Shown here piece after piece: positions 1 through 64,000 of a DNA stretch of 64,000 nucleotides (positions are counted from its first letter, which is position 1; every line of letters starts with the position of its first letter). A program made the translations under genes and the position numbers. The DNA comes from TPA_inf: Saccharomyces (taxonomy: Eukaryota): contig BK006941.2 of NCBI GenBank assembly GCA_000146045.2, forward strand, positions 768,001 to 832,000, written 5' to 3'. The notes below the pieces were generated by a model, which made no database searches, was not told the DNA's origin, and saw only the letters and a program-made list of their open reading frames with translations.

Positions 1-1
1 T

Positions 2-2299
2 TTATGGAACCCAGAAACTAACCATCTCTCTGAGAAATTTTTTAAAACCTGTTCTGAAAAATTAAGATTCCTGGTGGATTTTCAATTAAGAAGTTATTTG
101 AACCTTTCATTTGAAGAAAGATCAAAGATACGATTTGGTTCCCTCAAGCTCGGTAAAAGGGACAGAGACGCTATAATTTATCATAAAGTAACTCATTCGG
201 CGGAAAAAAAAGATACGCCGGGCCACCATCAACTCCTTGCATTATTACCCCAAGATTGTCCATTTATCTGCCCTCAAACTACATTAGCTGCATATTTGTA
301 TTTAAGGTTCTATGGTATACCATCTGTTTCGAAAGGGGATGGCTTTCCCAATTTGAACGCTGATGAAAATGGCTCACTTTTACAAGATATTCCCATACTA
401 AGAGGCAAATCACTGACAACTTATCCCAGAGAGGAAACATTTAGTAATTATTATACAACCGTGTTTAGGTATTGCCACTTACCTTATAAAAGAAGAGAAT
501 ATTTCAACAAATGTAACCTTGTTTACCCAACTTGGGATGAAGACACTTTTAGAACATTTTTCAATGAAGAAAACCATGGAAATTGGTTAGAACAACCTGA
601 GGCCTTTGCGTTCCCTGACAAAATACCGTTCGACTTCAAGAAAATCATGAACTTCAAATCGCCCTACACTTCGTATTCTACAAACGCTAAAAAGGACCCT
701 TTTCCGCCTCCAAAGGATTTATTAGTTCAAATATTTCCGGAGATTGATGAATATAAAAGACATGATTATGAAGGTTTGTCTCAGAATTCAAGGGATTTTC
801 TAGATTTAATGGAAGTTTTACGAGAAAGATTTTTGAGCAATCTACCATGGATTTACAAATTCTTTCCTAATCATGATATATTCCAGGACCCCATTTTTGG
901 AAATTCCGATTTTCAATCATACTTCAATGACAAAACTATACATTCAAAGGGTTCACCCATTTTATCATTCGATATACTACCAGGCTTTAATAAAATCTAT
1001 AAGAATAAGACAAATTTTTACTCACTCTTAATAGAAAGGCCTTCGCAGTTGACATTTGCTTCGAGTCATAATCCAGATACACACCCCACTCAAAAACAAG
1101 AATCTGAGGGGCCATTACAAATGAGTCAACTTGATACTACACAATTAAATGAATTATTGAAGCAACAGAGTTTCGAATATGTGCAGTTCCAAACACTTTC
1201 TAATTTCCAAATTTTATTATCGGTATTCAATAAAATTTTTGAGAAATTGGAGATGAAAAAATCTTCAAGAGGCTATATTTTACATCAGCTTAATTTATTC
1301 AAAATTACCTTGGATGAAAGAATTAAGAAATCTAAGATTGACGATGCCGATAAATTTATACGTGATAATCAGCCCATTAAAAAAGAAGAAAACATTGTGA
1401 ATGAAGATGGGCCTAACACATCAAGGCGGACAAAGAGGCCGAAGCAAATTAGATTACTCTCAATTGCGGATTCCTCCGACGAATCCTCCACGGAGGATTC
1501 AAATGTATTCAAAAAGGACGGTGAATCCATCGAAGATGGCGCATATGGAGAAAATGAAGATGAGAATGACTCTGAGATGCAAGAGCAGTTAAAATCTATG
1601 ATAAACGAACTTATAAACTCCAAAATAAGCACTTTTTTACGGGACCAAATGGATCAATTTGAATTGAAAATAAACGCTTTATTAGATAAAATTCTTGAAG
1701 AAAAAGTCACTCGTATTATCGAGCAAAAACTTGGTTCACACACGGGGAAGTTTTCAACGTTGAAGAGGCCACAACTATACATGACGGAAGAACACAATGT
1801 TGGATTTGATATGGAAGTTCCTAAAAAACTTAGGACCAGTGGTAAGTACGCAGAGACTGTGAAAGATAATGATGATCATCAAGCCATGTCAACTACTGCA
1901 TCGCCGTCTCCTGAGCAAGATCAAGAAGCAAAGAGCTATACTGACGAACAAGAATTTATGCTGGACAAATCCATAGACAGCATAGAGGGAATCATTCTTG
2001 AATGGTTCACCCCAAACGCTAAGTACGCCAACCAATGCGTGCATTCAATGAACAAATCAGGTAACAAGTCGTGGAGAGCTAATTGTGAAGCTTTATACAA
2101 GGAAAGAAAATCAATTGTTGAATTCTATATTTATTTGGTAAATCATGAGAGTCTCGACAGATACAAAGCAGTTGATATTTGCGAAAAATTACGAGATCAG
2201 AACGAAGGTTCATTTTCGCGCTTGGCAAAGTTCCTAAGGAAGTGGAGGCATGACCATCAAAATTCATTTGATGGTCTGTTAGTATATCTATCTAACTGA
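2..2299 (+). CDS. CBF2: Kinetochore CBF3 complex subunit, C-terminal about 766 codons. The frame is open from window position 2, so the 5' end lies outside the window. The track start at 74 is a GTG, not a real start.
   Basis: Frame 2 has no stop from nt 2 to 2299. Assignment rests on size and on synteny with VPS62, BTN2, SKN1 and THI4 downstream (YGR140W position). The protein sequence itself was not verified from memory. Confidence 0.5.
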
Positions 2300-2568
2300 G
2301 GGAGCTTCGAAGTTTAAACTGTTTCGTATAGGGATACCGACATGTATGTTTATAATATAATGATGTTTACTATGAGAAAAAGGCTGCCGGAATATCAACG
2401 GTTGCTGTGGTGAGAAAATCGGGTAACACCTATAGGGGTTCCATCACTTCAGATGCCTTGAACTTTGAAATCTATACGAATATAGGAAGACTGAGTTGGT
2501 AGACCTGGTAAGATAGAAGAGGAAGAAGGCTTCTTTATTACCGCAACTAAGAATAAACTTATAGCTTC

Positions 2569-3972
2569 ATGCGAATCTCAAAAAATAGTCATAAGCGGCA
2601 AAGAACGAGGCTATATTTCCTCGTTACATTTATTATTTATTCGATAATACCCTGCCGTGCGGTACTCGTGCCTTGGCTGGATGATGACCCATTTGAAGCA
2701 ACGCTTCTAGAAATGGGGGATGAACCATGGAGTAAGGACATCCTTTCAAGCACACCTCCGTTACATCCATCTGAAGTTACCGAGGATAACAAAAGCTTAA
2801 AACAAAGGGGCAATGTACCGCAATATGTCATCGATAATAGCCCTCTGCTCCATTTATATAGTGAAGAAAAGTACTGGCCAGCTGATGTTAAGGATTTTGT
2901 AAAAAGATTCCAGTTGAGAGACCACAGTGGGGAGAAAATTATCAATGAACACCTTCGTGACTTAAGTGACTTACAAGAGTATTATTCGGTAGAGTTAGAG
3001 AACGGAACGTGGGGCCGAGTATCCAGTGAAGGTACATATATGACAAGTTTAGATGATTTTGATAAGGGCCCTGACTGGTTGTTGGGTGAACAACCAGAAT
3101 ATGGTACAGGTCACATAAAGAAAGCACCAGCAGTTCTTTTTGTCGTTGACAAAGGAAATGGTTGGGTAGACGCGTTCTGGTTTTATTTCTACCCCTTCAA
3201 TTGGGGTCCTTATATTATGGGCTCCGGACCATGGGGAAATCATGTAGGGGACTGGGAACATTCTTTAGTACGATTCTATAAAGGAGAACCACAATATCTA
3301 TGGATGAGTGCGCATGGGGGTGGTAGTGCCTATAAGTTCGAAGCCATTGAGAAAATCAAAAGATTGCGTCGTGTTGACGGTAAATTGACAAACGAGGTTA
3401 TTAAGAAGCCTTTAATATTTAGTGCAAGAGGCACACATGCACATTATGCATCAGTCGGTCAACATGCGCACGATGTTCCGTTTTTCTTTATGCCATTGAG
3501 TGACTTTACTGATAGAGGGCCATTATGGGATCCTTCTTTAAACTATTATGCCTATACAGTGACTGTGGGGGAAAAAATGACACCATGCGGCGCTGAAGAA
3601 ACTAAAATGGGACTAGAATGGCTATCGTTCAAAGGCGCTTGGGGCGATAAACAATTAAGACCTAGGGATCCCAGACAAAAATGGTGCCCATTTCAATGGA
3701 AATATATTGACGGACCAAAAGGTCCACTATTCAAAAATATGGAAAGGGTTTCTTTATGCCAAAGATTTAAATGGTGGAATTTTTGGAAGGGCTGCCCGGC
3801 AAGAAGATATATAAAAAGAGGGGAAGGTTTGGATGCAGAAAAGAATGATCTTGTGGGTGACAATTGTGGTATCTTGCTGTACAACATAAGGCCAAAGTGG
3901 CTGCGTAGCATACTCCGTTTTTTGACGTGGAGGGGAAGCGTATGTTTCATTATGGACTACTTTACAGGGTAA
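2569..3972 (+). CDS. VPS62: Vacuolar protein sorting protein Vps62 family, 467 aa, with an N-terminal hydrophobic segment.
   Basis: Real ATG at 2569. Length 467 aa matches YGR141W and the position between CBF2 and BTN2 fits. N-terminal TM-like segment 'LYFLVTFIIYSIIPC'. Confidence 0.55.
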   Translation: MRISKNSHKRQRTRLYFLVTFIIYSIIPCRAVLVPWLDDDPFEATLLEMGDEPWSKDILSSTPPLHPSEVTEDNKSLKQRGNVPQYVIDNSPLLHLYSEEKYWPADVKDFVKRFQLRDHSGEKIINEHLRDLSDLQEYYSVELENGTWGRVSSEGTYMTSLDDFDKGPDWLLGEQPEYGTGHIKKAPAVLFVVDKGNGWVDAFWFYFYPFNWGPYIMGSGPWGNHVGDWEHSLVRFYKGEPQYLWMSAHGGGSAYKFEAIEKIKRLRRVDGKLTNEVIKKPLIFSARGTHAHYASVGQHAHDVPFFFMPLSDFTDRGPLWDPSLNYYAYTVTVGEKMTPCGAEETKMGLEWLSFKGAWGDKQLRPRDPRQKWCPFQWKYIDGPKGPLFKNMERVSLCQRFKWWNFWKGCPARRYIKRGEGLDAEKNDLVGDNCGILLYNIRPKWLRSILRFLTWRGSVCFIMDYFTG

Positions 3973-4223
3973 TGAATATTTGGGCGTTTTTCGCTATTTT
4001 AGCATGCTGTAGTGTATGTACTGTGCATCGTCATGTAGCACTATTTCAGCCGTATTTTTCTTTTTTTCTTTCGCACCGTCTGTGGTTGTAAAGTTACTGA
4101 CACTTTTTTTTCTAGAAAGTTCCGGAAAATTGCGACACTCGGTGGAGCTCGAGAGTTGTATCCAGTTTTCTTGTTCGGCGATATTCCGAACCAGGTCGGG
4201 TTGGGCTAACAGCCGCCCAGGAT

Positions 4224-4260
4224 GGAAGAATTAAGAATTTCATAGAAGCCTTCAGTTCTT
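4224..4260 (+). promoter_or_regulatory. Heat-shock-element-like array of alternating GAA/TTC units about 200 bp upstream of BTN2.
   Basis: Sequence GGAAGAATTAAGAATTTCATAGAAGCCTTCAGTTCTT contains GAAnnTTC, TTCnnTTC and GAAnnnTTC combinations. BTN2 is a known Hsf1 target. The spacing is imperfect. Confidence 0.35.
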
Positions 4261-4453
4261 GGCGAAGTAAAGTGGCAAAACAAATGGAAGATCTATTGCA
4301 TTACATATATAAAAGCATTAGAACAATCTTTTCTCATTGACAGGTATTCTCATTGCTCTATATATATTTTCTTCTTCTTGAAAGAAATATCAGTATTACA
4401 ATCATAACAACAACCAAAAGAAAATAACTAATAGACCCCATTACAATATAGAA

Positions 4454-5686
4454 ATGTTTTCCATATTCAATTCACCATGTGTTTTTGAACAGCTGCCATC
4501 TTTTAGTCAGCCCCTACATTCGCGTTATTTTGATTGCAGTTCTCCAGTGAGCTATTATCCAGAATGTAAAAGGAGGAAAGCAATAAAAGCTAACCTAAGA
4601 GCTCCAAAAAAAAGCGATGCAAATTGTTCAGAACCTTTGAGGTATGCACTTGCTGAAACACCAAATGGTTATACATTAAGCTTGTCTAAGCGGATTCCAT
4701 ATGAACTTTTTTCAAAGTACGTTAATGAGAAATTAGGTGAGCTAAAGGAGAACCATTACAGACCAACTTACCATGTTGTCCAAGATTTTTTTGGAAACCA
4801 GTATTATGTTGAAGATGAAGCGGATGAAGATGCTCTATTGAGATCTGCATTGAAAGATCTGGATTTTAGAGCCATAGGAAAGAAAATTGCTAAGGATCTT
4901 TTCCAAGACTACGAAATAGAATTGAATCATAGAGGTGATGAATTGAGCATATTGAGTAAGAAGGATAAAATCTTTAAGGAATTCTCTCTAGACCAAGTGT
5001 TTGAAGATGTTTTTGTTATTGGCTGTGGAGTTGAAAACATAGATGATGGCTCGAGAGAAAAATATGCACTTTTAAAGATTGGTTTAGTTAAGCATGAGGA
5101 AGAAATTTCCGAAGGTGGCATCAACGAACCAAAGATGCCAATAATTGAATCCAAAATAGACGAGTCTCACGATGATGTTAACATGTCTGAATCTTTGAAG
5201 GAGGAAGAAGCGGAGAAAGCGAAAGAACCACTAACCAAAGAAGACCAAATAAAAAAATGGATAGAGGAAGAAAGATTGATGCAGGAGGAAAGCAGAAAAT
5301 CAGAACAGGAAAAAGCTGCCAAGGAAGATGAAGAAAGGCAAAAGAAAGAGAAGGAAGCCAGATTGAAGGCAAGGAAAGAATCTTTGATAAATAAGCAAAA
5401 AACCAAGAGGTCCCAGCAAAAAAAATTGCAAAATTCCAAATCATTGCCTATCTCTGAGATTGAGGCCAGCAATAAAAATAATAATAGCAATTCTGGTTCA
5501 GCAGAAAGTGATAATGAAAGTATAAACAGTGATTCTGATACGACTTTGGATTTCTCTGTGTCTGGTAATACACTAAAAAAACACGCTTCACCCCTATTAG
5601 AAGACGTTGAGGATGAGGAAGTTGACAGATACAACGAGTCCCTAAGCAGATCTCCCAAGGGAAACTCTATTATTGAGGAGATATAA
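4454..5686 (+). CDS. BTN2: v-SNARE-binding / protein-sorting chaperone-like protein, 410 aa, with a Glu/Lys-rich coiled-coil C-terminus.
   Basis: Real ATG at 4454. Length 410 aa matches YGR142W. E/K-rich segment 'EEEAEKAKEPLTKEDQIKKWIEEERLMQEESRKSEQEKAAKEDEERQKKEKEARLKARKE'. Confidence 0.6.
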   Translation: MFSIFNSPCVFEQLPSFSQPLHSRYFDCSSPVSYYPECKRRKAIKANLRAPKKSDANCSEPLRYALAETPNGYTLSLSKRIPYELFSKYVNEKLGELKENHYRPTYHVVQDFFGNQYYVEDEADEDALLRSALKDLDFRAIGKKIAKDLFQDYEIELNHRGDELSILSKKDKIFKEFSLDQVFEDVFVIGCGVENIDDGSREKYALLKIGLVKHEEEISEGGINEPKMPIIESKIDESHDDVNMSESLKEEEAEKAKEPLTKEDQIKKWIEEERLMQEESRKSEQEKAAKEDEERQKKEKEARLKARKESLINKQKTKRSQQKKLQNSKSLPISEIEASNKNNNSNSGSAESDNESINSDSDTTLDFSVSGNTLKKHASPLLEDVEDEEVDRYNESLSRSPKGNSIIEEI

Positions 5687-6011
5687 TGGGTGATAATACA
5701 TACTCCCCATCTTTCATTTTTACGGCATTAAATAACTAATTATATGCATCTTATATACTACTATAATTCACTGACTTTATGAAAGGAATATAAATCGGCA
5801 CGGCAGAAGGCGGATTTATTTTGTTACAATATAACAAAATAAAAGGGCAACAGTAAAGTAGAAATTATTAGTATCCGTGATTTTAGTACAATTATTTGCT
5901 TCCTAGAAATCCGGTTTTCCATGTTAACATTTATGCTAGTATTTTATGGTGGAATGGCAAGTGATTCACAAAATACAAGCTACTTTATCGAATGATTGAA
6001 ATTCATTTCTG

Positions 6012-6163
6012 CTTGAATAGAATTCAACTATCGTTTATCGATTCTATTTTGAGGATTCCTATACCCTCGAGGAGAACTTCTAGTATATTCTATATACCTA
6101 ATATTACTACTGTTATTAACAATGGAATCCCAACAATTATCTCAAAATTCACCAATATCTCAA
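6012..6163 (+). repeat. Solo Ty1/Ty2 delta LTR remnant with an internal deletion: the first ~25 bp of the LTR fused to its 3' third.
   Basis: 'GAATAGAATTCAACTATCGTTTATCG' resembles the delta start 'GGAATAAAAATCCACTATCGTCTATC'. It is followed by 'GATTCTATTTTGAGGATTCCTATACCCTCGAGGAGAACTTCTAGTATA...AATGGAATCCCAACAATTATCTCAAAATTCACCAATATCTCA', matching the 3' part of delta. It lies 186 bp upstream of the tRNA. Confidence 0.7.
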
Positions 6164-6348
6164 TTCCATCTTTAGAAAAATTAAGTTCAAATTAACGGAA
6201 ACAGTAATCAAGTAAAAGAGCTTTTTTTTTCTTCTCCCCTTCCTGCCCTGAAGATAATTGAGTAAATGTTACGTTGAGAATGGCTTTTTGATATTTCATT
6301 AGATTTACTTCATTATTCTTCTCTATTCTCCCCTTTCATCAATTAATT

Positions 6349-6421
6349 GGGCGTGTGGCGTAGTCGGTAGCGCGCTCCCTTAGCATGGGAGAGGTCTCCG
6401 GTTCGATTCCGGACTCGTCCA
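6349..6421 (+). tRNA. tRNA-Ala (anticodon AGC), followed by a T7 Pol III terminator.
   Basis: GGGCGTGTGGCGTAGTCGGTAGCGCGCTCCCTTAGCATGGGAGAGGTCTCCGGTTCGATTCCGGACTCGTCCA. A box TGGCGTAGTCGG, B box GGTTCGATTCC, anticodon loop CTTAGCA. T-run at 6423..6429. Confidence 0.9.
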
Positions 6422-7192
6422 AATTTTTTTACTTTTAATGAGGTATACTGGAATATTACGGCTCTTTTTTTTTAGAAACATATTCCTCAAATGGGTAAAC
6501 GGACCCTGGTGCAAGGTGTGGGTGCTGAGACAAATACGATCTGAGTTGTTTTAAAAAGGAAAACAAATGAATGCGTGCCCAAAGCGGAAAATTGGTCAAC
6601 ATCGATGCGTAATTAGTAGGCCCAGGTGAGCCTGTGCCGAACATGTATCTCTGCGCAGATTACTATATATTCCCGAGCATAACAGCATATAGTTTTCTTT
6701 CACATAGGCCTTCCTCCAACTGCCATCACTGTACATAGACGTTTCGGCACTGTATATTCTTGTCCCTTTTTTTTTGCCTACTACATTGCTGCATTCAAAC
6801 GATATCGCTCTGCGAACCGTTTAAAACTGACCAAAATAGGGAGACCTACCTTCTAAGGAGAAAAAATTCGCATTGCTAAAAAAAAGCTAAAAGAGAAAGA
6901 GAAGAAGAATATTAAACCAGTATATTCTACTACAACTATCGATTTACTCCGACTACAAAGTGCCTCTTCGTATTTTCAGTCGCTCGAAAAAACAACCCAT
7001 ATTCCATTTGATTCTACGCAGCTGGTAGAAACTTTTACAGGTTTGATAAAATTATTACAATCGTTAGCGGTTACGCAAGGAATAGGAAATAAAGAAACGG
7101 TAAATAATAAGAAAAACACAGCAGATCTAAGCCTATTGCACACAGTATATTATAACCATTACTAGCTAGTGTTACATAAACAATAGCAGAAT

Positions 7193-9508
7193 ATGTCTGT
7201 GCGAAACCTCACCAATAATCGTCATTCCAACAGCGAAAATAGTGTTTCCGGAAGCGAAAACTCCTTTTATTCCTCGAATGAGCAATCAAGACAAAGCTCA
7301 TCATTAGAACCTGCAGATGGTCAGAACGTTAGGGTGAGCGGTAATCCTTTCCTTGGAAGTGAAGAATTTGACGAAGATTATAATTCACCCAGTGGAGACG
7401 ATGAGCGGCGTGGGGCAAATGAATATTCCAGTTCTTCATCCATAAATTATAATAACGATCCTAACAGCGATACTTCTCTTCTGGCTAATGAAAAGAACTC
7501 ACCCGAGAGAAATGGTCAAAGAATGTCAGACTATAAGGGCTATTATGCTAAGACTAACCTAACTTCTGCTAATAACTTAAACAATCATAATAACAATAAT
7601 TATAAGAACATTATAAGCAGTAGTAACGATAATAGTTTTGCATCACATTTACAGCCGCCGGACAGAAACTTACCGTCTCATCCTTCTTCAAATAATATGA
7701 GTAGCTTTTCTAACAACAGCTTAATTAAGTCTCCACCACCTTTTGACAGATATCCGCTAGTAGGAACGAGGCATATTTCAGCGGCTCAATCTCAGTCGCA
7801 GAACCTTATAAATGAAAAGAAAAGAGCGAATATGACTGGCTCATCTTCTTCTGCTCACGACTCTTCATTATCATCCACCAACTTATACATGGGCGAACAG
7901 GATTTTTCGCCCTTTGGCGGTTATCCAGCTTCCTTCTTTCCGTTAACGTTGGACGAAAAGGAAGACGATGACTACATTCATAATCCAAATGTCGAGGAAG
8001 AAGCAAAGTTAGATAGAAGGAGGTTCGTTGACGACTTCAAACACATGGATAGAAGATCTTTCTTGGGGCTTCTGGGTATTCTATTTTTATTTATGGCTGG
8101 TATATTTATTTTCATTGTATTACCTGCAATTACATTTTCCGGGGTAGTTTATCATCATGAACATGTTCATGCGGCAAATTCAGCAGGATCGTCGTCTTCT
8201 AATACTACATCCAAGTCATTGACTGAATATCAATATCCTCAACTTGCGGCTATAAGGACAACTTTAGTTGATCCAGACACACCTGACAGTGCGAAGACAA
8301 GAGTAGCGAAAGATGGATCTAAATGGCAGCTGGTGTTTTCCGATGAATTTAATGCTGAAGGTAGGACCTTTTACGATGGCGATGACCAGTTTTGGACAGC
8401 TCCTGACATCCACTACGACGCTACGAAAGATCTTGAATGGTACTCACCAGATGCCGTTACAACTACAAATGGTACCTTGACGTTGAGAATGGATGCATTC
8501 AGAAACCATGACCTTTATTACAGATCTGGTATGGTACAGAGCTGGAACAAACTCTGCTTTACAGAAGGTGCGTTAGAAGTTTCCGCGAACCTCCCTAATT
8601 ATGGTCGAGTTACAGGATTATGGCCTGGTATGTGGACCATGGGGAACTTGGGCAGACCAGGTTATTTGGCGAGTACTCAAGGTGTTTGGCCTTATTCATA
8701 TGAAGCATGTGACGCTGGTATAACACCAAACCAAAGTTCCCCAGATGGTATTTCTTACTTGCCGGGACAAAAGTTGAGTGTTTGTACTTGTGATAATGAG
8801 GATCATCCAAATCAGGGAGTTGGAAGAGGCGCACCGGAAATAGATATTTTAGAAGGTGAAGCTGATACAATTTTGGGTGTTGGTGTTGCGTCACAATCTC
8901 TACAAATTGCTCCATTTGATATATGGTACATGCCCGATTATGACTTCATCGAAGTTTATAATTTCACCACAACAACTATGAATACTTACGCTGGTGGGCC
9001 TTTTCAACAAGCTGTCTCAGCAATATCCACTTTAAATGTAACATGGTATGAATTTGGGGAGGAAGCAGGTTATTTTCAAAAGTATGCCATTGAATATCTC
9101 AATGATGACGACAACGGATATATTCGTTGGTTTGTGGGAGAGAACCCTACTTTCACACTATATGCTACTTCTTTACATCCTAGTGGTAATATTGACTGGA
9201 GGAGAATAAGTAAGGAGCCAATGTCAGCGATTTTAAACTTAGGTATTTCCAACAACTGGGCCTATATCGACTGGCAATATATATTTTTCCCGGTGACAAT
9301 GTCAATAGATTACGTCCGATTATACCAGCCGAAGGGTTCTACGTCCATTACTTGTGATCCTGAGGACTACCCGACATATGATTATATCCAAAGCCATCTA
9401 AATGCATATTATAACGCCAATTTAACTGATTGGGAACAGGCTGGATATACTTTCCCAAAAAATATTCTAACAGGAGGTTGTAGTAGTTCAAAATTCTCAT
9501 TATCCTGA
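7193..9508 (+). CDS. SKN1: Type II membrane glucan-synthesis protein of the KRE6/SKN1 family with a GH16 domain, 771 aa.
   Basis: Real ATG at 7193. Length 771 aa. Single TM 'LGLLGILFLFMAGIFIFIVLPAI'. GH16 catalytic motif ExDxxE visible as 'APEIDILEGE'. The neighbourhood matches YGR143W. Confidence 0.7.
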   Translation: MSVRNLTNNRHSNSENSVSGSENSFYSSNEQSRQSSSLEPADGQNVRVSGNPFLGSEEFDEDYNSPSGDDERRGANEYSSSSSINYNNDPNSDTSLLANEKNSPERNGQRMSDYKGYYAKTNLTSANNLNNHNNNNYKNIISSSNDNSFASHLQPPDRNLPSHPSSNNMSSFSNNSLIKSPPPFDRYPLVGTRHISAAQSQSQNLINEKKRANMTGSSSSAHDSSLSSTNLYMGEQDFSPFGGYPASFFPLTLDEKEDDDYIHNPNVEEEAKLDRRRFVDDFKHMDRRSFLGLLGILFLFMAGIFIFIVLPAITFSGVVYHHEHVHAANSAGSSSSNTTSKSLTEYQYPQLAAIRTTLVDPDTPDSAKTRVAKDGSKWQLVFSDEFNAEGRTFYDGDDQFWTAPDIHYDATKDLEWYSPDAVTTTNGTLTLRMDAFRNHDLYYRSGMVQSWNKLCFTEGALEVSANLPNYGRVTGLWPGMWTMGNLGRPGYLASTQGVWPYSYEACDAGITPNQSSPDGISYLPGQKLSVCTCDNEDHPNQGVGRGAPEIDILEGEADTILGVGVASQSLQIAPFDIWYMPDYDFIEVYNFTTTTMNTYAGGPFQQAVSAISTLNVTWYEFGEEAGYFQKYAIEYLNDDDNGYIRWFVGENPTFTLYATSLHPSGNIDWRRISKEPMSAILNLGISNNWAYIDWQYIFFPVTMSIDYVRLYQPKGSTSITCDPEDYPTYDYIQSHLNAYYNANLTDWEQAGYTFPKNILTGGCSSSKFSLS

Positions 9509-10599
9509 GGTTGATTTTTTTTTTTCAACTGGTTAAAACCTACTATCTAAGTGCGCTTTAATTCTAAGGAGGCAAAATAGTCTGCGGTCACAGTCGTTGA
9601 AAGTTCTAGATTTGGGTACGGAAGCAGCCATGTAAATGGTCTTCCTTTGTAATAATATCATCACTGGAGTTTTTAAATTAGAGTACGGATTCAAGTTAGC
9701 GAAAAATTTCTGTTGGTATCTGATAGCAATTTGTCGACAAGGTGGAGAGTTTTTGAAGTTTTTTTTTGTAACAGTTATGTTACACTATTTACCAGAGAAA
9801 CACCAAGACAGGAGCCCTCAGAAGCTTTCGTGTTGTCAGAACATAAATATCTTCTATATGTTTTAATCTTTTATATTAATCAATATTTTATGTTAAATCA
9901 TATTATTATTCGTTAATGGTTAACTTGCGCTATTTCAAAATTGGAAGGATAGTGTGGTTACAAGCGGTGTTTTTGATGTATGTTTACTGCTAAGAGTATA
10001 CCGTCCTGTTTACTTTTTTACCTTTTGTTCCGTTATTGATTTTTCGCAGCAAGGTTGAAGCTTCAAATTTGAAAATGAAATTAAGACGTAGAGATGAAAA
10101 ACAGCGATGAAATTACTTTTTATAGCTTCTTTCCCATCTGACTCCGTTTTATAAACAGGGGTTCTTTAAGGGCTTACAAATAAATATAAACACTAACACA
10201 TATATATTATTCGACCTACAGTTTTTGCGACCAATGAAGTTTACCTATTTTGAGTTAGTGCTTACGTAGTTTGCTTAAGGTCAAGGTGGTATTAAGCTTG
10301 CGCTTTCTCTAAATAATATCATATGGTACAGACAGGGATAAGTACTTCATAATAAACCAATTGCTAGTCCAGTATTTTTGGTACCCTCTTACTGCCGCGA
10401 AATTCAACAACTTTTTAACTCGTGAAAGAGGTTAATATTATTATTCATTTTGCTAGAAATACTACTAAACACCCCATTAGGAAGCTGGTAAATTATGAAA
10501 TCAGCAAAATAAGATCCAACCGGAACGAATTTATTAGAAGCTCAAACACAAGGGTTGATAGTGTGATAAAGGAAAGGGGTGACAACGTGTAGAGGGTAA

Positions 10600-11470
10600 A
10601 ACTTATTGATTCCTTTTTGTGGATTCCTATACCCTACAAGAACACTGTTGGATATAGACATTATATGCAATATTAATTATGCGACTGATAGGCTTCGTAA
10701 TTCCTGCTTGAGTAAAGACAAGAATTTTCATTTCTCATTAACTGTTTTTATTTATAACCTAGGAAAAAAAGGAGCTGAAAATTTGTTGGAATAAAAATCC
10801 ACTATCTTATATCAACTAGTATTCCTAATGTCAGTATATTGTCATATAAGGCGTTAGATGGTGACATAAGGTATGAAAAGTTGCCATCGAAGTTAGAGGA
10901 AGCTGAAATGCAAGCATTGATGTAATAGGATCAATGAATATTAACATATAAAACGATGATAATAATATTTATAGAATTGTGTAGAATTACAGATTCCCTT
11001 TTATGGATTCCTAAATCCTTGAGGAGAACTTCTAGTATATCTACATACCTAATATTATAGCCTTAATCACAATGGAATCCCAACAATTACATCAGAACCC
11101 ACACTCTCTTCAATTATTATGTAGAAATTTCGATTCTATTTTGAGGATTCCTATACCCTCGAGTAGAAATTCTAGTATATCCTACATACCTAACATTATT
11201 GCTTTATCAATAATGGAATCCCAACAATTATTGTTACAGGCTACGATATTGCGTATAGAAAAAATGTTGAAAGTTCTTCTGCAAGATACAGGAATCCAAA
11301 GGGAATCAATATATCTACCTAATAGTATTATTATTTCTTTTCCATTTTATATGTTTCACTATCCTACTATTTCATCGATCCTCTTATTTAAGCTTTTATT
11401 AAACCTAATGACTGTTCTATAACTTTTATGTCCTCTTTTTACATCATAAATGATAATTAATATACTAGTG
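10600..11470. repeat. Cluster of at least four Ty1/Ty2 delta LTR fragments in mixed orientation: a near-complete delta at 10778..11112 plus internally deleted and inverted fragments.
   Basis: 10778 'TGTTGGAATAAAAATCCACTATC...AATGGAATCCCAACAATTACATCAGAACCCACACTCTCTTCA' ends at 11112. A second partial delta follows at 11113..11225 ('GATTCTATTTTGAGGATTCCTATACCCTCGAGTAGAAATTCTAGTATATCC...AATGGAATCCCAACAATTA'). A reverse-orientation fragment lies at about 11290..11440 ('GGAATCCAAAGGGAATC...TTTTATATGTTTCACTATCCTACTATTTCATCG'). A further fragment lies at about 10600..10700. Confidence 0.8.
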
Positions 11471-11615
11471 ACATGAATACTAATCGATGGATGGTAGTTT
11501 GTTCTTATTCTATCAGGGAAATGCATCAGATAATGGATAAAATGGAAAGAATGGAAAGGAATTGTAACATGCCTATATATGGAAAACGAGCTTTTAGAGC
11601 TTTCAAGTTAACCCC

Positions 11616-22458: not shown

Positions 22459-25053
22459 CTACATGTTAAGTTCTTGTTCCTCCCACTTCAGGGCCTTTGC
22501 GTGTGACTTTTTGTTTACTACATCCAGTAAGATTTCAACGCTATTTCTATCCTCGATTTCTTCTAATGCTTTATGCAAATTCCTAACCATGGAATAAGTC
22601 CAATTGAAGCGATTTTTTGAAGACAATATGATAGCTATTGCGTCCGAATACTTTCCTTGCTTTGTGAAGAATTCAACCATTAGATGGGCAAATTTCTGAT
22701 CCTTTGCTATTCTTATTCTTTGGTCCATTTTCAGAAACGGTACAGTCGTCCTAAATTTACCCCTATCATTCCATACTTTCTTTGCTAAGTCCTCATTTTG
22801 AAATTCTATAGCGGCTTTCATCACCAGCTCATATAACGTGGTGTCCATCATGATTTTGTGCCTCAAACATGTAATATACCATATATCATGCATTATTAAG
22901 TTGAGGTCTTCCGTGGTCTCAGGTTTGGATACTGAGATGGCTTCAGTTGATATTGAATTTTGGTCACGCGTATGGGACGAAGGAATATTACGGTATCCTT
23001 CATACAAACGCTTTATGACAGCTTCAAATTCGTGTTGTTGGAAAGTGAAGAACGTCAACCTTCGCAAGAATTCCTTCTGTTGTTTTAAGTTAATGGGAAT
23101 TGACAAATATGTGTGTAGTGAAATTTTATTGAAGACGTTCACATTAATACTTTCTCTTTGCATTTTCGTCACTTCGTACATAACTTTAAACTTAAACTCG
23201 TTGAAATCCTCTGCTTCTTGCGCAAACGAATCAAGTAATTGCCTATATTTTTTGATATCCTCCAACGCCGCTTCATTTGAAGATGTCAATGTATTGCGCG
23301 TTCCTCCATTTTCCATATTGAAACTCCAGATTGCGTTAGATTCCGCCAATACTTGTGCCTCCGAATTTAGGTCACTAATTGGAAGAAATGGTAATTTAAA
23401 TTTGACCAATTTGTCTGTATCATCTAACCTCATGGAGGAATCAAATTCGCGAAGAAATTTTCTTCTCAATTCAATGCCTTTTTCATAACCGGATAAGACT
23501 GGCAAATTTCTGGGATCAAATCTTGCATAAGCAAGCATCAAATAATTCAGCATTTCTGGCATTAAAGTTGACTTCCAAATTGTATCTTGATCTACGAGAA
23601 TGTTTCCTTTCCAATTTGCGCACAAAGTTTTGTACTTTTTCGCGATGAACAAGTAATATAGAGCTCTACTTAATTCAATATCACCATCAAACGCGGCTAA
23701 TGCCATCATAGCCAAAAATAAATTTAAGTCATCTTTTTTATGTCTGTAAAGATTCTTGTCCTCCAACTCATGAAGGTATTTCCATCCCAGTAATCTTAGA
23801 GAGTCTGATTTACCCTCACTGACAACGGCATTACTGCTCGAAGAAGCCAACACTCTTGCCATCATTATGTAAGTGTTTGTTGTAGGCTTTATATTGTGGT
23901 CTTGAATTTCTTGAAATAAATCCAAAGCCTTAGGAAAATTCCGTTCCTTCTCGCATATTCGCAGCATTGTGTTATATGTGCAGATATCAGGGAAATGCTT
24001 TGTAGATAAAAATTTCATGGTGTCAAAAGTATTCCAGGCTTGCTTAGTCATTTCCTTCCTAGAGTAGAATTGTATTACAGTAGTTAGGTTTTGCTTATTA
24101 GGAGTTATGCCATAATCATCTCTGAATTTTGTAATAAAATAATCCATGTCGTGAAAGCTTGAACACTTGGTCGAGTATTTTAAACAATTATTAAGTATTG
24201 CTTGCGTCATCTTTGGTACTTTGGAAGGGAATCCTTCTTTTTTGTTAATTCTTTCTTCAGTTATTTTTAATGCCTTATCATACCTCTCTAACAACTCTTT
24301 CATTTTGAGGATAACTTTATCGTTAGTACCATCCTGATTAAAATTAGTTGGTTTTAAATTTCCTAAGTTGTTAAAGATACATTCGTACATGTGGGTATTA
24401 AATTTTACAACATCTCCATTGATTTGTTCTAATAGCATTTCATCCAAGTGTAGTATACTATGAAATGGCAAATATTTGACTGTACCATTTAACCAAACAG
24501 AAAATTCTCTGGAATCAATATCCATGAACCGTTTCTCACTGACATAAAGCCTATCTATGACAGGTGCCCAATTACTGTGTGATCTATCAAAAAGGTTTTT
24601 TGCAAGTATGTCGTCGTCTGCTACTCTTTCTCTTATAACTTTTGGTACGAGGTGATCCATTTTTTCTAAAAACGAAGAATGAATCAAATCTGATAGATTT
24701 TTGGATTTTTCTTCATTAGGAACAGATGATGTTTTGGTGACATTAACATTCCTTGAGTCTTCTGAGATTGGTGCGATACTATTGCTTTGGTGGCCATCTG
24801 AATTCACCGATTTAGTGTTGTGAATGCGTTCTTTTAAAGTATTAGAAAATTCTCGTAATTGTGCTAATTTGAACTCAACGTCTTCAGGTGTTATTATTTT
24901 ATTTTTACTTAAACTCCCCATCATATTCTTTTCATCTTCAGTTTGTAGGGTATACTTGAAACGCTTATTTATTAGTCGTTTTGAAAATAGAAAGGAAAGT
25001 TGAAATGGGAAACACAGCACATTATTCTTGGGGCCACATCTGGCCATGTACAT
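22459..25053 (-). CDS. CCM1: Mitochondrial pentatricopeptide-repeat protein (15S rRNA / intron maintenance), 864 aa.
   Basis: Real ATG at 25051..25053. Length 864 aa matches YGR150C. PPR-like helical repeats, e.g. 'TYNTMLRICEKERNFPKALDLFQEIQDHNIKPTTNTYIMMARV'. Confidence 0.65.
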   Translation of the reverse strand: MYMARCGPKNNVLCFPFQLSFLFSKRLINKRFKYTLQTEDEKNMMGSLSKNKIITPEDVEFKLAQLREFSNTLKERIHNTKSVNSDGHQSNSIAPISEDSRNVNVTKTSSVPNEEKSKNLSDLIHSSFLEKMDHLVPKVIRERVADDDILAKNLFDRSHSNWAPVIDRLYVSEKRFMDIDSREFSVWLNGTVKYLPFHSILHLDEMLLEQINGDVVKFNTHMYECIFNNLGNLKPTNFNQDGTNDKVILKMKELLERYDKALKITEERINKKEGFPSKVPKMTQAILNNCLKYSTKCSSFHDMDYFITKFRDDYGITPNKQNLTTVIQFYSRKEMTKQAWNTFDTMKFLSTKHFPDICTYNTMLRICEKERNFPKALDLFQEIQDHNIKPTTNTYIMMARVLASSSSNAVVSEGKSDSLRLLGWKYLHELEDKNLYRHKKDDLNLFLAMMALAAFDGDIELSRALYYLFIAKKYKTLCANWKGNILVDQDTIWKSTLMPEMLNYLMLAYARFDPRNLPVLSGYEKGIELRRKFLREFDSSMRLDDTDKLVKFKLPFLPISDLNSEAQVLAESNAIWSFNMENGGTRNTLTSSNEAALEDIKKYRQLLDSFAQEAEDFNEFKFKVMYEVTKMQRESINVNVFNKISLHTYLSIPINLKQQKEFLRRLTFFTFQQHEFEAVIKRLYEGYRNIPSSHTRDQNSISTEAISVSKPETTEDLNLIMHDIWYITCLRHKIMMDTTLYELVMKAAIEFQNEDLAKKVWNDRGKFRTTVPFLKMDQRIRIAKDQKFAHLMVEFFTKQGKYSDAIAIILSSKNRFNWTYSMVRNLHKALEEIEDRNSVEILLDVVNKKSHAKALKWEEQELNM

Positions 25054-25420
25054 GTTTATATTTATCTATCTGTTAGGACTTGTGAAACAATGCTATTTTC
25101 CTGTGCACTATGGACTATGGCTTTGCTTTTACATTTTATGCCTCCAATTTTTCACAATCCTGTCCGACGCTCAGATATTGGTGTGGAAGTAGAGCTAACT
25201 CTCTATCTCAGAAAAAAGGTTAGAGCAAGGCAGATCTTTTGCAATAAGAATCAGTTACCATCGATCGATTTGAATTCATATTACTAGTACTTTGCAATAC
25301 ACTGTGTAAGAAGATGTCATAAAGATTGAGAAACGGTCATCAAACTTAATGTAAGCAGAGACACGAGGATTGATGATGAAGTAAGATAATGTGCGACAAG
25401 GAAGAAAAAATAATAGCATT

Positions 25421-25560
25421 ATGTAGAGATATCGATTCCCTTTTGTGGGCGCTATGTTCTGGAGGAGAGTTTCTAGTATATTCCTTATCCATAATGTTAT
25501 ATGTGATCTTTATCAACAGTGGAATCCCAACAATAATGCAATTATTCACCCATTTTTCAC
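25421..25560 (+). repeat. Partial delta LTR (3' portion), diverged.
   Basis: 'GATTCCCTTTTGTGGGCGCTATGTTCTGGAGGAGAGTTTCTAGTATATTCC...CAGTGGAATCCCAACAATAATGCAATTATTCACCCATTTTTCACA' is collinear with the Ty1 delta 3' half. About 860 bp upstream of tRNA-Ala(UGC). Confidence 0.6.
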
Positions 25561-26416
25561 AAGCAAGCAAGCATTATGAGAGAAGAACGAATGTACAGTC
25601 ATTTAGATGATAAGATTGGAAGTAGGTCATGATAGTCAGGATTATGTAAAGACACTTGGTGTAACCCTGTATCGGCTGATTTATAATATCGAGAAAGATA
25701 ATATAAGAAGCGCCTGAGAGTCAGTGGATCGATTATCGAAAATAGAATAGAGACGTTCACGGAGACCCACTGAATGTTTCGTATTAAAGGAGGGATGACT
25801 ACTAAACCATTTTCACCGCTACTGGTGGCCATTTTGTATTCTTCCATTTACAAGAATTGCTCCCGACTTTTGTTCCATCAGTGGACGATAGACCATTGTC
25901 AAACACAGTAATTCTATTTTATTCTTGAGATGAGATGCCGCAATATGACCTGATATGAATCACCCTAAATGTCCGATCTAAACAAATAAAAGGCGTGCGA
26001 AACAGCCTCACGACGAGATATGAAGTCGAAAACATCGGCCTAATTTCTGTGCTTTTTAGAAGACTACTCAGATTTTCAATATCAATACAGTGAGTTAGAT
26101 CTCAGGTTGAGAAGAAACACTTTGATTTTACTAGATAGGAAAGAAAAATGGACTAATTAATCAATCATTTTGTCATCGTTGAAACTTGATAACGCACGCT
26201 AAACGATAACGACTATGTTGGAGGGAAAACATTAACGATTACTCTTTTAAGTAATTGCGAAGTATATCTGAGACTAAAGACCCTCTGAATTAATTATATC
26301 AATCAACATAAACTATAAGAAACTACAGTGTGAGCTTTAGTTACGAGAGTGTGGATCTGTTCATTTAATATTTTTTATACGTAACGCAGCATCTACCGTA
26401 AAATCCCATAGATTGC

Positions 26417-26489
26417 GGGCACATGGCGCAGTTGGTAGCGCGCTTCCCTTGCAAGGAAGAGGTCATCGGTTCGATTCCGGTTGCGTCCA
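26417..26489 (+). tRNA. tRNA-Ala (anticodon UGC).
   Basis: GGGCACATGGCGCAGTTGGTAGCGCGCTTCCCTTGCAAGGAAGAGGTCATCGGTTCGATTCCGGTTGCGTCCA. Anticodon loop CTTGCAA. B box GGTTCGATTCC. T-run after 26490. Confidence 0.9.
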
Positions 26490-26673
26490 TATTTTTAACA
26501 TTTCATTTTTTTTGGGTTTAAATTTATTTTCAAACATTATTAATTGATTTCTTTAAAAACTTATACAACGTATGCTAATACTTTAAACTAAACCTTTTAG
26601 AACTATAATAAAACTATTTCAAGTAAAGTCTTTTTATCTGATATCTTGATTCATTTATAATAAAATTAAGTGA

Positions 26674-27492
26674 CTATAGAATAGTGCAAGTGGAAGCGTT
26701 TTTCTTCTTTTTCTTTTGTTGTGAAGTAGCGCTAATTCCTGTCCTGTTGCTAGAACCAGATTTCGGAACGGCATGTGACGGTTTGTGCTTTTCATTAACC
26801 GGAGTAGATTGTTTAACTTTAGCTTGTCCTTGTGAAGATTTGTTATATAAACCTTTTGATGATTGCTTATTGTTTGATTGTTTCGTATCCTGTTTCGCAG
26901 AACTAGGGAGCCTGGTTGATGGAGACTCGATTTTGCTAAATTGTTGACTTTGATTTCTTGCGTCTTTAACTGCAACACTTTCCATTTCATTCCGAATGAT
27001 TTGCCTAACTAAATCAACGAACACTTCATCCACATTGCTCCTCAACAAAGCGCTTGTTTCATAAAAGGGAACTCTACCCCATTTACTGCTTACCTCTATA
27101 CCTTCTTCCACACTTATTACCCTTTCATTGATTAGATCAGCCTTGTTACCTATTAGAACCATTGGAACGCGATCGGAATCTTTGATCCTAAGGACCTGTT
27201 CTCTTAGCTCCATTAATTCTTCCAAAGATTGCCGATCTGTTACTGAATATACCAACAGGAACCCCATTCCTGACTTTATGTATAATTCTCTCATTGCAGT
27301 AAATTGTGCTATACCCGCTGTATCTAAAATTTCCAGGTCGAATACCTTGTTATCGATCTCGATGGTTTTCCTGTAAGAATCTTCGATCGTTGGATCATAC
27401 GTATCCAAATAAACTCCCTGTACAAACTGCACGGTTAAGCAGGATTTACCGACACCACCAGCACCCAATACTACTAATTTATAGTCTCTCAT
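26674..27492 (-). CDS. RSR1: Ras-family GTPase for bud-site selection, 272 aa, with a polybasic region and CaaX box.
   Basis: '[23 protein letters not shown]' (G1), DTAG, NKAD, and C-terminal '[14 protein letters not shown]' (CTIL CaaX, geranylgeranylation). Confidence 0.93.
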
Positions 27493-28091
27493 TAGTCCTA
27501 ATGTTTCCTAGCCAAATATTTCTAAGCGATGATAGAAGCCAAAATATTAGAACGTTGTATGTAAATGTTCTATATCGTTACTAAATAATAGTATTATTGT
27601 TCAGTGGAGAGGATGAAATTTCAAAAACTTCTTGGCGTAGTTAAGAACGAACGCAATGGTTCTTTTTTTCGAGATCGAGCTCTACTTTACTTTTTTCTTT
27701 TTCTGTCCTTCTCTCTTTTCTTTTTAACCTTTTTCGACGATATTTCGCGTTTGAGAATGTCGAGGATGAATGCGCTTTGACGCGAATTAGTTGTGAGGCT
27801 GACGTTGTGATAAAAAGGCGATGATTCTTGGGAATATACAGTCTGTTTCCACTTGCTAGATAAAATGTATGATATTCCAAAAATGCCTTTCTCTATTGAA
27901 CTGTATGACTGAGATACGCCTGCTTTTACCTTGTATATTATGAGTACTATTCGCCTTTTCCCATAAAGTTGTTTTTTTCTGGGGTTTATGTGTATCGTAA
28001 ATGGTACAAAATAATAAAATTCTTATCTTGAAAATACTGTTTAATACTTTTCATCATTACTAAATAGGTTACGAAAAGAGGTCTTTGAGAA

Positions 28092-28745
28092 ATGGGAAAG
28101 GCCTGTTTGAATAAAGAAGTCGGCACTTACGAATGTGAGGGGGAAAGAGATACCTACTCATTTTTTACCTCTCTCTCAGATATACAGGATTCAAGTAGTA
28201 ACGAGGAACAATGCGGTGTAGGAAGTATATTGAGTGAAGATAGTTTCACGTTTGAAGGGTCCAACGTGAGCATACGGTTATTTTCCTTGGACTTAAATGC
28301 CTTGAATGAAAATGAGAATGGATCCAAGAATCCTGTGAAATTTACCATTCCGCCAAAAATAGAACAAAGAAAGGAAGCAAGACAAAGAGAGAAACGTTTA
28401 AGGAGGGTGGCAGTACTACCTGAGAATTCGAGAAACTACCTTGTTGAATCAAGTATGGATTCAAGTAGGGAATACAGTCAACCATTTTTTGACTGGAGGC
28501 ATGAAATGGTAGAACATGGAGAGGAGAGTGTAAAACCGTGTGGTTGTCATAAATCGAGAAAAGCAAAATGCTTCAAAGAACTGGAGATGGAGAATATAGA
28601 AAAGGGCGATATAAAGAAGAGTCTCTTTTACAGAGACATAATTGAATGGTGCAGAGACTATGAAGTCAATAAAACTAGGGAAGTCTGTGTTCCGTCTATA
28701 CACGAGTTTTACCTACATGGAAATGGAAGTGACAACCTCTTTTGA
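28092..28745 (+). CDS. Uncharacterised hydrophilic protein, 217 aa.
   Basis: Real ATG. Size and position match YGR153W. No recognisable domain, with a Cys/His pair '[11 protein letters not shown]'. Confidence 0.45.
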
Positions 28746-28797
28746 AGTATAGCCATGCATATAAATATATGTGTGTGTAAGAAAATATTAGAAGTTT

Positions 28798-29868
28798 TCA
28801 TAATCTAGAAATGTCAGGCTTTGGGCCTAATGGCACTATACCAAACTGATTGATCTTGTTCCTACTTACTTCCATCCTGATGTAAAAGAGCTTAATATGA
28901 TTAAAATCTGTAGTAAATCTAAACTCTGCGTAATTCCAGTATAGATTAATCAACCACAAATGAAGGTACGGGAAACCATCCCTTATAGTTTTCAAATTGC
29001 ATTTGAAGTGCTGCACGTACACGACGTCAAATCTAATTATTGATGGATACAATCTGATATCCGCTTCAGTTAACCTCTGTCCTAAAACAAAATATTTAGC
29101 CAAGATTTTCTGTTTGTTACCACTGAATTGCTCCTCTAAGCGCTTATAATTTTCTTTTAGTACACATTCCATCTTCTGCAAGTTTTCAAACAGTGTTTTT
29201 ACTTCAGTTTCGTAAATCTTTCCGTTTTCTGCTAATCCGACTTTATAGACACCAAGATTAATCTTCGGATGAACCCATTTGATGTTCTTATCAATCTCGT
29301 CTATTAAATCATGCGGAACTAGATCAATCACGTTCGTTTCTTCGCTTTGGATAAATTCATCAAACACGCCACTGTTCAAAATTCTTATGATATCGCCACT
29401 CTCATTGTTAACAATTTTCCTTGTTTTAGAATCCCACAGAACAGGCACAGTGAACTTTGTACCGGGGTACTTAGGATCATTTAAGTAGTACAACTCGCTT
29501 AACCTTGATATATTTTCCACCGGGTCGAAAGCGCCATCCACGAACAACCTTGCAGAGTCATTGTTCACATCACCTAACTCCTCAGATTCGTCTAATTTAG
29601 CTGAAGCAATGCCACCAGTGGCAGTAAAGAATCTCTCTTTATATTTTTCCGGCCGGTGTGGAGCAGGTAAGAAACGGGCACCCTTGGAGTCTAATTGCCA
29701 GTGAGATAACACAAGCCCTAGAACAGGTTCTAATTTCTTCAAAGACCTGGCAAGAATGGCTCTATGAGTGAATGGACACCCAAGGGCCCCGTAAATATAA
29801 TACCTTCCTTTTTCTGGTTTAAAAACAGAATGTGTCTTAGAAATTGTTCCCTTGTAAGATACTGACAT
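28798..29868 (-). CDS. GTO1: Omega-class glutathione S-transferase, 356 aa.
   Basis: Active-site '[13 protein letters not shown]' (omega-class CPF motif). Length 356 aa matches YGR154C. Confidence 0.7.
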
Positions 29869-30542
29869 GGCTTACTGTTTATGATTATTTTTACGAGTAT
29901 TTTCCTCTATAAGTGGCCATCTCTCCAATTGGCAAAGTCAAGACTTTTGTTATGTCAATATGTGCTACCAAAAATCAAGGGTATTTTCCCACCAGAGCTT
30001 ATCAATGGCAACTGTGAGATATGAACAGCAGTTAGTAAGGGTGTGTTCTCATCCGACCCTCTGATTCATTTGGTGGCCATTACATTTTCCCTCAATGACA
30101 CATTCCCCTATTTCATAACTGATTAAAATGGTAATGGCACGTGATAGTAGTGGCTCACAAAACAAAATTTTCTTTCTCAGCGCTGACAAAGCTTCATTTG
30201 CATTCTAACCTTATCACAACAACTTCAACTTCACCCAAGTAAGGATAATCAGCTCTGTCGTGACTGATAAATGCTATATCCGGCATATGCAGTCCACACG
30301 GCATTACCGTTTCACTAATTTATTGCCATCTTCCTCCACAGTTTTGCACCGAAAGGAAAAAAAGAAACCAACACCGAAAATTTTTTTCTCCTAAAGGTTA
30401 AAGTAAACGCAAGGCACTTCACCAGGCTTGTATATATAAATGTCGTGATGCTTCTATGCCAAAGTAAAAGGCAACACTTGAAGATTTCGTTGTAGGCCAC
30501 TTGCTCAAAGGACATCTAGATAAATACGACGTAAGAATAAAA

Positions 30543-32066
30543 ATGACTAAATCTGAGCAGCAAGCCGATTCAAGACATAACGTTATCGACTTAGTTGGTA
30601 ACACCCCATTGATCGCACTGAAAAAATTGCCTAAGGCTTTGGGTATCAAACCACAAATTTATGCTAAGCTGGAACTATACAATCCAGGTGGTTCCATCAA
30701 AGACAGAATTGCCAAGTCTATGGTGGAAGAAGCTGAAGCTTCCGGTAGAATTCATCCTTCCAGATCTACTCTGATCGAACCTACTTCTGGTAACACCGGT
30801 ATCGGTCTAGCTTTAATCGGCGCCATCAAAGGTTACAGAACTATCATCACCTTGCCGGAAAAAATGTCTAACGAGAAAGTTTCTGTCCTAAAGGCTCTGG
30901 GTGCTGAAATCATCAGAACTCCAACTGCTGCTGCCTGGGATTCTCCAGAATCACATATTGGTGTTGCTAAGAAGTTGGAAAAAGAGATTCCTGGTGCTGT
31001 TATACTTGACCAATATAACAATATGATGAACCCAGAAGCTCATTACTTTGGTACTGGTCGCGAAATCCAAAGACAGCTAGAAGACTTGAATTTATTTGAT
31101 AATCTACGCGCTGTTGTTGCTGGTGCTGGTACTGGTGGGACTATTAGCGGTATTTCCAAGTACTTGAAAGAACAGAATGATAAGATCCAAATCGTTGGTG
31201 CTGACCCATTCGGTTCAATTTTAGCCCAACCTGAAAACTTGAATAAGACTGATATCACTGACTACAAAGTTGAGGGTATTGGTTATGATTTTGTTCCTCA
31301 GGTTTTGGACAGAAAATTAATTGATGTTTGGTATAAGACAGACGACAAGCCTTCTTTCAAATACGCCAGACAATTGATTTCTAACGAAGGTGTCTTGGTG
31401 GGTGGTTCTTCCGGTTCTGCCTTCACTGCGGTTGTGAAATACTGTGAAGACCACCCTGAACTGACTGAAGATGATGTCATTGTTGCCATATTCCCAGATT
31501 CCATCAGGTCGTACCTAACCAAATTCGTCGATGACGAATGGTTGAAAAAGAACAATTTGTGGGATGATGACGTGTTGGCCCGTTTTGACTCTTCAAAGCT
31601 GGAGGCTTCGACGACAAAATACGCTGATGTGTTTGGTAACGCTACTGTAAAGGATCTTCACTTGAAACCGGTTGTTTCCGTTAAGGAAACCGCTAAGGTC
31701 ACTGATGTTATCAAGATATTAAAAGACAATGGCTTTGACCAATTGCCTGTGTTGACTGAAGACGGCAAGTTGTCTGGTTTAGTTACTCTCTCTGAGCTTC
31801 TAAGAAAACTATCAATCAATAATTCAAACAACGACAACACTATAAAGGGTAAATACTTGGACTTCAAGAAATTAAACAATTTCAATGATGTTTCCTCTTA
31901 CAACGAAAATAAATCCGGTAAGAAGAAGTTTATTAAATTCGATGAAAACTCAAAGCTATCTGACTTGAATCGTTTCTTTGAAAAAAACTCATCTGCCGTT
32001 ATCACTGATGGCTTGAAACCAATCCATATCGTTACTAAGATGGATTTACTGAGCTACTTAGCATAA
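30543..32066 (+). CDS. CYS4: Cystathionine beta-synthase (PLP fold plus tandem CBS domains), 507 aa. The track start at 30501 is TTG.
   Basis: 'MTKSEQQADSRHNVIDLVGNTPLIALKKL...NPGGSIKDRIA' (PLP lysine motif). C-terminal CBS pair. 507 aa from the ATG at 30543. Confidence 0.93.
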   Translation: MTKSEQQADSRHNVIDLVGNTPLIALKKLPKALGIKPQIYAKLELYNPGGSIKDRIAKSMVEEAEASGRIHPSRSTLIEPTSGNTGIGLALIGAIKGYRTIITLPEKMSNEKVSVLKALGAEIIRTPTAAAWDSPESHIGVAKKLEKEIPGAVILDQYNNMMNPEAHYFGTGREIQRQLEDLNLFDNLRAVVAGAGTGGTISGISKYLKEQNDKIQIVGADPFGSILAQPENLNKTDITDYKVEGIGYDFVPQVLDRKLIDVWYKTDDKPSFKYARQLISNEGVLVGGSSGSAFTAVVKYCEDHPELTEDDVIVAIFPDSIRSYLTKFVDDEWLKKNNLWDDDVLARFDSSKLEASTTKYADVFGNATVKDLHLKPVVSVKETAKVTDVIKILKDNGFDQLPVLTEDGKLSGLVTLSELLRKLSINNSNNDNTIKGKYLDFKKLNNFNDVSSYNENKSGKKKFIKFDENSKLSDLNRFFEKNSSAVITDGLKPIHIVTKMDLLSYLA

Positions 32067-32545
32067 ATAAGAACCCACGCTTCAAATAAAAGCAAACATA
32101 GAAGCAAAATCCGTCATTCCTTTCCTATTCAATTGCACCGTTCTCTTTATATAACTACTTAATTAAATAGCGCCTATACGAAGCAGCATTGTTCTATTAT
32201 TTTTACAAATTCCTTATCATGCATGCATCACATCAGTGTTTGAATCTGTTAACTTTTCACTTTATTGCTCTTACCCGACTCTGAAGAAAAACAAAAAAAC
32301 AGCGACATGTTGGAAAGGTCGGGCAGTAAAGCAGAATTTCAGAAATACTAGTACGATTGTTTGAGGTCTTGCGAAACCGTGCATTCATAATAGCACCTTT
32401 TTCAGTCGCTCATCCGGTCGTCCTATCTGTAAACGTCACTGTCAAACACGTTGCATTGATTAGATTTTATTATTTTATATATAGGTATATTTAGAAAACT
32501 CACAACTGGAGAAGACGAAGAACGAAGAACGAAGGAAAAAAATTG

Positions 32546-33823
32546 ATGACAGATCCCAGAAGAAGAACAGGCCGTCATTTCTTGACACCGGAGAATTTAT
32601 CCTCTACATTACAAATCACAAACTTACCTCCAGAATGGAACCAAGATATAATTACTTCGGTCGTGGCCGGTTCTGGTCCAGTTATAGATATAAAAGCTAA
32701 GAATGACCCGAGAACTGGTAAACTAACCGGTGTACTGTTCGATTATTTGACTAGTAAAGATTGTAAACGCGCTTGGGAAATTTTAAATAGAATTGAAAAC
32801 TTTCCCGTAAAGATAGAGCAAATAATCCCACCAAATTATAAGGACCATCTTAGAGAAACAGCAAATAAAAATTCTCAAAAGCAGGTATTACAACTTAATA
32901 GAGATTCGTACCCCTTCGAGGCGGGTTTGGAGCTACCTTTCGAAATGGTGACAGAAGTCCCCATTCCTAGGCGACCACCGCCACCACAGGCTGCAAATAA
33001 CACAAACTCTGTATCAAATAACACAAACATTCAATTCCCCGACATACTAAGTAAAGCATCTAAACACTTGCCAAGTTTCCAAGATGGCTCGATTATTGCA
33101 CCAGACAAAATTTCACAAAATTTAAGTAAAATTCCGCCGTTGCAACTTATTGAAATTATATCAAATTTGAAAATATTATCAAACCAAGAAAACATCCAAA
33201 AATCGCAATTAGAATCTTTCTTAGATACTAACAGTGATATCACAATATCAGTGACCCAAGCCCTACTAGAAATGGGATTTATAGACTACAGCGTGGTGAC
33301 TAAAGTGTTGAAATCCCAAGTTGGCGAGGCCCCATCTTTGCTTTCGAGTAATAACACAAGTAATTCGAACACCCCCGTAAGCGTAATTAGAAATAACACT
33401 CCGTTGCATGTACCTTCTAATGAAGTCAGCAACAATCCTAACAATATGCCACTGAACGTAGCTATGCCAATGCCTATGTCGACACCACCATTTATCCCTT
33501 TACCTCTGCAACAACAACCGTTCGGTTTTGCGCCACCGGGCCCTTTCATGCCTCCAGCTCAAGGCCCCTCCATGGGACAGCCTGTGTTGGCAAATCAACT
33601 CGGCCAGGTCCAGCAACAAAATATAAGTTCTACAGAAGGACCCTCTAACGCGAATAAAGCGAATGACAGCGGCACCATTAATATGGCGAAACTGCAATTA
33701 CTACCTGAAAACCAACAAGATATGATCAAACAAGTTCTTACTTTGACACCTGCCCAGATCCAAAGTTTACCAAGTGACCAGCAACTTATGGTGGAAAACT
33801 TTAGAAAAGAATATATAATCTAA
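32546..33823 (+). CDS. PTI1: mRNA 3'-processing (CPF/APT) subunit with an N-terminal RRM-like domain and a Pro/Gln/Asn-rich middle, 425 aa.
   Basis: First ATG at 32546 gives 425 aa, matching YGR156W. N/Q/P-rich low-complexity region. Synteny. Confidence 0.6.
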   Translation: MTDPRRRTGRHFLTPENLSSTLQITNLPPEWNQDIITSVVAGSGPVIDIKAKNDPRTGKLTGVLFDYLTSKDCKRAWEILNRIENFPVKIEQIIPPNYKDHLRETANKNSQKQVLQLNRDSYPFEAGLELPFEMVTEVPIPRRPPPPQAANNTNSVSNNTNIQFPDILSKASKHLPSFQDGSIIAPDKISQNLSKIPPLQLIEIISNLKILSNQENIQKSQLESFLDTNSDITISVTQALLEMGFIDYSVVTKVLKSQVGEAPSLLSSNNTSNSNTPVSVIRNNTPLHVPSNEVSNNPNNMPLNVAMPMPMSTPPFIPLPLQQQPFGFAPPGPFMPPAQGPSMGQPVLANQLGQVQQQNISSTEGPSNANKANDSGTINMAKLQLLPENQQDMIKQVLTLTPAQIQSLPSDQQLMVENFRKEYII

Positions 33824-34439
33824 GTAATCAGAGCCATAGCGTATCAGAAAACCACACCTAATTAGATGGTTCTTGCATCTGTACCTCTTATCACTAAAAG
33901 CGGCACTAAACTTCCAACATTAAATGTTTGCCTTGTTAAATATATATTTTTGCCTTGGTTTAAATTGGTCAAGACAGTCAATTGCCACACTTTTCTCATG
34001 CCGCATTCATTATTCGCGAAGTTTTCCACACAAAACTGTGAAAATGAACGGCGATGCCAGAAACGGCAAAACCTCAAATGTTAGATAACGTGGATCTCCG
34101 ACACATGTGAATTTATAAGTAGGCATATGAAAATACAGATTCTTTCCACTGTGTTCCCTTTTATTCCCTTCTCATGTGAAGAGTTCACACCAAATCTTCA
34201 AAATATAACTAATATAGTAGAGTTTGATTCAAAGGACCTTTTTTTTTGCCTCTTTGATTAGTTTATCTTCTTTTCTTCATTTTATCCCCTAATTTTATAC
34301 GTTAGTTCAACCTAACAATCCAGGATTTCATTAACAAGAAAGGTAAAAGTAACCTATCAAGGCTATTTTGAAAAAAAAAATTCCGCCCTGAATATTTCGA
34401 GTGATTTTCTTAGTGACAAAGCTTTTTCTTCATCTGTAG

Positions 34440-37049
34440 ATGTCCAGTTGTAAAACCACTTTGTCTGAAATGGTTGGTTCTGTGACAAAAGATAGGGGCA
34501 CTATCAACGTCGAAGCCAGAACACGTTCGAGTAATGTAACTTTCAAACCACCTGTAACCCACGATATGGTGCGTTCGCTTTTCGATCCAACTTTGAAGAA
34601 ATCTCTGCTGGAAAAATGCATCGCGCTAGCTATTATATCGAATTTTTTCATTTGTTATTGGGTCTTCCAAAGGTTTGGCTTACAGTTTACCAAATACTTT
34701 TTTCTGGTACAGTATTTATTTTGGAGAATTGCTTATAATTTAGGTATTGGACTGGTTCTGCATTACCAGTCACATTATGAAACACTAACGAATTGTGCTA
34801 AAACTCATGCGATTTTCAGCAAAATACCACAGAATAAAGATGCTAATTCGAATTTCTCAACAAATTCCAATTCCTTTTCAGAAAAATTTTGGAATTTTAT
34901 TAGGAAGTTCTGTCAATATGAGATTAGGTCTAAAATGCCAAAGGAGTATGATTTATTTGCCTATCCAGAAGAGATCAACGTCTGGTTGATATTTCGCCAG
35001 TTTGTCGATTTAATCTTGATGCAAGATTTTGTGACTTACATTATTTACGTTTACCTTTCTATTCCATATAGCTGGGTTCAAATCTTCAACTGGAGATCTT
35101 TGCTAGGTGTTATTTTGATTTTATTTAACATCTGGGTCAAGTTAGATGCGCATCGCGTGGTTAAAGATTATGCTTGGTACTGGGGTGATTTCTTCTTTTT
35201 GGAAGAATCTGAATTGATTTTTGATGGTGTCTTCAACATCTCTCCACATCCAATGTATTCTATTGGTTATTTGGGTTATTATGGCCTATCATTGATTTGT
35301 AATGACTACAAGGTTCTTCTGGTGTCCGTATTTGGACATTATTCTCAATTTTTGTTTCTGAAATACGTCGAAAATCCTCATATTGAAAGAACGTATGGTG
35401 ATGGCACTGATTCCGATTCTCAAATGAATAGCAGAATTGATGACTTGATATCAAAAGAGAATTACGATTATTCAAGACCTCTAATTAACATGGGTCTTTC
35501 TTTTAACAACTTCAATAAGCTAAGATTTACTGACTATTTCACAATTGGTACCGTAGCGGCACTTATGTTAGGAACAATCATGAATGCTAGGTTTATCAAT
35601 TTAAATTACCTCTTTATTACCGTTTTTGTAACAAAACTGGTTTCATGGTTATTTATCTCGACAATATTGTACAAGCAATCTCAGTCTAAATGGTTCACGA
35701 GATTGTTTTTGGAGAATGGTTACACACAAGTTTATTCCTATGAGCAATGGCAATTTATTTACAATTATTATTTGGTATTAACCTACACACTTATGATAAT
35801 TCATACAGGGCTTCAAATTTGGAGTAATTTTTCCAACATAAACAACAGTCAATTAATTTTTGGTTTAATTCTTGTGGCTTTACAAACATGGTGTGATAAG
35901 GAAACGAGACTAGCAATCTCTGATTTTGGTTGGTTTTATGGTGATTTTTTCTTGAGCAACTATATCTCAACTAGAAAGCTGACTTCCCAAGGTATCTACA
36001 GATATTTGAATCACCCAGAAGCGGTATTAGGCGTTGTTGGAGTTTGGGGTACTGTATTGATGACGAATTTTGCCGTTACAAATATTATCTTGGCTGTTTT
36101 ATGGACATTGACAAATTTTATTCTTGTCAAGTTTATTGAAACACCTCATGTTAATAAGATATATGGTAAAACTAAACGAGTTAGTGGTGTTGGAAAAACT
36201 TTACTAGGCTTGAAACCTCTAAGACAAGTTTCAGATATTGTCAATAGAATTGAAAATATTATAATCAAATCATTAGTTGATGAAAGCAAGAACTCCAATG
36301 GTGGGGCAGAACTTTTGCCCAAAAATTATCAAGATAACAAAGAATGGAATATTTTAATTCAGGAAGCAATGGATAGCGTTGCAACAAGATTGAGTCCATA
36401 CTGTGAATTGAAAATTGAAAACGAGCAGGTAGAAACCAATTTTGTCTTGCCTACTCCAGTAACTTTGAATTGGAAAATGCCCATTGAACTTTATAACGGA
36501 GATGATTGGATTGGTTTGTATAAAGTCATTGATACAAGGGCAGATCGTGAAAAAACAAGAGTTGGATCAGGTGGTCATTGGAGTGCGACTTCTAAAGATT
36601 CATATATGAACCATGGATTAAGACATAAAGAATCTGTAACAGAAATAAAGGCGACTGAAAAGTACGTTCAAGGTAAAGTGACATTCGACACGTCTTTGCT
36701 TTATTTTGAAAATGGTATCTACGAATTTAGGTATCATTCTGGTAACTCCCATAAGGTGTTATTGATTTCTACACCATTTGAAATTTCATTGCCGGTACTA
36801 AATACCACGACACCTGAACTGTTTGAGAAGGATTTGACTGAGTTTTTGACGAAAGTCAACGTTTTGAAGGATGGTAAATTTCGTCCATTAGGAAATAAGT
36901 TCTTCGGGATGGACAGCTTGAAACAATTGATTAAGAACTCAATTGGCGTCGAACTTTCGTCTGAGTATATGAGGAGAGTCAATGGTGACGCTCACGTTAT
37001 TTCGCATCGCGCTTGGGATATAAAACAAACGCTTGATAGTCTTGCTTGA
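34440..37049 (+). CDS. CHO2: Phosphatidylethanolamine N-methyltransferase (class VI-like PEMT, polytopic), 869 aa.
   Basis: 869 aa. Many TM helices. Duplicated PEMT motifs 'AWYWGDFFF' and 'FGWFYGDFFL'. Confidence 0.82.
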   Translation: MSSCKTTLSEMVGSVTKDRGTINVEARTRSSNVTFKPPVTHDMVRSLFDPTLKKSLLEKCIALAIISNFFICYWVFQRFGLQFTKYFFLVQYLFWRIAYNLGIGLVLHYQSHYETLTNCAKTHAIFSKIPQNKDANSNFSTNSNSFSEKFWNFIRKFCQYEIRSKMPKEYDLFAYPEEINVWLIFRQFVDLILMQDFVTYIIYVYLSIPYSWVQIFNWRSLLGVILILFNIWVKLDAHRVVKDYAWYWGDFFFLEESELIFDGVFNISPHPMYSIGYLGYYGLSLICNDYKVLLVSVFGHYSQFLFLKYVENPHIERTYGDGTDSDSQMNSRIDDLISKENYDYSRPLINMGLSFNNFNKLRFTDYFTIGTVAALMLGTIMNARFINLNYLFITVFVTKLVSWLFISTILYKQSQSKWFTRLFLENGYTQVYSYEQWQFIYNYYLVLTYTLMIIHTGLQIWSNFSNINNSQLIFGLILVALQTWCDKETRLAISDFGWFYGDFFLSNYISTRKLTSQGIYRYLNHPEAVLGVVGVWGTVLMTNFAVTNIILAVLWTLTNFILVKFIETPHVNKIYGKTKRVSGVGKTLLGLKPLRQVSDIVNRIENIIIKSLVDESKNSNGGAELLPKNYQDNKEWNILIQEAMDSVATRLSPYCELKIENEQVETNFVLPTPVTLNWKMPIELYNGDDWIGLYKVIDTRADREKTRVGSGGHWSATSKDSYMNHGLRHKESVTEIKATEKYVQGKVTFDTSLLYFENGIYEFRYHSGNSHKVLLISTPFEISLPVLNTTTPELFEKDLTEFLTKVNVLKDGKFRPLGNKFFGMDSLKQLIKNSIGVELSSEYMRRVNGDAHVISHRAWDIKQTLDSLA

Positions 37050-37268
37050 GTTTTTTTTTTTTGAGTATATATATTTAAAAAGTACTAGGATTCAAGTTAA
37101 CATTTTGAATAGAAGTAGTTATGTTGTTGTAATATAATGGAGCTACCATATATGCAGAATGACATTATAAATTATGATGTTGATGTACAATGCCTTTGTG
37201 CGCTTCTTTTACCATGAATTTTTTCTTAACCTCTTTCACTTTTCTTTCCGACTAGGATAATCTCGTGT

Positions 37269-38021
37269 CTAAGTTTCCTGGTTCATTAAACAGCTTATCA
37301 TTAAATCTCTATAACGGTTATATTGCTCCTTGCAACGATCAAGGCATTCCAAAAGATCTTCATCGTCACCATCATCCTTCCAAAAACCTACAATTTCCTC
37401 TCCATTTTTGATGAATGATACGACAGTGCCATTGGCCTCACCGGCACCTGCCATATCCACTAATTCGATGCCGGCATCAGCTAAGGCTAGCGTTATACTA
37501 GTGATACAATGTGGTATGAGAGATGATATTTGAGAAGACATCATTTTGCTTTGCGAATCGTCGTCCTGAGGATTATTTGTAAGATCCTTATCATACGTTA
37601 AATAAACGAAGATATCGATGCCGGACTTGGGGTAGCGAGATAGGTTTACTACTGAATTGAAAATGCCCATTAAAAAGCTGCTAACTTCCTTCAGTTCATT
37701 TGTGTTATATTTTTCCAGAAGACCGTTCTTTAACTGAATAGATATAGTACCTTGAGATGTGAAGGATCCTCTAATGGAGCGTGGTCCATAGACAGCGGTA
37801 ATGAGCGATGTTTGGTGTCCTAAGCTTCTAGCTTCTACTAATGCAGATCCATTGCAGTTTTCGATGAAACCGGTATGTAGAGAAAGTTCCTGTTCACTTT
37901 CATTGCCTTTAGGTGTCAAATCTGTTGATTTCTTTTCTGGCACATGAGTAGTAGTGTTGCTAAACGCCATTGGCTTGGCAGCAGCAGGGCCTAATAACCT
38001 CCTTCTGTCTTGAACATTCAT
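37269..38021 (-). CDS. MTR3: Exosome RNase-PH-like ring subunit, 250 aa.
   Basis: Coordinates are taken from the ORF track. My own base counting of the start codon is off by 1 nt (see rejected list). 250 aa, RNase PH-like. Position YGR158C. Confidence 0.65.
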
Positions 38022-38154
38022 TTATTCTGATAACACCTTAATGTGAGTATGTTCCTACTTTTAAGTGGAGTATGTGCTAATCCTTAAAGGAAGTTTTCGT
38101 GGCTCAATCAAGCACAACGCCCAAGCTTTTATTTAGATATTCATTTCATATTAC

Positions 38155-38220
38155 TGAAATTTTTTGAGTATTTTCCAAGGCCTTGTAATCTTCCGTATCT
38201 AGCGATCTCATCTCATCGTG
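38155..38220. promoter_or_regulatory. RRPE-like (TGAAATTTTTTGAG) and extended PAC (bottom strand CGATGAGATGAGATCGC) motifs in the MTR3 promoter.
   Basis: Top strand 'CTGAAATTTTTTGAG' and 'AGCGATCTCATCTCATCGTG', 130-200 bp upstream of the MTR3 ATG. Exosome genes belong to the ribosome-biogenesis regulon. Confidence 0.45.
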
Positions 38221-38411
38221 AAAAAAAAAAGAGTAAGCCATTCGAAGAAAAGTTGGCAAATAGAGATGGTGAATGAAAGGTTTAAGAATGTATCCTATTT
38301 ACTTACTAATGTACACAAAATATTATAGACCAAATTTTTCCTCAAAAATGGAATATAGTAATTAACGTAAAAAGAGAAAAAATTGAAATTGAAATTCATT
38401 TCATTTTCTCA

Positions 38412-39656
38412 TTAATCAAATGTTTTCTTTGAACCAGCGAAAGAAGCGGTATTTCTTGATCTGCCCAATGGAGCAGTATTAGCACCAGAACCAGATGGTC
38501 TGAAACCGCCACGGCCACCGCGAGCGCCACCACGACCACCGAATCCACGGTTACCGCCACGACCACCGCCACGACCACCAAAACCACGGCTACCGCCACG
38601 ACCACCATCGTTGTTTGGTCTTGGAGAAGAGAAGTCTAATCTAACTGGTCTGTTGTCAATGTATTCACCTTGTAAAGCGTCTAGAGCCTTCTTGGCGTCC
38701 TCCATGTTGGAGAATTGAACATAACCGAAACCTTTTGGTTGTTCAGTTTCTGGATGTGTTGGGATACGGACGGAAACAACTTCACCGTGTTTAGCGAATA
38801 ATTCGAAAATAGCGTCTCTGTCAGCATTGAAAGATAAGTTACCCAAGAACAAAGTGTCAGATGGTTCAGATGGGGTATCACCGAATTTCTTGGCACGATC
38901 GTTGTTACCAGCTGGCTTGCTTGTGGACATATCACAGTTGATTGGTCTACCATCAATTTCCTTACCTTGCATTTCTTGAATGGCCTTTTCAGCATAAGAT
39001 TTGTTTTCAAAATCAACGTAACCATAACCACGAGATCTATCGGTACCTCTTTCATAAATAACTCTGGCACCAATGACACCACCGATGTGTTCGAATTCCT
39101 TCTTCAACCATTCGTCATCAATAGACCACGATAGTCTACCAACGAAAATAGTAGCTGGTTCTTCGGTTTCTTCATTTTTTTGCTTCTTGTTGGAAGACTC
39201 TTCGTCTTCTTCTTCTTCGGCGTCCTCAGATTTACGTTTCTTATCGTTAGACTCTTCCTTTTCGCTTTCGCTATCAGAAGATGAAGATGAGGATGAATCA
39301 GAGCTAGAAGATTCTTTTGATTCTTCCTTCTTGGTTTCTTCTTTTTCTTCTTCTTCTTCTTCGTCGGAAGAAGAGTCAGAGGAAGAGGAAGAGGAATCCT
39401 TGGATTCTTCCTTCTTGGTTTCAGCTTCACTTTCGCTGTCAGAAGACGATGAAGAAGAGGATTCAGAATCAGAGGATGAAGATGAAGATGAAGATTCAGA
39501 TTCAGACTCAGACTCAGATTCAGATTCAGATGAAGATGAAGATGAGGATGAAGATTCGGAGGAAGAGGAAGAGACGGCCTTAGCTTTTTCTTCTTTGGCT
39601 TGTTTGGAAGCCTTAACTTCCTTCTTGTTACCTTTTACTTTAGTAGTCTTAGCCAT
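38412..39656 (-). CDS. NSR1: Nucleolin-like nucleolar protein: acidic/Ser-rich N-terminus, two RRMs, C-terminal RGG (GAR) domain, 414 aa.
   Basis: '[55 protein letters not shown]...'. RRM RNP1 'KGFGYVQF'. C-terminal 'GGRGGSRGFGGRGGGRGGNRGFGGRGGARGGRGGFRPSG'. Confidence 0.92.
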   Translation of the reverse strand: MAKTTKVKGNKKEVKASKQAKEEKAKAVSSSSSESSSSSSSSSESESESESESESSSSSSSSDSESSSSSSSDSESEAETKKEESKDSSSSSSDSSSDEEEEEEKEETKKEESKESSSSDSSSSSSSDSESEKEESNDKKRKSEDAEEEEDEESSNKKQKNEETEEPATIFVGRLSWSIDDEWLKKEFEHIGGVIGARVIYERGTDRSRGYGYVDFENKSYAEKAIQEMQGKEIDGRPINCDMSTSKPAGNNDRAKKFGDTPSEPSDTLFLGNLSFNADRDAIFELFAKHGEVVSVRIPTHPETEQPKGFGYVQFSNMEDAKKALDALQGEYIDNRPVRLDFSSPRPNNDGGRGGSRGFGGRGGGRGGNRGFGGRGGARGGRGGFRPSGSGANTAPLGRSRNTASFAGSKKTFD

Positions 39657-39818
39657 CTTATTTTATCCTGCCTGGGTTGAGTGATCCGAAATTGGTTAAC
39701 AGTTCGTCTTTGGGAAGCAAAAGTAAGAAAAATACTACGAAAGGAAATAACTTAAGGTACCAATGGATTGGGAAGTGCAGACAGCAACAGCTACACTTAA
39801 GTACTTTTAATATTGGAT

Positions 39819-39845
39819 TGAAAATTTTCGTTCTTGCGATGAGCT
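39819..39845. promoter_or_regulatory. RRPE-like (TGAAAATTTTC) plus an exact PAC decamer GCGATGAGCT about 165-190 bp upstream of NSR1.
   Basis: 'GATTGAAAATTTTCGTTCTTGCGATGAGCTGCCC'. PAC consensus GCGATGAGCT is matched 10/10. Confidence 0.55.
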
Positions 39846-39865
39846 GCCCTTGCAAATTTTTCACC

Positions 39866-39884
39866 AAAAAAAAAAAAAAAAAAA
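39866..39884. promoter_or_regulatory. A19 homopolymer (poly dA:dT) in the NSR1 promoter, a likely nucleosome-excluding element.
   Basis: 'CACCAAAAAAAAAAAAAAAAAAAGAAATGG'. Confidence 0.5.
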
Positions 39885-40386
39885 GAAATGGAGTGAAAAA
39901 AGAAACGAAAAAAAAGGGCATGGGGACCCATACATCAGGCACTTACCCCCAGGAAGGATTACGTCTTTAAATCAGAGGATCAAAGGGTAATTAACAACCA
40001 CCAGTCGAATTGCTGTCGTCTTTCTTCAATTGCTTTATCCAAAAATCTGAATGGATGTAAGTATTGCCCAGTAAGTTTTCTTGGCAAAATAACCTATAGC
40101 GAAATAGACAATCAACGTGATGGGGTTTAAATAGCTAGCGGTAAGTAACCACTAGTAGAACGTAGCTCCATAGCGTGTAATTTGGCGGCAAAATATGTGA
40201 AGCAAGCATATTCGTTATTACTTAGCTGCCTGTGAAATCCTGTCTGTGCCTTCTCTTTGCCTTTACTTTGTATAAAAACATATCAACACTGTCTCTGCGT
40301 ATGAGGCCGAGGTATTTAGAGCATAAGAAAAAATGTGAACAAAAATAGTGTCATCTCCAGTAAGGCTTAAATGTATATTGATTTTC

Positions 40387-40414
<28 letters not shown>
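40387..40414. repeat. (TA)14 dinucleotide microsatellite in the NSR1-RTS3 intergenic region.
   Basis: 'TCTATATATATATATATATATATATATATATTTATG'. Confidence 0.85.
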
Positions 40415-40417
<3 letters not shown>

Positions 40418-40628
40418 GAAATAAACCATATAATTATAAGTAGTAGCTTGGAAAAACGCCAAAGTTGTACTTAGAATGAGGTTTTAAAAAAAAATTATAA
40501 AAAAAAACCAAGCGAGAAGTCACGCTTATAACGCAAGTGCACGAACTGCATATGTGTTGGATTGCCAAAGATCAATAGGAAGAATATATTTAGAGAAACT
40601 CTGTTTTCTTATGTATCTCGCTTACAGC

Positions 40629-41420
40629 CTATTTCAATGAACCAGTTTGGAATCTCTTTGCCATGAGATCAGCCTTTAAAGAGTTTGAGCCATCGAGACT
40701 GTAATTGGAAGAACGCCTTCTCCTGTCATGAAGAAGAGCACCGGATTCGGTTAAATCGCTAGACGAAATGCCGCTTAGAGAACGTGGAAGAAGAGTGTGA
40801 TGTGGAAGATCGGCGGAGGGAAGGTTTCTGTTTGTTGTTGGTGCTGAGTGGATTTTAGTCTCAATGGGGAAAATCGTGTCTGAGATGCTTGTTCCGTTAG
40901 ATATGGAAGCGTTCCGGCTTGACCTTCTGGCGGAATGGGAAATGTGGGTCATGGAGTCCTTGGGTGTTAAGGGAAGTACGGTGTGTCTGGATGCACCATC
41001 TGTGAGCTTTAGCTTTGGAGTGTCGAGGGTGTAACCATAATTGCAGTCATCATCATCTAGGATGGCAGACTCGCCTTCGAAAAATGGAGACGACCTTCTA
41101 GCCGGGACCGGATGGTGCAGTTGATTTTTTAACCTAGAGTTTTCTTCTTTTAAAGTTTCAATTTCCCGTAGAAGTCTTACTACAATAGCGTCTTGCTCCT
41201 TTTCCATTTCGTTTATTATTTCTTCCCTCGAAAGCCTTCTCTGTGCTGACATTGGTGACGAAGAAGGAGACGACGACGTCGAAAGTCTGCGAGGATCACG
41301 TGCTACAGCTGGTCTCATGGCTCTTGTAACTGAAGTTTGTCTCTCTCTGCATGGTTTGGCAACAGCCTTCTTGTGTTTTGATTCTTTATTCATGTTTACG
41401 GCTCTGGAGGTAGCGATCAT
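40629..41420 (-). CDS. RTS3: Ser/Arg-rich putative PP2A-associated regulatory protein, 263 aa.
   Basis: Real ATG at 41418..41420. 263 aa matches YGR161C. Coiled-coil 'IVVRLLREIETLKEENSRLKNQL'. Synteny. Confidence 0.5.
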   Translation of the reverse strand: MIATSRAVNMNKESKHKKAVAKPCRERQTSVTRAMRPAVARDPRRLSTSSSPSSSPMSAQRRLSREEIINEMEKEQDAIVVRLLREIETLKEENSRLKNQLHHPVPARRSSPFFEGESAILDDDDCNYGYTLDTPKLKLTDGASRHTVLPLTPKDSMTHISHSARRSSRNASISNGTSISDTIFPIETKIHSAPTTNRNLPSADLPHHTLLPRSLSGISSSDLTESGALLHDRRRRSSNYSLDGSNSLKADLMAKRFQTGSLK

Positions 41421-42226
41421 TATACTTTATCTTCTATTAATGCTATGATTGATGAATTATACGTATGTATGTATCTGTAAGAAAATAGCCGAATGATTGA
41501 TTATCTTTTCTTATATATGATTCAAGGGAACGAAAAGAAGACAAGATAATGTTAGGCAAGATAGTTTTTTAGACGACTGAGGCCGAAGATAAGCTTTATA
41601 TATATGCAAGTCTATTTTTGTACGGGCGAAACCATCTAAGCCAACGATAACAATAGCCAGCTATGATCGTTGAGTACAGCGTGGGGCAATTTTTAGCGTG
41701 ATTGATAAGGGCGCATTATCTCATCATCCATCGCCAATTTGGGACTCTAACGGCAAACCTCGGATTTCCGTGGAAACGCATGGAAAAATTGATCCGGGCT
41801 GTGAGGGGAGTCGAGTCAGTCACTTTTTGGCAACTCTCTCCGTCATGACCACTACTCCGCGGTAGCTGCCAAATTTGGTATTTCCAGGTTGTTTTTTGTG
41901 GACAGCCCGCGATCATATGTAAGAGCAGGATGTGTCATCCGCGGGTGAGGTAAACGCTGGCTTGCCATTATGGTTTTTTGGTACGTGTTGAACACGTTGC
42001 TTACGATCTTGGTAGGGGCGGGCTGTGATGTGAGAGCCACAAACCCGCTTCCTCGTTGTGGCTCTGGCGCTCCGTTTCTTCTTTCCCCCGCCTTGTAATA
42101 TGTCGTGCATGCGTCCATGATGATATCGTATTTATTGTATATTGTGGTGATTTCGGCATATTTTAGCACATCTGTAGTATACCACAGAGCTAAAACAACC
42201 GATTATAGTCAACATTATACAGCATT

Positions 42227-42505
42227 ATGTCTGGATACTTCAACCATCTTTCTTCGAATGCACATTTCGCAAATATTCAAGCCGATCAGGGCTTCATAGG
42301 TGATGCTACTGGCACAAGCAGCGATCATGGCAGTAGTGGCATGGTTGATTTTGCCCTACAACTCGGAGAACTGAGCCTAGAAGAGAAAATACTTAAAGAG
42401 TTCACCTTATTCCAGAGCAAGAACATGGACTTATTGCAAGAGACGGCGACGGCGTGTCCGAGTACTAATCCTTCCTTGAGACAGAGCCGAATTCAAGGCT
42501 GGTGA
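42227..42505 (+). CDS. Small non-low-complexity ORF of 92 aa. It could correspond to the small annotated ORF YGR161W-C.
   Basis: Real ATG. Balanced hydrophilic composition 'MSGYFNHLSSNAHFANIQADQGFIGDATGTSSDHGSSGMVDFALQLGELSLEEKILKEF...'. Sits alone in a 2-kb gap with a GC-rich upstream segment. There is no homology evidence. Confidence 0.3.
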   Translation: MSGYFNHLSSNAHFANIQADQGFIGDATGTSSDHGSSGMVDFALQLGELSLEEKILKEFTLFQSKNMDLLQETATACPSTNPSLRQSRIQGW

Positions 42506-43737
42506 ACGCCTGATGCGAGCTATACGTTTTGTGCTCACCGTGCACATATGGTGGCTACTTTTCTACTCAAACACGTTTGAAAAACGGCATACGATTAGCT
42601 TACAGATTGAACTCAAAGAAGTCGCAATGGGAGGTGCAGAAGATGACGTGTTACTTAGTTTATAATACAATGTGTTTTATATATCGATTCTTCGTTTATG
42701 CATTTCTGGACGATTGCTTTTCACTGTAAATACGCACTAATATTCATGAATATAAAAAAATGTAACATCATATCTCAATGTTCTTCTCCGTCAGTCAGAT
42801 AGTGGCAAGGCTGTGATAGGACATTCTTAGAACGCCAAGAAAATCAAAAATTTGAACGGTATCTAAATTCATTTGTCGAACCCTTGAAGAAACTCACAGA
42901 GCGGGGTATCTACTATTTTGTTTTCGTTCTTTTGAATCTCCGCTACGTCACATTTTCTACAACCCTCAGGTCCCCTCACCACGAAAATCCAAGATTTGTA
43001 AAATATGAGCCGCGTATTTCTGCAATGGTAGAAACGATAATGTACCTATCGTACAACGATACATTATTTTAGTGCATTATAAGCCGCTTGATTCATGTTG
43101 ATAATTAGCGGCTAAATTGTAGTAGTCATTCAAAATAATCGTACACCTTCATATAGTTATGAAAGGGGTATAAAAGATGAACGCTCGTTGGCCATGTCAA
43201 AGGTGCCTTAAAAATAACAATGCTTGCGGTAGTACGTGTGCAAAGTGTATATTCGCATGAGAGGTGATCGGAAATTGCTTTATCGCCCCACTAATTCTGA
43301 TTCTTATTCAAATATTTATGTCACGTAGCGAGCTTACTTATCCATATATCAAAGGAAATCCAGATATAAACTCAAACTAATTCTTCTGTTTCCACGTAAC
43401 TAGCATTCACATTGTAGTTTTCTAGATTACAGCAATTTATATATATTGTTGGAATAAAAATCAACTATCATCTACTAACTAGTATTTACGTTACTAGTAT
43501 ATTATCATATACGGTGTTAGAAGATGACGCAAATGATGAGAAATAGTCATCTAAATTAGTGGAAGCTGAAACGCAAGGATTGATAATGTAATAGGATCAA
43601 TGAATATTAACATATAAAATGATGATAATAATATTTATAGAATTGTGTAGAATTGCAGATTCCCTTTTATGGATTCCTAAATCCTCGAGGAGAACTTCTA
43701 GTATATCTACATACCTAATATTATTGCCTTATCAAAA

Positions 43738-45054
43738 ATGGAATCCCAACAATTACATCAAAATCCACATTCTCTACATGGTAGCGCCTATGCTTCGGTT
43801 ACTTCTAAGGAAGTCCCATCAAATCAAGATCCGTTAGCCGTTTCAGCTTCCAATTTACCGGAATTTGATAGAGATTCCACTAAGGTTAATTCTCAACAAG
43901 AGACAACACCTGGGACATCAGCTGTTCCAGAGAACCATCATCATGTCTCTCCTCAACCTGCTTCAGTACCACCTCCACAGAATGGACAGTACCAACAGCA
44001 CGGCATGATGACCCCAAACAAAGCTATGGCCTCTAACTGGGCACATTACCAACAACCGTCTATGATGACGTGTTCACATTATCAAACGTCACCTGCGTAT
44101 TATCAACCGGACCCACACTATCCGTTGCCACAGTATATCCCACCACTGAGTACTTCCTCACCTGATCCAATCGATTCACAGAATCAACACTCTGAAGTAC
44201 CTCAAGCTGAGACAAAGGTGAGAAATAACGTCTTACCACCACACACTTTAACATCAGAAGAAAACTTTTCTACATGGGTTAAATTTTACATCAGATTTTT
44301 GAAGAACTCTAATCTCGGTGACATCATTCCAAATGACCAGGGTGAAATCAAAAGTCAAATGACTTATGAAGAACATGCGTATATATACAATACCTTCCAA
44401 GCATTTGCCCCATTTCATTTATTGCCAACATGGGTAAAACAAATTTTAGAAATTAATTATGCTGACATCCTTACAGTCCTTTGTAAAAGTGTGTCCAAAA
44501 TGCAAACTAACAATCAAGAATTAAAGGATTGGATAGCTCTTGCCAACCTTGAGTACGACGGAAGTACATCTGCTGATACATTTGAAATTACAGTCAGTAC
44601 GATCATTCAGAGGCTAAAAGAAAACAATATCAATGTTAGCGACAGATTGGCCTGTCAACTAATACTTAAAGGTCTATCCGGTGACTTCAAATACCTACGT
44701 AATCAATATCGTACCAAAACGAACATGAAACTTTCCCAATTATTCGCTGAAATTCAGTTAATATATGACGAAAATAAAATCATGAATCTAAATAAACCGT
44801 CCCAATACAAACAACACAGCGAATACAAAAATGTTTCTCGCACATCTCCAAACACGACTAACACAAAGGTTACAACTCGTAATTATCATAGAACAAATAG
44901 TTCAAAACCAAGAGCAGCAAAAGCTCACAATATTGCTACATCTAGTAAATTCTCAAGGGTGAACAATGATCACATTAATGAATCAACCGTTTCATCACAA
45001 TACTTAAGCGATGACAACGAACTTAGTCTTAGGCCAGCAACAGAAAGAATCTAA
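43738..45054 (+). CDS. TY2A: Ty2 TYA (Gag), 438 aa.
   Basis: The ATG lies inside the 5' LTR as expected. The Ty2-specific Gag sequence is 438 aa, versus 440 aa for Ty1. Confidence 0.88.
45028..45034 (+). promoter_or_regulatory. Ty +1 programmed ribosomal frameshift heptamer CTT-AGG-C (TYA into TYB).
   Basis: CTTAGGC with CTT in the TYA frame, 20 nt before the TYA stop. TYB continues in the +1 frame. Confidence 0.85.
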
Positions 45055-48000
45055 GCCAACACACACAATAGACTCGAATGACGAACTACCTGATCACCTT
45101 CTTATTGATTCAGGAGCTTCGCAAACGCTTGTCAGATCAGCCCATTATTTACACCATGCAACACCCAATTCTGAAATAAACATAGTCGATGCTCAAAAAC
45201 AAGACATTCCTATAAATGCCATTGGTAATCTTCACTTCAACTTTCAGAACGGCACCAAAACATCAATAAAAGCACTACACACACCAAACATAGCCTATGA
45301 TCTATTAAGTTTGAGTGAGCTGGCTAATCAAAATATTACTGCCTGCTTTACCAGAAACACTTTAGAAAGATCGGATGGTACAGTACTAGCTCCCATAGTC
45401 AAACATGGAGACTTTTACTGGTTATCTAAAAAATACCTAATTCCTTCGCACATTTCAAAGCTAACAATAAACAACGTCAACAAAAGCAAAAGCGTAAATA
45501 AATATCCATATCCGTTAATACATCGAATGCTTGGACATGCTAACTTCCGAAGTATTCAGAAGTCTCTTAAGAAGAATGCAGTTACATATTTGAAGGAATC
45601 GGATATTGAATGGTCTAACGCTAGCACATATCAATGTCCTGACTGTCTAATCGGCAAAAGCACGAAACATAGACATGTCAAAGGATCACGACTAAAGTAC
45701 CAAGAATCATATGAGCCTTTTCAGTACTTGCACACCGATATATTTGGTCCTGTACATCACTTACCGAAAAGTGCACCTTCTTACTTTATATCGTTTACAG
45801 ATGAGAAAACCAGATTCCAATGGGTGTACCCATTACACGACCGTCGTGAAGAATCTATCCTCAATGTTTTTACATCGATATTAGCATTTATTAAGAACCA
45901 ATTCAATGCTCGCGTTCTAGTTATCCAGATGGATCGTGGCTCCGAGTACACTAACAAAACTCTTCATAAGTTCTTTACGAACAGAGGTATTACTGCATGC
46001 TATACAACCACGGCAGATTCTAGAGCACACGGTGTCGCTGAACGATTAAATCGTACTTTATTAAACGATTGTCGCACACTGCTTCATTGCAGTGGTCTAC
46101 CAAATCATCTATGGTTCTCAGCAGTCGAATTTTCTACTATAATCAGAAATTCATTAGTCTCACCAAAAAACGATAAATCTGCAAGACAACATGCAGGTTT
46201 AGCTGGACTGGACATTACTACTATACTACCTTTCGGTCAACCGGTTATAGTTAACAACCATAATCCCGACTCGAAAATACATCCTCGTGGCATTCCAGGT
46301 TACGCCTTACATCCGTCACGAAACTCTTATGGCTATATTATCTATCTTCCATCATTAAAAAAGACAGTAGATACTACCAATTACGTTATATTACAAGACA
46401 AGCAATCCAAATTGGACCAATTCAATTATGATACACTCACCTTTGATGATGATCTCAATCGTTTAACAGCCCATAACCAATCTTTTATTGAACAAAATGA
46501 AACGGAGCAGTCATATGATCAAAATACAGAATCTGATCATGACTATCAATCGGAGATTGAAATAAACTCTGATCCTCTAGTGAACGACTTCTCGTCCCAA
46601 TCAATAAACCCTTTACAATTAGACAAGGAACCAGTCCAAAAAGTACGTGCACCAAAAGAAGTTGATGCCGACATATCTGAATACAATATTCTTCCATCTA
46701 CTATACGATCTCGTACACCCCATATCATTAATAAAGAGAGTACCGAAATGGGTGGTACCGTTGAATCAGATACTACTTCACCTAGACACTCGTCTACCTT
46801 CACTGCACGAAACCAAAACCGACCTGGTAGTACCAATGAGATGATTGATTTGACCTCACAGGATAGAGTTAATTATGGACTTGAAAACATCAAAACTACA
46901 CGTTTGGGTGGTACGGAGGAACCATATATTCAACGAAATAGTGATACAAATATCAAATACAGGACTACAAATAGTACGCCCTCAATAGATGACCGTTCGT
47001 CCAACAGTGAATCCACTACTCCCATCATCTCCATAGAAACAAAGGCTGTATGTGATAATACACCCTCCATTGATACGGATCCGCCAGAATATCGATCTTC
47101 TGACCATGCGACTCCTAATATAATGCCTGACAAATCCTCAAAAAATGTTACGGCTGATTCTATTCTTGACGACCTCCCACTTCCTGACTTAACCCATAAA
47201 TCTCCTACGGACACTTCTGATGTTTCAAAAGATATTCCACACATACACTCTCGTCAGACTAATTCCAGTTTGGGTGGTATGGATGATTCTAATGTTCTGA
47301 CTACTACCAAAAGTAAGAAAAGATCATTAGAAGATAATGAAACTGAAATTGAGGTATCCCGAGACACATGGAATAATAAGAATATGAGAAGTCTGGAACC
47401 ACCAAGATCGAAGAAACGCATAAATTTAATTGCAGCAATAAAAGGAGTGAAATCGATCAAACCAGTTCGAACGACCTTAAGATATGATGAAGCAATTACA
47501 TATAATAAAGACAACAAAGAAAAAGACAGATATGTTGAAGCTTATCATAAAGAAATTAGCCAACTATTGAAAATGAACACTTGGGATACAAACAAATATT
47601 ATGATAGAAATGACATAGATCCTAAAAAAGTAATAAACTCAATGTTTATATTTAACAAGAAACGTGATGGTACACACAAAGCTAGATTTGTTGCAAGAGG
47701 CGACATTCAACACCCCGATACATATGATTCTGATATGCAATCCAATACCGTACATCACTATGCACTGATGACGTCACTGTCAATCGCATTAGACAACGAC
47801 TATTATATCACACAGCTGGACATATCCTCTGCTTACTTATATGCTGATATCAAAGAAGAATTATACATAAGACCTCCACCACATTTAGGTTTGAATGATA
47901 AATTACTACGTTTGAGAAAATCACTCTATGGTTTGAAACAAAGTGGTGCAAACTGGTATGAAACCATTAAATCATATTTAATAAATTGTTGCGACATGCA

Positions 48001-49051
48001 AGAAGTTCGCGGATGGTCATGCGTATTTAAGAATAGTCAAGTAACAATTTGCTTATTCGTTGATGATATGATATTATTCAGCAAAGACTTAAATGCAAAT
48101 AAGAAAATCATAACAACACTCAAGAAACAATACGATACAAAGATAATAAATCTGGGTGAAAGTGATAACGAAATTCAGTACGACATACTTGGATTAGAGA
48201 TCAAATATCAAAGAAGCAAGTACATGAAATTAGGTATGGAAAAATCCTTGACAGAAAAATTACCCAAACTAAACGTACCTTTGAACCCAAAAGGAAAGAA
48301 ACTTAGAGCTCCAGGTCAACCAGGTCATTATATAGACCAGGATGAACTAGAAATAGATGAAGATGAATACAAAGAGAAAGTACATGAAATGCAAAAGTTG
48401 ATTGGTCTAGCTTCATATGTTGGATATAAATTTAGATTTGACTTACTATACTACATCAACACACTTGCTCAACATATACTATTCCCCTCTAGGCAAGTTT
48501 TAGACATGACATATGAGTTAATACAATTCATGTGGGACACTAGAGATAAACAATTAATATGGCACAAAAACAAACCTACCAAGCCAGATAATAAACTAGT
48601 CGCAATAAGCGATGCTTCATATGGTAACCAACCATATTACAAGTCACAAATTGGTAACATTTTCCTACTCAACGGAAAAGTGATTGGAGGAAAGTCGACA
48701 AAGGCTTCGTTAACATGCACTTCAACTACAGAAGCAGAAATACACGCAGTCAGTGAAGCTATTCCGCTATTGAATAACCTCAGTCACCTTGTGCAAGAAC
48801 TTAACAAGAAACCAATTATTAAAGGCTTACTTACTGATAGTAGATCAACGATCAGTATAATTAAGTCTACAAATGAAGAGAAATTTAGAAACAGATTTTT
48901 TGGCACAAAGGCAATGAGACTTAGAGATGAAGTATCAGGTAATAATTTATACGTATACTACATCGAGACCAAGAAGAACATTGCTGATGTGATGACAAAA
49001 CCTCTTCCGATAAAAACATTTAAACTATTAACTAACAAATGGATTCATTAG
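45032..49051 (+). CDS. TY2B: Ty2 TYB (Pol: protease, integrase, reverse transcriptase/RNase H), expressed as a Gag-Pol fusion of 431+1339 = 1770 aa by +1 frameshift.
   Basis: Open from the GGC codon at 45032 to the stop at 49051 (1339 codons). Aspartic protease 'LIDSGAS'. Integrase HHCC/DDE ('[14 protein letters not shown]', 'HTDIFGP'). RT '[11 protein letters not shown]'. Confidence 0.88.
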
Positions 49052-49067
49052 ATCTATTACATTATGG

Positions 49068-49392
49068 GTGGTATGTTGGAATAAAAATCAACTATCATCT
49101 ACTAACTAGTATTTACGTTACTAGTATATTATCATATACGGTGTTAGAAGATGACGCAAATGATGAGAAATAGTCATCTAAATTAGTGGAAGCTGAAACG
49201 CAAGGATTGATAATGTAATAGGATCAATGAATATTAACATATAAAATGATGATAATAATATTTATAGAATTGTGTAGAATTGCAGATTCCCTTTTATGGA
49301 TTCCTAAATCCTCGAGGAGAACTTCTAGTATATCTACATACCTAATATTATTGCCTTATTAAAAATGGAATCCCAACAATTACATAAAAATC
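49068..49392 (+). repeat. Ty2 3' delta LTR, truncated 18 bp before its end by the Ty1 insertion (remainder at 55307..55324).
   Basis: TGTTGGAATAAAAATCAACTATCATC...AATGGAATCCCAACAATTACATAAAAATC, then an abrupt switch to the inverted Ty1 LTR terminus TGAGATATATGTGGG. Confidence 0.85.
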
Positions 49393-49746
49393 TGAGATAT
49401 ATGTGGGTAATTAGATAATTGTTGGGATTCCATTGTTGATAAAGGCTATAATATTAGGTATACAGAATATACTAGAAGTTCTCCTCGAGGATATAGGAAT
49501 CCTCAAAATGGAATCTATATTTCTACATACTAATATTACGATTATTCCTCATTCCGTTTTATATGTTTCATTATCCTATTACATTATCAATCCTTGCACT
49601 TCAGCTTCCTCTAACTTCGATGACAGCTTCTCATAACTTATGTCATCATCTTAACACCGTATATGATAATATATTGATAATATAACTATTAGTTGATAGA
49701 CGATAGTGGATTTTTATTCCAACATACCACCCATAATGTAATAGAT

Positions 49747-52700
49747 CTAATGAATCCATTTGTTTGTTAATAGTTTGAATGTTTTTATCGGAAGAGGTTT
49801 GGTCATTACGTCTGCAATATTCTTTTTGGTTTCGATATAGCATACGTGCAGATGATTTCCTGATACTTCATCTCTCAGTCTCATTGCTTTAGTACCAAAA
49901 AATCTGTTTCTAAATTTCTCTTCATTATTGGATATAATTATACTGATTGTAGATTTACTGTCGGTTAGTAATCCTTTGGTAATTGGTTTCTTGTCGAGTT
50001 CTTGTATCAGGTAACTTAGATTATTTAATAATGGGACAGATTCACTTATTGCGTGTATTTCTGCTTCCGTAGTTGAAGTACATGTTAATGAAGCCTTGGT
50101 GGACTTTCCTCCAATTACTTTTCCATTAAGTAAATATATGTTGCCAATTTGTGATTTATAATACGGTTGGTTACCATACGAGGCATCGCTTATAACAACT
50201 AATTTATTTGTTGGCTTAACAGGTTTGCTTTTGTGCCATATTAATTGCTTATCTCTCGTATTCCATATGAACTGTATCAATTCATATGTCATATCTAACA
50301 CTTGCTTGGACGGAAATAGTATATGTTGTGCAAGTGTGTTGATGTAGTATAATAGGTCAAATCTAAATTTATATCCAACATATGATGCTAGACCTATCAG
50401 CTTTTGCATTTCATGTACCTTCATTTTGTAATCATCTTCTTCTAGCTCTAGTTCTTGCTGGTTTATATAGAGACCTGGTTGGCCTGGGGCACCAAGTTTT
50501 CTTCCGTTTGGATTCAAAGGTACGTTTAATTTGGGTATTTTCTCAGTTAATGAGTTTTCCATACCTAATTTCATGTATTTACCTCTTTGATATTTGATTT
50601 CTAAGCCAAGGATGTCGTATTGAATTTCATCATCGCTTTCACCTAGATTTATAATCTTGGTATCGTATTGCATCTTGAGTTTTGCTATAATTCTTTTATT
50701 CGAATTTAAGTCCTTGCTGAACAATATCATATCATCAACGAATAAGCAAATTGTTACTTGACTATTCTTAAATACGCATGACCATCCACGAACTTCTTCC
50801 ATACCACACTGTTTTATCAGGTATGATTTGATAGTTTCGTACCAGTTCGCTCCACTTTGTTTCAATCCATAAAGTGATTTCTTCAAACGTATCAACTTAT
50901 CATTCATTCCTAAATGTGGTGGAGGTCTTATGTATAATTCTTCTTTGATGTCTGCATACAAATATGCCGAAGATATGTCTAATTGTGTAATATAGTAGTT
51001 ATTGTCTAATGCAAGTGACAGGGATGTCATTAATGCATAGTGATGTACGGTATTGGATTGCATGCCTGAGTCGTAAGTGTCAGGATGCTGAATATCACCT
51101 CTTGCAACAAATCTAGCTTTATGAGTACCGTCACGTTTCCTGTTGAAGATAAACATTGAATTTATTACTCTTTTAGGGTCTATTTCTTTTCTGTCATAAT
51201 ATTTGTCAGTGTCCCAAGTATTCATTTTCAATAGTTGGTTGACTTCTTTGTGGTATGCTTCGATATATTTTTCCTTTTCTTTAATATCTTTATTATAGGT
51301 GATTGCCTCATCGTATCTTAAGGTTGTCCGTATTGGTTTGATTGATTTTACTGCTTTTACAGCTGCAATCAGGTGAATTCGTTTCTTCGATCTCGGAGGT
51401 TCTAAACTACGCATATTCTTAGTATTCCATGTGTCTCGTGATACCTTAATTTCAGTTTCATTATCTTCTAATGATCTTTTCTTACTGTTGATAGTAGTAT
51501 AGGCATTAGAGTCACCAATACCACCCAAACTGGAATTAGTTTGACGAGAATTGATCGGTGGAAGTTCTTTAAAGGAGTCTGATAATTCGGTAGGAGGTTC
51601 TGGAGGCAGATCGGGAAGTGGAAGATCAGCAATTATAGATTCCTCTGTATTCTCCTTAGGACAGGTATCTGACGTTTTGATAGGAACGACGTGGTGTAGT
51701 GAATTACTTTCTGATGAGGAAGTATCGATCGAAGGTGAACGGTGTATAATCCTTTTCTCAGTCTCCTGTTCGCTTGTCTGCGGAACAGTTTTATTATTGG
51801 TACCACCCGTACTGGATATTGGTACGTTTGTATGATTAGTCTCATTGTCACTGTACGAGTCTGAGTGTCTGAAATCTTTAGATTTACTGGCGTACGACGA
51901 CTCATGTGTGTTAGATTGGGACATGGGAGCAAGTAAAGGAACATTTAATTTATGCATACCACCCGAACCGGTACTCTCGATATTGGAAATTTGGGGGGTG
52001 CTAGATCTCTTCTTTGATGGAAGAATATTAGATTCAGATATGTTGGGGTCAACTTCTCTGGGTGCGCGAATATTGGTTTTAGAAACACGTTTCGAATCTT
52101 CAGTATGAGTTGACGGAGGTGTGGAATCGGTTGGACTCACAGCTTTTGAAAGGACATTTCTCGGTTGCTCAGGATGTAGTTCAATGTCGGATTGGAAGTC
52201 ATGGTCAGATTCTATGTTAAGATCATTGGATTCTTGGATCTCATTTGACGCAATGAACGAATGATATGAAGCAGTTAAACGGTTTAAGTCTTCATCGAAA
52301 GTGAGTGCGTCGTAATTGAATTGATCTAATCTGGATTCCTTGCCCTGAAGAATAACATAGTTAGTTGTATCTACTGTCTTCTTTAAGGATGGAAGATAGA
52401 TGATATATCCATAAGAGTTTCGAGACGGATGTAGAGCGTAGCCTGGGATGCCACGAGGATGTATTTTGGAGTTAGGGTTGTGATCATTGACGATAACAGG
52501 TTGACCGAAAGGTAACAAAGTACTGATATCAAGTCCTGCCAAGCCAGCATGTTGTCTTGCAGATTTTTTGCTTTTAGGTGAAGCTAGTGAATTTCTCACA
52601 ATAGTAGAAAATTCGATTGCAGAGAACCATAAATGGTTCGGTAAACCACTACATTGCAGTTGAGTACGGCAGTCATCTAATAAGGTACGGTTCAGCCGTT

Positions 52701-53709
52701 CAGCGACTCCATGTGCTCGGGAATCCGCTGTGGTTGTATAGCATGGAGTTATACCATTTTTTTCAAGGAATTTATGGAGAGTTCTGTTAGTATACTCAGA
52801 ACCACGGTCCATTTGTATAACTAAGACACTGGCCTGAAACTGGTTTTTAATAAAAGCTAGTATCGTAGTAAAAACATCGAGGATAGAGTCCTCGCGACGG
52901 TCGTGTAATGGATAAACCCAACGGAATTTTGTTGTCTCATCAGTAAATGAGATGAAATAGGATGGTGCACTTTTTGGTAGGTTGTGAACTGGACCAAATA
53001 TGTCAGTATGTAGGTATTGAAAGGGTTCGTATGAATTTTGGTATTTTAGTCGTGAACCTTTGATATGTCTGTGTTTGGTGCTTTTGCCGATTAAACAATC
53101 AGGACATTGATAGTCAATAGCACTAGACCAGTCGACATCTGATTCGTTAAAATACGTGATGGTGTTATTTTTAAGTGAGTATCGAATTGTCTGTGCATTG
53201 GCATGCGCAAGCATTCGATGAATGAAAGGATAAGGATATTTGCGTGTACTTTCACTTGTATGGACATTATTGATGGTGGGTACGGAGATATTTGATGGAA
53301 GCAAGTACTTTTTAGATACCCAGTAAAAGTCTCCATATTTCACGATAGGTGCAAGTACAGTGCCGTCAGACCGTTCTAAGACGTTTTTGGTAAAGCATGC
53401 TGTGATATCTACTGCAGCCAATTCATTCAAACTGAGTAAGTCATAGGCTATGTTAGGAGTGTGCAATACCTTTATTGATGTTTTGGTGTTGTCCTGGAAG
53501 TGAAATTGTAGGTCACCAATAGCGTTAATTGGTATATTTCTTTTTTGAGCATCAACTACGTTTATGTCAGGATTAGATGATGCTGAGTGTATGTGATGAG
53601 CAGATCTTATAAGGGTTCGTGATGCTCCTGAATCGAGAAGGAGGTGTCCAGGGAGTTCATCATCAGAATGATTAGTATGATTTACTGTAGATTCAGTAAG
53701 TTTCTGGCC
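49747..53709 (-). CDS. TY1B: Ty1 TYB (Pol), 1320 codons, fused to TYA by +1 frameshift at CTTAGGC (53713..53707 on the minus strand). Gag-Pol is 435+1320 = 1755 aa.
   Basis: Checked by hand: no stop between the track's TTG 'start' at 53466 and the GGC codon at 53709..53707. Protease, integrase and RT motifs are collinear with Ty2 TYB. Confidence 0.85.
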
Positions 53710-55015
53710 TAAGATGAAGGTCGTGCTTATTGTTCAATTGAATCGGTTCAGTAGTTGATTTACTGATGGAATCGTTGTCCGTGCTGGGAGAGTTATTAGA
53801 TGTGGATACATTGTGAGCCCTGGCTGTTTTCGATTTCGAATTATTTGTTTTTTGAGGATTCCGAGCTATAACTTTGGGTTTGGTTGTATTCGTATAGCTG
53901 CGAGAATCATTCTTCTCATCACTCGGATTTCTCCTGTAATTAGGTTTGCTGTTTCTCGATCCCTGTTGTTCTTCATAAATAGCATGGATATCTAAGAACA
54001 GTTCAGCGACTGTCATATTTAGATGTCGATGACGTGTGTAGCGTAAAAATTTATATTCGCCAGATAGACCTCTCATAATTAATTGGCATGCGACCTTGTT
54101 ATTGATATGAATGCCATTATTGTTCAGTCTGTCGATAATGTTTGTGACTTTTGTTTCAAATGCATCTGCAGGTGTACTGCCATTATATTGCAAATTTGCC
54201 AGGGTCACAATGTCGTTTGCCTCTTGGGTATCAGATTGCATTTTTTCAATACTTTTGGAAAGAATTTTCATGATATCCGTATAATCAACGGATAGGATGT
54301 CTTTGACCCAGGTAGGTAGGAATTGAGAGGGAGCAAATATTTGAAAAGTGTTATACAAGAAGGTGAGTTCATCATCAGTGATCTGACGTACGGGTTTTCC
54401 GTTTACTGTCGGAATAATACCACCGAGATTCGAGTTTTGTAAAAATTTGATGTATGTTTTAACCCAATTTGGAAAGTCATTAGGTGAGGTTAACATTGGT
54501 GGTGGTCTGACATATTTTTTAGTGGATGTCATATCAGAGTCCGCTGAGGATGAATCAGTAAATGTATTACCTGACTCAGGTGATGGAGTGCTCAGAGGCG
54601 TTCCAACTGATGATGGATACTGCGGAAACTGTGATTGTGGCCCAGGTGGAAAGTACATAGGCGACATTTGATAAGGTGTATACGGAATCATAGATGGGTG
54701 TCCGTAAAATGACCAACCAGATGGATTGGCTTGGTTTTGGGTCATCATGCACTGCTGTGGGTACGGCCCATTCTGTGGAGGTGGTACTGAAGCAGGTTGA
54801 GGAGAGGCATGATGGGGGTTCTCTGGAACAGCTGATGAAGCAGGTGTTGTTGTCTGTTGAGAGTTAGCCTTAGTGGAAGCCTTATCATATTCTTGAATTT
54901 TGGAAGCTGAAACGTCTAACGGATCTTGATTTGTGTGGACTTCCTTAGAAGTAACCGAAGCACAGGCGCTACCATGAGATATATGTGGGTAATTAGATAA
55001 TTGTTGGGATTCCAT
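53693..55015 (-). CDS. TY1A: Ty1 TYA (Gag), 440 aa.
   Basis: ATG at 55015..55013 inside the 5' LTR. Canonical Ty1 Gag sequence of 440 aa. Confidence 0.9.
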
Positions 55016-55481
55016 TGTTGATAAAGGCTATAATATTAGGTATACAGAATATACTAGAAGTTCTCCTCGAGGATATAGGAATCCTCAAAATGGAATCTAT
55101 ATTTCTACATACTAATATTACGATTATTCCTCATTCCGTTTTATATGTTTCATTATCCTATTACATTATCAATCCTTGCACTTCAGCTTCCTCTAACTTC
55201 GATGACAGCTTCTCATAACTTATGTCATCATCTTAACACCGTATATGATAATATATTGATAATATAACTATTAGTTGATAGACGATAGTGGATTTTTATT
55301 CCAACAAAATCCACATTCTCTTCATATATACATATATTGGTTGTTGTTACTACTTTAGCTTTTTTCCTCTGTTCGTTTCAAGATCTAGCTTGCAATTATC
55401 CCTCTAGGTAATAACCAGCATAGTTGTCGTCGTTTCATGTGACCTATTCCCCTTTAATTGGATCAATCTTCCAATAAGAGT

Positions 55482-55555
55482 GGTTTCGTGGTCTAGTCGG
55501 TTATGGCATCTGCTTAACACGCAGAACGTCCCCAGTTCGATCCTGGGCGAAATCA
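55482..55555 (+). tRNA. tRNA-Val (anticodon AAC).
   Basis: GGTTTCGTGGTCTAGTCGGTTATGGCATCTGCTTAACACGCAGAACGTCCCCAGTTCGATCCTGGGCGAAATCA. Anticodon loop CTTAACA. T5 terminator directly downstream. About 157 bp downstream of the Ty2 LTR end. Confidence 0.9.
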
Positions 55556-56058
55556 TTTTTTGAAGATTACATTAATAAGGCTTTTTTCAATATCTCTGGA
55601 ACAACAGTTTTTTTTTACTTACTAATAGCTTTAAGGACCCTCTTGGACATCATGATGGCAGACTTCCATCGTAATGGGATGATCATATGATGGGCGCTAT
55701 CCTCATCGCGACTCGATAACGACGTGAGAAACGATTTTTTTTTTCTTTTTCACCGTATTTTTGTGCGTCCTTTTTCAATTATAGCTTTTTTTTTATTTTT
55801 TTTTTTTCTCGTACTGTTTCACTGACAAAAGTTTTTTTTTCAAGAAAAATTTTCGATGCCGCGTTCTCTGTGTGCAACGGATGGATGGTAGATGGAATTT
55901 CAATATGTTGCTTGAAATTTTACCAATCTTGATATTGTGATAATTTACTTAATTATGATTCTTCCTCTTCCCTTCAATTTCTTAAAGCTTCTTACTTTAC
56001 TCCTTCTTGCTCATAAATAAGCAAGGTAAGAGGACAACTGTAATTACCTATTACAATA

Positions 56059-58917
56059 ATGACAGACGAAACTGCTCACCCGACACAATCTGCTTCAAAG
56101 CAGGAATCTGCTGCTCTGAAACAGACAGGCGATGACCAGCAGGAATCTCAGCAACAACGTGGCTACACCAACTACAACAATGGTAGCAACTATACCCAAA
56201 AGAAGCCTTACAACAGCAACAGACCTCATCAGCAAAGAGGTGGTAAATTTGGACCAAACAGATATAACAACCGTGGCAACTATAATGGTGGCGGTAGTTT
56301 CAGAGGTGGACACATGGGAGCCAACAGCTCAAACGTGCCATGGACTGGTTACTATAATAACTACCCCGTTTACTACCAGCCCCAGCAAATGGCGGCCGCT
56401 GGTAGTGCCCCTGCTAATCCAATTCCTGTCGAAGAGAAGTCACCTGTTCCAACTAAGATAGAAATCACTACCAAGTCTGGTGAACACTTAGATTTGAAAG
56501 AACAGCATAAAGCCAAGCTACAGTCTCAGGAAAGATCTACTGTGTCTCCGCAACCAGAGTCAAAGTTAAAAGAAACTTCTGATTCTACTTCTACTTCTAC
56601 TCCAACTCCTACCCCTTCCACTAATGACTCTAAGGCCAGTTCTGAAGAAAATATATCTGAAGCTGAAAAGACAAGAAGAAATTTCATCGAGCAAGTTAAA
56701 CTTCGTAAAGCTGCTTTAGAAAAGAAGAGAAAGGAGCAACTTGAAGGTTCTAGTGGCAACAATAATATTCCAATGAAGACTACCCCAGAAAATGTGGAAG
56801 AGAAGGGATCGGACAAACCTGAGGTAACCGAAAAAACCAAGCCTGCTGAAGAAAAATCTGCTGAGCCAGAAGTTAAGCAAGAAACTCCAGCTGAAGAAGG
56901 TGAACAAGGAGAAAAGGGCCAAATAAAGGAAGAATCCACTCCAAAGGTGTTAACCTTTGCTGAACGTTTGAAGTTGAAGAAACAACAAAAAGAACGAGAA
57001 GAAAAAACGGAGGGGAAGGAAAACAAGGAAGTGCCAGTACAGGAAGAGACTAAGAGCGCCATCGAGTCTGCTCCTGTGCCTCCCAGTGAACAGGTTAAAG
57101 AAGAAACTGAGGTCGCCGAAACCGAACAGTCAAACATTGATGAATCTGCAACAACTCCGGCTATCCCTACTAAATCTGATGAAGCTGAAGCTGAAGTTGA
57201 GGCTGAAGCAGGTGATGCTGGAACAAAGATTGGACTTGAAGCTGAAATCGAAACTACAACTGATGAAACTGATGATGGTACAAACACCGTTTCTCACATA
57301 TTGAATGTATTGAAAGATGCTACACCAATTGAAGATGTCTTTTCTTTTAACTATCCAGAAGGTATTGAAGGTCCTGATATCAAATACAAGAAAGAACACG
57401 TCAAATATACATATGGCCCAACTTTCTTGCTTCAATTTAAGGACAAACTAAACGTCAAAGCGGACGCCGAATGGGTCCAAAGCACTGCTTCTAAAATTGT
57501 CATTCCACCAGGAATGGGCAGAGGAAATAGATCTAGAGATTCTGGCAGATTCGGCAATAATTCTAGTCGTGGCCATGACTTTAGAAATACCTCAGTGAGA
57601 AATATGGATGACAGAGCTAATTCAAGAACTTCATCAAAGAGAAGATCAAAGAGAATGAATGACGACAGGAGATCTAATAGATCTTATACATCAAGAAGAG
57701 ACCGCGAGAGAGGCTCCTACAGAAATGAAGAGAAAAGAGAGGACGATAAACCAAAGGAAGAAGTTGCTCCACTTGTTCCAAGTGCTAATAGGTGGGTGCC
57801 AAAATTCAAGTCTAAAAAGACTGAAAAGAAGCTAGCCCCTGACGGAAAGACCGAACTATTGGACAAGGATGAAGTTGAAAGAAAGATGAAGTCACTACTG
57901 AATAAACTTACTTTGGAAATGTTCGATGCTATTTCATCTGAAATTTTGGCTATTGCAAACATATCAGTATGGGAAACAAATGGTGAAACGTTAAAGGCTG
58001 TGATAGAACAGATTTTCTTAAAGGCCTGTGACGAACCCCATTGGTCTTCTATGTACGCGCAATTATGTGGTAAAGTAGTTAAAGAATTAAACCCAGATAT
58101 AACAGATGAAACTAATGAAGGTAAGACAGGTCCAAAATTGGTTTTGCATTACTTGGTTGCTAGATGTCATGCCGAATTTGACAAGGGTTGGACCGATAAA
58201 TTACCCACAAACGAAGATGGTACTCCATTAGAACCTGAGATGATGTCAGAAGAGTACTATGCAGCTGCTTCTGCTAAGAGAAGAGGTTTAGGTTTGGTTC
58301 GTTTCATCGGTTTCCTATACCGTCTGAATCTGTTGACTGGAAAGATGATGTTCGAATGTTTCCGTAGACTAATGAAGGATTTGACGGATTCTCCATCTGA
58401 AGAAACTCTAGAGTCCGTTGTTGAATTGTTAAATACTGTTGGTGAACAATTTGAGACCGATAGTTTCAGAACGGGTCAAGCAACATTGGAGGGTTCGCAA
58501 TTGCTCGATAGTTTGTTCGGTATTTTAGACAATATTATTCAAACTGCTAAGATTTCTAGTAGAATCAAGTTCAAGTTGATCGACATTAAAGAATTAAGGC
58601 ACGACAAGAACTGGAACAGTGATAAGAAGGACAACGGTCCTAAGACCATTCAACAGATTCATGAGGAAGAGGAGAGACAACGTCAATTGAAGAATAATTC
58701 AAGATCTAATTCAAGACGTACGAACAACTCCAGTAATAGACACTCTTTCAGAAGGGACGCTCCTCCTGCATCAAAAGATAGCTTTATCACAACCAGAACA
58801 TATTCTCAAAGAAATAGCCAAAGGGCTCCTCCTCCAAAGGAAGAACCAGCTGCACCAACTTCTACCGCAACAAATATGTTCAGTGCATTAATGGGAGAAA
58901 GTGATGACGAAGAGTAA
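56059..58917 (+). CDS. TIF4631: Translation initiation factor eIF4G1, 952 aa.
   Basis: eIF4E-binding motif Y(X)4LL 'KYTYGPTFLLQF'. MIF4G HEAT domain. RS/RG-rich boxes. N/G/Q-rich N-terminus. 952 aa matches YGR162W. Confidence 0.9.
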   Translation: MTDETAHPTQSASKQESAALKQTGDDQQESQQQRGYTNYNNGSNYTQKKPYNSNRPHQQRGGKFGPNRYNNRGNYNGGGSFRGGHMGANSSNVPWTGYYNNYPVYYQPQQMAAAGSAPANPIPVEEKSPVPTKIEITTKSGEHLDLKEQHKAKLQSQERSTVSPQPESKLKETSDSTSTSTPTPTPSTNDSKASSEENISEAEKTRRNFIEQVKLRKAALEKKRKEQLEGSSGNNNIPMKTTPENVEEKGSDKPEVTEKTKPAEEKSAEPEVKQETPAEEGEQGEKGQIKEESTPKVLTFAERLKLKKQQKEREEKTEGKENKEVPVQEETKSAIESAPVPPSEQVKEETEVAETEQSNIDESATTPAIPTKSDEAEAEVEAEAGDAGTKIGLEAEIETTTDETDDGTNTVSHILNVLKDATPIEDVFSFNYPEGIEGPDIKYKKEHVKYTYGPTFLLQFKDKLNVKADAEWVQSTASKIVIPPGMGRGNRSRDSGRFGNNSSRGHDFRNTSVRNMDDRANSRTSSKRRSKRMNDDRRSNRSYTSRRDRERGSYRNEEKREDDKPKEEVAPLVPSANRWVPKFKSKKTEKKLAPDGKTELLDKDEVERKMKSLLNKLTLEMFDAISSEILAIANISVWETNGETLKAVIEQIFLKACDEPHWSSMYAQLCGKVVKELNPDITDETNEGKTGPKLVLHYLVARCHAEFDKGWTDKLPTNEDGTPLEPEMMSEEYYAAASAKRRGLGLVRFIGFLYRLNLLTGKMMFECFRRLMKDLTDSPSEETLESVVELLNTVGEQFETDSFRTGQATLEGSQLLDSLFGILDNIIQTAKISSRIKFKLIDIKELRHDKNWNSDKKDNGPKTIQQIHEEEERQRQLKNNSRSNSRRTNNSSNRHSFRRDAPPASKDSFITTRTYSQRNSQRAPPPKEEPAAPTSTATNMFSALMGESDDEE

Positions 58918-59551
58918 CATGAATAGATCATGTTAAGTATCGAAAATGTCACTTGGATACAAGGATGTTGGTAGAAAGTCTAATAAAATAATAAATTAAT
59001 AGTACAACACAAATTTAATCTTACGTTTAATCCTGCGCTATTAATTGAAAATATATGCATGGAGAAGAAAAAAAAAGTGTCCCTAATTTACCATTGTTAT
59101 ATTTTCTCGATTAATGGGCTCATTTCTTTTCACTAAAAGCTATAAACAAGTTTGATGCATTTTAATGGGTAATCCTCTTACTGTGCTTTTTTTTCCTATC
59201 TTGTTCTATATGTCAATGCCTTTCTGTATTTTTATTTATAGCTTCGCCAGTCTTCGTTTACGATATGTTTTATATAATAGACCACTCAGCATATGTATAG
59301 TTTTGTATATTTATATCATTTATTAGCTGACGGCTTTAACTTCATATTTCGATTTAATCATGCTACTGCTTCACCATTTGTCCTTTTTTTTACAGAGGCC
59401 ACGAAAGGAAAGGACCGTTTCCGGACAACAGAAATAATAAAGATATCAGAGCTTAAACTAGTAAATTGGTAGGAAAAAAACTCCCAATAGAACCGATTAA
59501 CATCCACAGATTAACAAAACTCCAGGACAACGGTACTAATACACATACAAC

Positions 59552-60577
59552 ATGAGTTTAGAGGCTACAGATTCCAAGGCCATGGTTTTGTTGATGGGCG
59601 TAAGAAGATGTGGAAAATCATCCATTTGTAAAGTTGTTTTTCATAATATGCAGCCTTTAGATACATTATATCTAGAATCAACCTCAAATCCTTCTCTTGA
59701 GCATTTCTCTACTCTCATTGACCTGGCGGTGATGGAGCTTCCCGGGCAGCTAAATTACTTTGAACCGAGTTATGATTCTGAAAGATTATTCAAAAGCGTT
59801 GGGGCACTAGTTTATGTCATTGATTCTCAAGATGAATATATCAATGCGATCACAAATCTGGCGATGATTATTGAGTATGCCTATAAGGTTAATCCCTCCA
59901 TCAATATAGAGGTCTTGATTCACAAGGTTGATGGCCTAAGTGAAGATTTCAAAGTTGATGCTCAACGTGATATAATGCAACGGACAGGTGAAGAGTTGCT
60001 TGAACTGGGGCTGGATGGTGTTCAGGTTTCCTTCTATTTAACTTCAATTTTTGATCACTCAATATATGAGGCATTTTCGAGGATTGTGCAGAAACTGATA
60101 CCGGAGCTGTCTTTTCTGGAGAATATGCTAGATAATTTAATTCAACATTCAAAAATTGAGAAGGCCTTCTTATTTGATGTTAATTCCAAAATTTATGTTT
60201 CCACAGATTCTAACCCTGTTGATATACAAATGTATGAGGTATGCTCCGAGTTCATAGATGTGACGATTGATTTGTTTGATTTATATAAAGCGCCTGTTCT
60301 AAGAAATAGCCAAAAGAGCTCGGACAAAGATAATGTGATAAATCCTCGTAATGAGCTACAGAATGTATCACAATTAGCTAATGGCGTCATTATTTATTTG
60401 AGGCAGATGATTAGAGGCTTGGCATTGGTGGCGATTATAAGACCTAATGGTACAGACATGGAAAGCTGCTTAACGGTCGCAGATTACAATATTGACATTT
60501 TCAAGAAGGGGTTGGAAGATATTTGGGCAAACGCAAGAGCCAGTCAAGCTAAAAATAGTATTGAGGACGATGTGTGA
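59552..60577 (+). CDS. GTR2: Rag-family (RagC/D-like) GTPase of the EGO/GSE-TORC1 pathway, 341 aa.
   Basis: P-loop 'LLMGVRRCGKSS'. 341 aa. Rag-type longin/roadblock C-terminal half. Position YGR163W. Confidence 0.82.
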   Translation: MSLEATDSKAMVLLMGVRRCGKSSICKVVFHNMQPLDTLYLESTSNPSLEHFSTLIDLAVMELPGQLNYFEPSYDSERLFKSVGALVYVIDSQDEYINAITNLAMIIEYAYKVNPSINIEVLIHKVDGLSEDFKVDAQRDIMQRTGEELLELGLDGVQVSFYLTSIFDHSIYEAFSRIVQKLIPELSFLENMLDNLIQHSKIEKAFLFDVNSKIYVSTDSNPVDIQMYEVCSEFIDVTIDLFDLYKAPVLRNSQKSSDKDNVINPRNELQNVSQLANGVIIYLRQMIRGLALVAIIRPNGTDMESCLTVADYNIDIFKKGLEDIWANARASQAKNSIEDDV

Positions 60578-60722
60578 AAGACGTAAGGCATGAAAATATT
60601 AGGGTATATAGATACATATTGAAAATGATAGTAGAGCCAATGACCAAACCAAGAAAGCCTACAGTACAGAGGTGCCAAAGTTTTTTTACTAATGGGGCAA
60701 ATCATTTTTATTGCAAAAAAAG

Positions 60723-60794
60723 CACTCACGATGGGGGTCGAACCCATAATCTTCTGATTAGAAGTCAGACGCGTTGCCATTACGCCACGCGAGC
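60723..60794 (-). tRNA. tRNA-Arg (anticodon UCU).
   Basis: Minus strand GCTCGCGTGGCGTAATGGCAACGCGTCTGACTTCTAATCAGAAGATTATGGGTTCGACCCCCATCGTGAGTG. Anticodon loop CTTCTAA. Pol III terminator seen as A7 on the plus strand at 60714..60720. Confidence 0.85.
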
Positions 60795-61103
60795 TACTGT
60801 TTGTTGGAAGTTTTCAATTATTAATAAGTACATACCAACCTTAGCTAACATTACTATAACGACGCTGAGAAAGCTATACAAAAGATTTATCGATCGAGAA
60901 TCATTGTTTCTTATTTTTTTCAGGAAGGATGAACACATTGTTCAGAATATTATCAATTAATAATTTATCGTACGGACGGTACAACAGCAAAATAAAATAG
61001 AAGCCGAATAAAAAAAAATGAAAAGGAATTCTTTGAAAAGAAAGTACATGGCAAAAACTGTAAAGTTACAAAAAAGAGGAAAGCCACTCCATACTTTTAG
61101 TAA

Positions 61104-62153
<1,050 letters not shown>

Positions 62154-62514
62154 CCACTTTTTGTCTTATGAGTGCTTTCTTGTATATGCGTATATGTCGT
62201 CATATTTTCAGCCATTATTACTTGTACATAAAATATTCTACATAAATTTATATATCCCATGAAAGAGCCATGGTCACGTTGGGCACATTTCTTGAATACT
62301 CGTTTGCAAGGCTTATTTTTCTGTCTTTTCACATCTTTCTATTTTAGTGCGAGAAATGCAGGACCTATGAAAAATTGGTAACAAAAATAATTAAAAGTAA
62401 ATGCTATAAAATTGTGGGTAAATAAAAGTGGAACAAGAGCTGAGTTCACAACTCTACACTCTATATGGACAATATTCGAATTAAGCGCAATTGATAAATC
62501 ACAACTCATTGACC

Positions 62515-64000
62515 ATGGAATGTTTTGTACCGCTGCGTTGCGACTTAGATGGAAGTAATATAGAACAGTTACGTCAATCACACTTAAGCCGTAAATTTAT
62601 TATATTTGATGAGCAACTGAATCTTTGGCTGTGGTTTCAAGGTAATTCGCAAGAGAACAAGAGATTTGTACTACAGAATATGATAATATTAATAAATGAA
62701 GCGCAAGTTACCAGAACAAGCACTATCGATGATTATTTTACCCAAGTTGAGAACAATGAAAATCTATGGAGGTTGAAAAACGACTGCTGTTCGAAGATTC
62801 TTTTCAAATCAAATGTTGTTATGAATAATGGTTATAATAATCAGATCAAATTTGTCTTTGAATATAAATCTGTGGATGCAAATTTCAATAACCAGGATTC
62901 ATTACAAGATCCACAGGCAAAGTATACATTAGATAAGTACTCTAGCGAGGAGATTTTGCCAAGTTTTGAGCCAGTTTATTCCTGGTCTTCTGCAGCCACC
63001 AAATCATCCAAAAATACTAATAATCATCTGGAGAAAAATAACAGGGCGACTCATCGAGTTAGTTCTAAAAATAGCGAAGTCCACGAAGCGGACGTTTCTA
63101 GAAATCCGAATACATTTACTCTTAAGCTCCAATACCCAATATTCTCACTTTTGAATATGAGATTGAGAAACATCTCCTTGAAATCTGAGCATTGCATATT
63201 ATCATCGTTAGACTTTCAAACTTCTAAAGCATCCGAACAACTGACCAAAAAATTTATTTATCCGCAAGAACACAATTCTTTTCTCAAACTGAACTTTCAA
63301 GAAATATCGTATAAACTAATCGACGGAACCTCTCAAATTGAACTAGATCCAATCTGTCCTTTGAAAGTGCCACTCACTGCATTTTCATACGATAGCATTA
63401 GCGCTACTTTTAAACTGGTTCTGTTACCCAAATCAACTCAACCACATCGTGTGAAAATCACCTTAGCGTACGAACTCGAGCTGCATCCCAATCTGAAGTT
63501 ACCTGTGAGAACATCATGGGAAACAGAAGTCACATTGAAGCGTTCTATGCCAATTTCCTCGACATCTTCTCAATACTCGAGTAACAACAATAATACCAAT
63601 CATAGCGCTTCTTTTAATGGTGCGGCCAACAACGTTAATTCTGGTGGTTTGGCCAATCTAAGATTAGGTGGGGTTTCCTCCTCAAGATTTAGTCTTGGAG
63701 CTGCTTCGACTACATCATTGGTGAATAGCAAATTAAGCAATGTAAAATTCAAGTTTATTAATAGCAATATAAAAGTTATTAAGGGCGAAAAGTTTACTAT
63801 GAGGCTTCAGATCATTAACTCGTCATCATCCCCCCTGGATCTTGTTGTGTATTATAACAATACAATAAACCCAATCCCTTCAGCTAATAACGTACGTAAC
63901 AGCAATGGTATAAACAACTGTGGCATGAATAATGGGACTATCCCCAATTCGCCCTTGACACTGGAAAATCAGTACCAACTGCATAATAAATATAGAAAAA
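62515..64000 (+). CDS. TRS65: TRAPP II-associated subunit (Kre11/Trs65-like). The 5' 495 codons are open to the window edge. The ORF is not in the supplied track because it has no stop in the window.
   Basis: ATG at 62515. Every codon was read by hand through 64000 with no stop: 'MECFVPLRCDLDGSNIEQLRQSHLSRKFIIFDEQLNLWLWFQG...'. The gene name comes from YGR166W synteny only. Confidence 0.5.
   Translation, partial: MECFVPLRCDLDGSNIEQLRQSHLSRKFIIFDEQLNLWLWFQGNSQENKRFVLQNMIILINEAQVTRTSTIDDYFTQVENNENLWRLKNDCCSKILFKSNVVMNNGYNNQIKFVFEYKSVDANFNNQDSLQDPQAKYTLDKYSSEEILPSFEPVYSWSSAATKSSKNTNNHLEKNNRATHRVSSKNSEVHEADVSRNPNTFTLKLQYPIFSLLNMRLRNISLKSEHCILSSLDFQTSKASEQLTKKFIYPQEHNSFLKLNFQEISYKLIDGTSQIELDPICPLKVPLTAFSYDSISATFKLVLLPKSTQPHRVKITLAYELELHPNLKLPVRTSWETEVTLKRSMPISSTSSQYSSNNNNTNHSASFNGAANNVNSGGLANLRLGGVSSSRFSLGAASTTSLVNSKLSNVKFKFINSNIKVIKGEKFTMRLQIINSSSSPLDLVVYYNNTINPIPSANNVRNSNGINNCGMNNGTIPNSPLTLENQYQLHNKYRK

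Follow-up and report, generated by a model that had tools for sequence, protein, structure and literature searches.

The locus and its two retrotransposons

Exact protein matches place the window (the whole stretch of 64,000 nucleotides that was analysed) on chromosome VII of Saccharomyces cerevisiae S288C, and set the elements described here between RTS3 and TIF4631. The products of RTS3, TIF4631, GTR2, CHO2 and MTR3, and the Gag proteins of a Ty2 and a Ty1 element, are all identical to their S288C counterparts. The locus is the YGRWTy2-2/YGRCTy1-3 pair at about 818 kb; nothing in the window differs from the S288C pair, the flanking proteins and both Gag-Pol polyproteins being identical. To the right of the pair lies a tRNA-Val(AAC) gene, which the preliminary description had also placed at the site. 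It is detected by ARAGORN and by a local Rfam scan, although it was missed, because of speed filters, when the whole window was searched with Rfam at the gathering threshold. The Ty2 target site is located 153-157 bp upstream of this gene. Further delta remnants occur upstream of other tRNAs in the window. Coordinates of the features are listed in Table 1.

The outer element is a Ty2 of 5,959 bp on the forward strand, divided between 43447..49392 and 55312..55324 and flanked on both sides by TATAT. Ty2 is a Ty1/copia-type LTR retrotransposon of the Pseudoviridae. In keeping with this family, the element displays direct LTRs of ~332 bp with TG...CA ends, a 5-bp target-site duplication, a primer-binding site, a polypurine tract and Ty2-type Gag and Gag-Pol, the latter read through the frameshift heptamer CTTAGGC. 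The Pol domains are in the order protease, integrase, reverse transcriptase (Pfam: Pol_BBD, rve, RVT_2), and the Gag-Pol product of 1770 aa is identical to S288C Ty2-F/NP_058163.1. The inner element is a Ty1 of 5,914 bp on the reverse strand (49393..55306), bounded on both sides by AAATC. Its inverted terminus, TGAGATATATGTGGG, begins at 49393, and its far end, ...TTATTCCAACA, stops at 55306. It likewise contains LTRs, a primer-binding site, a polypurine tract, a 5-bp duplication and Gag and Gag-Pol of the Ty1 type; read through CTTAGGC, the latter comprises 1755 aa and is identical to UniProt Q12316, ‘Transposon Ty1-GR3 Gag-Pol polyprotein’. In both elements the Pfam domains follow the copia order. 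The preliminary description had assigned the two elements to Ty2 and Ty1, and regarded both as full length with open frames. The identity of the polyproteins to named S288C proteins and the open frames in Table 1 bear out both statements.

Table 1. Features of the nested Ty2/Ty1 pair and the adjacent tRNA gene (positions are those of the window)
Feature	Position	Strand	Remarks
Ty2 target-site duplication, left, TATAT	43442..43446	.	Single TATAT in empty-site alleles
Ty2 5' LTR (delta)	43447..43778	+	332 bp, TG...CA
Ty2 TYA (Gag)	43738..45054	+	438 aa; Pfam TYA E = 3e-203; identical to S288C Ty2 Gag DAA08254.1
Ty2 primer-binding site	43779..43788	+	TGGTAGCGCC (initiator tRNA-Met); adjoins 5' LTR; element position 333
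Ty2 TYB (Pol) open frame	45008..49051	+	1347 codons; Pfam Pol_BBD, gag_pre-integrs, rve, RVT_2
Ty2 +1 frameshift heptamer	45028..45034	+	CTTAGGC; element position 1582
Ty2 polypurine tract	49066..49073	+	GGGTGGTA; adjoins 3' LTR
Ty2 3' LTR, proximal part	49074..49392	+	319 bp; last bases are the left AAATC (49388..49392)
Ty1 3' LTR	49393..49724	-	332 bp
Ty1 polypurine tract	49725..49732	-
Ty1 TYB (Pol) open frame	49747..53733	-	1328 codons; Pfam rve, RVT_2
Ty1 TYA (Gag)	53693..55015	-	440 aa; Pfam TYA E = 9.6e-235; identical to DAA08256.1
Ty1 +1 frameshift heptamer	53707..53713	-	CTTAGGC; element position 1594
Ty1 primer-binding site	54965..54974	-
Ty1 5' LTR	54975..55306	-	332 bp
Ty1 target-site duplication, right, AAATC	55307..55311	.	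Ty2 LTR positions 315-319
Ty2 3' LTR, detached final part	55312..55324	+	13 bp, CACATTCTCTTCA
Ty2 target-site duplication, right, TATAT	55325..55329	.
tRNA-Val(AAC) gene	55482..55555	+	ARAGORN; Rfam tRNA, 53.1 bits in local scan

The nested junction

The preliminary description had proposed that the Ty1 is nested, in inverted orientation, in the 3' LTR of the Ty2. This proved nearly base-exact, with every junction, and both copies of AAATC and of TATAT, where they had been placed. The Ty1 interrupts the 3' LTR 13 bp before the end of the LTR; a switch ahead of the expected end was thus correctly recognized, but the 18-bp tail originally counted includes the duplicated pentamer. At the right end of the Ty1 the sequence reads ...CAACA-AAATCCACATTCTCTTCA-TATAT. 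The 15-mer AAATCCACATTCTCT occurs twice in the window, in the 5' LTR and in the detached tail, compared with 0.02 occurrences expected by chance.

Removal of the Ty1 together with one copy of AAATC rebuilds a 3' LTR of 332 bp (49074..49392 joined to 55312..55324) that matches the 5' LTR over its whole length, with 329/332 positions identical, three mismatches and no gaps. The collinearity anticipated for the two LTRs therefore holds, although two of their boundaries required correction: the 3' LTR starts at 49074 and not at 49068, because 49066..49073 is the polypurine tract, and the 5' LTR ends at 43778 rather than 43780. AAATC is present as a single copy in uninterrupted Ty2-type LTRs, namely the 5' LTR of the window, the solo LTR of one other strain (L012) and the 3' LTR shared by two others (L014/L015; see below). 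AAATC thus represents a genuine duplication, as had been suggested, and not a canonical repeat of the delta sequence. Once the insert is removed the host Ty2 is both collinear and complete, and the bases duplicated at the junctions are single in intact copies.

The LTRs of the Ty1 (49393..49724 and 54975..55306), previously proposed to match each other as inverted ends, are 100% identical (332/332). The absence of differences between these LTRs, compared with three between those of the Ty2, fits the view that the Ty1 is the younger insertion, although part of the three Ty2 differences could derive from gene conversion instead of age. The reverse order, in which the Ty1 arrived first, was rejected, as Ty2 LTR sequence, with the duplicated pentamer, bounds the Ty1 on both sides.

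The site in other strains

The equivalent site was compared across 20 loci, from 47 contigs. An empty site, ...GCAATTTATA-TATAT-ACATATATTGG, with one copy of TATAT, is present in 13 other S. cerevisiae assemblies; these calls were made by string check (L001, L002, L004-L010), by sequence (L011) or from the spacing between RTS3 and TIF4631 (L016, L018 and L020). In other strains Ty elements or solo LTRs have inserted independently at least five times, within a stretch of about 70 bp that lies 85-157 bp from tRNA-Val(AAC) on its upstream side. The alleles include solo LTRs in L012 (duplication CAATT) and L017 (duplication CATAT), a full Ty1 in L019 (duplication GTTTC) and two inverted Ty2 elements in L013. 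L014 and L015, which are CEN.PK-like, share the Ty2 of the window, but in them its 3' LTR is unbroken and adjoins sequence from chromosome III (the LEU2-NFS1 segment). L003, a scaffolded assembly, has the same right junction as the window, CAAAATCCACATTCTCTTCA-TATAT, together with part of a Ty1 at the expected offset, and is interrupted across the region by a gap of 8,991 N.

It had been suggested that other strains might retain either the tRNA-Val site free of Ty elements or a site occupied by the Ty2 alone. The former is represented by the 13 empty-site assemblies; none of the 20 loci shows the latter, a Ty2-only allele that retains its native right flank, and we infer this intermediate state. 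Metagenome contigs yielded no match to the intact Ty2 3' LTR end followed by TATAT and the right flank; as the nested right junction was also absent from these contigs, this null result says nothing either way.

Origin of the pair

Only one reading agrees with the evidence, namely that the Ty2 was already in place when the Ty1 was inserted by integrase into the Ty2 3' LTR. It is close to certain, and accounts for two perfect 5-bp duplications, the gap-free rebuilding of the host LTR and the empty-site alleles in other strains. The same observations support the original view that the junctions arose by integration rather than by recombination between elements. Ty elements do recombine, and L014/L015 join the same Ty2 to chromosome III sequence, apparently via Ty2 homology. 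It is nevertheless very improbable that the junctions described here were produced by exchange between Ty elements or LTRs, whether through homologous recombination, ectopic recombination or gene conversion. Recombination does not repeat 5 bp of the host element directly on either side of a complete TG...CA element, and after it the host LTR would not be exactly collinear once the insert is taken out. The two LTRs that meet at the junction are, moreover, inverted, without shared homology. Least credible of all is an assembly artefact in which two Ty copies located elsewhere in the genome were joined as a chimera since, although Ty elements are hard to assemble, as the gap in L003 illustrates, the Ty1 Gag-Pol sequence is unique (UniRef cluster n=1) and assigned to chromosome VII, L003 independently contains the right junction and the Ty1 fragment, and the pair serves as a physical landmark in experimental papers (PMC2908449; bioRxiv 10.1101/2025.05.08.650247).

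The integration reading, extended to both elements, gives a history of two successive integrase-mediated retrotranspositions upstream of one tRNA-Val(AAC) gene, which can be proposed with very high confidence. In the first step the Ty2 integrated in the forward orientation, duplicating TATAT. The Ty1 later entered the Ty2 3' LTR near its end, probably in U5, in the opposite orientation, duplicating AAATC (LTR positions 315-319) at a site that then lay 171-175 bp upstream of the tRNA gene, giving the tail-to-tail pair YGRWTy2-2/YGRCTy1-3. In Ty1 LTRs U3 comprises 240 bp, R 56 bp and U5 38 bp. By these boundaries the break in the 3' LTR would fall within U5, beyond the point where the Ty2 RNA ends, and therefore the Ty2 transcript should be unaffected and the two elements may both have kept the ability to transpose.

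The tRNA-Val(AAC) gene is the Pol III target that draws insertions to the site. The integrase of Ty1 binds subunits of Pol III, and insertions of Ty1 lie in nucleosomal DNA as far as about 1 kb upstream of genes transcribed by Pol III (PMC5911963). The repeated targeting seen here would be explained if Ty1/Ty2 integrase binds subunits of RNA polymerase III and the elements are inserted into the positioned nucleosomes upstream of the tRNA gene. The locus thus resembles other Pol III-targeted clusters of Ty elements and LTRs upstream of tRNA genes, with insertions 85-175 bp from the tRNA and several independent alleles in the population. It differs from them in that such clusters consist mostly of solo LTRs and fragments, whereas both nested partners are full length and intact.

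The inverted repeat and chromosome stability

In a published account the pair is described as the longest inverted repeat of the yeast genome, with a length exceeding 5,900 bp (PMC2908449). The inverted arms are ~73% identical overall, rising to 82-86% in the inner 2.2 kb, and are 71-84% complementary with no spacer. Folded as DNA, the central 681 nt form a single long, imperfect hairpin with an MFE of -206 kcal/mol (z = -35). The locus therefore shares with the inverted-Ty fragile sites of yeast the close apposition of inverted full-length elements capable of intrastrand pairing, although its arms are diverged. Two pairs on chromosome IV, YDRWTy2-3/YDRCTy1-3 (HS4) and YDRWTy2-2/YDRCTy1-2 (HS3), have the same arrangement of a Watson Ty2 and a Crick Ty1, tail to tail and close together, and are proven mitotic recombination hotspots (PMC3616911). 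The likeness is one of architecture. Non-Ty DNA separates the two elements, over 25 bp in HS4 and about 100 bp in HS3, whereas the chromosome VII elements, with the Ty1 inside the Ty2 LTR, have no spacer. In a 2025 preprint, mitotic recombination and loss-of-heterozygosity (LOH) endpoints did not cluster at the chromosome VII pair under normal growth (bioRxiv 10.1101/2025.05.08.650247). FS2 on chromosome III also consists of close inverted full-length Ty elements; however, it comprises two Ty1 elements about 280 bp apart and breaks when DNA polymerase alpha is low, whereas the chromosome VII arms are diverged members of two different families.

It is possible, though unlikely, that the pair is also a structure-forming fragile site, at which a hairpin or cruciform would arise at the spacer-less centre as in HS3/HS4 and FS2. 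The stability of the central hairpin and the lack of a spacer are consistent with this proposal, as is the requirement of HS4 for both arms in its hotspot activity (PMC3616911). The region is, in addition, the commonest endpoint of Chr7R deletions in one assay, being used in 36/43 cases, and a frequent endpoint of non-allelic recombination (bioRxiv 10.1101/2025.05.08.650247). Use as a non-allelic endpoint, however, does not require fragility, since homology to Ty copies elsewhere is enough. Also against the proposal are the divergence of the arms, in which the longest exact run is 65 bp, and the same preprint's finding of unclustered LOH endpoints under normal growth. The earlier suggestion that the arrangement is a substrate for hairpin formation or inversion is tempered by the divergence of the arms and by the distribution of LOH endpoints. 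The 11.9-kb diverged repeat would serve mainly as dispersed homology for non-allelic recombination. A more specific proposal, that the quasi-palindrome is a conditional breakage site (for example, under replication stress) whose central break seeded the LEU2-NFS1 segment to the right of the same Ty2 in L014/L015, is more doubtful still. If true, these strains would provide a natural case of breakage at a palindrome centre repaired from a Ty2 on another chromosome.

Discussion

The Ty1-in-Ty2 arrangement is real and was correctly read in the preliminary description, but it is an ordinary feature that has already been described, a named part of the reference genome that was not recognized as such at first. 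As a discovery it carries little weight: the locus is in the S288C reference annotation and is already a landmark in recombination studies. In the papers covered the pair is named, but the nested junction at AAATC is not set out. The region upstream of the tRNA gene is highly polymorphic, with an empty site, other insertion alleles and a rearranged allele carrying LEU2. The locus provides a clean textbook case of Pol III-directed Ty integration repeated at one site, of the use of target-site duplications to order nested insertions, and of the way in which long inverted repeats, later substrates for chromosome rearrangement, are built up by such insertions.

Architecture of the nested Ty2/Ty1 pair

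The three junction regions were read directly and then aligned. From 49393 the Ty2 3' LTR gives way to TGAGATATATGTGGG..., the inverted terminus of a second delta LTR, and the right end of the inner element, ...TTATTCCAACA, lies at 55306. When the two separated parts of the Ty2 3' LTR (49074..49392 and 55312..55324) are joined they form a 332-bp LTR that, as the preliminary description had predicted, is collinear with the Ty2 5' LTR, displaying no gaps and three mismatches (LTR positions 287, 313 and 330). The 15-mer AAATCCACATTCTCT occurs in the window only at 43761, in the 5' LTR, and at 55307, at the detached tail (chance expectation 0.02). The proposed nested junctions were thus located correctly, three small corrections aside: the Ty2 3' LTR starts at 49074 rather than 49068, the 5' LTR ends at 43778 rather than 43780, and the break in the 3' LTR is 13 bp, not 18 bp, before its end, the longer tail having counted the duplicated pentamer.

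Coordinates of LTRs, target-site duplications, tRNA genes and alleles of other assemblies (L numbers), in window numbering
Feature	Position	Strand	Remarks
Delta fragment	6036-6162		127 bp; upstream of tRNA-Ala (6349)
Solo delta	10784-11112		adjoining direct and inverted fragments up to 11510, just upstream of tRNA-Gly (11616)
Diverged LTR	25239-25544		~69% identity; ~0.9 kb upstream of tRNA-Ala (26417)
TATAT, left copy	43442..43446		left of Ty2 5' LTR
Ty2 5' LTR	43447..43778	+	332 bp, TGTTGG...TCTACA
Ty2 primer-binding site	directly 3' of Ty2 5' LTR	+	TGGTAGCGCC
Ty2 3' LTR, proximal part	49074..49392	+	starts right after polypurine tract GGGTGGTA; ends ...ACATAAAAATC
Ty1 LTRs	49393..49724 and 54975..55306	-	332/332 positions identical
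AAATC, right copy	55307..55311
Detached Ty2 LTR tail	55312..55324	+	CACATTCTCTTCA
TATAT, right copy	55325..55329
tRNA-Val(AAC)	55482..55555
L013, Ty2	55327-31		opposite orientation; duplication TATAC
L013, second inverted Ty2	about 55362-66
L017, solo delta	55331-35	-	duplication CATAT
L019, full Ty1 without Ty2	55375-79	-	duplication GTTTC; LTRs identical to those of the window Ty1
L012, solo Ty2-like delta	55393-97	+	duplication CAATT

Both elements are full length with open Gag and Pol frames, a view upheld by ORF lengths, frameshift sites and Pfam domains. The Ty1 (5,914 bp, - strand) encodes a 440-aa Gag and a Pol open frame of 1328 codons, and the Ty2 (5,959 bp when reconstituted, + strand) a 438-aa Gag and a Pol frame of 1347 codons. 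Each contains one CTTAGGC +1 frameshift heptamer within the Gag/Pol overlap, generating Gag-Pol fusions of 1755 and 1770 aa, respectively; a polypurine tract and a primer-binding site of sequence TGGTAGCGCC are likewise present in both. Pfam identified a TYA domain in both Gag proteins, and both Pol frames show the copia arrangement of protease barrel, integrase core and RVT_2. Exact-sequence look-up matched the Ty1 fusion to UniProt Q12316 ('Transposon Ty1-GR3 Gag-Pol polyprotein'), whose cluster has one member, and the Ty2 fusion to NP_058163.1/DAA08253.1, identical to the protein named Ty2-F. Exact S288C matches also flank the pair: the ORFs to its left are Cho2, Mtr3 and Rts3 (YGR161C), and those to its right are Tif4631 and Gtr2. 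These identities assign the window to S288C chrVII and the pair to the annotated elements YGRWTy2-2 and YGRCTy1-3. The nested pair is real and was interpreted correctly, and is already known.

The Ty2 Gag-Pol (45008-49051) is identical at 1770/1770 residues to the chrVI copy (Ty2-F; DAA08253.1, DAA12437.1), which suggests a very recent relationship between the two copies. Identical or near-identical Ty2 Gag/Pol proteins appear under the names Streptococcus uberis (GAA5351190.1, GAA5349144.1) and Parabacteroides merdae (MTT11453.1), almost certainly through yeast DNA contamination of those assemblies.

Order and mechanism of insertion

As Ty2 LTR sequence bounds the Ty1 on both sides, the Ty2 inserted first. 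This order fits the LTR differences, none in the Ty1 pair, aligned as had been proposed, and three in the Ty2 pair. Both insertions are standard integrase events, with cuts staggered by 5 bp; integration of the Ty1 into the Ty2 LTR, as originally claimed, is supported by the duplicated pentamer and the gap-free LTR reconstitution. The Ty1 LTR comprises U3 (240), R (56) and U5 (38), and the AAATC site, at LTR positions 315-319, presumably falls in U5 of the Ty2 3' LTR. This would be beyond the Ty2 transcript end, and therefore Ty2 RNA should be unaffected by the Ty1 insertion.

The pair as an inverted repeat

The two elements constitute an inverted repeat with zero spacer, listed as the longest in the genome (Strawbridge et al. 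2010, PMC2908449). Arm identity is 73% overall, reaching 82-86% in the inner 2.2 kb (RT/RNase H region and LTRs) and falling to 54-66% across Gag and portions of integrase, with a longest exact run of 65 bp; folding of the central 681 nt gave a long imperfect hairpin. Two Ty2(W)/Ty1(C) pairs on chrIV are mitotic recombination hotspots requiring both arms (St Charles and Petes 2013, PMC3616911). Their layout is analogous, although they have spacers of 25 bp and about 100 bp while the chrVII pair has none. At the chrVII pair 36 of 43 Chr7R deletion endpoints were found, whereas LOH endpoints under normal growth did not cluster there (bioRxiv 10.1101/2025.05.08.650247). Given these endpoint data and the divergence of the arms, the earlier proposal that the locus is a rearrangement substrate is reasonable with respect to dispersed homology, but structure-driven fragility is unproven.

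Alleles in other strains

TIF4631 and RTS3 look-ups yielded 20 loci from other assemblies. The RTS3-TIF4631 spacing is ~2.76 kb in 13 of these, compared with 14.6 kb in the window. Ten of the short-spacing loci were read as the empty site ...GCAATTTATA-TATAT-ACATATATTGG; three (L016, L018 and L020) were scored empty on gene spacing alone. The single TATAT at empty sites proves the outer duplication, which had been claimed for the Ty2. In L003, where the scaffold contains an N gap, the right junction is CAAAATCCACATTCTCTTCA-TATAT, as in the window. A Ty2-only allele with the native right flank was found neither among the 20 loci nor among metagenome contigs, where two scans gave no hit to this allele or to the nested right junction. 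GCA_002571405.2 and GCA_030292175.1 (L014/L015, 1-8000) contain the same Ty2 with the same left junction and an unbroken 3' LTR. To its right, just past the equivalent of window position 49392, come tRNA-Leu, a LEU2-like gene of 364 aa (Iso_dh) and an NFS1-like fragment (Aminotran_5). This gene content matches the LEU2-NFS1 duplication between two Ty elements on CEN.PK113-7D chrVII (PMC5812507), and both assemblies are probably CEN.PK.

The alleles of L012, L013, L017 and L019 are different, independent insertions, all 85-157 bp upstream of tRNA-Val(AAC). This tRNA went unreported in a whole-window Rfam scan at the gathering threshold, and scored 53.1 bits in a local scan against a cut-off of 29; true tRNAs can be lost to the Rfam speed filters when 64 kb are scanned at once. 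With five or more independent insertions of a Ty or solo LTR in other strains within ~70 bp (55325-55400), the stretch upstream of tRNA-Val is a very polymorphic integration hotspot. Such repeated insertion in one short stretch is expected from the established targeting of Ty1 to Pol III genes: its integrase attaches to subunits of RNA polymerase III, and the element enters positioned nucleosomes as far as about 1 kb upstream from these genes (review PMC5911963).
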